Shown here piece after piece: positions 1-64,000 of a stretch of DNA of 64,000 bases. Source of the DNA: Ginglymostoma cirratum. Lineage: Eukaryota. The stretch's first letter is position 1. Each line of letters begins with the position of its first letter. A program made the translations under genes and the position numbers. Under the pieces are notes generated by a model. That model searched no databases. It had not been told where the DNA came from and worked only from the letters and a program-made list of their open reading frames with translations. The DNA is taken from positions 9,884,897 through 9,948,896 of the forward strand of contig JAHRHZ010000003.1 in the NCBI GenBank assembly GCA_024137785.1. Reading direction: 5' to 3'.

Positions 1-712
1 AAATGGTTTAAGTTAGCAACCAATGTTGAAGTCTTAGATCAGTCATAACCTTGTGCAATGGCAGAGAATGATAAAGGGTCTGTTTGGCCTATTCTTTGTG
101 TATTTTGGAGATAAAGAGATGGAACTATTGACATTGGTGTGAGAGAACAAAGAGGAAAGAGGGGAAATATAGCATGTACGGATTGATAAAGCATCGCAGT
201 GACCAGCAAGCTGAGTGCCTGATAGGTGGTCGGTACAAATGCAGACCATCTTGCCAGTGCAGTGTTCCAAATGAGAGAAAGGCTTCCAATTTCTGTTTGC
301 AACCATCCCACCCCCACCCCCAACCACCACCCCAGTGTGTGATTGTCAGAAATGCCAGCACATCTGTCTTATTAAAATATATTTTTTTCATAGGACCACC
401 ATTTGTTAACCGTTCAAAATTGCCTTCAGATGGTGGTCATGAACCTTGGTGAACTACTGCATCCACATAACCTCAAGCAGAGAACAATGTTGTTACTAAA
501 TTTTAACACTGCAGCATTTCCTACCAGAGAGAAAATTGAAAGTACAGGTCAAGTGTGACATTATCAAAATCAATATTTTATATTAGACAATAACACAGTC
601 TTTATTCACATAGATAAGAGATAAAAGGTACTGCAGATGCTGGAGAATCCGAGATAACAAGCATGGGGCTGGATGAACACAGCAGGTCAAGCAGCATCAT
701 AGGAGCAGGAAA

Positions 713-748
713 ACTTGACGTTTCGGGCCTAAACCCTTCATCAGAAAT
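713..748 (-). ncRNA. Minimal hammerhead ribozyme motif (PLE-associated)
   Basis: Minus strand reads attt-CTGATGA-agggtttaggccc-GAAA-cGTC-aagt: conserved core boxes, stem II, palindromic ACGT stem III and GUC cleavage triplet. Confidence 0.65.
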
Positions 749-777
749 GGGGGAGGGGAAGAGGGTTCTGAAATAAA

Positions 778-1177
778 NNNNNNNNNNNNNNNNNNNNNNN
801 NNNNNNNNNNNNNNNNNNNNNNNNNNNNNNNNNNNNNNNNNNNNNNNNNNNNNNNNNNNNNNNNNNNNNNNNNNNNNNNNNNNNNNNNNNNNNNNNNNNN
901 NNNNNNNNNNNNNNNNNNNNNNNNNNNNNNNNNNNNNNNNNNNNNNNNNNNNNNNNNNNNNNNNNNNNNNNNNNNNNNNNNNNNNNNNNNNNNNNNNNNN
1001 NNNNNNNNNNNNNNNNNNNNNNNNNNNNNNNNNNNNNNNNNNNNNNNNNNNNNNNNNNNNNNNNNNNNNNNNNNNNNNNNNNNNNNNNNNNNNNNNNNNN
1101 NNNNNNNNNNNNNNNNNNNNNNNNNNNNNNNNNNNNNNNNNNNNNNNNNNNNNNNNNNNNNNNNNNNNNNNNNNNNN
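778..1177. other. Assembly gap (400 N)
   Basis: Run of N; the round length suggests a placeholder size. Confidence 0.99.
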
Positions 1178-1189
1178 TTCCCCTCCCCC

Positions 1190-1225
1190 ATTTCTGATGA
1201 AGGGTCTAGGCCCGAAACGTCAAGT
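1190..1225 (+). ncRNA. Minimal hammerhead ribozyme motif (PLE-associated), sense to the camk2b pre-mRNA
   Basis: attt-CTGATGA(1194-1200)-agggtctaggccc-GAAA(1214-1217)-cGTC-aagt; stem I attt/aagt, stem II GGGUC/GGCCC. Confidence 0.7.
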
Positions 1226-2114
1226 TTTCCTGCTCCTATGATGCTGCTTGACCTGCTGTGTTCATCCAGCCCCATGCTTGTTATCTCCTTTATTCACATA
1301 GTTTGTTTGTGCTTTTGCATCTCTACATTGTTTGGAAAAATAGTGCTGAGGCTGAAACAGCAGTATGGCAGCAACTAAGATCCTTGCAGGAGTTCAAGCA
1401 AGAGCTTGAGGAGTGAAATTTCAAGTCAGAACAGAGATGTTCATCCAAACTGCATTTGGTATTGTGATACAGTGAAGTGTTGAGCAAGAGCAGCACTGAT
1501 TGTGAGCTGGATTCGATGTTTCTGGGAATTGTTTGGAATCCTGGATGGTCTTGTTTCACCACTGATCTTGTGCTGTAAGGTGCTGGGGCAGATAGTCCTG
1601 TCAAAGAATGAAGTGTGGATATGTGGGGGAACAGATTGTTTTGGAAAGTGGAGAATGAGGGGCAGCTGTGTCTTTAGATCGTGTAATCGCTTTGCAAGTG
1701 GTGAAAATAGCATATAAAAATATATACGAAATATATAAATATATTAGGCCTATTAAATGAGGAGGCAGAGGAGTAGAAAATGAGAGTAAAAGGAAGCAAC
1801 ACAGCTCTGGAAGGAAGAAGAGAAACCAGAGAAGTTCAGCATATAGACTGAACAACCAGGATTGTTTTCTTTTTAAAAAATACATTTTGGAAAATCATAT
1901 ATGGTAGGTGGAATCAGCAGAGACATTGTAGTCAAAAGGAGGAACTTGAGGAACAGCAGAGGGTGCGGGCATGAAGCAGGCTGGGAAGAAGTGTAAGCTG
2001 GATGTTTTAAGTATTCTTCGACAGCACGTGGATGTCACTGGGTTTGCTGGTATGTTAAATTTAGTTGACCTGGAAAAGGTGGTGATGAGCGGTATTTGGA
2101 ATTGCTGCTTTTGC

Positions 2115-2600
2115 ATCTAGACTGCTTCAGCACCCTCAGTGCTGTTAGGGACAGATTTCCAAGATTTTAACCCAGTGACATTGAAGGAAAATAACTCTAA
2201 TCCGGGAGGGTGTGTGATTTGGAGGGCAGCTTGTAGCTTCCTATGCATCTGCTTCCCTTGTTGTCCAAAGTGGTCAAGTTCACAGGGTCAGAAAATGTGT
2301 TAAGGAGCTCTGGTAACTGCAGTGCCTGTTGTGCATGCTACACACTACTGCCACTGTGTATCATTGGCGAAAGGAGTGAACGTTGAAGGTGGTGGATGTG
2401 GTGCCAGTCACATGGGCTGCTTTGTCCTGGATGGTGTCATGCCTTTTGAGTGTTGTTGGAACTGCAGACAAGTGGAGAGTAATCCATCACACTACTGACT
2501 TGTGCCTCGGTGGTGGTGGATTGGCTTCAGGGAGCGGATACGTAAGTTGCTTGCTTCAGAATTCCAACCCTCTGTTCAGTTTCTCAATTCAGTTTCTGAT
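2115..2600 (-). mobile_element. Degraded shark LINE 3' fragment (CR1/L2-like)
   Basis: Resembles the reverse complement of the repeat at ~33500-34070 and the copy at ~53400-53900 (shared tgctttgtcctggatggtgtc-type segments); no intact ORF. Confidence 0.45.
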
Positions 2601-5158
2601 GAATTGAACCTCCCCCAGAGGAAGAATAGTGGCATGTTCAGCAACTGAATGACAAGGTAGTAAGTAAAGGTACTTAAGAAAATGTAAGAAGGCCTGGGAA
2701 TTAGAATTACAGTGTGGATTAATAGAAACTTGAAATACTAAGGCCATTCCATCTATCAGGCCCGTCTTGGCTCTTTGTCAGAGCAGGTGCACTTGGTAAC
2801 TTGCTTGCATTATCCTTGGGTTATATTCAGTCATGAACTGCTAAAATGATGCAACAGGCTGAAGGGGATGAATGGCCCATTCCTATTGGTGTGGAACTTT
2901 GTAGTCAGTATGTACATGCTTCGATTTGTGATTTTACTGTCATAACTCATGCCATTCTGTCATGAGTGAGACTGATTACATCTCCTCGAAGATACAGCTT
3001 TAAAAATTATCTAAAATTGTGTTTGAGGGCTTTGCAGTCTGTTTCAGGTTGGAAATAAATGTGATTGAGTAAAGAACGAGTATCTGATTGTAATGAGACC
3101 ATTATCTGAGGAGGGAATGCATGAACATCCATACCGCTGGAGAAGAGAGCTCAGCATTATGGGTTTCTCCCAGAATCCAAAAATGATAGAGTGACCTTCC
3201 CAGCACTGCCGTTGTTTCAGATCCAGTCACTTCAATTTTACCTGTTAAATTTTGCTCACTGTCCTGATAGAACTGTCCATAGACATTATTTAGTTGGTGT
3301 ATGGTAATATTTGCAATGGATGCCAACAGTTGGGTTTCCATTATAGCTTGTTTTCACTTCAATTGCTCATAAACTTTGTCATGACTCCCTGGGATAGTGT
3401 GTTGAAAATCGAACCTCACTATTCCTGGAAATCATCACGAGTTCAAGTTTTTTTAAAGAATTATTCAAAATCGCCAAACTGCCTGATATTCAGACCCAGG
3501 TTGGTAGAACACATGGATTAGGTTTTTGCACTTCACAAAAAAAATCACTCCTAATTGCCAGTCATTTCTAACTGCAGGTAAATAATTCAGCAAATTTAAG
3601 TAAATTCTACAAATTTAATTCTAAATCCCTTTTAAACGTCCTGTTTCACTAAAACACACAGACCAACAAAAACCAATGGAGAGATGGAAGACTGGGAAAA
3701 CAGTTCCATAGTCTTTGTCCATAAGATCTGTCAGGTTGGATCTTACTGGTGAGCAGATTTCTCCTCGACATGGCTTTCTCTGAATGCTTCTACTGGTTTG
3801 CAGGCTGCACAGTGCAGCTGATTAGGGTCTCTGACTTGCCAAATTTCAAAGTCACAATTGAAGTATCTGCTGATGCAGAGAGAAGCTGGCTTCCTTCAGG
3901 TTTAATGTGGCTTAGTGCAGACAGCTGAGAGGGAGAGTTTTTGACTGCAGTTTATCTGCATGGTTTCTCTTCTGTTCTAACTTTGGTGCACTGTCTTAGT
4001 CTGAGCGTCAGCTGTTAAGCTACCTGGCAACCTATCACTTAGCAATTGGCAGGCAGAGGGCTTGTGTCATTGATAACTGGCTAGTAGTGCATGAACCCAA
4101 CAACTTCATTTGTAAATAACCCCTTCAGTTCATCTGTGCCCTGCAGGAACCCCCACCACACAGACAGGTTTCAATATGGTTATCAGATTCCTTGTTTTCA
4201 AAACAAGCTGCCGTTTGTGTAAATTCCTGGCTTTCCAAACAGTTCTTCCTCATTTCAGTCCACAGTTTTAAAAAGCTCAAAATAAAAAAAATGCTGTCTT
4301 TACAACTTGTTGGTACATGCCTGTCAGCCAGACCCTGTCTCAATGACCAGTGTCTGAATTGGACTGCTGATTTTACAATTCAAACTGATGTGTCTAAGGA
4401 TGGCATTCAATTTCATTGCACACTGTTTCTTTTGGAGGTAGAGGTAAGCAGGAATTTTTTTCAGTTGTAAATGCAGAGAAGCAGATTGGTTTAAGAAGGA
4501 AACTAAGTCTGATTTGAGAGCTGATATGAACCAGGATGAGCTCAGCAGCCCGAAAAGTTTTCGCTCGAGTCCCAAACAGAAATAGCTTTAAAAAGTCATT
4601 CCTGTTGTTGTTCATGTTCATCTATTCCTTAAAGAGGAGGGGTACTGATGGTAAATTGTGACATCAGGCAGGAAATCTACTCTGTAGAGTACTGCTGCAA
4701 AGTGTGTTAAAAATGCAACCTCACTTATTAGCAAGATCATTGTGGTTTGGTTGAACCTCAGCAATCTCACACAATATTTGAGGGAATTCTGATGCCTGTG
4801 GCATGTACCGATGAGTGCATCAAATTATTCAATAGACCCAAGGGAGATCAGATTGCAATTGCAATTAGAACCAGGTAAATGAGTTTCAGTGTGATCTATC
4901 CCACATGCTGTCACAGTTTATGTTTGTTCCTGAGGGGCTTACAGACTTAATTTGTCTTTGTGAAACTGATGGGAAGGTTCAGGGTCCTGCTTTTAGATTT
5001 TCCTGTTTGTACGATAACCCTTGGCCCTTGGCCCATGTATATATTATCTAAATATATGTGTGAATCTGGTGCCAGAATTTTACAGGTTGCATCAGTGTAA
5101 TTTACACACGATGGTCCTGAAAGACTTGAAACCATTTCGGTGTTACAAAGACCGAAAA

Positions 5159-6523
5159 ATGACAAACCAGACTAAATTACTCGTTCTTGAAAGAAATTCA
5201 ATGACTTTGCCAAGGCTAGTGGAAATGATGCTGACCCTGACTTGAGTGTTACTGCTTTTTCAATTCTGTTCCAACTCAACCTGTTTGAATTCCCCACCTG
5301 TCTCCTCCCTTGTGGTTAGCTCCAAACCCAGATGGGTATTTTAATTGTATTCATTTTGTGAAATCACCGTTGAGTGCAAACACTTTGTGTCTACTAATTA
5401 GTACATTTGCCAGATCTGAAGGTCCGTGCTCCTTAAACGTGAAAATATATTAAGTAAAGAAATCAAAACTCTCCAAAGAATTCTGTTACCTTTCTGCTCC
5501 ACAAAGAAACATTGATTCATTCTAAGATATATGTTGACCAAGCTGTCAACAGGATGCTTGAAGCTTCATTGAAGTGGAGGAAAACTCAGTGCCACAGGTT
5601 GAACTGAATTTTTCATTTAAAATTCATGATATGTTTGCGACACAAAAAATAAGTTCATACTGATTCCTTTTATACTGACAAATATGTGAGACACCATTGA
5701 CTTGAAGTTGACCATTTTGATATAATTTGGCATTAAAACTTTCTGCAGCTGACATGGTGAAGGAAAATGTAATTGAGCCACTAAGATTCTCTGGTTGACT
5801 CTTTGTGGTGGAATAACTGATCCCAGCCACTGAAAGAAGTTGATATACTCCAAATGACTTCAGTTCTTTCGGCCGCAGAGGAGAAAACCAGTCAGGATTA
5901 TACTGTCCTTGTTAAAAGAGTGTGGTTGTGGATTTGAGGAGTGAGTAATAGCAGGAAGATCTTCATCAAACAGCCTTCTTTCTTTCATACTTGAGTTTAT
6001 ATGTTGGTTATTGACATGTTAGAGGTGCCCACGAAGCAACTGACAATTAAGACTTTTCCATCTGTACCCCAGTATGACTAAGGTCTTTAGATGAGACCAG
6101 GTAAGATGATAAACTATTATATAGGAAGCTTATCACGTTCTTGTGCAACTTTACAAGTGCGTCTCCACTTTTTTCATCCAACTCATGGATTTATGTGCTG
6201 CACTTTTCCTCCAAACAGACTAAGTTCCTCTTCCAGCTGTTGTGGACTTTATCATATATACACTTTTTCTTCTACGATCACTAGTTTCAATTTGAAAAAC
6301 AGCAATACAACATCAACTTCAGGAAAGTGAAAAAAAAAACTTGACTTATTCTGCTTTCAAATGCCATTTACGATGCCAAACAAGACTAAATCATTCATTC
6401 TTGAAAGAAATTTGATAACTTCATCGAGAATAGCACCAAATGGCTTGAGTGTTGCTGCTTTTTCAATTCTATTCGAAATCCATCTGTTTTGAATTTCCCA
6501 ACTATCTCCTCCCTTTTGTAGCT
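5159..6523 (+). repeat. Diverged ~150-160 bp direct duplication (5159-5321 and 6373-6523)
   Basis: Shared blocks agactaaat, ttcttgaaagaaatt, cttgagtgtt.ctgctttttcaattct and tctcctccct, with ~1.2 kb spacing. Confidence 0.85.
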
Positions 6524-7429
6524 AACGTCCTTCCATCATAATCAAAAGTATTAAGTTTAAAGTAGCATGAGGATTTTAAGAATCAGCCTCCCAGTTGATG
6601 TAATCTGATTTGTGTTTCATTTAGCGTGAAGCGGCATGACATCAGAATATGGTTTCCTGCCATCAGCAGTTCAGGTGCATGCCAGTAAAGTCTCTAGCAC
6701 ACTAACAGTGTAGTGTTCTTTCAGAAAACTGAAAATAGTGGAAATGAATCACTGATCTCACAGAGAGCTTTCACTTTGGTGAAAGGTCTTACCCAAGCCC
6801 CAGATGCCAAGCATTCATGGTTGAATTCCAGATTTATGTGCAACAGCCTGACTCATGGAATGATGATTGCAAATTGGTAAGATGTGCTGGTGCCATAAAA
6901 ATTGAGACAACCGGAGCAGAAGATTTTGTGACGAGTTCAGACTGGATGTGTGATTGGCAGTCGCAAGTAATAGTGAGTTGATGCATGTCAAATATTGCGT
7001 CTTATTTTGGAGAAGTACATCATTCAGCAAACAGAAATGAATCACCAAAGTGTGATTTTCAAGGAACCAGGGAGTGGATTCATCATTATCCTTACTGAGA
7101 AATATTGGAGAACTGAATCAAACTCCTTGATATGTAGCCAGAACAATCATATGCATCTTTGAGGTTGTACTGTGGGAATCTCTTCAATGCACCAAAATCC
7201 TACATACTTGCATGAGAAAGGAGAGAAGAAGAAAATTAAGATTGATCTGAAGTGAAACAGATGGTGAGCATTAAGCAAACAATAACTCAGTTCAAGTTGT
7301 ACAAGTAGTCCAGAACGAAGGAAGTAGGAAAGAACTCCTCTTCCAGAATGGAAATGGTTGTCATTGTTTTGTACACAAGGTAAGCCCAGAACATGATGAG
7401 CAAATGGGATGTTCCCAACTTCAACTCTA

Positions 7430-8760
7430 TTGTTGTGCAGGACAGTGAGCAGCAAACTTCCAGGTCATTTGCAGTCGCTTTCACTCCAGCTGGCATCTTG
7501 AAGGTCCACTTTAAGTGTACATTGCCAAACCTGCGTTGGCCAGCCCCAACTTGTTTTTCCATCAGGTGGTGTTCATTTTACCACCATTACAGCAAGATGT
7601 ACATTCACAAGAAACATTGAGTGTCCTGCCAATCTCAATTGTCTCTCGTCACAATGTAGTCTGTAGTACTTAATCATTTGTGGTGATGTCTCTCCATGTA
7701 CCACCCAGGATTTTGCAAAAGCAGCAGTGGCCAAAGGTGTCCAACTTGGGTGACAATTTCACTGTTTTCTTCCATATCTCACTGGTCTAGATTACAGATG
7801 GAACTACTCTGCACATGGAGAGTTGCAGTTTCATAGCCGTACTGGTTGTGTTGGATGCCCAGATTGTGTGCAGCCACTGCTGCTTTGCTAATTCTTGTGT
7901 GGGTACCAATCTCTAAATCTCTGCCTGGAGATGCTGCTCCCACTGTTGGTGAAGTGATTGTCATCCTTGATACCTTTTTACCCTGTGGTGATTGGAGCCT
8001 TGTCATTGTCTTCGTCAGCTTGGAGATGGTACATAGACCAACTTTGGTGCCACTCCCATCAAGACTGATTGTCATGTCTTGAAACACATTCAGTCCTTCA
8101 GCCAGCATCACACCTCAGCAGCTGAATATCAAGCTCTGAGAAATGACTAGCCTAGAGGTCTAAAGAACCATGAAAAGCCTGAAGAAGAAGACCAAGTGTC
8201 AGCACCATACCAGCAAAGCTGTTGGAAGAAGGCAGGAATCTCATCGCAGTAGAACACAGAGATGTGTGGGTAATGTCCCAGAAAATATGAAGCACAATGC
8301 CTTGGGAAACAGGGGCAGCGTATCATACTGTGAGCAAATCTTTATGCTCAGAAATATCAAAGAGTAAATTCAAGGATATCAGAGGCAATTTGTTCTGTAG
8401 GGAAAGCTTTTATTAATCTCCATCAGCAGTCACTCTCATACTTGGCATAATGGCAGTCCAGGATTGTCGATTCAAAGCTTTTTTCCAAAGCTTCAGTTGC
8501 TATGTCAAGACCGGTCTGGGCACCACAGTCTGCTTGAACATCATCACAGCAGAAGTACCACCGCAAGGTTGGAGATATTTTCCATCAAGCTGTTCAGGAA
8601 TATCATGACACAACACAGGAGTAGGTGGACTCGAACTTTTAGCTCAGAGGTAGGGACAATACCAGTGTGTCACAAGAGCCCTTCAGCACAAATGTATACT
8701 TAGCCAATTCCTGCTATACTTGGTGATTTCATCCAGAGGAAACTGATGGTGGCTGTAGGC
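7430..8760 (-). mobile_element. Decayed RTE-clade LINE, C-terminal reverse transcriptase region
   Basis: Minus-strand translation gives TRISKAAVAAHNL and EIWKK..KLDTFGHCCFCKILGGTWRDITTND*VL, matching RTE RT motifs (RIAKASAAF; LDAFHxRCLRxILGIxWxDxxTNxEVL), with stops and frameshifts. Confidence 0.55.
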
Positions 8761-11314
8761 TTGGACATTGGATGGATCTGGATTTTGTAAAGGATGTTGC
8801 CCTACTGGCTCAAAAGGAATTGACAAAGGGATGGTAAATCTAATTAATAAGTACTTTCTAATCTTTGTTTTTAAAGTGTACTTAATGATTAGAATTGGCT
8901 TTTGGACTTGGTTTAAAATTTGGATCCCACTTAATGCTAAATGGAGGGTAACTCCAAACTTGAGTAAAATTTAAAAGTAGGGAGAAGCCAGACCTTCCTG
9001 TTGAGGTATTTAAAATATGAAACAGGGACGATACAATCCCAGGTTCTTCCTGGTATCTTTTTTAAAATTTTAATGTGTATATATAACTTTCTTAGATTGA
9101 TCTTGCCTTTGCCATTTAAGAATTTAACAATTTCTTTGAGATTCTCTCCTTGATCTTTCGAGATCATAGAGCAGTATGCACAGAGGCTCATGAGTAGCAT
9201 ATTATTTTTAATGTGCTTACATTCAGTGGTATCTAGAAATGGATGAAGGTAGAGAAGACATGTCAGGCTGCCTCATTCTGACGTTAGAGTATGCTGTCTT
9301 ATTTGGGATAAAAGCATCTAGTTTCTTTGACAAAATTATTCCTAATTTCACAAGCCATCAGATAAATCATGTCACTTCCCATGAGTTTTGCAACTGAGAG
9401 TTAAACTCAGCTAAATCACTTTTTATACCAGAGCTACGCTTTGGCTTATTTTTGAGAAATGACTGCAAGGGCAAACAAATGTAACTTATTCAAATGTTGA
9501 ACAGTTGATGTTGTGCTGGGAATCACTATTGCATCTGCCATTATCTCATGAGAGTGTCTCAGCAGTAATTCTGTTCTTATCTTAATGTAACTGTTCACTT
9601 GACAACAAATAAGTTTTGAGTCAACCCACCAATGTTCTCATTATTCTGGCCAGATTTAAACATGTTGTGACAAAGTGACACTTGCCATGATTTTGGAAAT
9701 GATTAGTTGTAGTTGTAGTGTGAAAACTGACATACGAGGCTGGTGTTATATGCTCTAGAAATTGCTCAGTGGGTAGAAAGCAGGGAATTAATTTGTTTGG
9801 CAAACGCAGGCCCCTAGGTGCCTTCAGTGTGGCTGATAAAGGAAATGTGAAAACGCCTACAGTCAATTATTCCCCTCTGGAGCTTACCTTTTAGACTTCT
9901 AACAAACTGCATTACTGCTGAGGCAAACAGCTAGTCTTTTATATACATCCTGAATTATTTCTGCCTCCGTCCTCCAGCTCAGCTGTGAAGAGAGTAGTTT
10001 CAAATTAGTGAGTTACAGTTTTTTATTGCGTGTATGAAATTTGTTGTCTGTTGGTCCTCAGTGCAACACTAAAGTTTTGGTAGGGCAAAATAAGTTTTGT
10101 AAAGTGGTATATAGTGACTGTGGAACAGGTTTTGGAGATTATAAAATAAGACAAGTCCAAGACTGTGCAGTTTCTGAACTTAACCCAAGCAGAGACACAT
10201 TGCTGGAGCTAGCACTACGTGAAAACTGAGTGAGTTAGTGTGACCGTGCATTGATATCCGAGCTGGATGTAAAATGGCTTAGACCCTAAGTGAGACCCTT
10301 GGCTAGAACTGGGTCTTGTGAATCATCAGGTCTACAAGTTTGACTTCAAGCAGACCAGAAATTCCACAGAGCGTGAGCAGTTCCTGAGGCATGGATCTTA
10401 CAGAGCAAAACTAAAGCTGTTGTTTGTATTCCTGGGTTTGGGCCTCAGGCTAGTGTTAGGTAACTAGCAAACGATATAGATATAGGTTTGATGAAGGTCA
10501 AATACTTGTCATTTTCATCATGTTTTTATATTCAAAAAACAGATTCTAACTTCCACGGAGTAACTGGTGTTGTCAGTCAGGGTGTGTATCTAATACCATT
10601 TCATCTCAACGGTGAATTTCACTCCATCAATCGTCTGCAGTTTTGCAGCAAAGAGTATCCAAAGGCCAGAAATTGAAGCTGACTTGACTGTGTCCTGTGT
10701 CATTTGTCTGAATTGTTTCTTTTCACCCACTTGAGGACATGGGCCGATGTTGGAGATGAATTCTGGCTGCTGTCAGTGTGCTCACTCAGTGGCAGATCAG
10801 CACTTTATGCAAAAGTTGGGAGCCAAACTGCTCTTTCTGTCTTGCTTTTCTCCCAATTCCCCCATGGCCAAACCAATAAAAAAATGTGGTTGTTGTCTTT
10901 CCACCAGTCTTTACAGCTACTTTGTCCAGTGGGTTCATGAAATAGGAAACAAATGGAAACGTGCACTCTTAAAATTCCGTGGGTGCCACTACTCCCATGG
11001 CCTGAGAGATGCCACAGACATTGGGCTTGTGCTTTTAATCAACAAAGTTCGTCAATTGTGAATCGGGAAACTGCTTTTTTTTTTAACAACGGCATTTGCA
11101 ATATTTCTGCCTTATCTCTTAAGTGCACATTCCCACTTCAGACCTTTTATACGAAAAGTCTTTGAATAAGCAAAACTATATTTTGAGCTTTGTTGAAATG
11201 TCCCGTCATTATTTTTTGCCCTCTCACCTTGTGGTGTTTTTCATCATTCATTCTGTTTACTGTGTAACATGCTCTGTATGTTTGTTTCCATCGTCCTTTG
11301 CATGCTGCCTCCAG

Positions 11315-11410
11315 CCAAGGGCGCTGAGAGCAGTGCTGTAAGGAACCAGTCAGGTGCTGGGCCTCAGGCCGAGGTGCTCCAGTCTGCTCACCCTCCGCCT
11401 CCTGTACTCT
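11315..11410 (+). CDS. CAMK2B: CaMKII-beta variable-linker cassette exon A (96 nt, phase 1-1): (A)KGAESSAVRNQSGAGPQAEVLQSAHPPPPVL
   Basis: Pyrimidine tract + cag|CC acceptor, T|gtaagt donor, open frame, length divisible by 3, same phase as the downstream hub exon; loosely similar to the betaM repeat (VRxxSG..PxxE..Pro-rich). Confidence 0.75.
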
Positions 11411-14400
11411 GTAAGTTGTCTGGGCATGCTGTGTTCTGCATTTCACGCGACAGCCTGTGTGTGTTTCCAAGTTGTAGAAAGTGGCCATTCATAAAAAGAA
11501 AACATGAAAACATTTTTATGTAGTTTACATACATTGGAGGTACAATTTCTTCTCGAAGTTCAAGAGATTAATTTCTCCTTCTGAGTCATGTTTTGAAATC
11601 CAGCTATTGATTTGTCCCACAATTAAATCTGTGTTCAGTTTACCCACATGAGCTGGCAAATGTTTAATTTCTACCAGACCAGTTTAACCTGAAATATTTC
11701 AATATTCACACTGTGAATGATGAAATTAAATTTTCTTTCTGAAAATTAGGTTAATTTTGTAATTCAACTTGAAACAAATGCGCAGAAACCAATGTGAAGC
11801 ATCTGGGACAAAACGTAGCTTCTCCAAGAAAAGTCGTGGATGCAAAGGCAGTTGACTTGACATTATCTATTTACTGTAGTCATATACTGACTGGCAGATA
11901 GCCAGTCTGGCACATGACTCAGATTTAGTACCTCAAAAGAAGCTGGCATCTGTATTCACACAAGATGTGAAGTCAGCTTGATGATGCATTAAACACTTCC
12001 ACAAAATGTTTAATACATAATGCCCACTGTACCAGTTAAATGGTAGAAATAGAAATAAACACCATGCAAATGATTCCAGAACAGTGTCTGTTCATCTCCC
12101 AGCGGTGATCTGAGGATATTTCACCGCACTTCCGCAGTTTCACCTCACATCTGAGAAACTTCAGGCTTGTCATGTAAATTATATCAGTAATACTGCCCAG
12201 ATCGTGCCCAAACCGTGCAATATAACAATAAGGTCAAAAACATAAAGTGAGAAGACACAGACATCGTCACCGTTACCTTTGTACTGGCATCTCTTTTAGT
12301 AGTCTTTAGAACCTGAGATACCAAACAGGGACACACCCTGAAAAACAGCAAAGAAAGTTCGCTTACTCAGTTGTCATTCCAGCTTATAACACGTGCACAC
12401 AACATCACAAATGTGTTTGGAAAACATGTTTTGAAATCCTTCAGTCCTGGAATTAATTCTAATCTAAACTATTCTGAAAATGAAGCCGAGGTTATTTTAA
12501 TTGAAATAATTCAGCAACAAGAATTTCCAGAAATTATTTGGTTTTACAGCTGTGAAGATGACACAACTATGGGCCGATCTACAACTGATCTCATTAAAAG
12601 AGTTGACGAGCTTTGTACTAAAACGTTTAAAGATATTATATATTACACCACAGAACAAAGTGAACATTCAAAACATTGAAAACTTCATCAATCAACCCTG
12701 TCATGACCGTCAGTGTACTTAATTCATCAGAGTCTGTAATTCATCAGCTTGTTGAATAACGAATGATTTATTATGAATGGCCTAAGCTCAAAACTGCATG
12801 CTGTTCAGCTTCATCACCTTTGGCTCGAACCATTAGACTTGTTTTACGTGGCTAACTGCAATCACCCGAAGTACACCGTCTCATCTCGGAAGCTGCATGA
12901 CTTGTAAATTTTGCTGTTGTTGAGTGGGTGGAAAAGGAGGGTATTGGTACACTGTTTGTTTGTAAACACCAAATCTTAGACTTCTACGGTTCAGTTTACA
13001 GCCACATTTTCCCCACATGGTGAATTTATTGGCAGAATTGGGAAGATGCGTTCTTGCAACGTGTTTCAGCAATTGAAAATGGAACCATCAGTGTAGAAGA
13101 GGATCTGAACATAAATAGAGATGATAATGTTTCCAAAACCATCATTTTAGTTTGTCCGTTCCATCTGTGTAAGTTGGTGAGGTATCTCTTCTGTCTTCCA
13201 AAAATGGATTTCTCAACCTTTATTGCTTTGATCTGTTGGATAATGTTACCATTGCCAGCATGAAAAGCTAATGCCCCAGAATACACAAAGTGACTGCTTT
13301 TGATTCAATTCTTTGAACATTGTGTATGTCAGAACTCTTTATTTCTTGAGAAAATCCTTTACACATTTTCTCCTTTTCTGCTCCCCATCCTGGCTTTCAC
13401 TCTGTCAAAGAGCCACTTCTCAGTTATTTTATTGTTCCAAACTGTTGTAAACTATAAAATGAGGCTGTACATATTACTCATCCCAAGGGACCCTGAGAAA
13501 CTGGTTGATGAATTGGTTTACAGCCAAGTAACTTGAAAGGCCACTTCCTCAAAGGACTTAAAGTGTGGACCACACAATGTGACATTGCAGTCAGACCAGC
13601 TAGAGGTGACAGATCTCCCGTCAAAGCCATTTGTAAACCACTTAGGTTTCTAACAACGACCTGGCATTTCGAGCCATTTGTTTTAGACTACAAATTCATG
13701 TTGCTAGGTTTATTGAAGTCAGTTGTAATGTACCCATGCTGGAATTGAATTTACAACCTCAGAATTGATAATCTCATATTAAAACCATGAATGGACTGTG
13801 ATAGTCCCAGATGGGTGCATTTTTAGTAAGGCTTTCTTATTTAGCTGTGATTTGTGGCTTTCCCAAGCATCGTAGTTCAAACTCCAGAATAGAATGACAC
13901 ACATATACCCATACTCCCACCCCACCCTTTATAGGTTCCCCGTGAGGGTCTGGTCTTGACTTTTTTTGTTTTTTTTTGTTTCTTGAAGGAGTATGTGCAT
14001 CAGTGGCAATGCCAACATTTGATGCTCAGTCTGAATTGTACTTAAGGAGGTGATGATGAGCTACCTTCTTAAACCATTGCAATATGTGTAGGTCCTCCAC
14101 AAGTGCTTTTTACGAAGGGAGTATGATCGTGACTAGGGAAGGCATCAACTGCTTTACCTTGTTACGTTTATCCTACTCCAAGCAACTGGAAGAGAACGAG
14201 ATACAGCAAGCTTCATGGCAGGATACCCAATAATTCACTTGGCTGGGAAGGTATTGGGAGCATGGAAGGAGTGAACATCTGTTCAAGTCTTCCATTTGAA
14301 TTTGGATTTTTAAGAAATTCTGTCTGTGGCGCATTAATAGACATGGTAAAATGGCACCAAAATGTGGGTTCATGCAGCTTTAAATTCATTCACATGCAAC

Positions 14401-15299
14401 ATTCTGACAAAACTCACCTCATTTGTCTCAATCACCTCCAAAGTTTCCTATATTTCTATTGTCTTTAAAAGGTATTGAGTGTATGCCAGCTTTAATGGCT
14501 TTGCTGGGTGGGGAGGGGGTTGGTAGAGAGGGGAACCTGATTCCTGAACCTGAGTTATAGGAAACTATATGGAATTGTAGAAAAAAACAGTCATCTGTTA
14601 AAAGATTTGTTTGCATTTTTTATTATTGTTGTACAAATTTTAAAATGTCTGTTTCAACAAACACCACTGTTGTGTTAGCTGAAATATAATGGATAGCTGA
14701 CTGGGACAGCATGGTACCATTCCTGAAACTTGGTTGCTCCAAGTGCATTGCATTCCTGCAGTGTGCTAGAGTGGGCACCGACCTATGTCAGGAAAATGTA
14801 CCACATCAGTTCAAGTCAGCTGTCCTACTTTCACAGTGAAGAAGTCAACAAGGCTGACTGGTTTCCTTGAATTAAAAGATGCAATCCCTAACTTAGGAAT
14901 TAAAACAAAAACTGAAACCTCTGGATGTTCTTGATGCTGCAGTGTTTGATGCAGTGTGAAACATTAAAGGATAGTTGTCATCAACCCAAAACTTTTCCTG
15001 CATTGGCCACAAAGCCAGTTATGCAAAACATTCTTCATCCCTGTTAGGAGATGTCCCTTTCTGTAAGTGACACAGTGTCTCATTCCAATGATGGTCTTCA
15101 TGGTTAATTCAGATAATGTAAATAACGATTTGCAGTGTCTGGTCTGAAGCCGTAGTCATTAATCAAATCTAGGCTGTTCTTTGTCATTTTTACTTAAAAC
15201 TGAAAAATGTTGTAGTTAGAGTGGCTTGGAGATCAATTACTATATATTTCAGCAGATGTGGTCCGTGTCTCATTGGTGCAAGATGGAATACTTCTCATA

Positions 15300-16950
15300 A
15301 ATGGATACAGCACAGAAGGAGGCCATTTGGCCCATCATGTCCACACCAGTCAGCAATGATCTCATAACACAATCCTCATTTGTCAACTTTTGGCCCGTAT
15401 CTCTAGAAGCTATGGGAATGCAAATGAATATTCACAGGCTACTAAAACATTTTGAGAGTTTCTGACTCGCCCACTCTTTTAGGCAATGAGTTCCAGAGCA
15501 CACTACCCTCCGAGTGACAACATTTCTTCTCAACGCTCGTCTTTGCCAGCTCCTTGTTTTAAGTTTATGCTCCCTATTTTTTGACCTTCTGCTAATGGGC
15601 AAAGTGTCTTGCTATCCACCCTACCTATGCCCTCATAATGTTATACACCTCTATTCACTGTCCTTTCAACCTTTCTGCTCCAAGGAAAACAACTTGAGTC
15701 TTTCCATTCTTTCTTCATAGCTCACATTTACAGGAGCTCCCTGGTAAATCTCTGCACCATTTCTAGTACAATCAGACCCTTCTGATAATGTGATGACCAG
15801 AACGGCGCACAGCATTCCTAATCAGCACTTTATGTAGTTCCAGCATAACCGCCTTGTTTTTCTCATCTGTGCCTCATCTAATAAAGGCAAGTAGCCAAGA
15901 TACCTTCTTAAGCACCATATCCAACTGCCTTGCTCCCTCCAGGGATTTGTGGATGTGCACACCAAGATCCCGCTGATGTACAGAACTTTCCAGGGTCGTA
16001 CTTGTTATAGTATAATCCTGTTCGCCATCCCTCATTATTTCTCACCTTCCAAGGTTGACCTCAGTTCATCTTGTCCATTCTGACCAAGTTTCCCCAACTT
16101 AACTAGTCCCACTTGTCTGCATTTAGCCCAAACCCCACTCAACCTTTCCAGTTTAGGTATCTGTCCAACTGCCTTTTAAATGTTGTAACTGTACCTGCAT
16201 CTAACACTTCCTCTGATCATTCCTTCCACATGTGAACTATCTTCTGTGTAGAAACATTGCCCCTCAGACCCCTTTTAAATTTTTCTCCTCTCACCTTAAA
16301 ATTATGCCCTCTAGTTTTGCTCTTCCCTATCCTAGGGAAAAGACATTGGCTGTTCACCTTATCCATGCCCCTCATGGTTTTATAAACCTCTGTAAGATGA
16401 CCCCTCAACCTCCTATGCTCTAGTGAAAAATGACCCAGCCCCTCATTATAACTCAAACCCTCTAGTCCTGGCAACTTCCTGGTAAATCTCTTCTGCATCC
16501 TCTTCAACTTAGTAATATCGTTCCTACAGCCAATCAGAACTGTACACAGTACTCTAAAAGTGACCTCACCAGCGTCCTGTACAGCCTCAACATGTCCCAA
16601 CTCCTGTGCTCAATGGACTGAAGGCAGTGAAGGCAAGTGGGCTAAATGTCTTCTTAACTACCTGTGATGCAACTTTCAAAGAACTATGAACCTGAACCCC
16701 AGATCTCTCTGTTGTAGAACACTACACTGGGCCCTAACATTAAATGTATAAGTCCTGCCCTTGGTCACTTTATCAAAATGCAATATCTCACATCTCTCCA
16801 AATTAAACTCCTCAGCCTATTGGCCCAATTGATCAAGATCCTTTAGTAATGTTAGACAACTTTCTTCACTGTTGACTATACCACCAATTTTTGGTGTCAT
16901 CCGCAAACTTAGTAACCATGCTTCTTAAACTCTCATCCGAATCCTTTATA
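15300..16950 (-). mobile_element. Two adjacent CR1 LINE 3' fragments (RT C-terminus and tail)
   Basis: ORF 16217-16600 (LKRMQKRFTRKLPGLEGLSY..LEHRRLRGHLTEVYK..KTRGHNFKVRG) is a classic CR1 RT C-terminus; a more degraded copy lies at 15300-16000. Confidence 0.85.
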
Positions 16951-17924
16951 CTTCACTGGTTTTGAAATTCTGTCCAACCTTTGACCAAGCACTGATTTTC
17001 ACGGAATCATATACTAACTTTGTTTCAATTTTGTATGAACATAAAGATTATTTTTGAGTGTCCCTACACCAAATAGACTGTAGTGGTTCAGAAAGGCAGC
17101 TCAACACCATCTTTTCAAGAGCAACGAGGGTTGGGCACAAATACTGGCTCAACTAGCAACGTCTGTGTCCCATGAATGAATTTTTTAAAATGTTAACATT
17201 GAGCAATACAGACAACAAAACCATCTGACTGCCACAAACCCTGAGACCCTAACTTTATTTGCCATTGACTTGCAATGCACAATTTCTGGCTCTACACACA
17301 AGTGAGTGATGGACTGTTTAGGACAACAACGTGATCGCTAATTTCTCCACTTAGTTTGTTTCCATTTAATGTATTTCAACCATAATCTATATTTATTTTA
17401 ATTAAAATGTTTTCAACTAAAGGCACCTTTAATAATATTTCATTTTGCTTTAGGAGAATGCATTTCATATAAATATCAGAAATATATGTTATGTAACCTT
17501 TTCCGGGCAAACAAAAACATATGATTCCTGATGCATTGTTCGGTAGTTTTGCGTTCTTATTGACTGGCCAACCTATTCTTTTGCATTGAACTGACTGACT
17601 TTCTAACAAATTGCCAATGAGCTTAACTCTGTTTTGCTGTGGTTATGTTCCCTTTTTGATATGCTTCAAATACATTGAAGTGTAGCTGTTCCCTCCCTCC
17701 ATTGGACAGCAGTTTATTATTCTCGTTTCTGCAAAAGAAAGTTGTCAACAGGTGTGCTAGGATGCAGCAGCAGCGGTAATTCGGGGGTAACCTGTACCTC
17801 TTAATGCATGTTTTCACCTGGAGATCGAGATGATGATGGGAGGCAGTCCAGTTTTGTTTCCATCATTTGGTGACCAGGAATCTCTCCTCCTGTTTGTTCT
17901 TGTTATTTAAATGGTTTTGGAAGG

Positions 17925-18159
17925 TGAAATAACCCCACAGAGACCAGTATCCCACCACCAAGTCACCCTGTATTCACAAATCACTAGTCCTTGACTATAA
18001 GTATTGCCTCATACACAGTCAGGCACCAGAGTGTCAGTATCAATTACACTGCTCTTTTTTATGTCAGCCCGGGCTCCCTGATTGAACCAGATTAACAGCC
18101 CCAATTAGGGAACTCTATTCTATCAGATCCATCTGGCTAACTTTGTTATAATCACTACA
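17925..18159 (-). mobile_element. Solo LTR (Gypsy-like), 235 bp
   Basis: Minus strand TGTAGTGA...ATTTCA (TG..CA ends), flanked by a perfect 5-bp direct repeat GAAGG (17920-17924, 18160-18164). Confidence 0.7.
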
Positions 18160-19168
18160 GAAGGATTTGCAGGTTGACATCAAGTTGTTTATTTGTATTC
18201 TGAATCCATCTTTCTTTTCCTGGGGTGGGACTCTTAAACAAAACTGCAACAGTGGATGCTACCCACTATCTATAAAATGCATGTACTTCTGAGATATAGC
18301 ACATACTTTCTTCCAAAATATCAGGGTGTGAATGCAGCAAGTTAATTTTCACATACCAAATGTCTGTTCAAGGGAAAGACCAGTATCCATTGGTGAGCAG
18401 AAAGGTTAATTTTCTTTAGACTAAAGGTGTCTTACATTGTTGGGTATGAAGGGATACAATCACCCTTCAAGCTTTTTCATGGTCTCAATCTTGGGAGTTC
18501 AACTTCTGAACATGTTCTTATGGGTTCCATGCAGCAAGTATCAGTGGTGATGTTACTCATTGCATGAAAGATGATGTTACGGCAAGCAGGGATCCTGAGA
18601 TTAAAACCAAATGCTGAACTCGCTTGTGCATAGTAATCGGGCCGCAGCAAATGTTGATTTTGTGCTGCTTATCAAAGCATGAATACATGGTGTCATTGAT
18701 TTCCTGAACCAGACAGTGTCTTCAGCATGGAGTGAAACAGTGTGATCTGCACTTAATCTGAATCCAAACTCTCAAGTGTTACCAAGCCATGAATTATTAA
18801 CCTGTATTCAAAATAGATCCGACGCAAGTTCTCATGCTAGATTGCAGTTTGATGAACTTCCCTGTCTCTCTTTTCATCCAGCAGCACTCTGCCTGTCAGT
18901 TACTTTGTTTGCTTGTTCAACTTGGGGGAAAATAAAACATTGAAATATGTTGGTAAATATCATGCAGTAGCAAATACAGTTTTTGAAACAACCATTTTAC
19001 TAAAACAGCACAGAAAATGGATGTCAAACGTACTATGTTTTCATTGAGCTCTTGTCAATTCACATTCATAAGGATGTAAGAAACACATTTCATCTTACTT
19101 CAATTTTCCGTAAAGATTGTGCTTTTTACAGCTTTTCATCCCAGCTTCTCTCCATCTCCCATTATTAG

Positions 19169-19294
19169 CTGCAAAGTTCACAGATGTCCTTAACAGTGTG
19201 CGGAGAGGGTCAGGACCCTTTCCTGAACACGAGGGGCTCCCGACTCCTGCTGCACAGCCTCCGCTGCCTTCTCTCACTTCCTCCTCTATGCCCA
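19169..19294 (+). CDS. CAMK2B: CaMKII-beta betaM-type proline-rich cassette exon B (126 nt, phase 1-1): (A)[41 protein letters not shown]
   Basis: tag|CT acceptor and A|gtaagt donor. The peptide matches the mammalian betaM repeat as recalled ([22 protein letters not shown]), which is diagnostic for the beta paralog. Confidence 0.92.
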
Positions 19295-19364
19295 GTAAGT
19301 AAGTGTGTGATGAAAGACCATTGAGCATGTGGTGTGCATGCTGGGAGCATGCAAGTCCTGGACA

Positions 19365-19508
19365 CACATGTCGAGCTTTATGCAGATATTTGAATAAAAA
19401 GACATGTCGAGCTTTGTGCAGATAATTGAGTAAAGAGACATGCCAAGCTTTGTGCAGATAACTGAGCAAAAAGACATGTTGAGCTTTGCGCAGGTATTGG
19501 AGCAGAAC
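19365..19508 (+). repeat. Tandem repeat, 4 x 36 bp (gacatgtcgagctttgtgcagataattgagtaaaga-like)
   Basis: Units start at 19365, 19401, 19437 and 19473; they explain the periodic ORFs in the ORF track. Confidence 0.95.
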
Positions 19509-20528
19509 GACTTGATGACCCATAAAGAGTACAGTTTTAAGTTACTGCATGGCCAGTGGGGCAAAAGCTGTTTTCCTCACTGGGAAATAAATTTCGGAAC
19601 TGAAATGCCATGGCGCTATCACTGATGTGATGTTGTCCCATTAACACGCAGAATTTGGCACTGACTAATTCCATATCAGTGGATGTGATACAAACCTGTT
19701 CTGACGCCACTATCATTTTGCAACCAAACCACAAACAACAGTTTGCATTCCTGTCAGTACTCCCTGCTGTGCCTCAGTTTACAGAGCAACTTTGCCATTG
19801 AAAGCTACATAAGATATATGGTTAACAAGCTCATTTTGAAAATAAAACCGAACACTGGCTCAGTGACTCTTGACTTTACTGTCAAAGTAACATGCTAGAC
19901 CTTCTTTAAGCCCACAATGCTATCAATTAATTTGATCAAAAATTTGGAAACTTAGACTTGAGGAATAATTGTACCCCGATGCTGTAGAAAATTCAATTGC
20001 AACTTGTTCGGAATTATATGGAGTAATTATATCTTGTTAGACATTCTCAGTTACTGGCCTTGTTAGCCAACCACTTGCATACTTTGGAAGTTAGGTCAAA
20101 CACAGCAGTGCATTTCCTATCACGGCTGTGCTTGAAAATCTAAAGTCACAGTCCAGCAACACCTTGATCTGAAATGTGCACACTTGCTTTCAGATCCCTC
20201 CCTGAAGTCTTGAATGTTGGTTCTCAGGTGCAGATTGATCAAAACACAAGACTGATGAATAATTTACTGATGCAGTCAGTTGTACAATGAACCCCTTAAT
20301 AGCTCAAAGAAAGTTCAGATTTTAAAACTTCAGCCAAGCATTACGGAACCATCTAAAGTGAAAACTTGTGGAAACTGAAAGTAGATATGGTTAAATTTTT
20401 TACAAGTCTTGGAGCTTGCTCAGCAATGCAACCTGTGTAGCAAAGAATAGCACACCATGCTTTCACGTCTGCCAACTATTTTACAGCCTTGTATATTATT
20501 ACATCATATCTTCACCTTCCATCCTCAG

Positions 20529-20645
20529 CTGCGAAATTCACAGATGTTTTCAAGTGTGTGCCGCGACAGTTTGCACCTTTTGCTGAATCTGAGGGTGGCC
20601 AGTCTGTTCAGGTACCACCTCTCACTCCCTACATCTCTATCCCTT
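20529..20645 (+). CDS. CAMK2B: CaMKII-beta cassette exon C, a diverged duplicate of exon B (117 nt, phase 1-1): (x)AKFTDVFKCVPRQFAPFAESEGGQSVQVPPLTPYISIP
   Basis: cag|CTGCGAAATTCACAGATGT parallels exon B tag|CTGCAAAGTTCACAGATGT; T|gtaagt donor; open frame. It is not in the frame shown in the ORF track. Confidence 0.8.
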
Positions 20646-23600
20646 GTAAGTAGCAAGCAGTGCTTCCTGACTGAGATTCTGCCTTCTTTACAAGGCTGAA
20701 TGAATGCAATGCACTTTTCAGCATGTGGAAGGTGTGTGTCTTGCAAATTTAAAATGCAGAAAAGCTGACGGTGATATAAAACTGATGCTGGATATTAATT
20801 AAGGACATTAGTCTGTAATTAAGCTTCACTTGTAACTTGATTGTCAGATATTTCCAGACGACAATGAGTGTACAGTCCTTAAGGACGATGCAAGCAGTTT
20901 CAATACTGAGTTCAACTTCAGCTTTTAAACATAATGTGAGCCCAGTGCCAAGATAGAAACAGAAGGGTCTAATAGTACATTAAATTGACCAGGTACAAAA
21001 CACTGCTTCTTGAAAAATGCTTGATATATTTTCATTCTGAGATGATTAAGTCAGTAATATTTGAATGTAATAACTGCATTGCTATTTCCTGCCAATAACA
21101 ACTGGTCAGTAATAAATCCTGGTCCCTCGCTCTTGAATTAAATTTTCTGTCTGCTTTGAATGATCCGAGTTGAGAAGATTTCTAACAAATGAAAAATAGC
21201 TTCGTGCACAAATGTTTATGTTTCTATTCTCAACAAGGTGATTCGAAGCTTCAAGTTGCTGCTCCCAAACTCTTTGGCACTGTGATTCTGATGTATTTGT
21301 TGAGTGCGCCATGAGTTTGTGTGTTGAAATTCAGACACATTTGAATGCGTGCATAGATGTGGAAACCACACATTTTAAATTCAGAATTCTGTTATTTTTA
21401 AACTAAAGGTTATCTACTTGTAAAACTTGGAATCTGTTTTCCTACAGGCAGCATCACCAGTTCTTATAATCCAAAATCTTTGTGAGAAACTGATGAACTT
21501 GAATTCATAAGATTTCTTATTTTTGGGCTAAATTTGACATAAATTCATGACTAAACATTCTGTCTCTACTTGCAAAGTCATCCTGGGTCAGAGAGTCAGT
21601 GAAGGCAGCAGGTAACCTTCTGCCAGACCTCTGCCTCTGTGGGCCAGCCACAAACAGACGCAGGGGAATGGACTTAGAACAGACTGCCCAAGTCTACTCT
21701 TGTCTCATTATCTAATCTGCACCAGTGTACGTGAACACAAGTGACTGAACAAACATTGCAGTTGAATTTCAACCTGCTGTCTGTATGTCAGTTTTCATTC
21801 TTCCAACTGGGTCTTGCTTCAATTAAGCAGACTTAAGACATTTGTTTCATTTTGAGACTTTCCATCTTAATATGAGCTAGGAATGTTGAATGAGAAAACG
21901 CTGTGACTGAAGACGTACGTGCAAGTTGTTGTGGGGATTTGCCAGTAAGGGAAGCAGCTCATTTGTTCCTGACCACCTGTTCTGTCACAAAACCCTTTGA
22001 ATGTTTTCTTCCTAAAAATGAGTCATATTCTTTGAATATCCATCTAGTAATTGTGCATGTGTAAGTTTGAGCTGTTAGGATCAATGTCAAGAACATGCGA
22101 CTTGACACTGCTATCCAAAGTCGTAATCAACATTCATAAAGGAGCTTATCCACATAGGCAGAAATTATCAAGGGCCTGACTCTTCCCTGTTCATGTAAAA
22201 AGGATGGTGGGATATTTTATCCTCAAGATTGATTGTTCCATTGTTGCTGGGGGGTCAGATTTTCCTTTACGCCTCTTGACTTATCATTTGATTGATCAGC
22301 TTCCCCAGTGACTATGACAGGACTGAATGGCACTGTGGATAGCAGCACATAGTCCACTGAAACACAGTTGCTGGACTTAAACAAGCCACGTCATAGCAAA
22401 TTTGTTAGCTCCCGTGCTTCACATTCAGGCAGAATTCAGAACGTGCCCCCAGATCTGCTGTTCGCTTCATTGAATAGTAATTCTTTCCATGTTGTGCAGC
22501 TTTTAAAACTCATTCATCCTGATCTGCAAGAATGTTCAGATAATGCATGTAAGTTTCGTTTGTCTTCTTTTTTCTCCTAAAATATACAACATAGCAATGC
22601 TTCAGTAGTATCCTCATAACTGATTTACTTCACACCCTTACTGTTGGACTCATTGGAATTCATGAAATAGGACTGATGAATCTAATACTTGTCTGACTCT
22701 TCAAAGATAGAGCTCGACATTTTAAAGTTAGTAATTCTACAGAAAGCTCATTGTCAGGTGTATATATTTTGAAGACGTTAGGATACCCAACATGTTGTTG
22801 ACTGGATGTGTGATCACGCTTGCAGCCTGGAGAACATTATGAATTTAACAACTTATTCCAGCTAGTACTATTTCTGAAAGCAAACACTGGTGCCTGTGAT
22901 CACAGTGCTTATTATGTCATTGCAATTGAAATGAGAACTCCAACTAATTCCCAAGGAATATCTACTATTTTTTAAAATTAATAAATAATCAATTAAAGAA
23001 CAATAACAGTTCGAGTATTTTAAGATTGTAAAAGCTGTGCAAGTTTTTCCTCAGTGAGGATTTTAACATGACATGAATAACGCACAATCTCTGCACTTGA
23101 TTGTCTAACTGAAATGTGCAGCCCGTTTTAATACATCTAATCACTGCAACCATTGTTACTTGCCTTCTGTGTAAATAAAACTTCAATCACATGCTTGTGA
23201 GATGCTGAATTCTGTCTCAGCCACTGGCCCAGTGTCCTGTCAATTCTTCATTCAGCATCATCAGTGCAACTGCTGACTTCTGCTTTGAGTTCTTTCAGTT
23301 TGCTGTCATTGGCTGACCTATTTCACATTTCACGAAAAAGAATGCTTAGTTTTCAGCGTAACTGTATTTTTAACTGACCCAGAAGGATCATTTGGTGCGA
23401 CATAAGATCATTCTCTGAATTAGACTGTAATCCATGTGCATTAGCATGACAGTAGTATTTTTTTGGCCAATTTAATCTTGACTAATCCTGAAAGCCATAT
23501 TCTCTCTTGTTTAACTTTAGTGATTGCAACAATAATACGAATGTTCCTTTTGTAAAATAAATAGTAGTTTGGGGACTTTGATTGTGCACACTGCTGCTAA

Positions 23601-24059
23601 GTACGAAAACTGTAGAAATAGCTTCCTGTCCACAATTCTGCACCCAGCAAATACCTAGTTGTGGAGCAAAGCAGGGTGGAGAAATATTAAGAACTCTTAA
23701 TCTGGGAACCTCTGACAAGCTTGAACAGAGCTCCCGACAGAATGAGAGACCATTGTCAGCAGTTCATCCTTTTATAGGTTGCAAAATAGTGCTTCTCATC
23801 AAGGCTGCAAAGAGGGAAAATAGATCGATTGCATTCCAAAGTCCAGAAGATCCAGTGTCAATTAAATTAGTTTGCTTGTGCTTTGTATTACACCATGCAA
23901 GTTCAGATGTGTTCATTGGAACTAAAATTCCAATGGAGTCACATAAGGCAAATAATGTAATACTTCAAAGTTATCTGCAATATATACCTTTGTGAAGTCG
24001 GCCGTAAATTTCATCCATTCTGTGAGTTCATTTAATTCACAGCATGATTCCAAGGTACT

Positions 24060-24250
24060 ACATTTTAGTATCCCTCAATCAGCATCACAAACATTTTGGT
24101 CATTATTTCATTGCCATTTGCAAAAGTCTACAGTGTACAAATCAGCTGCTTAGTTTTCTTCAAGTGCAAAGCTGCTTGAACCTCAAAAAATATTGCATTT
24201 CTTCTAATGCAGTTTAAGCGGTCATGAAAGGCACACAAGAAATGCAAGAC
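24060..24250 (+). mobile_element. Deu-domain SINE (SacSINE1-like) 3' fragment
   Basis: tatccctcaatcagcatcac...ggtcattatttcattgc resembles the Deu domain and the copy at 48340-48720. Confidence 0.4.
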
Positions 24251-24769
24251 TCTTCTCCAGCTATAACTATAGAATCAGAAGAGTGTAAAATGCCAAAACT
24301 AAGTTCTGTGTTTTGGAAACCAAATTCTATTCCATTTAAAATGGAAATCATTTATATCCTTTTTGAGAATATGGCTTTAATGCATTTTTTGGATACTTAC
24401 CTATTCCGTCAATGTTTATCCATTTTTGCTTTTACTCTTGGATATTCCCTGTGTCTCTTTCACGTACGATGTACTTTTTTTCACAAACTCAGTTGCTAAA
24501 GGTATGGATCGTGTAAATGTTAAGAGTCAGCCCAATGATTACAAGAGACCCCTCAGCTCACCACCTCCAACTCAATGTAAGTGTTAGAGATATTGGTACC
24601 CAACTGTGTCTGAAGAATGGCTTTGCTTTACCATTCAAGTCATTAACATCAATGTAATTTTACTTCAGTATATGAATCTATTTTAATCTATTTTAAAGGA
24701 ATCTATTTTAACTGGACGCTTAAAATTTATGCATGGAAACTTCTGTTTGCCAAACTTGCTCGTCTTTGT

Positions 24770-25840
24770 TGAGGATGTAATTAGCAGAATCGGTAGCAGG
24801 GAACCAGTAGATGTTGGTGTATTTGGATTTCCAGAAAATTTTAAATAAGGTACCACAGAAAAGATTAGTAAATTGGGAGTCAGTTAATGGATAGAAGAAG
24901 GGCAGGTATAAGTGGATCATTCTCAGGTTGTCAGATTGGAATGAGTCAGGTACTGTAAACTATATCAATAATTTGGATATGGGGACCCAATGTCATATTT
25001 ATAAGTTTGCTCATAACGTAAAACTACGTGGCAAAGTGAGTTCTGAGGAAGATGCAAAGAAACTTCAAAGGTGGACTCATTTAGGCAGGTGAAGGGAGTG
25101 AGCATGAACATGGCAGATGGAAAATTATGTGGAAAAGTGTGAACTATTCCAAAAAATAAAAATGCAGAGTTATCTTTAAAATAGTGGACGATTTGGAAGT
25201 ATTGATATCCTTGTTCATGCATCATTGAAAACTAATTTGCGAGTGAAGCGAGCAATGAGGAAGGCAACAGTTTGTTGTCCTATATAACAAGAGGATGTGA
25301 GTACAGGAATAAAGTTACCTTGCTACAGTTGTCAGGTGCCTTGCTGAGTCTTCACCAAGCATATTGTGTATACTTTATCTCCTTACCTAAGGAAGGGTGT
25401 ATCTGCCATACAAGGAGTGCGGTGGAGCCATTGCTGGATTATCGTGTTATGAAGAGAGACACTAGATCCATGTTTTCTAGAATAAAGAAGAATAAAAGCT
25501 GATCTCATCCAAACATAGAAATTTTGACATGGCTCAACAAGGTAGATGCAGCAAGCATGTTTCTGTCACTGCAGGGTTATGCACAAGGGGAAACAGTCTC
25601 AAAACAAAAGCTCAGTCATTTCGAACTGAGAAGACGAAGACTTTCATCACTAAGAGGCTGATTGAGTCTTCAGAATTGTCAACTCCAGAAGCTCAGACAT
25701 TGACTATGTTCAAGGTAAAGATTGATAGATTTCCAGATATGTAAGATGTCAAGGGAAATGGCAGTAATATTAGAAAATAGTGTTGAAGTAGAAGATTGGC
25801 CAGGTTTGAGAGGCCAAATAGCCAACTCCTTTTCTGATAA
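24770..25840 (+). mobile_element. Degraded CR1 LINE RT/3' region
   Basis: Remnants such as VYLDFQK.F.KVP, MLSYITRGCEYRNK and TRGNSLK; many stops. Confidence 0.8.
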
Positions 25841-28800
25841 GAAATGATATACTCTGCACGTTAAGGGCTCCAATTTGTACAACTGGAGATTTGCCAATAG
25901 ATTGCTTAAAAATTTGAATGCCAATTTTGTTCTAAGCTTTTAAACTCACTTTTCCGGTCAAGCTGAATTTGCCTGGCTGGAGGGGGTGTGGAAAGCAGAG
26001 AAGCACTGCTGTGCACAGCTCCACTGAAGATCAAATTAATGGAGTTGCTCATGGACCAAAATGTTCTAGTTTCCAAAGCAGAATGGGATTAGGATGGAAA
26101 AGATGGAAAGGGAGGGAAAAGGAAGAAAGGATTCTGCAGAGAGTGGTCACAATTAGGTTAAAATTGCCTCACTCATTATCAGTAAAAGGTTGTGGTAGAA
26201 CTGCAGACTGTTTGCAGCAGAAACATTTATGACTTTAATCCTGGAAAGAAATCCTTTACATCCACACTATTCTTACTGCACAAACGCTGAACACTTTCTG
26301 AAAAATAGTTTTTTCAGTTAAATAATTTTCATCTAGCAGTAGCAAAACATTCAAATGCTATGCTTACTTTAGACTGCTTCCCTTAAACAAAATGTTTCCA
26401 AGTTTAACAAATTAGGGAGGAACATTTTCAAAGGTGTATACACCATTTAGAAGAGGCCACTTATCAGTGGGACCATGCTAGTTTTCATCATCTACAGTGT
26501 TTTTGATTGGTGTGATAGACAACTGGTACTTAAAAACTGACTTTGTGGAGTGGTAACTGCCAAATGCTTCCTCTGTTTAAAAAAAAATCAGGTGGAAAAT
26601 TCTGGATAAATTCTTAGCTGTTGTCCCAATCATGACTTCTCCCTTGCTGCCAGCAGTGACCATGAATTTTGTTTCTCATTTGTAGCTCAAGATACACATA
26701 TTCTAGGCATGCCAACAACAAAAGTTAAAGACTGGACTTTTGAACACTCCCAAATCTGTTTGATCTTTTATGCTTAACTGTTATGCTGTTGTCAAACAAA
26801 TCTATGTCTCTGTCCATATGGTTACATTCCCTGCGATACAATGTCTTCAATTTCCTTTAGTCTCTTATAGCATCACAATTAAATGCCTTCCAAATGCATA
26901 AAATGAAAACAGTTCAGATTCACTGCAGGAGAATTACCCAGGACATAATAACGTATTGATGTTTGTTTCTGTTTGAGGAGTCATTACACATTTTGAGTCC
27001 CATGAAATTTTTAATCTCACTTCATACAATAGCAGCAGTGTTATTACAAATGTACAACCAGTAAACTTTCCTCACCACCGTGCCTGCAGACAAGATGCAC
27101 TCATTCTGTTCTCAACGTATCCTTTGAGTGGGTGGTTATTATTTTAATCCTTTGACTGATAAACCCTCCCTTTGCTAAGTTAAGAACTTCCATTTGTAAT
27201 GAACCAGAGATGACAGCTCGGATATCAGAGCATCTGGAAGTGCATAACATGTCAACTAAATCTGATCTGAGGACAAGTGGATAATAATAGCATGCGTAGG
27301 TCACTCAGTTTAAGTAACAGCTCAGTGTCATTAGCTGAAAGATATGGCCAAGCACGTAGAAATGACGAGCAAAGTGGCAGGTATGTCAGTCTGTAAGAAC
27401 ACTTAGCTGAAATGTTTTTCTTTCATATTTACAGAATGGATTTCAGTGTAAGAAAACTGTAAATATATTTCTGAAAGATGCTGAAATAGATTGGAAAATA
27501 CACTTCGATCTGCCTTCAGATCTCTGTAACTGTTGGCATAAAGTGTTGTTTGCTTGTGTAGTCGTGAAAATGCAGGACTCCGATGATCAGTCAAAGCATC
27601 AGTCTTGGATAGGAATGTAGTGTTGCCTTTCATCTGCTGAGATCCCCTGTTGGAAGATCCTGGTTGATGACTTGACAGAGCAAATTTGTGTATTTGACAT
27701 GAGGAGTACTGAAGTGGGCCAAGGATGGTTTAGTTCCAAGAAGGCTGATCTGATTGGAACAGGCATTGTGATGAGGCACTAATGTTGTGTGCATTGTTCA
27801 GTGGATGGCACTTTTTTCTTATAAAAGTCCTTTGATTCTTGTTACAGAAAATAATGAAACCAAAAGTTGTTTTAAATATATCTGTGTGTATTTTCACTTA
27901 CTTTGTGGTGAATAGTTCATGTTTCCTGATTGCCGCTTTTCTCTATAATTCTTGTTTATTCTCAGTCAAGTTTTTACAATACTGACGAGAAAGTGTGTCA
28001 CCACAGAACAGTAGTAAAGAAACTTGGTATAGCTATGAACGAGCACCATTCTCATGTGGATTGTGGCAAAATGGCTTCACAAAATGGAGATTTTCTTCAT
28101 ATTTCAGACATTTTTCCAGACCGTTCTTAGCCCATTCCTATGTTTCACCAGCTGTGGATGTTCGGCAAACTCAAAAGCGTTCATATATCTTTCAATGCCA
28201 TCACAGATCATACTAAATAAAAAGATTGCTGCAAAAGCACAATAGGTCGAACAGAAACAAGAGTGAGAAAGACAGATTAATGTTCGTTGTAGACATGGTC
28301 GGAACTGAAAATATCAATTCCTCTGTCAGTGCTTTATAGTTGAATTGTCTGAGACAAGCACGCAAGGTTCTGACTTGTATTTTTGCTTTAATTTCTCCTG
28401 AAGAAATATCCTCTTAGTTTGTCGACCTTGCTAGAAGAGTTTATTGAATGGCAACTTGTAATAGTTTCTGTTGCTAACTCCCTGTCCTCTTTTAAAGTCA
28501 TAGGTACTTGGGTCAATTATAGTAGGCTCACTCACATTTCCCTTTCAGACACCACCAAATTCATTCTGCATAAATCCAGAAACTTTGGCCTTTAGTGTCA
28601 TGCTGCATTTGCCCAATCAGAGAAGTGCAGATGATCCTGCCATGCTTTCTTAAAGGAAATAACATTTTAAGATGAACCTAATGGATATGATTCGGACACT
28701 ACTACACAGGCATCTGCCAAGCTTTGGGAATTCGCTGACCTGTTATTTGTTATGCGACAGCATTTCTAAGTTCTTCAAATGTTCAGATTGTTCTGTTGAT

Positions 28801-29894
28801 ACCATTTACCTGACGTGCATCAATCGATGTTTCCAGTAGAGGCGTTGTACCTTCTCTAGGCCATGTACTGGGCCCAATTTCTTGTCAATTATAATTGATG
28901 CAACTGTACCACGTTTCGTTTCAGATAAGCAATGAGACCTGTAAATGTTCTCTCTATTCTTTTATACTTGATGGCAGGGACATGATGGGGTATGGACATC
29001 CACTGGCATGGTTAGCATTTACTGCTCATCCCTCACTGTCTTGAGAAGGCTTGAAGTCTGTGATCTTTGTAGTGTATTTTCTACATGACACTCCCTCGTG
29101 TGTGTCTCAGAAAAGAAACTGATCCATCATAAATGAAACCGTTCTCAAATTAACATATTCTCTTTTTGGTCCTCAGTGGAAAGAATGCTCTTTTCTATTT
29201 AGACTTGTGCAGAAGAGAAAAATTTCTTGGGTTTCAAAGGATGAGTTGTGATAATGCTTTTAAATGTTTTGCTAAACTTGGTGCACTTGATGGATTTAAA
29301 ACAAGTAGACTGGAAGGAAGAAAACAGAATTGCATTTCCAGCCAACAAGAAACCACATTTCAAAAGACAGGAATGTATTGTAATCATGGTGTTACTGAAT
29401 GCCAAGCAGGCCTGGGGGGCTAAGTAGCCAACTTCTGTTCTAATTTGCATGTTCATATGTTAAATAAATCACTTTTATTTATTTTGTTTCTTTGGAAGGA
29501 ATGGATGTGGAATCATCAGTTAAGTCAATGTCTTACTGCACTAGTATGGATTAAATCAAACACTTGATAAATTTTCAGGATAATGCGAGACAGTTCAGGA
29601 AGGAAGACAGCGGATATATCTCTCAAATTTGAAATGAACACCAAATTAACATCTTAAATGGATACCTTCGATTCAGTTACTCTGGGCAACGCTTAGATTG
29701 CACCAGCAGACGTAATTCCTGGATTACATGAAATTTCTTGGTGGAGAGAACATACTGAATTTGAATCGAACAGAGAGGAGTTCCAGCAAGAGGTGGGTGG
29801 AAGGGGAGATAACTGGTGGAATGTCAGACCAGGGTGTGGGCAGAGGAGGAAGAAAGTGGGAGGAGGAGATGACTTGCCTGTGCCACCGATCAAA

Positions 29895-30318
29895 ACTTTA
29901 TACTCTTTTGATTCTTGTTGAGACAAATAGGAGGGCTCCACCTGAAGGTAGGAGTTCTCTTCAGGATATCAGAGAAAAATCTTGATTTTTTTTTTTGCAA
30001 GTGCGATTGCAAGTAGCTGCTGAGAACATAGAAAATCCTCTCCTTCTCCGTGTGGTGGATGGTGACTTTCAGATCTCCTCTCCTTGTTCGCTGCGTGTTC
30101 TGTTCCTTCTGATCTAGCTGCTGTATCACACACTCCACAATCTCGGCTTTATGTTCAAGAATGTCAGGAGAAGATTTCTCATGAATCCATGTCGCCTCCA
30201 GTTTCCCAATGAGCTGGGCCGGGTTCATGGTTTGCTTCTCCTCAGTGTCCTCTCCACCCACCACCACCCTCTCCTCTTCGTATTCTTCGGCCATGGCTGA
30301 TACCCGAGACTTCAACCT
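29895..30318 (-). pseudogene. GINS4: Processed (intronless) GINS4/SLD5 pseudogene, N-terminal ~60% only
   Basis: ATG at 30294; MNPAQLIGKLEATWIHEKSSPDILEHKAEIVECVIQQLD..GDLKVTIHHTEKERIFYVLSSYL aligns with GINS4 (TPAELIERLEQAWMNEKFAPELLESKPEIVECVMEQLE..DLKVSIHQMEMERIRYVLSSYL). It continues after a frameshift as EPSYLSQQE. No introns. Confidence 0.9.
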
Positions 30319-31164
30319 GTAACCTTCAATATCTGAACAAGAGATTTCAAGAAATGCCTGCAATTTATGCCTTAAGTTCCATTTGTGTTAACAAGGTTGG
30401 ATATATCTACCCAACTGATACTACGTTACAATCTTAGGATGAATGCAAAAAATGTTAAACATTGATGTTTTGAGGGCGAGAGAAAAACCACAAATAAACC
30501 TGTTACTCCCTTGACCTCTGTGCTGACAATTGTTTTTTATGGGAATACATCAAACTGCATTTAGCATGTGAGAAACGTACTAGTGCCAATGGTTGCCAAG
30601 TGCAGGCCCCAGTGACAGATGTAGGTGTAATGGAAAACTATTAGTATCACTCCAAGTTGTTTTCACTGGACCATTTGGTTTCTAGAGTTGGCAAGATATA
30701 CATTTAGCTTGCAGTCTGCTATGCTTGGGGATGTGGCAGCAGTCAAGCTGGTGTTAAGTGTAAAATCTTTAGTTGTTCAAGAATGACCCGTTGACCATCA
30801 AACACGTAGACTCACAGATATGCAGAACTGCTGTGCTCCATCTATGTTCTGTTGTTGAGGATAGTCTAATGAACAATAGTCAAATGAACAAGTGAAGAAG
30901 TTCCATTATCCAAATCTCATGCTCATGAAAGGTTCATCTCAGCAGAGCCGCTATGTGACCATGTGCCATTGTGCCTGAACACACATTGCATTCTACTTTG
31001 CTGAAAACCAACAATAACTCAAAATTAGGCAGGAAGACAGAAAATGTGTTTGTGAAGTCTGTCACACTGTGATTAATTTGACTGAACTTTGTTTTGTGCC
31101 AGTTCACGTAATTTTGACTGTGCTACTGTTTTTGGGCTCGGGCACTTACAACTAATAAACTTAC

Positions 31165-31393
31165 ATATCAAAAACAAATTTGCTGGAAAACCTCAGCAGG
31201 TCTGGCAGCATCTGTGAAGGAAAAAACAGAGTTAACATTTCAGGGCCGGTGACCCTTCTTCAGAACTGTGTTCTGCAGAAGGGTCACCGGACCTGAAACA
31301 TCAACTCTGTTTTTTCCTTCACAGATGCTGCCAGACCTGCTGAGCTTTTCCAGCAAATTTGTTTTTGTTCCTGCAGTTCTTTCAGTTTTTATT
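31165..31393. mobile_element. Fold-back (palindromic) PLE-derived insertion with 12-bp TSD
   Basis: 31169-31266 is the near-perfect reverse complement of 31270-31367; TAATAAACTTAC at 31153-31164 and 31394-31405; degenerate CTGAAGA...GAAA cores. Confidence 0.85.
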
Positions 31394-32635
31394 TAATAAA
31401 CTTACGCATTGATATACCGCTGTGATGTGAGTTACGTTTTTCAAAGCAACTTTATTACGCTTGTGGCCAAATAAAGTTTTAGTTACTATGATGCCGAAGG
31501 GACCTGATTACTTTTTTCCTTGAATAAAATTGAACCAGGATGAAACAACCCAAAATTGATGAGGATTAATGAGCATCATCAATGTCACAGAGCATGGGCT
31601 AGAGATCTATTGACATGCAGGTTTGAGAGGGTGCCTAGCTTTATCCCATGAGCGAAGACAAAGATCACACCTATATTCTCATGCTGTCACTCAGACCGGG
31701 GAGGCCAAGTGTGCTCTGTCTCCTATGGAGCATTTCAATATGTGAGACACATAGAATTTCATCTGTTTCTGTTGTGACATTTTTAAAATCTTTCTGTCTG
31801 TGATTATTGAGCAGTGTCACGGCAGTGTATTCTGTTATCAACATTGTTTAGTATTTCAAAGATCTATTAATAAAATGATTCTGGGCTGAGTTTGGATACT
31901 CTAGAAATTTATCAGTGAAGAGCATTTAAGCATGTTGACTTCTGTTAGCCCGACCTTTGGCATGGTGTATAATTTCAGGGAAAATGAGTTTAAATGGTAA
32001 ATGTTTCCAGTCTTAAGGTAATGCCTGACTATTCAGGGGAAAGGATTGCAAAACTATGAGCAAGTCAAGTGACAAGACTTCATATAGTCTGGGATACTGT
32101 CTCTGACTTATTCACATTTTATTTTCTATTGCTTAGTTTTAAAATTCTCAGACCATCATTGGCATTGCATTTTTGTGTTGAAATGCAGTGTGTGACTGTT
32201 AAATACAGCAATTTCTGCACATTTTGCATTGTAACCTTATCAAATTAAAAATGCCTCACAGCAACCAACCCAATTTGGGTTTAATGCCAATAGCTGCTAT
32301 TTCAAGAGGCAGAGGTTTCAGGTGCCCTTCTTAAATAACAACAAAGCAGTTTATAGCTTAAAAGTGCAAGCACTACAAACATTAAGCAATTTCAACTAAA
32401 AGTTAGACACAGCCCATGATGCATCTTGTTCATGGATTCTGGGAACGTTGCTTGAAGTATTGTCTGTTGTCTGTTATACGTCTTGTCTTTTGCAAACAAG
32501 CAACTAGAAGGACATCACATCTCGGAGAGTCGCAAGTCTTATGTAATTACCGTACTTTCACGAAAACAACCTGCAGGGTATATCTTTTAAAACGTATTCC
32601 AGAGGCAATGTGGCTTATATTCGTGGGCGGGTTAT

Positions 32636-32684
32636 ATGTGCGACTTTTTTTGCAGATGGCTGGCCAACTTCGGTCTTCCTACAG
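32636..32684 (+). CDS. Candidate internal first coding exon of camk2b (MCDFFCRWLANFGLPT), phase-1 donor in frame with the hub exon
   Basis: ATG at 32636, ACAG|gtaaga donor, G|CT CGC AAG CAA GAA in-frame join to 33168; locally CpG-rich with GGGCGG at 32625-32630. No transcript evidence. Confidence 0.35.
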
Positions 32685-33167
32685 GTAAGAGGTAAGTCAT
32701 TGCAAAAGTGGAGATGGCTAACATTTTAAACTGTCTGTGTGAACAAGGGAACTAGCTGTCTTCGCATGTTTATGAATGGGTTTAAATCTTTATGTATGTG
32801 GATGAGAGGGTAGTTTTATCAGGTATTGTATAGGGCCATTTTGAGGCGGGATGGATTCATTGTGCGGGATTACACATTTTATTTTGTTCTCAGAAGCACA
32901 TTATAATAATGGTAATTAGGTTACAGCCCAGGTTTTTTTTCGTGAAATTACGGTAACAATCCAAAATACGAGTTTTAAGTTAATTGTAAAAGTTAGTGTA
33001 ACCAGCTAATCTAGCACCAATTTTATTTAGCTACGTAAGAAAGTGAATTACTCTAAATGGGAATTGATGCCATTAAGCAGGGGATCAAACTGCTAATTTT
33101 TTTGTCCCCAATTGTGATGACATTGGATGGTATCAGATGTCCCATTTTCTTCTTGTTTTTTTTCCAG

Positions 33168-33243
33168 CTCGCAAGCAAGAAATCATCAAGTTAACCGAGC
33201 AGCTGATTGAAGCCATTAACAATGGGGACTTTGAAGCTTATGC
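33168..33243 (+). CDS. CAMK2B: CaMKII-beta association (hub) domain exon 1 (76 nt): [26 protein letters not shown]
   Basis: ttccag|CT and GC|gtaagt junctions; near-identity to the CaMKII hub sequence. Confidence 0.98.
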
Positions 33244-33309
33244 GTAAGTGAAAAGATTACCTTTTTCATTCATGAACACTTGGTTACTGTTACCTCCCGA
33301 ACATCTCTC

Positions 33310-34070
33310 ATCTAGGGATATTGAAGGCAAGTGATATTCAAACCAAACGGGTGACAAGTGCCAGAAATTGAACCATCAACCCTTCACATTCAATGGTATG
33401 GCCATCACTGAATCACTCACTGTCAACATCCAGGGAGGTTGCCATTCAATTAAAAACTGAACTGGACTTCCTGTGTGAATACATTGGTGACAACAGCATG
33501 TCAGCGACTAGGAATCCTGTCACAAGTAACTCACTCCTGACCCTTCCCCCTCCTCCCACCCCACCAGAGCCTGTCCACTATTGACCAGGCATAAGTGAGA
33601 AGTGTAATGCGTGATTGAACAATCCCAGTTGCCCAGTTGAGTGCAGCTCCAAAAGTGCTTAAGAAGCTTGACACTCTCCAGGACAAAGCATCCCACTTAA
33701 TTGGCTCCACCTCCATCTTCTTTGCTTTTCATTCCCTTCATCACCAATGCCTCACAAAGGCTCCTTCCACAGCACCTTCCAAACCTACAACCTAAATGAG
33801 CCAGCAGGACCTAAGCAACAGATGCACGGGAACGGGATCAACTGCAAGTTCCTCTCTAAGCCATGCATCATCCTGACTTGCAACTATATCATTTTTCCCT
33901 TTACTATAGCTGGGTCAAAGGCTCGGAATTCCCTTCTTAACAACACGGAGGGCGTACCCATGCTCCAAGGACTGCAGCCAGTATCTCTCCATCACTTCTT
34001 GGAGTGCAGTTTGGGATGGGCAACAAGTGCTGGCATTGGTAGTGATGTCCACCTTCCAATAAGTTTTTGG
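33310..34070 (+). mobile_element. Shark LINE 3' end (CR1/L2-like)
   Basis: Contains cagcaccttccaaacc...ctgcaagttcctctctaagcc...cctgacttg, shared with 47690-48010; degraded RT-like remnants upstream. Confidence 0.55.
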
Positions 34071-34437
34071 GAAGTTAACATGTTAAAAGTTTCCATGTAA
34101 GTCAATGCCTGGATATTTTGAAAATGTGTTCCCATTTTGGATAGATTTCTGAAGTGTAACCTGAACAGTGGTGAGAGAATCCTTGTGAAGGCTTGAACTT
34201 GGTAGCCAAAATCTCATTCTAGTTTGTGTACTGATGTGCAGCAAAGGTTGTTGAGCTTTCACGTGGAAAGAAGTAACAAATGCATCCTTATGACTTCTGG
34301 GACCTGAGCAACCATTCTAAGCAAAGTTTTCCCTTATACCTTTCTCCTGAACAATTGTATTTAAGACCTCAGTGGGAACAACAGAGCACTTGTGGAATTT
34401 ATGATCCTCAGTTGTGTTTAGAAATTACATTTCCTGA

Positions 34438-34599
<162 letters not shown>

Positions 34600-35433
34600 T
34601 AAGTAAAAGCACGCTTGCCTGATGTCTCCAGCAAAGTGCGTCTGAGCTTCAGTTACCCCTGTGGTTTCTTAACCTTTTTCTCAGAATGTTGTGGGACCAT
34701 GATTCCTACCAATGGCAGTTCCTGTAGTCAGTAGATATTTGGTAGTAAGAGTTATTCCTGCTTTCTTTTCAAAAATCTTCCCTCATTTTCTACCTTTTGA
34801 TGCCATCCCTAAATATTACAAGTCCTTGGGCAAGTATTTGATGAGAATATTCTGTTGTGCCGTCAATGAATACAATCTCTACATAAGCTGGATGGATTTG
34901 CATCACATATCAAAAGTCTGACTGACACCTCATTCAGAGGCAACCTCCCCAGTTAAGATTCCAAACACTAAAACTGTTGATCTGTCACACAAACACAGTC
35001 TTCTCCCAAATTCCAAGACAAGGATTGACCCACCACCCTCTCCGCTTCTGTTCAAGCCAGTCTCTGCACATCCTGAACTATAGAGAGGCAACTGGTTCCC
35101 TTGCTTGAAGTAATTTCATTTTCAGAGTTGTTGTCAACTTATGTGAAGATAACTCCTGTCTGCCTCTCTAGGATAGGGCTGCATCTCATCAGCACTGTCG
35201 CATAGATTAGGAATTCAGTGACCTATTTTAGTCAAATATACTACGTGCCCACACAACATACTTATAGACATACTAAAACAAGACAACTGAATGAGTACTT
35301 GCTGGTAACAACTGAAAATAGAGGGGCCTTTTTCTGTTTCTCTGTGTGGAGGATTCCTGTTGATGTGAAGTAAATGAACTTCTCCACAGTAGTTAATAAA
35401 ATCAACAATTGTTCAACTCTTTCTGTTATGCAG

Positions 35434-35666
35434 TGTTATCTAAAAACAGCAAACCCATCCACACAACTATTTTGAATCCTCACGTACATCTGATTGGAGA
35501 CGATGCTGCCTGCATAGCATACATTCGCCTCACCCAGTATATAGACATTCAGGGTAGGCCACGAACAACCCAGTCAGAGGAGACACGGGTCTGGCACCGT
35601 CGGGACAGCAAATGGCAGAATGTTCACTTCCACTGCTCAGGTTCTCCAGCAGCACCACTCCAGTGA
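35434..35666 (+). CDS. CAMK2B: CaMKII-beta last coding exon: [27 protein letters not shown]...[11 protein letters not shown]
   Basis: tgcag|TG acceptor; stop TGA at 35664-35666; donor AG|gtatga after 35668. Confidence 0.98.
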
Positions 35667-35859
35667 AGGTATGATTTCAACATTGGAAATGAAGTGATGA
35701 TCCAATGAGAGAAAGGGCAAAGGAAGTAGTTTGTAATGAGTCAGCGTCAATTCAGCACGTTCTTAATTTTTTTTTTCATGACTTTGTGTATTGAATTTGT
35801 GTGAACCACTGAGCCACCATGCCTCTGTTTGAAACTTTGCAAGTACGCCAAACTTTGCA

Positions 35860-37040
35860 TAGTACAGTGAAGTCACAGACCCTCCTGGTGTCCTGGATGA
35901 TGTGTGCACAAAGTGTCACCAACTGCAGAAACTTGAGCTCTGGATTTCAGAGCTTGACTGGCAGCTGGAGACACTGTGGCACAGCCACAAGACTCACCAT
36001 TATGTGGATTGCACATTTAGAGAGGTGGTCACACTGTAGCTTAAGGGAAGGGGTGACCACCTGGCAGTCGGAAAGAAACAGGCAGGTAGTGCAGCAATCC
36101 CTTGGAGTCTGCTCTCAAACTGGTTTTCCATTTTGGAAGCTGGTGAGGACACTGGTTCCTCAAGTGATTGCAAACAGAGCTAAGCTTTTGGCATCGCAAG
36201 CAGCATGTCTGTACAGGAGGTGTGGAAGGAATGGCAATAGTAATAGGGGGTTCATCGGTTAGGAGGAACAGACAGGCATTTCTGTGGCCACAGAATGGCT
36301 GCAGGGCATCCTGAAGAGGGAGCATGATAAGTCAGAGGTCATGGCACATGTTGATACCAACGATATAGGTGGAATTAGGAATTCAGAAAGCTAGACAACA
36401 GGTTAACAAGCAAAATCTCAAAGGGTGTAATCTCTGGATTACTTAAAGTGCCACATGCGAACAAGTACAGAAATAAAAGAAAAAAGCAGGTGAATGTGTG
36501 GCTCAGGAGTTGGTGCAGGAAAAATGGTTTCAAATTCCTGCATTACTGGGACAGTGGTTGAGGTGGGACCTGGACAAGTGGGATGGTTTGTACGTGAATG
36601 AGAATGGAACTAACCTCCTTTTGGGAGGGTTTGCTCATGCTTTTGGGAAAAGTTTAAACTAGTTCGATGGGGGAAGGGACATACGGTGATCGTACAGCCA
36701 GGGGACAGTGTAGGTTAGGAAAGGAACCAAGACACAGGAAGTTCAGACATGTTGAGTTTGAAGGGAGTAAGGCAAGGTGGGATTGTCTGTAATGCTGGGA
36801 GTATTTTAGGTAAGTTATATGAGTTATGGGCACAGATTGACATGAGGAATTGTGAAATTGCTGTCATCACAGATGTAAATTAAGGGAGGGGAAGGACTAG
36901 CAACTCAACATTCTGGGATATGTGATCTTCAGGCAGGACACGGGTGGGGGAGGGAGAGATTAAAGAGGTGGTGATGCTGCACTCCTAATTCAGGAATCAG
37001 TTAGTGCATTAATGGTGGACATCAGCTTGGAAAGGGCCTT
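35860..37040 (+). mobile_element. Degraded CR1 LINE 5' portion (ORF1 zinc-finger/coiled-coil/esterase plus start of the ORF2 endonuclease)
   Basis: CTKCHQLQKLELWISELDWQLETL, VMAHVDTNDIG (esterase VHIGTND motif), then NAGSILGKLYELWAQI..IAVIT (endonuclease start); multiple stops. Confidence 0.75.
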
Positions 37041-37276
37041 TAACGTGCTGTGCATTAAACAACACAGAAAGAAGACCAGAAAATTTGTTCTTCATTCACA
37101 TTCTGTTTAGTGTCAGTCTGAAAAGAGGCTGTTGGACATGAACAGGTCACACGTCCAGTTAGCTCTCATTATGCTTTCACCATGTTCTTGCTGTTTAATC
37201 AAGCCCCAAGTGAACTTGCTTATCATCCATAAAATTCAAGAATCTGCTTATAATATATTTGAATCTTTCTCTGCAG

Positions 37277-39145
37277 AACTGAAGAAGTTGGCAGAATTCT
37301 GGCCCAAGCAAACATTCAAGCTGAGCCGCGACCTGGTGGCCTCTGAAGACCAGCAGTAACATGCACGTGTCCGCATGCACATTATGCTCCTGGTGGCTGC
37401 ATAATTGTCACGTTCGTGGAACTATATGGTGTTTCTTTCAACTGTCTCAAGATGTAGACATTAACTTAAAAAAAACAAAAAAAACTTACAAAATCAAAAA
37501 TGGCTACTGTATATGTACTTTATATAATTCACATTTGATGGCAGTGATTTGTACAATTCATTCAAAACATTTGCCAAAGCATGAAGGGTAAAATTTAATG
37601 GTGATCATCCTAATGTTGGAGGGTTAGTGTTCCATTTTATATTTTCTTGTACACTAAAGATGTGTCACTTATTCTTTTGGGAACTTAGGTCTGACATCCT
37701 TACACTTGACTCAGTGAAACTGTACATGAGGCCCCATCACAGCCACTGGTACTTCTGGATGGTATTAAGGCAGAAGGCAGTCAATCAAATTAAGGAACCA
37801 ACACAATGCCAAAAAGGCATCACAAGCAATTTTTAAAATGTGGAAAATATTATTTCTGAAACAGTCTTCTGCCATCAACAAATTGTCACACAAGGTTGCT
37901 TCAAGTATATGAACAAACACAGCGACCTGATTTTTCATTTCTTACACTTTATGTATGCTGTATTGGAGGAAGAAAGGTAGCTATGTTCATCGATTTTTCT
38001 TCTGTTCCATGTGAAATGTATTGGTTTGATAGAACAACCGTCAAAGAAAAAGTTAATTTAAGAGGTAACAGGTACATCACTTGAAATAGCAGTAATGTGA
38101 GAAAATTGACAAGGCTCGGGCGAATACCTCCCTGGTTCTGTTCTTTTGAAAAATGAGTGAGTTAACTATAGAAGTAGCCAGATCTAATTTGGTGTTCTTT
38201 ACTGTTTTGTTATACTGTGCTACCAACTCTAGGATTTAAAGAAAAACCTGTTGCCATCAGTTAAAATTGTATATGCATTTTTACAAATGCACGTTATATA
38301 TTTATAGCCGATAATTTTTGTGTTTAACTTGCCATGGGTTCAGATGATGTACTGAGCTTTATTGTTTTCAAATTACAGAGTCTTGAATGCGTGTAGTGAT
38401 ACAATCTGATGTCTGAGATCAGCCTGCCTGGAAGGCCTCTCAGAAGGGCATGATCACTTTGTGGTTTCTTTGTTAAACTTGTGTAGAAAATAGCTTATTA
38501 AAATAGCCAAAAAAAAGTTCTTTTGCATGACATAATTAACCCTGTTGGTTTAAAAAAAAGTTGCCCGTAGAGCTCTACATTTCTCTTACCTTCTCCTTTA
38601 TGAGCTTTGTAACAGCATAAAACCTTTTTTGTCTGCTGTGTGTAATGAAAACCTGGTTTGCATGCACTTGATCAACTGCTTAACAATTTTGTGCAGGGGC
38701 TGTGGAAACGCATTGAGAGGACTCCTCTTATCGTGTTTTTATGGATGTTTTAAATTAGACAGCTTAGGGATCTTAAGTGTAATGAGCTGTGTGTGGATTT
38801 TTTTTATTTTTTTTTACAAGGGCTGTGGAACCTATGAATTAAACAAATGAGTTTTACCTCATTTAATGCCTCGCGTGGCTTGAAGTGTGGAAGTGCTGAT
38901 TTTGCTGGAGATATTTTTACGGTTGAAAATGATGGACTATATTTGCTTTTTACACAGCAACTTGCCTGAATATGAAATGTGATTTTTTTTTTTAATTATT
39001 CAAGTTCTCTGCAGCTGAAATTCTGTCAGGTCTGGTTTATATGAGGACAAAAAAAACAATATGTTACAGGATGTGGTCTATGTGTTCCTCTTACCATTTA
39101 AAATTGTTGATATGTCAGAAATAAACTTGACAATATGAATAGTGT
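37277..39145 (+). other. CAMK2B: camk2b non-coding terminal exon (3' UTR)
   Basis: ctttctctgcag| acceptor at 37276/37277 to pair with the donor at 35668; AT-rich, repeat-free UTR-like sequence; AATAAA at 39120-39125. The end position is inferred. Confidence 0.65.
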
Positions 39146-41703
39146 AAACTCATTGTTTTGATCATGCTTTATATTGCAATAGCACTATCTACACATTCAA
39201 ATTCAGCCTTGTTGCACTGCAGAATAATGTCACTTCTCATCATGGACAAACACAGTAAGAATTCCATGTTCTAATTGGGTAGAAATATTTTTGAGATTGA
39301 GCAAAAGCCCTTGGATATTCCATTTCCAAACACATTATTTTGTAGGGACAGACGTTTGGTTCTTCACTTAAATTATACAGTAACACTGGATTTTTAAGCT
39401 CATTTAATGGAAGAACGAAGTGGAGGAATAATGGGAAATGGAATATTATGTGAGAAAATGTGTAATTGTCCACATTAAGAAAAACTAAAAAGAAACAGGA
39501 TTTAAATGATGACAGATTGCAGAGCTTTCAGATACAGTTGGATCGGGCTGTCCAAGGGCACAAATTGCAGAAAGTTAGTATGCAGGCACAATGACAAACT
39601 TTACAAGCCAATGAAATATTACTTATTATGGGCTAACAGATCCCAAAGGTAGGGAGATTACATAATGTAGCGATGTGCCATGACGATGGGCAGCTTCTAG
39701 CGGGATTCTTTATCAGTATTTACCATGCTAGCAGCCCCTGTCACAGCTCTAGGTCAACATTGAGCAGAAGGATTCCAGTGAATATTTTGCTGGCCATGGA
39801 GTGAGACAACTTTGTGACTTTCACGAGATTGGTGAGTTCCTTTCCAATTTTACAGGTCATATTGTTGTGGGTTGGTTCCTTGCTCCCCTCAAAACTGAGA
39901 GTTCAGTGAGCTGCTACATCAGAGGTACTGACATCTGGCCTTGTGGACTTCAGCTGATGTAACATCAGTTCCCAGAGCACTGCACTGTCACAACACAAGA
40001 ATTTTAAAGTCTTCTAGTTTGAACCTGAGGCAAGGTTCCCCAATTTGTTACAATGTGAGACAGGACACCTCAAATCATTAAGCTTCCACAAAAGGAACCA
40101 TGGATTGGCTCCTTTTGGTTATTCGCCTGTGGCTGATCACAGCCAGCAAATTCTTTTGTAAAGAATCTTTTTCCTTGTGGATGCCTTTCTCCCAGATTCC
40201 AATGAACAAATGCTCTAACTGGAGCCAATTCACCAGGCTTTTAAAAAAAAAGTGCTATTAATCACTAAATTGGAGAAGAACCAGTGGTACAACAGACTCA
40301 GAACAGAAATGAAAGGTGTATTTAAAAAGATAAAAACAAAACGAAGTCTCTGAATTCTTTTGTCAACATCCTACGATGATGCTGCTGCCATTATTACATG
40401 GGACCAGGAGCGAGGCAGTTGAGCATCCAAGATTCTTCAGTTTTGTCCGTTAATCAAAATTCCGTTTGAAATGACTGGCAACATACAGGTGTCACTGTAT
40501 GCTCCTTTGCAGTGCAGTGGTGTGTAAAGTTTCGATTGTTAAAGCTCGACTGCTCACAGCACTCAGGCCCACGCAGCAGGACAGCCAGGCAGTGACAGAA
40601 ACACAGACTACTGGTGCAGTCAGCTTCAAACCACGTTTTTGATCTCTTCCCAGCAGGAAGCAACATACCTTGGTTAAATTACTTTGTGCTATCCAGAGTT
40701 GTTTTTGGAGGGCAGGAAGATGCAGCCTACTTGCTGTCTCTGCTTGACAAACACCTTGGTTGTTTTGGGGTTACCCTGACTTTTTACTCATGTGATAGTC
40801 TTGGCTGCATACAGGACTTTGCCATTCACTGAATTTTCATCTGCCTTTCTTTATGTTGCATTTTTTTAAAAAAACATACATTTTGAAGTAATAAGTAAGA
40901 AAATGTCAACACTTTTGGATTCTGATCCATCATTGTAACAAAATTCTTCAGGAAATTTGTTAATCATTTAGCTCAAGCTTTCGAGCCGGAAAGAAGAATG
41001 CTGGAGGAGCAGCTATTATTATTGTCTCTCATTTATTAGGTTAATATTGCATCCCATCATTTGCAACGAAGTGATCATGAAGCTGCAGTTTTCCCGATTT
41101 GTTGATTGCTTCTTCATTACTGGATGATGGCCTGCTGAGGAAACTAAAGTGATCTGCCCATTTTTTTTTTTAAGAATCTGTAGTTTATCTGAGAGTAGTG
41201 TTGACTTGTTAGCACCAAATTTGTGAGAAACAAGTGAACTGGGACCTATAAAACAGATTTTAAAGCATGATAGAAACACGTGAAATTGAACACAAAGACT
41301 TACCTAAGGGTCAAAATGAAAAACTTTAAAATGAAGCACTGTGTCCTTTCTTTGTCGTCCAAAGGCAGAGGTTGTTAACAGCAGATCAAATTAAATTGCC
41401 AGAGAAACTCAGCAGATCTGGCAGCATCCAGAGCGAGAAAATAGAGCTGCCAATCCAGTGACCCTTTTTCAACACTGGTATCATTTTCTCACCAGTGATG
41501 CTGCCAGTCTTGCTGAATACACAAGTGGCATTTTGACTTTAACTTGAACACAGAATTAAAAACTGTAAGCATGTGAAACTATCAGGTGAAGAACTGACAT
41601 TTACAGTGAATTATTCAAGCTTTGGTGTGAATTCCTGAGATTGTGACACCAGTTTACATTTTCAGTATTTAAGTATTTGCCCAATGTCTTCCTTTTCAGG
41701 CAT

Positions 41704-41777
41704 GTGTCTGGTGGCCATGTGGTTAGAGTATTTGGATAGGATCTGAAAGGCACTGGGTTCAAGCCCTAGTCAGGCCC
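41704..41777 (+). mobile_element. tRNA-derived SINE head or tRNA pseudogene
   Basis: A-box-like TGGCCATGTGG and B-box GGTTCAAGCCC at tRNA spacing; imperfect cloverleaf. Confidence 0.4.
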
Positions 41778-42429
41778 TTCAGTATAGCCTCAGTTAGGAA
41801 AGGTTAGCTGAAGTAATTTAGTTGGGGGGAGGGGTTAGTGAACATAGTGCAGAGTAAGATCAAATGCAAATTCAATAACTGCAGGGAGTGCCACCAGATA
41901 CTGCTGGATTTTGCTTCCAAAAAGTTTTCCCAAAACAAAAAAAAAAAAATCACATTTTGCAGCAATTGTGTGATTTGAACAAGAAACTACTATGGCTTAA
42001 GACCCCGATACTACCATTATGCCACCAAAGCTCTCACATTAACAGCCTTTCAGAACTTAAAACTTAACATCTAATTAGCACAGATGTCCCATCAGAAGAT
42101 GAATTAACATCGAGCCAATCCAATTCCTGAAGTAGACTATGGCCAAATGGATACAACACTGGTGTGTTGGCTCAGAACAGAACACTCCATAGGCTGGTTC
42201 AAAGCTTTCATGCTCTTCATAATTTGATCTGATGTACTTTTTTTAAGTCACTAAATTTTTCCAATTGAACTGATCGATTGGTTCAAATTTCAAATCTTGA
42301 ACATTAAAGAGCTTCAGTAGAATACAGACATTCCTTATCAGCTCAGTTTTCATACATTTCAGAGAATAACATGATTTGGTAAAGTCTGCCTGTCTGATTT
42401 GGACGAGAACAGTTGAAAGAAGAGGCGGA

Positions 42430-42830
42430 GTGAGTAGTTCATCCCCTGGAGCTTGCTCTGCCAATCTGTACAATCATGTTGATTTCCATTTGCCTGCTTG
42501 TTTCCCCATAACCTGTTGCTTATTAAAAACTGGTCCATCTCCTCCTCAAATTTATTCACTGTCCCTACCTCCACAGCCATCTTGGGTAGTCAATTCAACA
42601 GAAACGTGACCCTTTGAGAGAAGGAATTCTCCTCCTCTGTTTTAAAACTGCTACGCCTTAAACTACAACTATAACTTCCCATTCTAGATTGCTCCACATG
42701 AGGAAACATCTGTTCTACGTCTACTTTGTCACACCCCTTTAGCATCATCTCGATTAGACCTCCTTGCATTCTTCTAAACACTGGACAGTATAGGCCTCAA
42801 TGGGTCAATCTCTCCTCAAATGACAAGCAA
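42430..42830 (-). mobile_element. CR1 LINE 3' fragment
   Basis: MFRRMQGGLIEMMLKGCDKVDVEQMFP..FSQRV, a CR1 RT C-terminus. Confidence 0.75.
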
Positions 42831-43564
42831 ATTCAAAGGTGAAATTGTCCACACCATTTTATTTATTTTATGAGCACACTGCCCAATTTAGGATATGTCA
42901 TGGCTCAATGTGGGATTACATTGCCGCTCATTAGCCCAGTCTAATTTCCTGATGTGTTGTCATCCATTTTCACTGTGCTGTGGCATCGATTCAGACCACG
43001 TCAAGACAGCCACTGGAAATCCTGTGAGGGAGTAAAATCAAAACAGTGCAGTTGCTGAAGTTCTGAAATTAAGAACTGAATACACTGGAGAAACTCTGCA
43101 GCTCTGGCAGCATCTGTGGAGAAAGCAACAGAGTTACTGATCAGAGTCTAGTCTTACCCTTGTTTGGAACTCATGCTAGGGACAATCAGTTTGGTCTGGT
43201 CAAGTTAAAATCTGAAGGTTTTTGTGACAAACATAGTACAAAATAGAAGGATGTCACTTTATATTGAGCTTAAAATTTCATTTATAAGAAGAGCACTGTG
43301 TAGCTACAGCAAAATAAATTCCAATTTATGAGTTTAAGATTTTATGAGGAATAAGTTAATGGACTGACTTTGGGTTCAGAGCAATGTTTCCTTTGTGGCA
43401 TACCAATGGTAAAATAATTATTGCAGGGAAGTTTGGTAATGGCAGTGATACCTCTCAAATGAACAAAGCAGCTCATCTCATCAAAGTGGCTGAAATAAGC
43501 AGAGGAGGCTGACGTAAACCAATGAGTAATCACTGTGCAGCAGGAAGAAACTGTTAAGCACAAA

Positions 43565-44250
43565 AAAGAACAAAGAAGATTACAGTACTGGAACAGCCCT
43601 TCAGCCCTCCAAGCCTGCACTGACCTGCTGCCCATCACAACTAAAACACCCTACCCTTCCTTCTAGTCCCATCCTATTCATATATTTATCAAGACACCCT
43701 TTAAAAGTCACTATAGTATCTGCTTCCACTACCTCCCCCAGCAGTGAGTTCCAGGCACCCATCACCCTCTGTGCAAACAACATGCCTCGTACATCACCTT
43801 TAAACCTTGCCCCTTGCACCTTAAACCCATGGCCCCTGGTAACTGACTCTTCCACCCTGGGAGAAAGCTTCTGACTGTCCAGTCTGTCCATGCCCTTCAT
43901 AATCTTGTAGACCTCTATCCAGTCGTCCCTCAACCTCTGTCATTCCAATGACAACAACCCAAGTTTCTCTAACCTATCCTCATAGCTAACGCCCACCATA
44001 CCAGGCAACATCCTGGTAAATCTTTTCTGTACCCTCTCCAAAGCCACCACATGCTTCTGGTAGTGTGGTAACCAGAATTGAACACAATATTCCAAATGCG
44101 GCCTAACTAAAGTTCTACAAAGCTGCAACATTACCTGCCAATTTTTAAACTCAATGCCCCAGCCGATGAAGGCCATATGTTAACTACCTTTTCCACCTGC
44201 GTTGCCACTTTCAGTGACCTGTGTACCTGTACACCCAGATCCCTCTGCCC
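43565..44250 (-). mobile_element. Relatively young CR1 LINE 3' end
   Basis: MAFIGWGIEFKNWQVMLQLCRTLVRPHLEYCVQFWLPHYQKHVVALERVQKRFTRMLPG and the following ORF; microsatellite-like tail (ttctttgttcttt). Confidence 0.92.
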
Positions 44251-44779
44251 TGTTGTATGGCTGAGCCAATGGAAGATACCATGGGATTCCACTCAGCGAC
44301 AAAGAGCTGATCCTGAGGAAGAACCAAAAAGAAACTGAAAAAGTCTGTACCAAAGTTCTTCCAAAGTCTATTTATTGTTACCTCAACTACCCAACAGTCC
44401 CACAAAGCAGAGGTCAACCAAGCAGAAGTAACATGCATATCCACAGACTTCACTAGGAAAGACAGAGGTACCTATCCATGGGACCAGTTCAGCAAACATA
44501 TGGGAAGCATGTCTACATGGAATATTCAGGAAAGGCAAAGATATACATCTATGGGAAATGCTCAAGAAGGGCATGAAATGCAAATCTAAAGGGGCATTTA
44601 GGGATGTCGAGAAGTATATCCACAGGGTAAAATTTTGAATGCTCTAATTTTCAGTCTGTGAATCTAATGAAGAAGTAAATCATGTCCAGATTTGTGCAAC
44701 ATGACAGAGAAGTATGTTTTCGGGCACAACCCCTTAAAGCCACATTTACCATCTGCTTCCAACATCCAGATGAGCAAAA

Positions 44780-45660
44780 GAGATGGCAGCTCATCATCCA
44801 ACTGTTCCTCACTGTTCCTGATTTCTCTCTGTACCCTTTGATCCGCTTAATCTGAAGAACTGTATCCAACTCCTTTGGCCTCAAACATTTTCTGTGGCAA
44901 GAAATTCATCATTTTCTGGGTGAAGGTACCTCACCTCATCTCAGTTTTAAATGATCATTAGACTGTGACCCCTGGTTCTGGACCACGCACTTATTGGGAA
45001 CATCCTTCCTGCATTTACCCTGTCAAGTCATGTTCGAATTTTGTAGGTCTCTGAGATCGCTGTTCCTCCTGGCACGGCCAATTTTCTAAACGCCAGTGAA
45101 CATAATCCTAACCGATCCACTCTCTCTTCAGTATGTGCGTCCTGCCATCCCTGGAATCAATCTGGTAAACTCTGTCACTCTACCCCCACAGCAACAATAT
45201 CCTTCCTCAGATAAGGAGGCCAAAAGTCTGCACAATACTCCAGATGTGGTCTCACTAAGGACCTGTACCAGCTGGGGTACAAAATTCCAAAGACTATCAA
45301 CCTTCTGAGAGAAGGAATTCCTTCTATTCTCTATCTGAAGTGAAAAAAGCCCTTAAATCTGTGTGGCAATTCAAGATTCTGTTGAAAGTTTCCTCTCGGC
45401 ACTTCACCAGTGAAGTCCCCTCAGAATCTGAGGTATTTCAATAAAATCACCTTTCAATGTTCTAAATTCTACTAAACTTCAGCCTAACAACCTCAACATT
45501 CCTCATAAGACAAGCTCTTTATCCCAAATCGTTCTCCATACTGCTTCCAATGCAAGTATATCTCTCTTAGAGAGAGCAAAACTCTTCACAATTCTCTGGA
45601 ATGTGGTGTCTATACAGTTACAGAAAGGTGTCTCTATTTTTAAGCACCAACATCTTTGTT
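44780..45660 (-). mobile_element. Nested degraded CR1 fragments
   Basis: Reverse complements of CR1 RT motifs (LVRPHLEYC-like at ~45230-45260) and tail. Confidence 0.65.
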
Positions 45661-45891
45661 GTGAAGGACATCATTTCATTTGCCTCACGTCCCGGTGGAC
45701 TTGGAGCTACGCTCTTCCTTCTGACACGCATGCAGGTACAAACTGTTGTCTATCTTTATATTTTTCTCACCTGGGTGCCTTACTCCTAAAGTCCCAACAT
45801 ACCACCGTTTTATCCCCTTTCTACTTGCGGACTTGACAAGCACCATAGAACTGAAACGGCGCAGGAGGAGTCCGGTCTGCCCATCATGTCT

Positions 45892-46114
45892 AAGATAACA
45901 AGCATGGGGCCGGATGAACACAGCAGGTCAAGCAGCATCATAGGAGCAGGAAAACTTGACGTTTCGGGCCTAAACCCTTCATCAGAAATGGGGGAGGGGA
46001 AGAGGGTTCTGAAATAAATAGGGAGAGAGGGGGAGGCGGATAGAGGATGGATAGAGGAGAGGATAGGTGGAGAGGAGGCAGACAAGTCGAAGAGGCGGGG
46101 ATGGAGCCAGTAAA
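45892..46114 (-). mobile_element. Young Penelope-like terminal-repeat insertion just upstream of MRPS24
   Basis: 45893-46018 is almost identical to 653-777; an imperfect 18-bp flanking direct repeat lies at 45874-45891 and 46115-46132. Confidence 0.8.
45954..45989 (-). ncRNA. Minimal hammerhead ribozyme motif (PLE-associated)
   Basis: Minus strand attt-CTGATGA-agggtttaggccc-GAAA-cGTC-aagt. Confidence 0.65.
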
Positions 46115-46144
46115 GGTCTGTCCACCATGTCTGTTCTAGTTACC

Positions 46145-46830
46145 TTCGCCAAATTAGTCGCGCAGACCCTTTTTTTTTTGCTGGGGAGGGGCAGACAAGA
46201 CTGATGCTCAGCTACTGGCTAGAAGTCCGAAAAGAAAAAGTCAGCGATTGGCCGTTCGGAGGGTGCGCTGCTCCATGGGCCGGCTCAGGAGAGGACGCCG
46301 AAAACGCCGCACCCTCCCACCAGCTCCGACATCTTTTGCTCCTCCGTCTCGCCCCGTTACACCGACCACTGCGCCTGCGCAGTTGCTCACGCGCCTGACA
46401 ATCGCGCGCAGCGACCGTTAAGGAGGTCGCTGAAGTCCTGCTACGTGTCGGGCTTGCTTTATCATTTTTATTTCCCCTAATATATTGACTGCAGATATAT
46501 ATATATATATAGGAACGTTAAAAACGGAGAGGCCGCTAACTGTCTTTCCAATCACGAAGCCCCACCATCCTGTGCGAATGTAACATGGCGGCGCTCGTCT
46601 GCCGGAAGCTGTCGGTAAAGTCAAACACACAGTATATTCACAGTTTCTGCTTAGGCGTTTCATCGTTATTCTCGCTGGCCGAGAGCATTCGCGTGTGCTC
46701 GGCCCCGCTTCGGACTCCCGGCGGGTTACTTTGGGTCAGAAAGGAATCCAGGGTCTCCCCGAGTACGATTTACCACCTGCATCATGGCGCAAAACCAGGC
46801 GGGCGGCTTTTCAGACCGTTGCAGAACAGG
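46145..46830. promoter_or_regulatory. CpG-island promoter of MRPS24, probably bidirectional
   Basis: The only strongly CpG-dense segment in the window. NRF1-like TGCGCCTGCGCA 46370-46381, (AT)n ~46495-46511, CCAAT 46548-46552, YY1-like AACATGGCGGC over the ATG, ETS/GABP CCGGAAG 46602-46608. Confidence 0.8.
46585..46614 (+). CDS. MRPS24: Mitochondrial ribosomal protein S24 (uS3m), exon 1: MAALVCRKLS
   Basis: Strong Kozak aacATGG, TCG|gtaaag donor, similar to human MAASVCS. Confidence 0.85.
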
Positions 46831-46834
46831 AAGT

Positions 46835-47545
46835 AACTAAGGGATATTCTTCGACTAGGTGAATGGGTAAAACTGTATTAGATGGAGATCCCTGCAAGCA
46901 AATGTGAGATTCTGCGTTTTGGACCAAAAGTGGTTAAATCTGGGTCCTTTACACATAATCCCTGCTGTGGATCAATGTCCAGTGACCCCGAAGCAAATTA
47001 GCTAGAGTTTACCATAAAGATTTGAGCTGCGAGGTGCATTGGGCATTAAAATTTCCCGACCAGATACAGGAAATAATTAAGGTGACTTATGGTATGCTGG
47101 CTTTTGTATGTAGTGGACTGGAGTACAAGCACGCAGAAGTTATGCTGGTTAGACGCTGCTTGCGGCACTTACTAAGAGGTGATCTGATTGAAATCTTTGT
47201 ACTGTTTGCAGGAAAAGACGGGTAGCTAATGGTAAAATATTTGCACAGTTTGGAGATTCTGGAAGTACAGGCAATACTTGTAAGAATTAAGACCAGACCA
47301 TTGGGAGAGATGTTAGGAAGCACTTGTACACAACGGATGATAGAGGTTTGGAACTTGGTTCCTCAAGTGGCTTGGATACCAGATCAGTTGTTAACTTTAA
47401 ATCTGGGATTGGTAACCGAGTTTATCAAAGTTTAAGGAAATGGGCCAAAGACAAGTCTATGGAGTTCAGCCATGATCTCATTGAATGGTTTGAACAGGAG
47501 GGAGGGGCTGAATGCCCTACTCCTATTCCTTTTCCTATTCCTATA
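46835..47545 (+). mobile_element. Degraded CR1 LINE 3' region in MRPS24 intron 1
   Basis: GMLAFVCSGLEYK..LRGDLIEIF..TQRMIEVWN remnants and a cctattcct tail. Confidence 0.7.
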
Positions 47546-48339
47546 TAAACACAATGGCTGCAAGAATAGGTCTGAGACTTGGAATCATGCACAGACTAAC
47601 TCAGTGCCCAACCACGCCTCTGCAAAATCTGCAAGGAAGAAATTAAGAGTAGGATCAAATACACCCATTTGCCTCAATAGTTGCAGTTAAGCTGCTAATT
47701 TATTTGACATCCTATTCACTCCCTTCATCACCCAGGCACAATAGCAGCAGTGTGTATTACCTTCAAGATACACTGCAACGACTCAAAGAGTACCTTTCAA
47801 CCCTGCAACCTTACTGGAGCCTGCAAGTTCCCTTCCAAGTCCCACACCCACCTGACTTTGAACTGCTGTCACTGGGTTAAATCCTGCAATGCTCTTACAT
47901 TTAAAACGGAGAATGTAGTGGCTCTCATTCAACTTGTGATGGACTGCTAGGCATAGGTTATAAACACTGGTCTTGCCAGCAACGCCTGCATCGTGTGAAT
48001 GAACGTTAATAGTGACCATTTTTCTTGGGAGACTTGACTAGAATTTGTTAAAACTATACACACAAACAGCCAGAGCTTACATGAAACACAAAATGAACAT
48101 ACTGGATCACACTAAAAGGCAAGATTGGGTAAAAATTCAAATTTTAACACATAGTTTTCCAAGGGCCAAATGGCTTCCTCTTTGTTTTAATATTTACTAA
48201 TTCAGGACAGACCGTACATCAACATTCCTTATTTCTCTTCCCCCACTCATCTCTTTTTGTCTTTTGCAGCTGAGAAACTTGTTTTACAACTGAAATCTGT
48301 ACACCACCTTTCCTGACCAACAGACTCCTCAAAGTACTT

Positions 48340-48720
48340 TACAGCAATGAAGTACTTCTGAAGTGTTATCCCTGTTTTTTAAAAAAACAGGAAAGCCACG
48401 TTATATACAACAACCTACTGCAAACAGTAATGTGAGGACAATCTACGTGCTGATATTCTATGTCGGGGTGTTAATTGAGGGATAACAATTGTTCAGTACC
48501 ACACATGTAACTACGCTTCACTGGAATAGAACAGTGCCATGTGATTTTCACAGCCACCAAAGAGTGCTGACAGGGCGTCAGTTTAACGTGTAATAGTGCT
48601 CTGTAAGTGCTACACTGTCTCAGCACTACACTGATATGTTAGCATTCGCTTTTGTGCTCAACTCCTGGAGGGGAACTTGAACCCAAAATCATGTGACTCA
48701 GAGAAGGTGATCTACCATTA
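48340..48720 (-). mobile_element. tRNA-headed Deu-domain SINE (SacSINE1-like)
   Basis: Minus strand has a B-box gggttcaagttcc, then cgttaaactgacgccctgtc...catggcactgtt...ttatccctcaattaacacc. Confidence 0.6.
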
Positions 48721-48734
48721 GTTTGAATACTTGA

Positions 48735-48915
48735 ATAAAAGCAAAATACTACGAACACTGGAAATCTGAAACATCGAAGATGCTGGAGAAACTCAGCAGG
48801 TCTAGCAGCATCTTTAGAGAAGGAAACAGAGTTAATGTTTTAAGTCCATTTTGACTATTTTTCCGTTTTGCCAGACCTGCCGAGGTTCTCCAGCATTCTT
48901 TGTGTGCATTCTAAG
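48735..48915. mobile_element. Short inverted pair of PLE-derived repeats
   Basis: gatgctggagaaactcagcaggtctagca versus tgccagacctgccgaggttctccagcatt; same family as 31165-31393, 41400-41520 and 43050-43170. Confidence 0.6.
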
Positions 48916-50233
48916 TTTGAACACATTTGACAAGTTCTTATTTAATCTGTGTTCTGAGTTACATAATAATAATAATGAGGACCATAGACAAATCATGAAA
49001 TCTAACCTTTTTATTCCAAGAGTGAGATGTCTCAAAAGTATGTATTCTTTTGAATATTAGATTTGATCCTCTTGTCACAGATGCCAATGACAAAACGTTG
49101 ATATTTTCATCACATGGGCTGTTCATACTTCACAATCAGATGATTGTAATGCACCAATATTTTCACTGTATTCCTAGGTCTCTAAGTCTGAAACTGTGAT
49201 GATAAAACAAAATGTATGTTTCTCCTGTGATCAACACTCACCTTTAATAGCAAGATATTTTGGTGCTGTTGTCCCCAAAATAATTATAAAGGGATCAGTA
49301 TTAGGTTTCTAAATCCTTACTAAACGAATACTCATTGGCAAGCAAAATGAGAAGATACGGGAGCTGAAGCCTGATTTTCCCCCAACACTGCATGGCTATT
49401 GCTTGAGCTCCTTTTGACTTTTTCGCCACCTTACTCCTTGACTGCTGAATTCAAGTGGGGCCTTTCAGGGAGAAAATGCAAACTGGGGGAAACTTCCTGA
49501 AACTGCTGTGATTTGTAGCCCTGTGTTACATTTTGATTCTTGTTGACTGTTCGTTTGTGTTTTTATAATTATATGTTCACATTTTATTAACAGCAAAGTC
49601 TACAAACTGTGATAGTTGAGGGTGATTCTAATGGTACCAGAGGTTTGAATAGACAATTGGCATAACGTGTGTTTATCTCATTGAAGTTGTGAAGGCAGCT
49701 TCCTGCTCTCTTGCCAAAGTGTGAGCAAACTCTGCCCCGGGTCTTGGTCCATCTTTCCTCGTTTGTCTTCCATCTAAATAAAGGCAGCTACCTGATGAGC
49801 ACAACCACCTGAAGAGAAAAAAAATCTGATGCATTCATTTCCAGTCCAGCCAGACAGTGCTGGGTCTAGTTCTCATTCTGACCAGCTGGACCAATCCTGT
49901 ACCGTACCATCTGTCCATTTATTTATTTACTGCTGGTCAATCAAGACAGAGATTGATGCTGCCAGATCTGCAGACGTTGTCCATCATTCTGTGTTTGTTT
50001 TAGATTTCCAGCATATGCTGTAGTTTGCTTTTTTTTTTAAAAAATCGAAGCTATCAGCCAGCAAAGTGCAATTGTGTATTGCAACTATTAAGAGTTAAGG
50101 AACACGAGCTTTCACAAACTTTACTGAAGAGGAAAAGCCTTGATCTAGTTGTGTTTAATTGCACATAATTTTTTTTTCGCAAAAAGACAAGAACTTACTT
50201 TGAAGACATTAACACTTGAAAATTCAATTTCAG

Positions 50234-50302
50234 GTTTTGTCATCTTGGCAATGTGCGATTGCGTGGAGAAGGGCTGTTCACACAACAGGATCATGCTTCA
50301 AG
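50234..50302 (+). CDS. MRPS24: MRPS24 exon 2: VLSSWQCAIAWRRAVHTTGSCFK
   Basis: tttcag|GTT and AAG|gtagaa junctions; 69 nt; aligns with human [23 protein letters not shown]. Confidence 0.88.
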
Positions 50303-50973
50303 GTAGAAGGTTTACATCAGTAATAATCTTAGTAGTGGGTGGATCTGGTGAACTCTGAGCAGGCAGCTGAAAATAATTATCAGGGATTAGACTGAATAAT
50401 CTGCTGACTTGAAGCAATCTTGATTAATTTATAACTGGTGAAATGTTGAAGATTTACCAAACAAAATTAGGACAGTGGTGGGGCTGGGGTTCGGAGGAGA
50501 AACAGAGATAAAATTGACCAGAGGTTGTCAATTTCAGATAGTTCACAGTGGGCTATGATGTGGCTTAGAGCTTGCAAGTGCACGTGTTCCCATGTACCTG
50601 CTGCCTGTGTCTTGCCAAGTGCGAGAGATCTTGGGTTTAGAAACTGCCGTTTTTAAGGAGTGTCGGTGACCGACTGTAATGTGTCTAGCCTTAGTGAGGA
50701 ACATGAAGTAGAGGCTACAGTCAGATCAGCCATACCTTATTGAACAGCACAGCAGGCTCAACAAGCCCATTGACCAAATCCTGCTCTAAATTCCTCTGTT
50801 CATCTGATACCACTGTCTCTGCATTGGAGGTGCACCTTCCAAATCTTGCGGATGTGACGCAAATGATCTAACCATATTTTGTGTTCTGATTTTGAGAGGG
50901 AGGTATGAAAGGCTGGATTAAAAGATGCTCAGTTTAACAAGGAACAAGCACTAAATGATTCTGCTTTTTCTAG

Positions 50974-51085
50974 AACCGAGCAGCCCGCATTCGTGTTGGA
51001 AAGGGCGATAAACCAGTTACCTACGAGGAGGCACATCCCCCTCACTTTATCGCTCACAGAAAAGGGTGGCTGTCCCAACACACCA
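50974..51085 (+). CDS. MRPS24: MRPS24 exon 3: [37 protein letters not shown]
   Basis: ttctag|AAC and A|gtaagt junctions; highly conserved MRPS24 sequence. Confidence 0.97.
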
Positions 51086-51822
51086 GTAAGTGATGCAAAA
51101 CTTAACTTTCTTTTTTTTTTAGAAACAGTGTCGTGTCTTCAGTATGGCTAGTTAAATATAAAATGCCCCCAAGAATTGGGTACAAGGAGTTGTACAGTTC
51201 ATCAAAATGTGGATGTCCAGTGAATCTCCATGAGGCTTTAAACTCCCTGTCTGATTACATATAAATTTGAGGCAGAAGTAGGCCATTTGGCCCCTCCAGC
51301 TTGTTCTGCCCTTGAATGAAACCATGGTTGGTCTGATCGTGTCCTAAATTCCACATTCAATCCTACTCATTACCTTTGATTCCTTTGTTACCAAACTGTT
51401 TCTCTCTGCTGTAACAATTATCAGTGACCCTGCCTTCACCATTCTCTGACTAGAGATTTGCACAGACTCTCAAACTTCAGGCAGAACAAAAATATGTACT
51501 TTAATATTCTATGTTTTGCAGCGAACCACTTTAACACAACAACGTGAGATTTTATTAATATCAATTTAAAATTGAACAAGGTTGAAAGGTTTATACTTAA
51601 ATTTTATGTAATCTGCTTTCGATATTCTGTTTTCAATCTGTGATTCATTACAAAAAAAAAAATCAAAACAACTTTTCACGCAATTGGTTCTTGTCAGACT
51701 TGCCTGAGAGTGGGGCTGTTGAGCATAATTTTGTCATGCTTGTGAGATCTGGCATTAGATTTCTGGTGGTTGAGGACTGCCAATGCAATTAGAAAGATGT
51801 AAATACCTTTCTCTTGATTCAG

Positions 51823-52106
51823 GCAATCTGGATGGTGAGGAAGGAGCTGCAGACCGCACAATTGAGGATGTTTTCATCCGCAAGTTTATTTATGGAACCT
51901 TTCACGGCTGTCTGGCCAATGAGGTGGTTGTGAAGAGAAGAGCAAACATGATTATCATCTGCGCCATCTTCATTCAAAAATTGCCACCTCAAAAGTTCTA
52001 TTTCCTGATTGGCTACACAGAGACTCTCCTCTCAAACTTGTACAAATGTCCTGTCAAAATGGAAGTGCAGACAGTGGATAAGAAGATTGTATATAAATAC
52101 ATCTAA
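51823..52106 (+). CDS. MRPS24: MRPS24 exon 4: [27 protein letters not shown]...VYKYI*
   Basis: ttcag|GC acceptor; the four exons sum to 495 nt = 164 aa + stop. Confidence 0.97.
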
Positions 52107-53399
52107 CTGGAGACACAAAGGAAATAACTGAATAGCACGAGCTTTTGTTATTGACCGAGTATTGTAACCTGGTTTTGTCAATTTGGAAAAAATCTCAGCT
52201 GTACTTGGTATTTTGGGTACCAAATGGAAAGTGCTGCAGTCATTTACACGGTGTGTGGATATTTTTTGGTTGACTTTGCCAGTTTTGTCCCTTTGGCCAC
52301 CTTCTCAGAAATTATACTATGTTGCTGGGTGCAGTTCACATTAGACTCTGTGAACTTTGTCAATGAAATACTAAGGCCACCGATTCCCACGCCATATCTT
52401 GTGACAAAAGGCAAAACAGAACTTAGAGGCCAAATCAGTGAATTGCTACACACTGCCCATCACCTCTGACTGCACTTGCTCATCGGACGCACTCTGTCCT
52501 GAGCCAAATCAGAGAAACTAGCGGTGGACCTATTTAGATGTGCCATCTTCATCCACTCTTAATTTTTCAGAAATAGTCATGTTGACCTCGGAGTCAGGGA
52601 ATTAAATGTTGAGAACAATGTCCAACCATGGCTTGTTGTCATGGAATAATGGTGAATGCCAGGAGCCACAGCCCGTTTGTCTTATTCTGTGGACTGAGGT
52701 GGGACGGTTAACACTGGCAGCATTTTCCATTTGATAGCACCGAAACATCATGACTAGCCCCAGGCCTATAGTCACACCAGTAAAATCATGTACCAGACTG
52801 ATCTGACATTCTTAAAATACCTGCATGGATCTCTTCCTGTGAGTAAACAGCTTACTGTCAGATCTTGATACTGCATTCACATGGCTGTAATCCAGATTTA
52901 ATCATAGTCTGCAAATAGAAGAAAAATGTTACTGAGAACATTTATCAGCCACTATTTTGAAAGGTCAGGCTGATATGCTGCCTGCCTTTGGTGTTCTTCT
53001 TCATTACAAGGGTCAACAGCAAATCTGCATTTTATTTTTGGAATGTTTTGAGATTTTCTTCGCTGAGTCTTCACAAGGCAAGTTGAAAATCTGAAGTTAG
53101 TGTATTTCCAAGGTTAAGCTAACTTACAAACAGACCAACAAGGTTCTGAGGGCACAAATCAGTCTGAGGAACAGTGGACTAACCCCCAGTCATAGATCAG
53201 ACCTGGCAGTCAAATTCCACTTTGTTTCTATTCTTTTACAGTAAATCCTGTGTATCTGCAAAATCAATCACGTATATGCTATTTTTTAAATGAGCTCTGC
53301 ACTTGCAAATTTTATCATTCATGAGGGCTTACCAGGAACAAACCCTCATGGATACGGAGGAATGACTATCCACAGAATGTAGAGTAAATGGCAAGACTC

Positions 53400-55150
53400 A
53401 AGTTCATTTGCATGTTCCTCATCTCCTTCGCTGGTGGTAGCCACTTTCTCGAACAACTGCAGTCTGTCAGGTGGGAGTTCTAGAATTTTAATCTCATAAC
53501 AGGGAAGGAACAGCAATGTTGTTCTGAGTTACTTGGAGGGGAGCTTGCTGGTGGTTGTTTTTCCAAGTGCCACAAAGACAAAGTGCTGTCAAAGTGTTCC
53601 CACAGTAGATCTTGTAAATGGCATACTGCTGTCCTTGTGCATCTGTGATTGAAAGAAGGTCAATGGTAGTGACTGGGTTGTCAATAAGCAGGCTGCCTTG
53701 ACCTGAATGGTGTCAAATTTCTCAATTTTGTTGGATCACACTCATTTAGCAAAGAGCAAATATTCCATCACAGTTCTTATTGTGCTTTGTTGATGGTGGA
53801 CAGACTTTGGAATGTGAGCAAATTCGGCACTTACAACAGAATTCCCAGTGTCAGACTGGCTATTGTAACTACTGTATTTATAAGATGGTGGGGGAATTCA
53901 GTGATAATGGTGCCATTCAATCTCAAGACGACAAGATTCAACTCAATTCTTGTATGGAGACGGTCATTGCCTGGTTCTTGTGTGGAATGCATATAATTAG
54001 CCACATACCAGCCCAAATCTGAATTTTGTCCACGTTGTGCGCAAAGACCGACTCAGCACCTGAGGCGTTACAAATGGAGCTGAACATTGTGAAATCCTCA
54101 AACAACAGCCCCACTTCTTGGGATATTCTCAGAGGGAACTTCATTGATAAAGCAGCAAAGGAAAGACATGACCATGAAGAACAAATAACTAGAACTTTGC
54201 TGCTGCTACGCCTGGTCAGTGATGGATTCTCACCAAGGCACACTCTTGCCTCACCATCAGACTTGAGCTCTTTTATCTTTGACTGGACCAATGCTGAAAT
54301 CCTGGAGTGAATCCAAACTAAACAATGTTAAGCAAACAAAAAAAAAAATCACTTGAGAGTACTTTCAATATTTGGCAATTGTTTGACAATCAATAGGTTA
54401 GAAAATAATTGGTTTTCTTAGAATTTTACTGTTTTTCCAGACAGGATGCACCTTAGTAATTTTTCACATTTGTTACAGCAGTACTGGAACAGCTTGGCTA
54501 GTGAGCACAAGTCTTCAGCATTCTAGCCATAATGTTGTCAGGCCCAAGAACCTTCTCCCTATTCAGTATGATCTGCCATTTTTAATGTCACATGAAGTGA
54601 TTTGAAGTCTGGCTTCTGTGATGGTGGAAACAGCAGGAGCTGGAATTGTATTATCCGTTCAGCCTTCTGGCTCAAGCTAGTTGCAACCTTTATGAGCATT
54701 TACAGTCTCATGCACCAGTCCAATTTTGAGGACGTGAATGCATGCTGTTTAATTGCCTGCATAATACAGGAAATTAAGCAGAACTTCGGAGCTTTGATTT
54801 TGTTTGTTGGCTGTGGGACTGCTTCGGTCTTGTCCATTACATGTTTTTCTCCTGCTGGTGGTGGGGTCAAATGACACCATGGCAATTCGTGGAATTTAAA
54901 ATCCCTTTGTTAATTTGGACTATAAATCTAGTCAGCAATGGTGACCAGGAAACTATACCCGATTGTCTGAAGACCCATCAAGTTCATTAACCTGCCTGAG
55001 GGAACCAAATCTGCTAACCTTATTTTGTCTGACCTACATGTGACTCCAGATCCATAACCATGAGGTCAACACAAGTATCCTCTGAAATGGCCTAGCAATC
55101 TACTCGATGCAAGGATAGTTAGTTAAAGATGGGCATCAAAAACTATAGAG
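53400..55150. mobile_element. Cluster of degraded LINE (minus strand) and SINE/LINE-tail (plus strand, ~54900-55150) fragments
   Basis: Similar to 2115-2600 and to the reverse complement of 33310-34070; only short, non-homologous ORFs. Confidence 0.5.
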
Positions 55151-56004
55151 TCAGCATTCATATTACAGCTGATCACAGAAAAACAGGCTAGTCAGCCCAA
55201 CAGATCAGCTTGAGAGTCTCATCTCTGCCGCATGCCTTGCGCCCAGGTTCACCTTGAATGGAGCTGTACGATTCAACTCAACCACTGTTTCCTGGTTTCT
55301 GGGGCCTGTCAATGTAACAGAAAGCCACATGTATTTCACAGAAAGCAAGCAGCAGCACACACTTGCAAGGTCTGTTTTCTCTGCTGTTCTTCAAAGAACG
55401 ATCCATTTAATTGGACTTGTAAAACGTATCCGTTTCTATTTTGCATTCCGCCTTTGGAATCCATGGTTGGGTCTTAGTCTCTGAGGCTTCAGAAGAAAAG
55501 ATAAACCTGATAGTTGTTCGAACCACTCAGACTTCTTGCCCACAGTAAAGGAGGATAGAAAACAAATGAAAATCAGGGAAAAATCTTTCGAATTCTACTT
55601 TTGCTACTTCATTGCTGGCACTGTGCCCTCTGATTTTACAAGGGCTGAAATGCTTACAGAGGAGTTGCTGAGCCATCATTAACTTTGCTCATCAATGCTC
55701 ATCTCCAGCATAAACCATTGATGCTACATGGAAGGTAACGGTGGGCTCTGTCCTTGAACTACTGCAATCTTTCTGGTGATTGTTTTACCACAGTGGCATT
55801 AAATACAATACCAACCAGTGAAGTCGTTGGAGAGAGTACTGCAAGATATTACATTGTACATTAGATGCAATGAGCACCAACTAGCCTGGTCATCACCTCC
55901 CACCCTTCTTTCTTTATACCACTCTGAGACAGGCCAGCTCAGATTTTTCCAGAATGTTCAATAGGGGGATATAATTCTGGCTGTTTGATGCATCAAAGAA
56001 TACA

Positions 56005-56215
56005 GGAAAGATTAGCAAGTTAGTGGATTGGCCATGGTTTAAAAAAAAACTGCCCCTTCATATCCTGTTTTGTGAAGCCTTGGAGGGTCAGCCATGGCAA
56101 AAACCCTATGCAGGAATAAGGTAGTGGTGGGGGCTTTGGGTGGGATGCTGTTGCGGGGGTCAGTGCAGACTCCATGGGTCAAATTACTTCTATCTGCACA
56201 AAAGGATTCTATGAA
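56005..56215 (+). mobile_element. HE1-like elasmobranch SINE, 3' part
   Basis: gtggattggccatg..aactgcccctt..ggtgggatgct..cagtgcagactccatggg..ggattctatga pattern with a CR1-type tail. Confidence 0.55.
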
Positions 56216-56789
56216 AAATTCCTTAGACCATCGAGCAGTTCTTTAACTAATCTCCTCGCGTTTCCACCTCTCTCCTACCAACTCACTTTACCAACTGGTT
56301 CCGTCCAGTTTTCTTCTGTTTTTCATTGATACCCTCCACTGTCAAGTCCAAACTATGTATCATTATATCTATTTCAATAACATTCATCTTCATTAGTTTT
56401 ATTCCATTGTGCTGTCTGCTGGCATCTTCCATTAACTCCTAGGTGAATTAAGTTCAGCTTGTCACAAACTTGGCAGTGTTCAATTTACACTTACCTGTAT
56501 TGGTTCTCCATCTCCACAATCACCCTCCAGCACATGATTCTGCCCTTAATATTCTTTTCCTCCAGGAACACAATATACTGTGCATCTAACTCTTTCTGCA
56601 GCCATTTCAGTCCTACATTTTCGAGATCGCTCCCAAGATTCCTCCAAATTTAATCCGTGTGTAATGCTAAACCTGTCTGGTTTGGCCTCATTACGAAGTA
56701 CGTTTGGATTTTTGATGAACATAAAAAGCACAGTTTGCTAAACTGAAAATTATGCCTCTATTAAACAAACATAGAAATCAGAACCTCCA

Positions 56790-58221
56790 TTTAAACACTG
56801 AGATTGTTTATTGAAATTAATGTCAAGCAAGTCTGTGTATTTTCCCTTTCAGATCAATGGAATGTCATTACAAATCTCCAGAATGAACCTTTTATGAAAG
56901 CAAACCATGGCAAAATTCCAACTGTAACCTGAAATAAAATTTTCTTTAAGAAAAGGAGCCATCTCAGTGACTGATCATATACAAAAAGAATTCAAACAAT
57001 CCTACATTCAAACACATAGAATACAGTCACAGGCTAGATTACAAGCAGTCCAATTGGTGAGGAAAGGGCAATGTCCATGTACATTCAGTAAAGCTCCAAG
57101 TTTTCGCACACTGTGCAATTACATGTGGAAATTACAAGGTTTAAGAGCAGCAGTCCTCAAACTCTGAACAGCAACACAACATCTTTGCAACAATACACCC
57201 CAAGTGGTTCAATAAGGGAAATTAGTGTTCGTCTGTTCTGTCAGCATTCTGAATCCTGAAGTCCTGTCTTTTTTTTTTATATAAAGCAGGTAGATTTTCT
57301 CAAAAAAAAGAAACATGCTCATTTATAACAAGCTGTACAAATGCCATTTTTTAAATAATTTGGAAATACGAAGAGAATCTGTTTTCGATTGCTATGCAAC
57401 TTCATCCTATTGTACAAGGTATTTGCAAGAAACACCACTACTTGATGAGCTATATTGACTTGTAATTTGTCAACCATTCATGGCGATACAAAAATATACT
57501 GCAGCACCATCTACCTATAAATAAAGTTACAAAAACAAATATAACTGAAATGATACTGAACTTTCAAGTAATAATACCTTAAACACTTGGTGTGAAGCCA
57601 GGTATAAGGAGAGCGACTGTTTCGTACCAGTGATGATTCTTATGAATCATCGCCCTTGAGTTGGATTTTAACGCGTTTTTTTCTCGCAAATACAACTTTA
57701 GCATCCAAAATGCGGAAACTTTTAAGTGCAATATCTTTTCTGAACTTTATAGCTGATGCTTTTAAAAAAGAATCAAAATCCCTGGCTACTTCAGATGTAC
57801 AAAACTGACAGATTATTTGGACCTCAGTGTCACCATCATTCAATCGCCATGTCGAAGTGATTGATTGATTGAAGAATAAAAGTATAATTCTGCCGGGCAA
57901 GTGGCTTTCAGTCATGGCAAGTGGAATTCTGGTGGCACGTGAGTTGAACTTGCTCTACCGTTAGGGCTTCCCTCAGATGCTTCCCCAGAAGTGACTGAAA
58001 TCTGACCTCACTCAAGGCAACTGAATGCTGAAGAGACGGCAAAGGTACATTACAGACAGTCATATGACGGTTAACAATGCATCTTCAAACAAATACTGGA
58101 ATTGAAATCTCACATGCCACGTGAGCTTACAACTCCAAGTCTGCAAATGCCATCTGAGCCAATTGCCTGTAGTCTCTGTTCCTGCGGCGTGCCCAGCCTG
58201 CCTAACCAGATAAACATCCTG
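56790..58221 (-). other. 3' UTR of an unidentified minus-strand gene
   Basis: AATAAA on the minus strand (tttatt 56807-56812); repeat-free, AU-rich sequence with TGTA motifs, downstream of a candidate terminal coding segment. Confidence 0.5.
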
Positions 58222-58276
58222 TCAATGTAACTTTACACTCGATAGTGATTTCCTGGTTTTGTTTTGTACGTGTGAA
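58222..58276 (-). CDS. Candidate terminal coding segment of the unidentified gene: (G)SHVQNKTRKSLSSVKLH*
   Basis: Minus-strand acceptor ttctgat..tattttgttctgaacaacag|T; the phase-2 reading is compatible with the upstream 15-nt microexon. Protein not recognised. Confidence 0.4.
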
Positions 58277-60428
58277 CTGTTGTTCAGAACAAAATAGACG
58301 ATCAGAAAGTGCTTCATTTTATGGCATTTTGTCCATCCACAATACCACCCACCCACCCCACTCCTGAACCCAGTTCTGAGTCTTCAGTTCGATTTCCAAA
58401 AGCTGGCAACTGAGCTTTGGGTCCTCGGAAAGTAACACTTAACTGAACATAACGGTGGACACAAGACATTCACCCCCAGGGTTGGTGAGGACCATACAAA
58501 ATTATCATACAGTCAGTGTCCCTACCAAAAAAATACCTCCATTGGGTCGACTGCAAAGCCTGCTGTGCTGCACTGACTGAAACCAATGACAAGTCAGGCT
58601 GAGTTTATAAGTCTCTTATTGAAAGGACACTCTGGACAGTCAATGTCAATCTGCCCCTTTTATCCATGTCATAACTCGCTTCTCTTGGAAGGACACAATA
58701 CATGCCATCCTTTTCCCAGAATTGCAATGAGTCAAGCACAGGCAAGTCATTATCATCCCTTCTGTTATTAGTTTCTAGAATATTCATCACTTCAGCTTGC
58801 TCAAACCTGACCTGCCCAATCTTAAGAGTACTTCAGTTTCCTATGTGCAACCTCAGAAAGACATCAGATGTCTCAATTCATGATTTCCCTCAATCCCTTC
58901 CAGACTGATTTAATCCTGTCATTTCCTGTCAAACACACACTCACTTTTGAACATGACTCATTATAACATTATGCTTGAAACAAGTATTGAAGTAATAATG
59001 AACTAAAGCAATGCTGTAAATGTAGAACTGTTCCCATTTCAAACATGGGCTGGATTAGTGAAATTACCCCAAGTTGCTGCCTTTTTCTTTTCAGTTTTTA
59101 TTTAAAATATTTCTCCTCATTTCACTCAAATTCTAGGCTCAAATCTTAGTACTATACTTTCAACATTTCAGTTCTTATGTTCTCAATTGAAGCAATTCCA
59201 CCACTCTAACCAAACAAAAACTTGGAAAGGGAATAGGCCAGGACCCAAGGAAGAATAAATGAACTTCCAGGTAAACCATCTCTCTGGAATGGAATATTTT
59301 ATAGATGGAAATCCTGTTCACATTTCAGCTGTTCACATGATTATTATACAATAAAACAGCAACAATTGACAAAACAGCTGCTCTTCATTCAGCACTATAA
59401 TCAAGAACAATGCTGAGATATCCTTCTCCATTTGGTGATGCAAAGCAATGGAAATATAACTAACAGAATGGGGAAGGGTCCTGGTAATATTCAAATCAGA
59501 AAAACAAAAACAAAAGAATGGCTTCTATTATCCTTCTCAGCTGCAACTAAGGTTTTAATGTAACTACTTCAACTGGTCCAGACCCCTCCATTAGATTCAT
59601 CTCATCCTTTCAGTTTGTATCTCACTAAGTAATGACCATACAACAATAGTGTTCACAGCACAAATTTCCAACCAGAGGGAATTTTTCAATGATGCTCAAA
59701 ACACAACGTGTACTCAACATTTTCTGCCTTTTTAGACACTGCTTCTTTTTGGGTCTCTTGTTTTCACAACTATTTTGTTTGCAAAATATGCTGTTGAGTC
59801 ATGGAACAGCTTATGGACTCAATCATTGTGAGCAATCTCACAGGAATGAAGAAGTACTATGAAGTTGAAAAACTCCCTACCTTGAGAAAAATCATCCTGG
59901 GACTTCCTTGCACTCTTTGCTTCTTACTAGCATCTGATGACACATTTACACGGAGTATCCCTGATTTCTATTTCATTAACAGGCAAGGCTATTTCCTATC
60001 TCTTCCAAAGGACCCATCTGCAGAAATACTTCACTGTAAAATACAATCAGAAAACTTCCTAGGTTGCATATTCTAGATTCATCACTGTAATATTTTGTGC
60101 AATGGTTCCTCATTCTTTCATTCTAAATGCTTGCCATAAGCCACACTCAAGCTTGTCCAATACATGTTTGATGTATTTAAATTTATTAAGAACACATTCT
60201 GAAAAGTGTCAGTTTGGCAGCACACCCGATGATGCTACGCATTCTCAATCAGAACAGAAAGCTTCATCAAGCTTGAAAATACTCCTTTTTCCTCTCTACT
60301 CCCTCGCCTTCCCTGTATTGGGTAACAACTTGGCAGTTTACAAATGAAGACATCCAGGAGACAGGAATCAGCGTCTGAGTTTCTACATTGGTTTTTGTTT
60401 ACATCTTAGTGAGAGATAAATCTCTTAC

Positions 60429-60443
60429 CCACTCAATGAGTCA
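60429..60443 (-). CDS. Candidate 15-nt microexon (xT GAC TCA TTG AGT GG = DSLSG)
   Basis: Consensus branch point TGCTAAC, T-rich tract, tag| acceptor, GG|gtaaga donor; only the phase-2 frame is stop-free. Confidence 0.5.
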
Positions 60444-62699
60444 CTATGTACCAAACCAAAAAGAAGTTAGCATCACAGGACATCCAACCTAACCACTGAC
60501 GTCACAAATGACAACACAACTGAATGTTAAGTCAGGGTGGGTGGGGCAAAGGATTAACCTAACTCATTGGATACGAGCATGTGAGCTGGTGATTAAGGGT
60601 TGAAGCCCAATTTTCAAATGATTGTTGGCAGAAAATCAAGTGACCTTTAGCATATCCTTCTCTGGTCTGCAAAATATTTCACCTTAACACTTGCTGCTCA
60701 ATCGACTGCTGAGCGGAGTAGGCACGGCAGGAGTGGGGATACTTGGCTGAAGGGAAGGTGTGTTTCAGCTCACACATGGCATGGCACTGTTCTGCCACCA
60801 GTGAAGTTGGATATCATTGTTTGCAGCTCAGACCACAGCCATGTTCAATCATGAAACCTGGGCTGACATGAAATTATGATACTTTTAAAAAGTGGTTTCA
60901 GATGTATCTGCACAATTGCTGAAACAGTACTTTGTAAGAGCAGAGATGGGTGCCCTTGTATGGTTTTTAAACAAATAATAAATCAGTTTAGAAATGATAC
61001 CTCAAACTGCAGATCAAAGACAAAGAGATGAGAATCACTATGGAACACGAGTTGTCTTGCTGAAATACTGGCACATTGCACAACCACATGAATCATGTAG
61101 TGTATTTAATGTTATAATTGCACAATAAAACCAAAATGAGGTGCAGATAATGCATTCTAATCACCCGTTCACTATCCAAAGCTCTGACCATGTGGGAAAT
61201 GGGTCAAGTTGTCCAATTATGAAACAAAAAGTAAAACAAAACATCCTCAGTCTCTGTGGAGCACTGGTCAATGGGGCTATGGTGACTCTGCTTTTACAGG
61301 TCTGAGGAAATCCATTCCTCTTTCCAGGACTCCACCTTTAAGGAAGGCCACCCTAGAAGACACACAGCTATATTTTCTTAATTCTTCCCATAGACGTGGC
61401 TAGGTGATAGATTATTCACACTCTCCTCAATAAGACCAAAATGTCTGGCCAGAGTGCTAAGTGATTTATCAAACATGGCAAAGTGAGAGCAGTGTCCACA
61501 TGGAACCCATTAAAACAACTTCCTGAGGACAAGACATGTTCACGTGTTCTTTCTAATGGTGTTGACCTAAAAGCGAACATCTGAAAGCCTTCCAACTGTT
61601 CTCAGGTACTGCCCCAGACTGAGCAGAAGAGATAGAGAGCTGAAAGACCAAATTGACATAGTTTCCTGTGAAATTCTGCTGTGAGAGCAGAAACAAACAA
61701 TGGAAGGAGAAATGCAAAGTTGTGAAATCTGGAAGAGCCTAATACATCACAAGAATAAAAACTGGCTCAGGATAAAAAAAAAAAGGCAATAACTGAGAGA
61801 AAATCATTTGAATAACCAGCTTCTGACAGTTCCTTCCATCAAACTGTTTATGTCAAGTGGAAATCTCCCATTGTTCATCATGAAAACCCTACTGAAATTG
61901 TAACTGAGACAGAGACAAACCACCATCTCTAAAAGCAAGATGGGCCACCTAGCAGAACAGACTATGGCCATTTTATCAATATGGCAGTCCCCACTTGGAA
62001 TTGGGGACAACAGTGCACTGAAATTGAGGGTTCCTTGCAAGTATGATGGAAGAGGCGGCTAGGATACTTCACCATTTTGGGAAGGGGAGCCAGAGCAAGA
62101 TACCTCCTTTTCCTTTCTCTATCTCCTGTCAGCTACAACATTGGTATTATCCACTCATGTTCGTGCACAAAGCCAACACTGAAGTTGGGAGATGGAAATC
62201 AAATATTTTGGCTGGAAGATGCACAAGTAGAATTGCCTGTCTGTCCTGTAGGTTCAATATCCTGTCCACATTGGCCAACAGACTATCACAATGAAGTTTG
62301 TGTATCTAACTTCCATTTTGCTCATTTTCAAGGCAACACTACAGCTCACAATTAAGGAGGAAGTCTCCTCTTGTAGGCAGTAGCCAATGCTCACAGCTCA
62401 GCAATGCTCCATTCGCCAATGGAGACAAACCTCAAGTGGGAAAGCAAAGGAAAGTTAAAGATAAAATCCAGTCCATGCAACGGAGGAAACTTGGCAGTTT
62501 TACCGAGACAGTTTTTCAACAGATACCCTGAATTTGCAACACATAGACAGGTCATGGATGAGGAGGTTTCTCTGCCATTAAATACAATGTGTCAATAACG
62601 CTGAAAAACAAATATCACAAGTTTATTCTACCCAAGTTCTAGTATCAGAACGTGATAATTAAGATTATTTAAACATACAGACATATTTTAATATTTATT

Positions 62700-63050
62700 A
62701 TATACAAGAGTACTATAGCATAGAATCATAGGTTCACAGGGAAGGCTATGATAAATCTGGAGGGGTTTTTATGAACTAAATAGCAAGAAACCTCTTGCAT
62801 CAGTTTCAGGGTGGAGGGGTGAACAGGCATCAGTAATCCCAGGACACAGTTAATATAATTTGTAAAGAAAACCAGACGGAAGATGGGGAGAACTCATGTG
62901 TACAATGAGTTATGCTCAGACACAGACTGCCTGAAATGATGGCGAAGGCCAATTTCACAGGGAGAAAATCTTGGTGGCTCTTATAGAGCTGGCATGCTTG
63001 TGATGGGCAGAACAGTTTCCTTCTGAGCTGTGTATAATTCTATGGTTCTA
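62700..63050 (+). mobile_element. Degraded CR1 3' tail
   Basis: gatgggcagaacagtttccttctgagctg..ttctatggttcta, a typical CR1 3' end. Confidence 0.55.
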
Positions 63051-64000
63051 GGAGTACTTTCACTCAGAAAGAGCTTTTTAGTTTGTCCATAAAACACTCT
63101 GTTAAGAGCAAAGATGACACTTATAAGTTTCAGTTTTTTTAAAAAAAACATGTTTTTTCGGTCATAATTTTTGCTTTTTACATATAAATGTATAAAAATA
63201 ATAAAATCACATCATCGTAGCCATAATGGTAGTGCTGATAATGGAAAATCTCAACTCCAAAAAGACAGAACTCAAATTATAATACTCACTTATACATATG
63301 GGAAAAAAATAGCACTGTAAATACTAATAAAAATTAGAAGTAAATTGCGGGAGCTAGGTTCCACACTTCCATGTTAGACAATGTCTTAAGCCACAAGGGA
63401 CAAAGCTCGGGTTAATGTGCATTATCTGAGCCTCAAATAAAACACAACACTACCAGCAACTGTTAGACTTCAAATCTACATTCGATACTGGAGCTCAAAC
63501 CCCTTCGTGTTCTCTTCCTTGCCCTGTCAAATGTTGGGGCTCAATAAGTGTTGATTTGGCAGTTTTATGACTGCTTCTAACATGGGTTTTATTTTAACAT
63601 TCCCGGTTCTGAGTAGATCCAGGTGGCCCCCTGCAAGACTGTTCAACATTAACAAAGTGCTGTAAATAATCCACTTTCCACCCTAGAAGGGTGTTGGGGA
63701 GGGGAGGGTATGCCCAGGGAGTGATTGCTGGGTGTTGAATTTTTCATTTGGATTACCCAATGGAATCGTCCATTGACTGTTTTTTTCCCATCACCCACCA
63801 AACCCGCAAATGATCAGTTATCATTTGAACATGATTGAAACAAACCGCACTGTCCTTCGATTTTGATTTTTAGTGGACAAAAGGGCATGTTTTCCTTCTG
63901 ACAATAACTGGATACAAATACCACTAAACACTAACTATTTAGAGAAACACAAAAAAGTGAGTGCCATTTCCTGTATTTTCGATAATTCTTGAAGAACAGT

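Follow-up and report, generated by a model that had tools for sequence, protein, structure and literature searches.

AlphaKAP carries a long hydrophobic N-terminal membrane anchor and keeps linker exons. It is a kinase-less hub which is able to join holoenzymes (PMC9913510). In the beta gene, CAMK2B, the alternative exons v7a-c (betaM, beta3) are in-frame and located between exon v6 and the first hub exon (h1). Linker length has been reported to affect Ca2+/CaM sensitivity, frequency response and substrate selectivity, and exon v3N has been reported in shark beta (PMC5882894). Regulation of microexons, taken there at 6-27 nt, has been described as largely encoded in flanking introns, with UGC between the branch point and the AG (bioRxiv 2024.09.17.613571). 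Hybrid first-internal exons, finally, mostly resemble internal exons with strong acceptors (PMC11797052).

The window analysed here is a stretch of 64,000 nucleotides (G000:C3:9884897-9948896) within a 4.36-Gb genome, and the features described below lie on its + strand. Its last coding exon has the CaMKII-beta hub 7urw as best PDB match, is identical to Stegostoma and Rhincodon CAMK2B isoforms and has top database matches mostly named beta. On the basis of this beta-closest hub and of the identity to the Stegostoma and Rhincodon isoforms, the gene is therefore the shark CAMK2B, as the preliminary description of this DNA had assumed, and betaM-type exons were mapped between v6 and h1. CAMK2A (alpha) and a delta-like paralogue sit on separate contigs of the same genome. 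Exon v6 is located ~470 bases upstream of the window start. Within the window, an alternative linker exon (AKGAESS..., 11315-11410) precedes two betaM-like alternative exons, the first of which is proline-rich (19169-19294 and 20529-20645; exon mapping and database isoforms), and a third alternative exon of the betaM region (24493-24576). The hub is encoded by h1 (RKQE..., 33168-33243; mapping and an RNA joint from 33243 to 34470), h2 (34470-34564) and h3 (35434-35668), the latter two delimited by RNA joints; h3 contains the stop codon and is followed by a 3' UTR exon near 37277. The 3' UTR intron (35668-37277), confirmed by reads, starts right after the stop codon. A candidate exon at 22429-22548 was discarded, as it is absent from the linker inserts of the database isoforms examined. 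Further shark CAMK2B linker exons besides AKGAESS... are RSVT... and the NLS exon v3N, at L004:5058-5120 and L003:8820-8852.

Directly upstream of the hub, we identified a 36-nt exon (32656-32691) in phase 1-1, which adds 12 residues (D or Y followed by GWPTSVFLQVR) right before h1 in database isoforms. By tblastn, the proteins P0136 and P0243 both map to 32658-32690 with 100% identity. It is very probable that this element is a regulated cassette exon of shark and ray CAMK2B, by which full-length CaMKII-beta gains 12 residues where the variable linker meets the hub. Inclusion would lengthen the linker directly before the hub and, in the tissues where it is switched on, likely tune either the length of the linker or binding next to the hub; by analogy with known linker variants, the insert could alter calmodulin sensitivity or frequency response. 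The preliminary description had located a functional CAMK2B exon here, which holds, but had read it as an alphaKAP-like first exon, a kind of exon which is wrong or at least unproven: the supported use is that of an internal cassette, in another frame and with another donor, in 14 elasmobranchs. An AlphaFold model of the cassette isoform (22 near-identical sequences) was uninformative, with a mean pLDDT of 34.

The cassette is already present in predicted database isoforms. In a search targeted to the insert, GWPTSVFLQVR stands directly before RKQE and the hub in 57 of the 120 listed proteins, from 14 elasmobranch species (5 sharks and 9 batoids), and cluster members add nine carriers, giving 66 of the 441 retrieved proteins. 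With some names completed, the carriers belong to Stegostoma, Chiloscyllium punctatum, Scyliorhinus canicula, Heptranchias, Pristiophorus, Pristis, two Mobula, Hypanus, Hemitrygon, Narcine, Amblyraja, Leucoraja and Rhinoraja. The carriers are all predictions, namely RefSeq XP models with the corresponding UniRef entries, a class of model generally built on RNA-seq junctions. The 11 whole residues are identical in every carrier; at the junction, D follows v6 (42 proteins) and Y follows two other exons (24 proteins), as phase-1 splicing predicts. In these models, the cassette follows three different upstream exons, one of them AKGAESS...; the exon at 24493-24576 is joined to it in two Mobula birostris models. 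Other alternative linker exons nearby differ between species, unlike the cassette peptide.

Skipping is the majority form: 118 of 120 long hub relatives lack the cassette, the exact insert being carried by two RefSeq isoforms (XP_048378866.2 and XP_072410184.1). In Pristis, the cassette is found in most of the isoforms seen, and it was not seen in the retrieved isoforms of Carcharodon, Cetorhinus, Mustelus, Hemiscyllium and Rhincodon. The Carcharodon isoform X49 (P0214) has a different short insert before the hub, which ends in VLPYR. In the insert search, scores fall from 70 bits directly to 53 bits, and this drop without diverged intermediates indicates that the 7,992 scored candidates contain no bony-fish or chimaera version; the 120 best of them include no bony-vertebrate match, in a crowded and annotation-dependent search. 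From the sequences retrieved, the cassette appears to be limited to sharks and rays. The genome search found no second copy of the element in this shark's own genome; neither 80 kb of CAMK2A nor 40 kb of the delta-like paralogue contained a credible match, a gamma gene not having been located, and a degenerate cassette pattern gave 0 matches in metagenome contigs. A literature search from which subscription papers were largely missing found no paper on the cassette exon or on a kinase-less CAMK2B product. The exon thus adds to known CaMKII linker splicing and extends the CaMKII-beta splice inventory.

Like v7a-c, the cassette is an alternative in-frame exon between v6 and h1, but it is not among the mammalian exons described in the available text of PMC5882894, measures 36 nt, is not proline-rich, is invariant in 14 elasmobranchs and possesses tandem donors. 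It also resembles SRRM3/4 neural microexons, being short and frame-preserving, with conserved flanks and TGC between the likely branch point and the AG; unlike them, its 36 nt exceed the 6-27 nt range, and TGC is a common triplet.

The conserved region is centred on the cassette exon and comprises, in alignments with contigs from runs X6 and X5 of two other organisms, a core of the exon with ~110 nt of upstream and ~30 nt of downstream intron (32544-32721). The X6 contig (organism C) has 0 differences over 32570-32721 (152 bases), compared with 14 differences and a 4-base gap over 32722-32844 (123 bases) and 7 differences out of 77 positions in h1. For X5 (organism B), 32544-32721 is free of listed differences, the listing omitting up to 3 of its 27 differences. 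Fisher tests of the core against neighbouring sequence gave p values of 3.5e-6 and 4e-4 for contigs picked up through shared words and hence selected for similarity. The core also preserves both donors and ATG 32636, the start codon of the leader proposed in the preliminary description; conservation of this ATG and of its frame had been suggested as a check, and both are unchanged in X6 and, among the differences listed, in X5. Such conserved flanks fit regulated short exons, by analogy, and would represent binding sites for splicing factors, possibly of the SRRM3/4-type UGC design. Invariance of the peptide, in turn, suggests a sequence-specific or RNA-level constraint. An invariant peptide across sharks and rays, with drifting neighbour exons and a position against the hub, points to a specific role.

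The acceptor of the cassette, its AG-free zone and donor 2 are canonical. The 3' splice-site region (32604-32655) contains an AG-free zone, a branch-point-like CTTAT at 32614, TGC at -17 and -5, a T8 tract and a CAG acceptor (32653-32655, cleavage at 32655|32656), the next AG upstream being found only beyond 32604; the branch point and the role of UGC are assigned from consensus only and are thus putative. On the other side, donor 2 (GAG|GTAAGT, 32692-32697) is needed by the annotated cassette, whose peptide ends in QVR in 66 of 66 carrying proteins, and splicing from the acceptor to donor 2 keeps the frame. Neither the acceptor nor donor 2 was noticed in the preliminary description, which also missed an out-of-frame upstream ATG at 32608. 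The T-run which encodes 'DFFC' in the proposed leader is the pyrimidine tract of the acceptor, and most of this leader would be that tract read in the other frame.

Seven nucleotides upstream of donor 2 lies a putative donor 1 (CAG|GTAAGA, 32685-32690), which equals donor 2 in its match to consensus and is conserved in X6 and, as far as differences are listed, in X5. In silico, pairing the acceptor with donor 1 leaves an exon of 29 nt which shifts the frame; a stop is then met 9 codons inside h1, upstream of three junctions. ATG 32636 combined with donor 1 gives an in-frame hub product. Since donor 1 is equally strong and its 29-nt exon leads to an early stop, the exon may be a three-way switch, to skip, insert or destroy; use of donor 1 would be predicted to cause nonsense-mediated decay. 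The element could even have a mainly regulatory role, donor 1 generating a 29-nt poison exon (leading to decay or to a monomeric kinase devoid of hub), with the in-frame form as a by-product. This possibility is consistent with the two equally good donors, with the early stop in h1 upstream of three junctions and with the invariance of the core at the DNA level, which exceeds that of the coding hub exon. We nevertheless regard it as unlikely: 14 species have the in-frame form in their annotation, in Pristis in most of the isoforms seen, and no 29-nt product was seen, in a protein search hardly able to show one because a product predicted to cause decay would be missing from protein databases.

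Both forms are represented, the included one in database models and the skipped one in models and in reads. The one usable raw RNA run of this organism (X20, of which 24% was read) is shallow and was analysed with a threshold of three reads per joint; a further run, X21, yielded 1 read, and runs X3 and X7-X14 were left out of the evidence. In X20, eight reads join v6 directly to h1, skipping the cassette, and no joint into 32656 or out of 32691 is found among the listed joints of this organism's runs. The joint tally corresponds to the listed joints, 19 more being unlisted, and the first read mapping was dominated by a repeat at 31180-31370. This repeat is an expressed, high-copy, SINE-like element with inverted halves. 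Contigs of X1, X2, X5 and X6 pass unspliced through the cassette exon, and X20 shows an unspliced coverage of the element of ~4-5 reads, versus ~9.5 on h1, which extends upstream to 32050. Depth reaches 3.85 in 32448-33081, compared with 1.9 in the adjoining upstream bin and 0-0.9 in intron bins before 23.5 kb. This unspliced coverage fits slow splicing around a regulated exon and, equally, a weak promoter. Against the cassette reading stand the predicted nature of the models, the lack of inclusion joints listed from this organism and a CpG excess with a GC box, which are left over.

These leftover signals were at the centre of the preliminary description, and every feature listed there was confirmed in the sequence. 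ATG 32636 opens a frame which translates to MCDFFCRWLANFGLPT, and the candidate coding first exon (32636-32684), whose 16-residue leader overlaps the acceptor tract, ends at donor 1 in phase with the hub: in silico splicing to 33168 and to the two later hub exons gives a protein of exactly 150 aa. The GC box (GGGCGG, 32625-32630) is one of only two in the window, and CpG is locally enriched (32520-33040, no strand assigned), with 16 CpG (o/e 0.88, GC 38%) versus ~5.6 expected and 3-9 around 14 other exons of the gene. For this interval, which was chosen after the fact, the Poisson p value is 2.4e-4, or ~0.016 over 69 tiles, and the excess is real but modest. The MEF2-type decamer at 31864 is present as described, but the window contains 4 to 8 instances of its pattern and it was rejected as a chance match. 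The weak start context of ATG 32636 was recognised from the outset, and the out-of-frame ATG 32608 adds to it. An in-frame phase-1 ATG precedes AG|GTRAG at 14 of 73 sites in 448 kb (both strands), and its occurrence here is within chance. As for the leader itself, its amphipathic character is borne out by a hydrophobic moment of 0.60, but its shortness and polarity do not suit a transmembrane anchor, its best 15-residue hydropathy being 0.69; a long hydrophobic N-terminal anchor is thus not found.

The cassette alone leaves without explanation a second strong donor fitting the ATG frame, the CpG and GC-box signal and the amphipathic leader pattern. These features could reflect a dual use of the exon, as a cassette and as a first exon, with a weak internal promoter at ~32.55-32.63 kb, ATG 32636 and donor 1 producing a 150-aa kinase-less hub whose amphipathic leader is possibly S-acylated, each donor serving one frame. 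We consider this possible but doubtful; being additional to the cassette, it does not compete with it for likelihood, and the likelihoods given to the different readings do not sum to one. Donor 1, no weaker than donor 2 by consensus, keeps the frame only when paired with ATG 32636, and the strict tandem-donor pattern occurs only 2 times in 448 kb. The CpG count of the element tops 104 kb outside the 45.5-47 kb island, which holds the only other GC box, but flanking CpGs (32531, 32763 and 32847) are lost in organism B. The hydrophobic moment is reached by 1.4% of shuffles (a post hoc test), whereas the hydropathy value argues against a transmembrane segment. While the ATG and its frame are unchanged in X6 and X5, chance in-frame ATGs are frequent at donor-like sites, the start context is weak and ATG 32608 is out of frame. 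Contigs begin at 32554 (X2) and 32570 (X6), although contigs cannot show starts, and the raised depth of X20 over 32448-33081 relative to upstream intron bins is set against the fact that X1, X4 and X20 also cover DNA upstream of 32550, with intron pieces throughout the 3' part of the gene. The two observations which had been put forward as checks were not obtained: at the three-read threshold, X20 contains no joint from 32684 to 33168, its eight reads into 33168 coming from the usual upstream exon, and in this shallow run there is no pile-up of molecule starts near 32.5-32.6 kb. At the protein level, the MCDFF leader is present in 0 of the 441 retrieved proteins and in none of the 120 listed of 159 hub proteins of 48-154 aa, no elasmobranch entry being among those listed; its 34-aa frame had 0 matches at E 0.001 against 1.84 billion representatives, a weak test with such a short query. 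Hybrid first-internal exons are common in humans and, in the available text of PMC11797052, start at the 3' splice site, whereas dual use in the shark would require transcription to begin 20 nt or more before the acceptor.

The hypothetical 150-aa product would be, like alphaKAP, a kinase-less hub which could join holoenzymes. It differs by its 16-aa amphipathic stretch, in place of a long hydrophobic one, and by splicing straight to h1, whereas alphaKAP retains linker exons. One could envisage, with little confidence, that a conserved stretch read in two frames through donors 7 nt apart constitutes an independently evolved shark and ray 'betaKAP' with a cysteine-bearing amphipathic anchor. 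Were the upstream donor in use as well, a single element would decide between a longer kinase, message decay and a kinase-less anchoring subunit, and would illustrate a route from an existing exon to alphaKAP-like proteins. An alphaKAP-like first exon alone, with no internal use, agrees with the frame, donor, CpG and GC box of the preliminary description, but is highly improbable: internal use together with upstream kinase exons is annotated in 14 species and contradicts it unless all models are wrong. The alphaKAP-like reading is unsupported by transcripts or proteins here, these negatives being soft, as sequencing depth is low, protein searches rely on cluster representatives whose clusters mix lengths and hide members, and isoform numbers of several database genes reach X49 or X50, possibly an annotation ceiling.

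In CAMK2A of the same genome, no clear alphaKAP-type exon with a strong donor was found, and 14 candidates retrieved with loose criteria in 12.8 kb were taken as chance; judging from its sequence, this shark may lack alphaKAP. Between r2 and v6 of CAMK2A (L006-L013, G000:C289), no v3N-type exon was detected by motif, and CpG-rich intron patches are repeat-like. A 140-aa CAMK2B entry of Rhinolophus ferrumequinum (KAF6301513.1, P0419) has an N-terminus of 6-7 residues before RKQ. This annotated hub-only beta form is unrelated in sequence to the shark leader and could represent either a genuine short transcript or an incomplete model. Further downstream in the window, positions 45500-47250 hold a true CpG island (46 CpG in 46251-46750), together with a GC box (46801) and a stretch opened by an ATG; this region is likely the promoter of the next gene.
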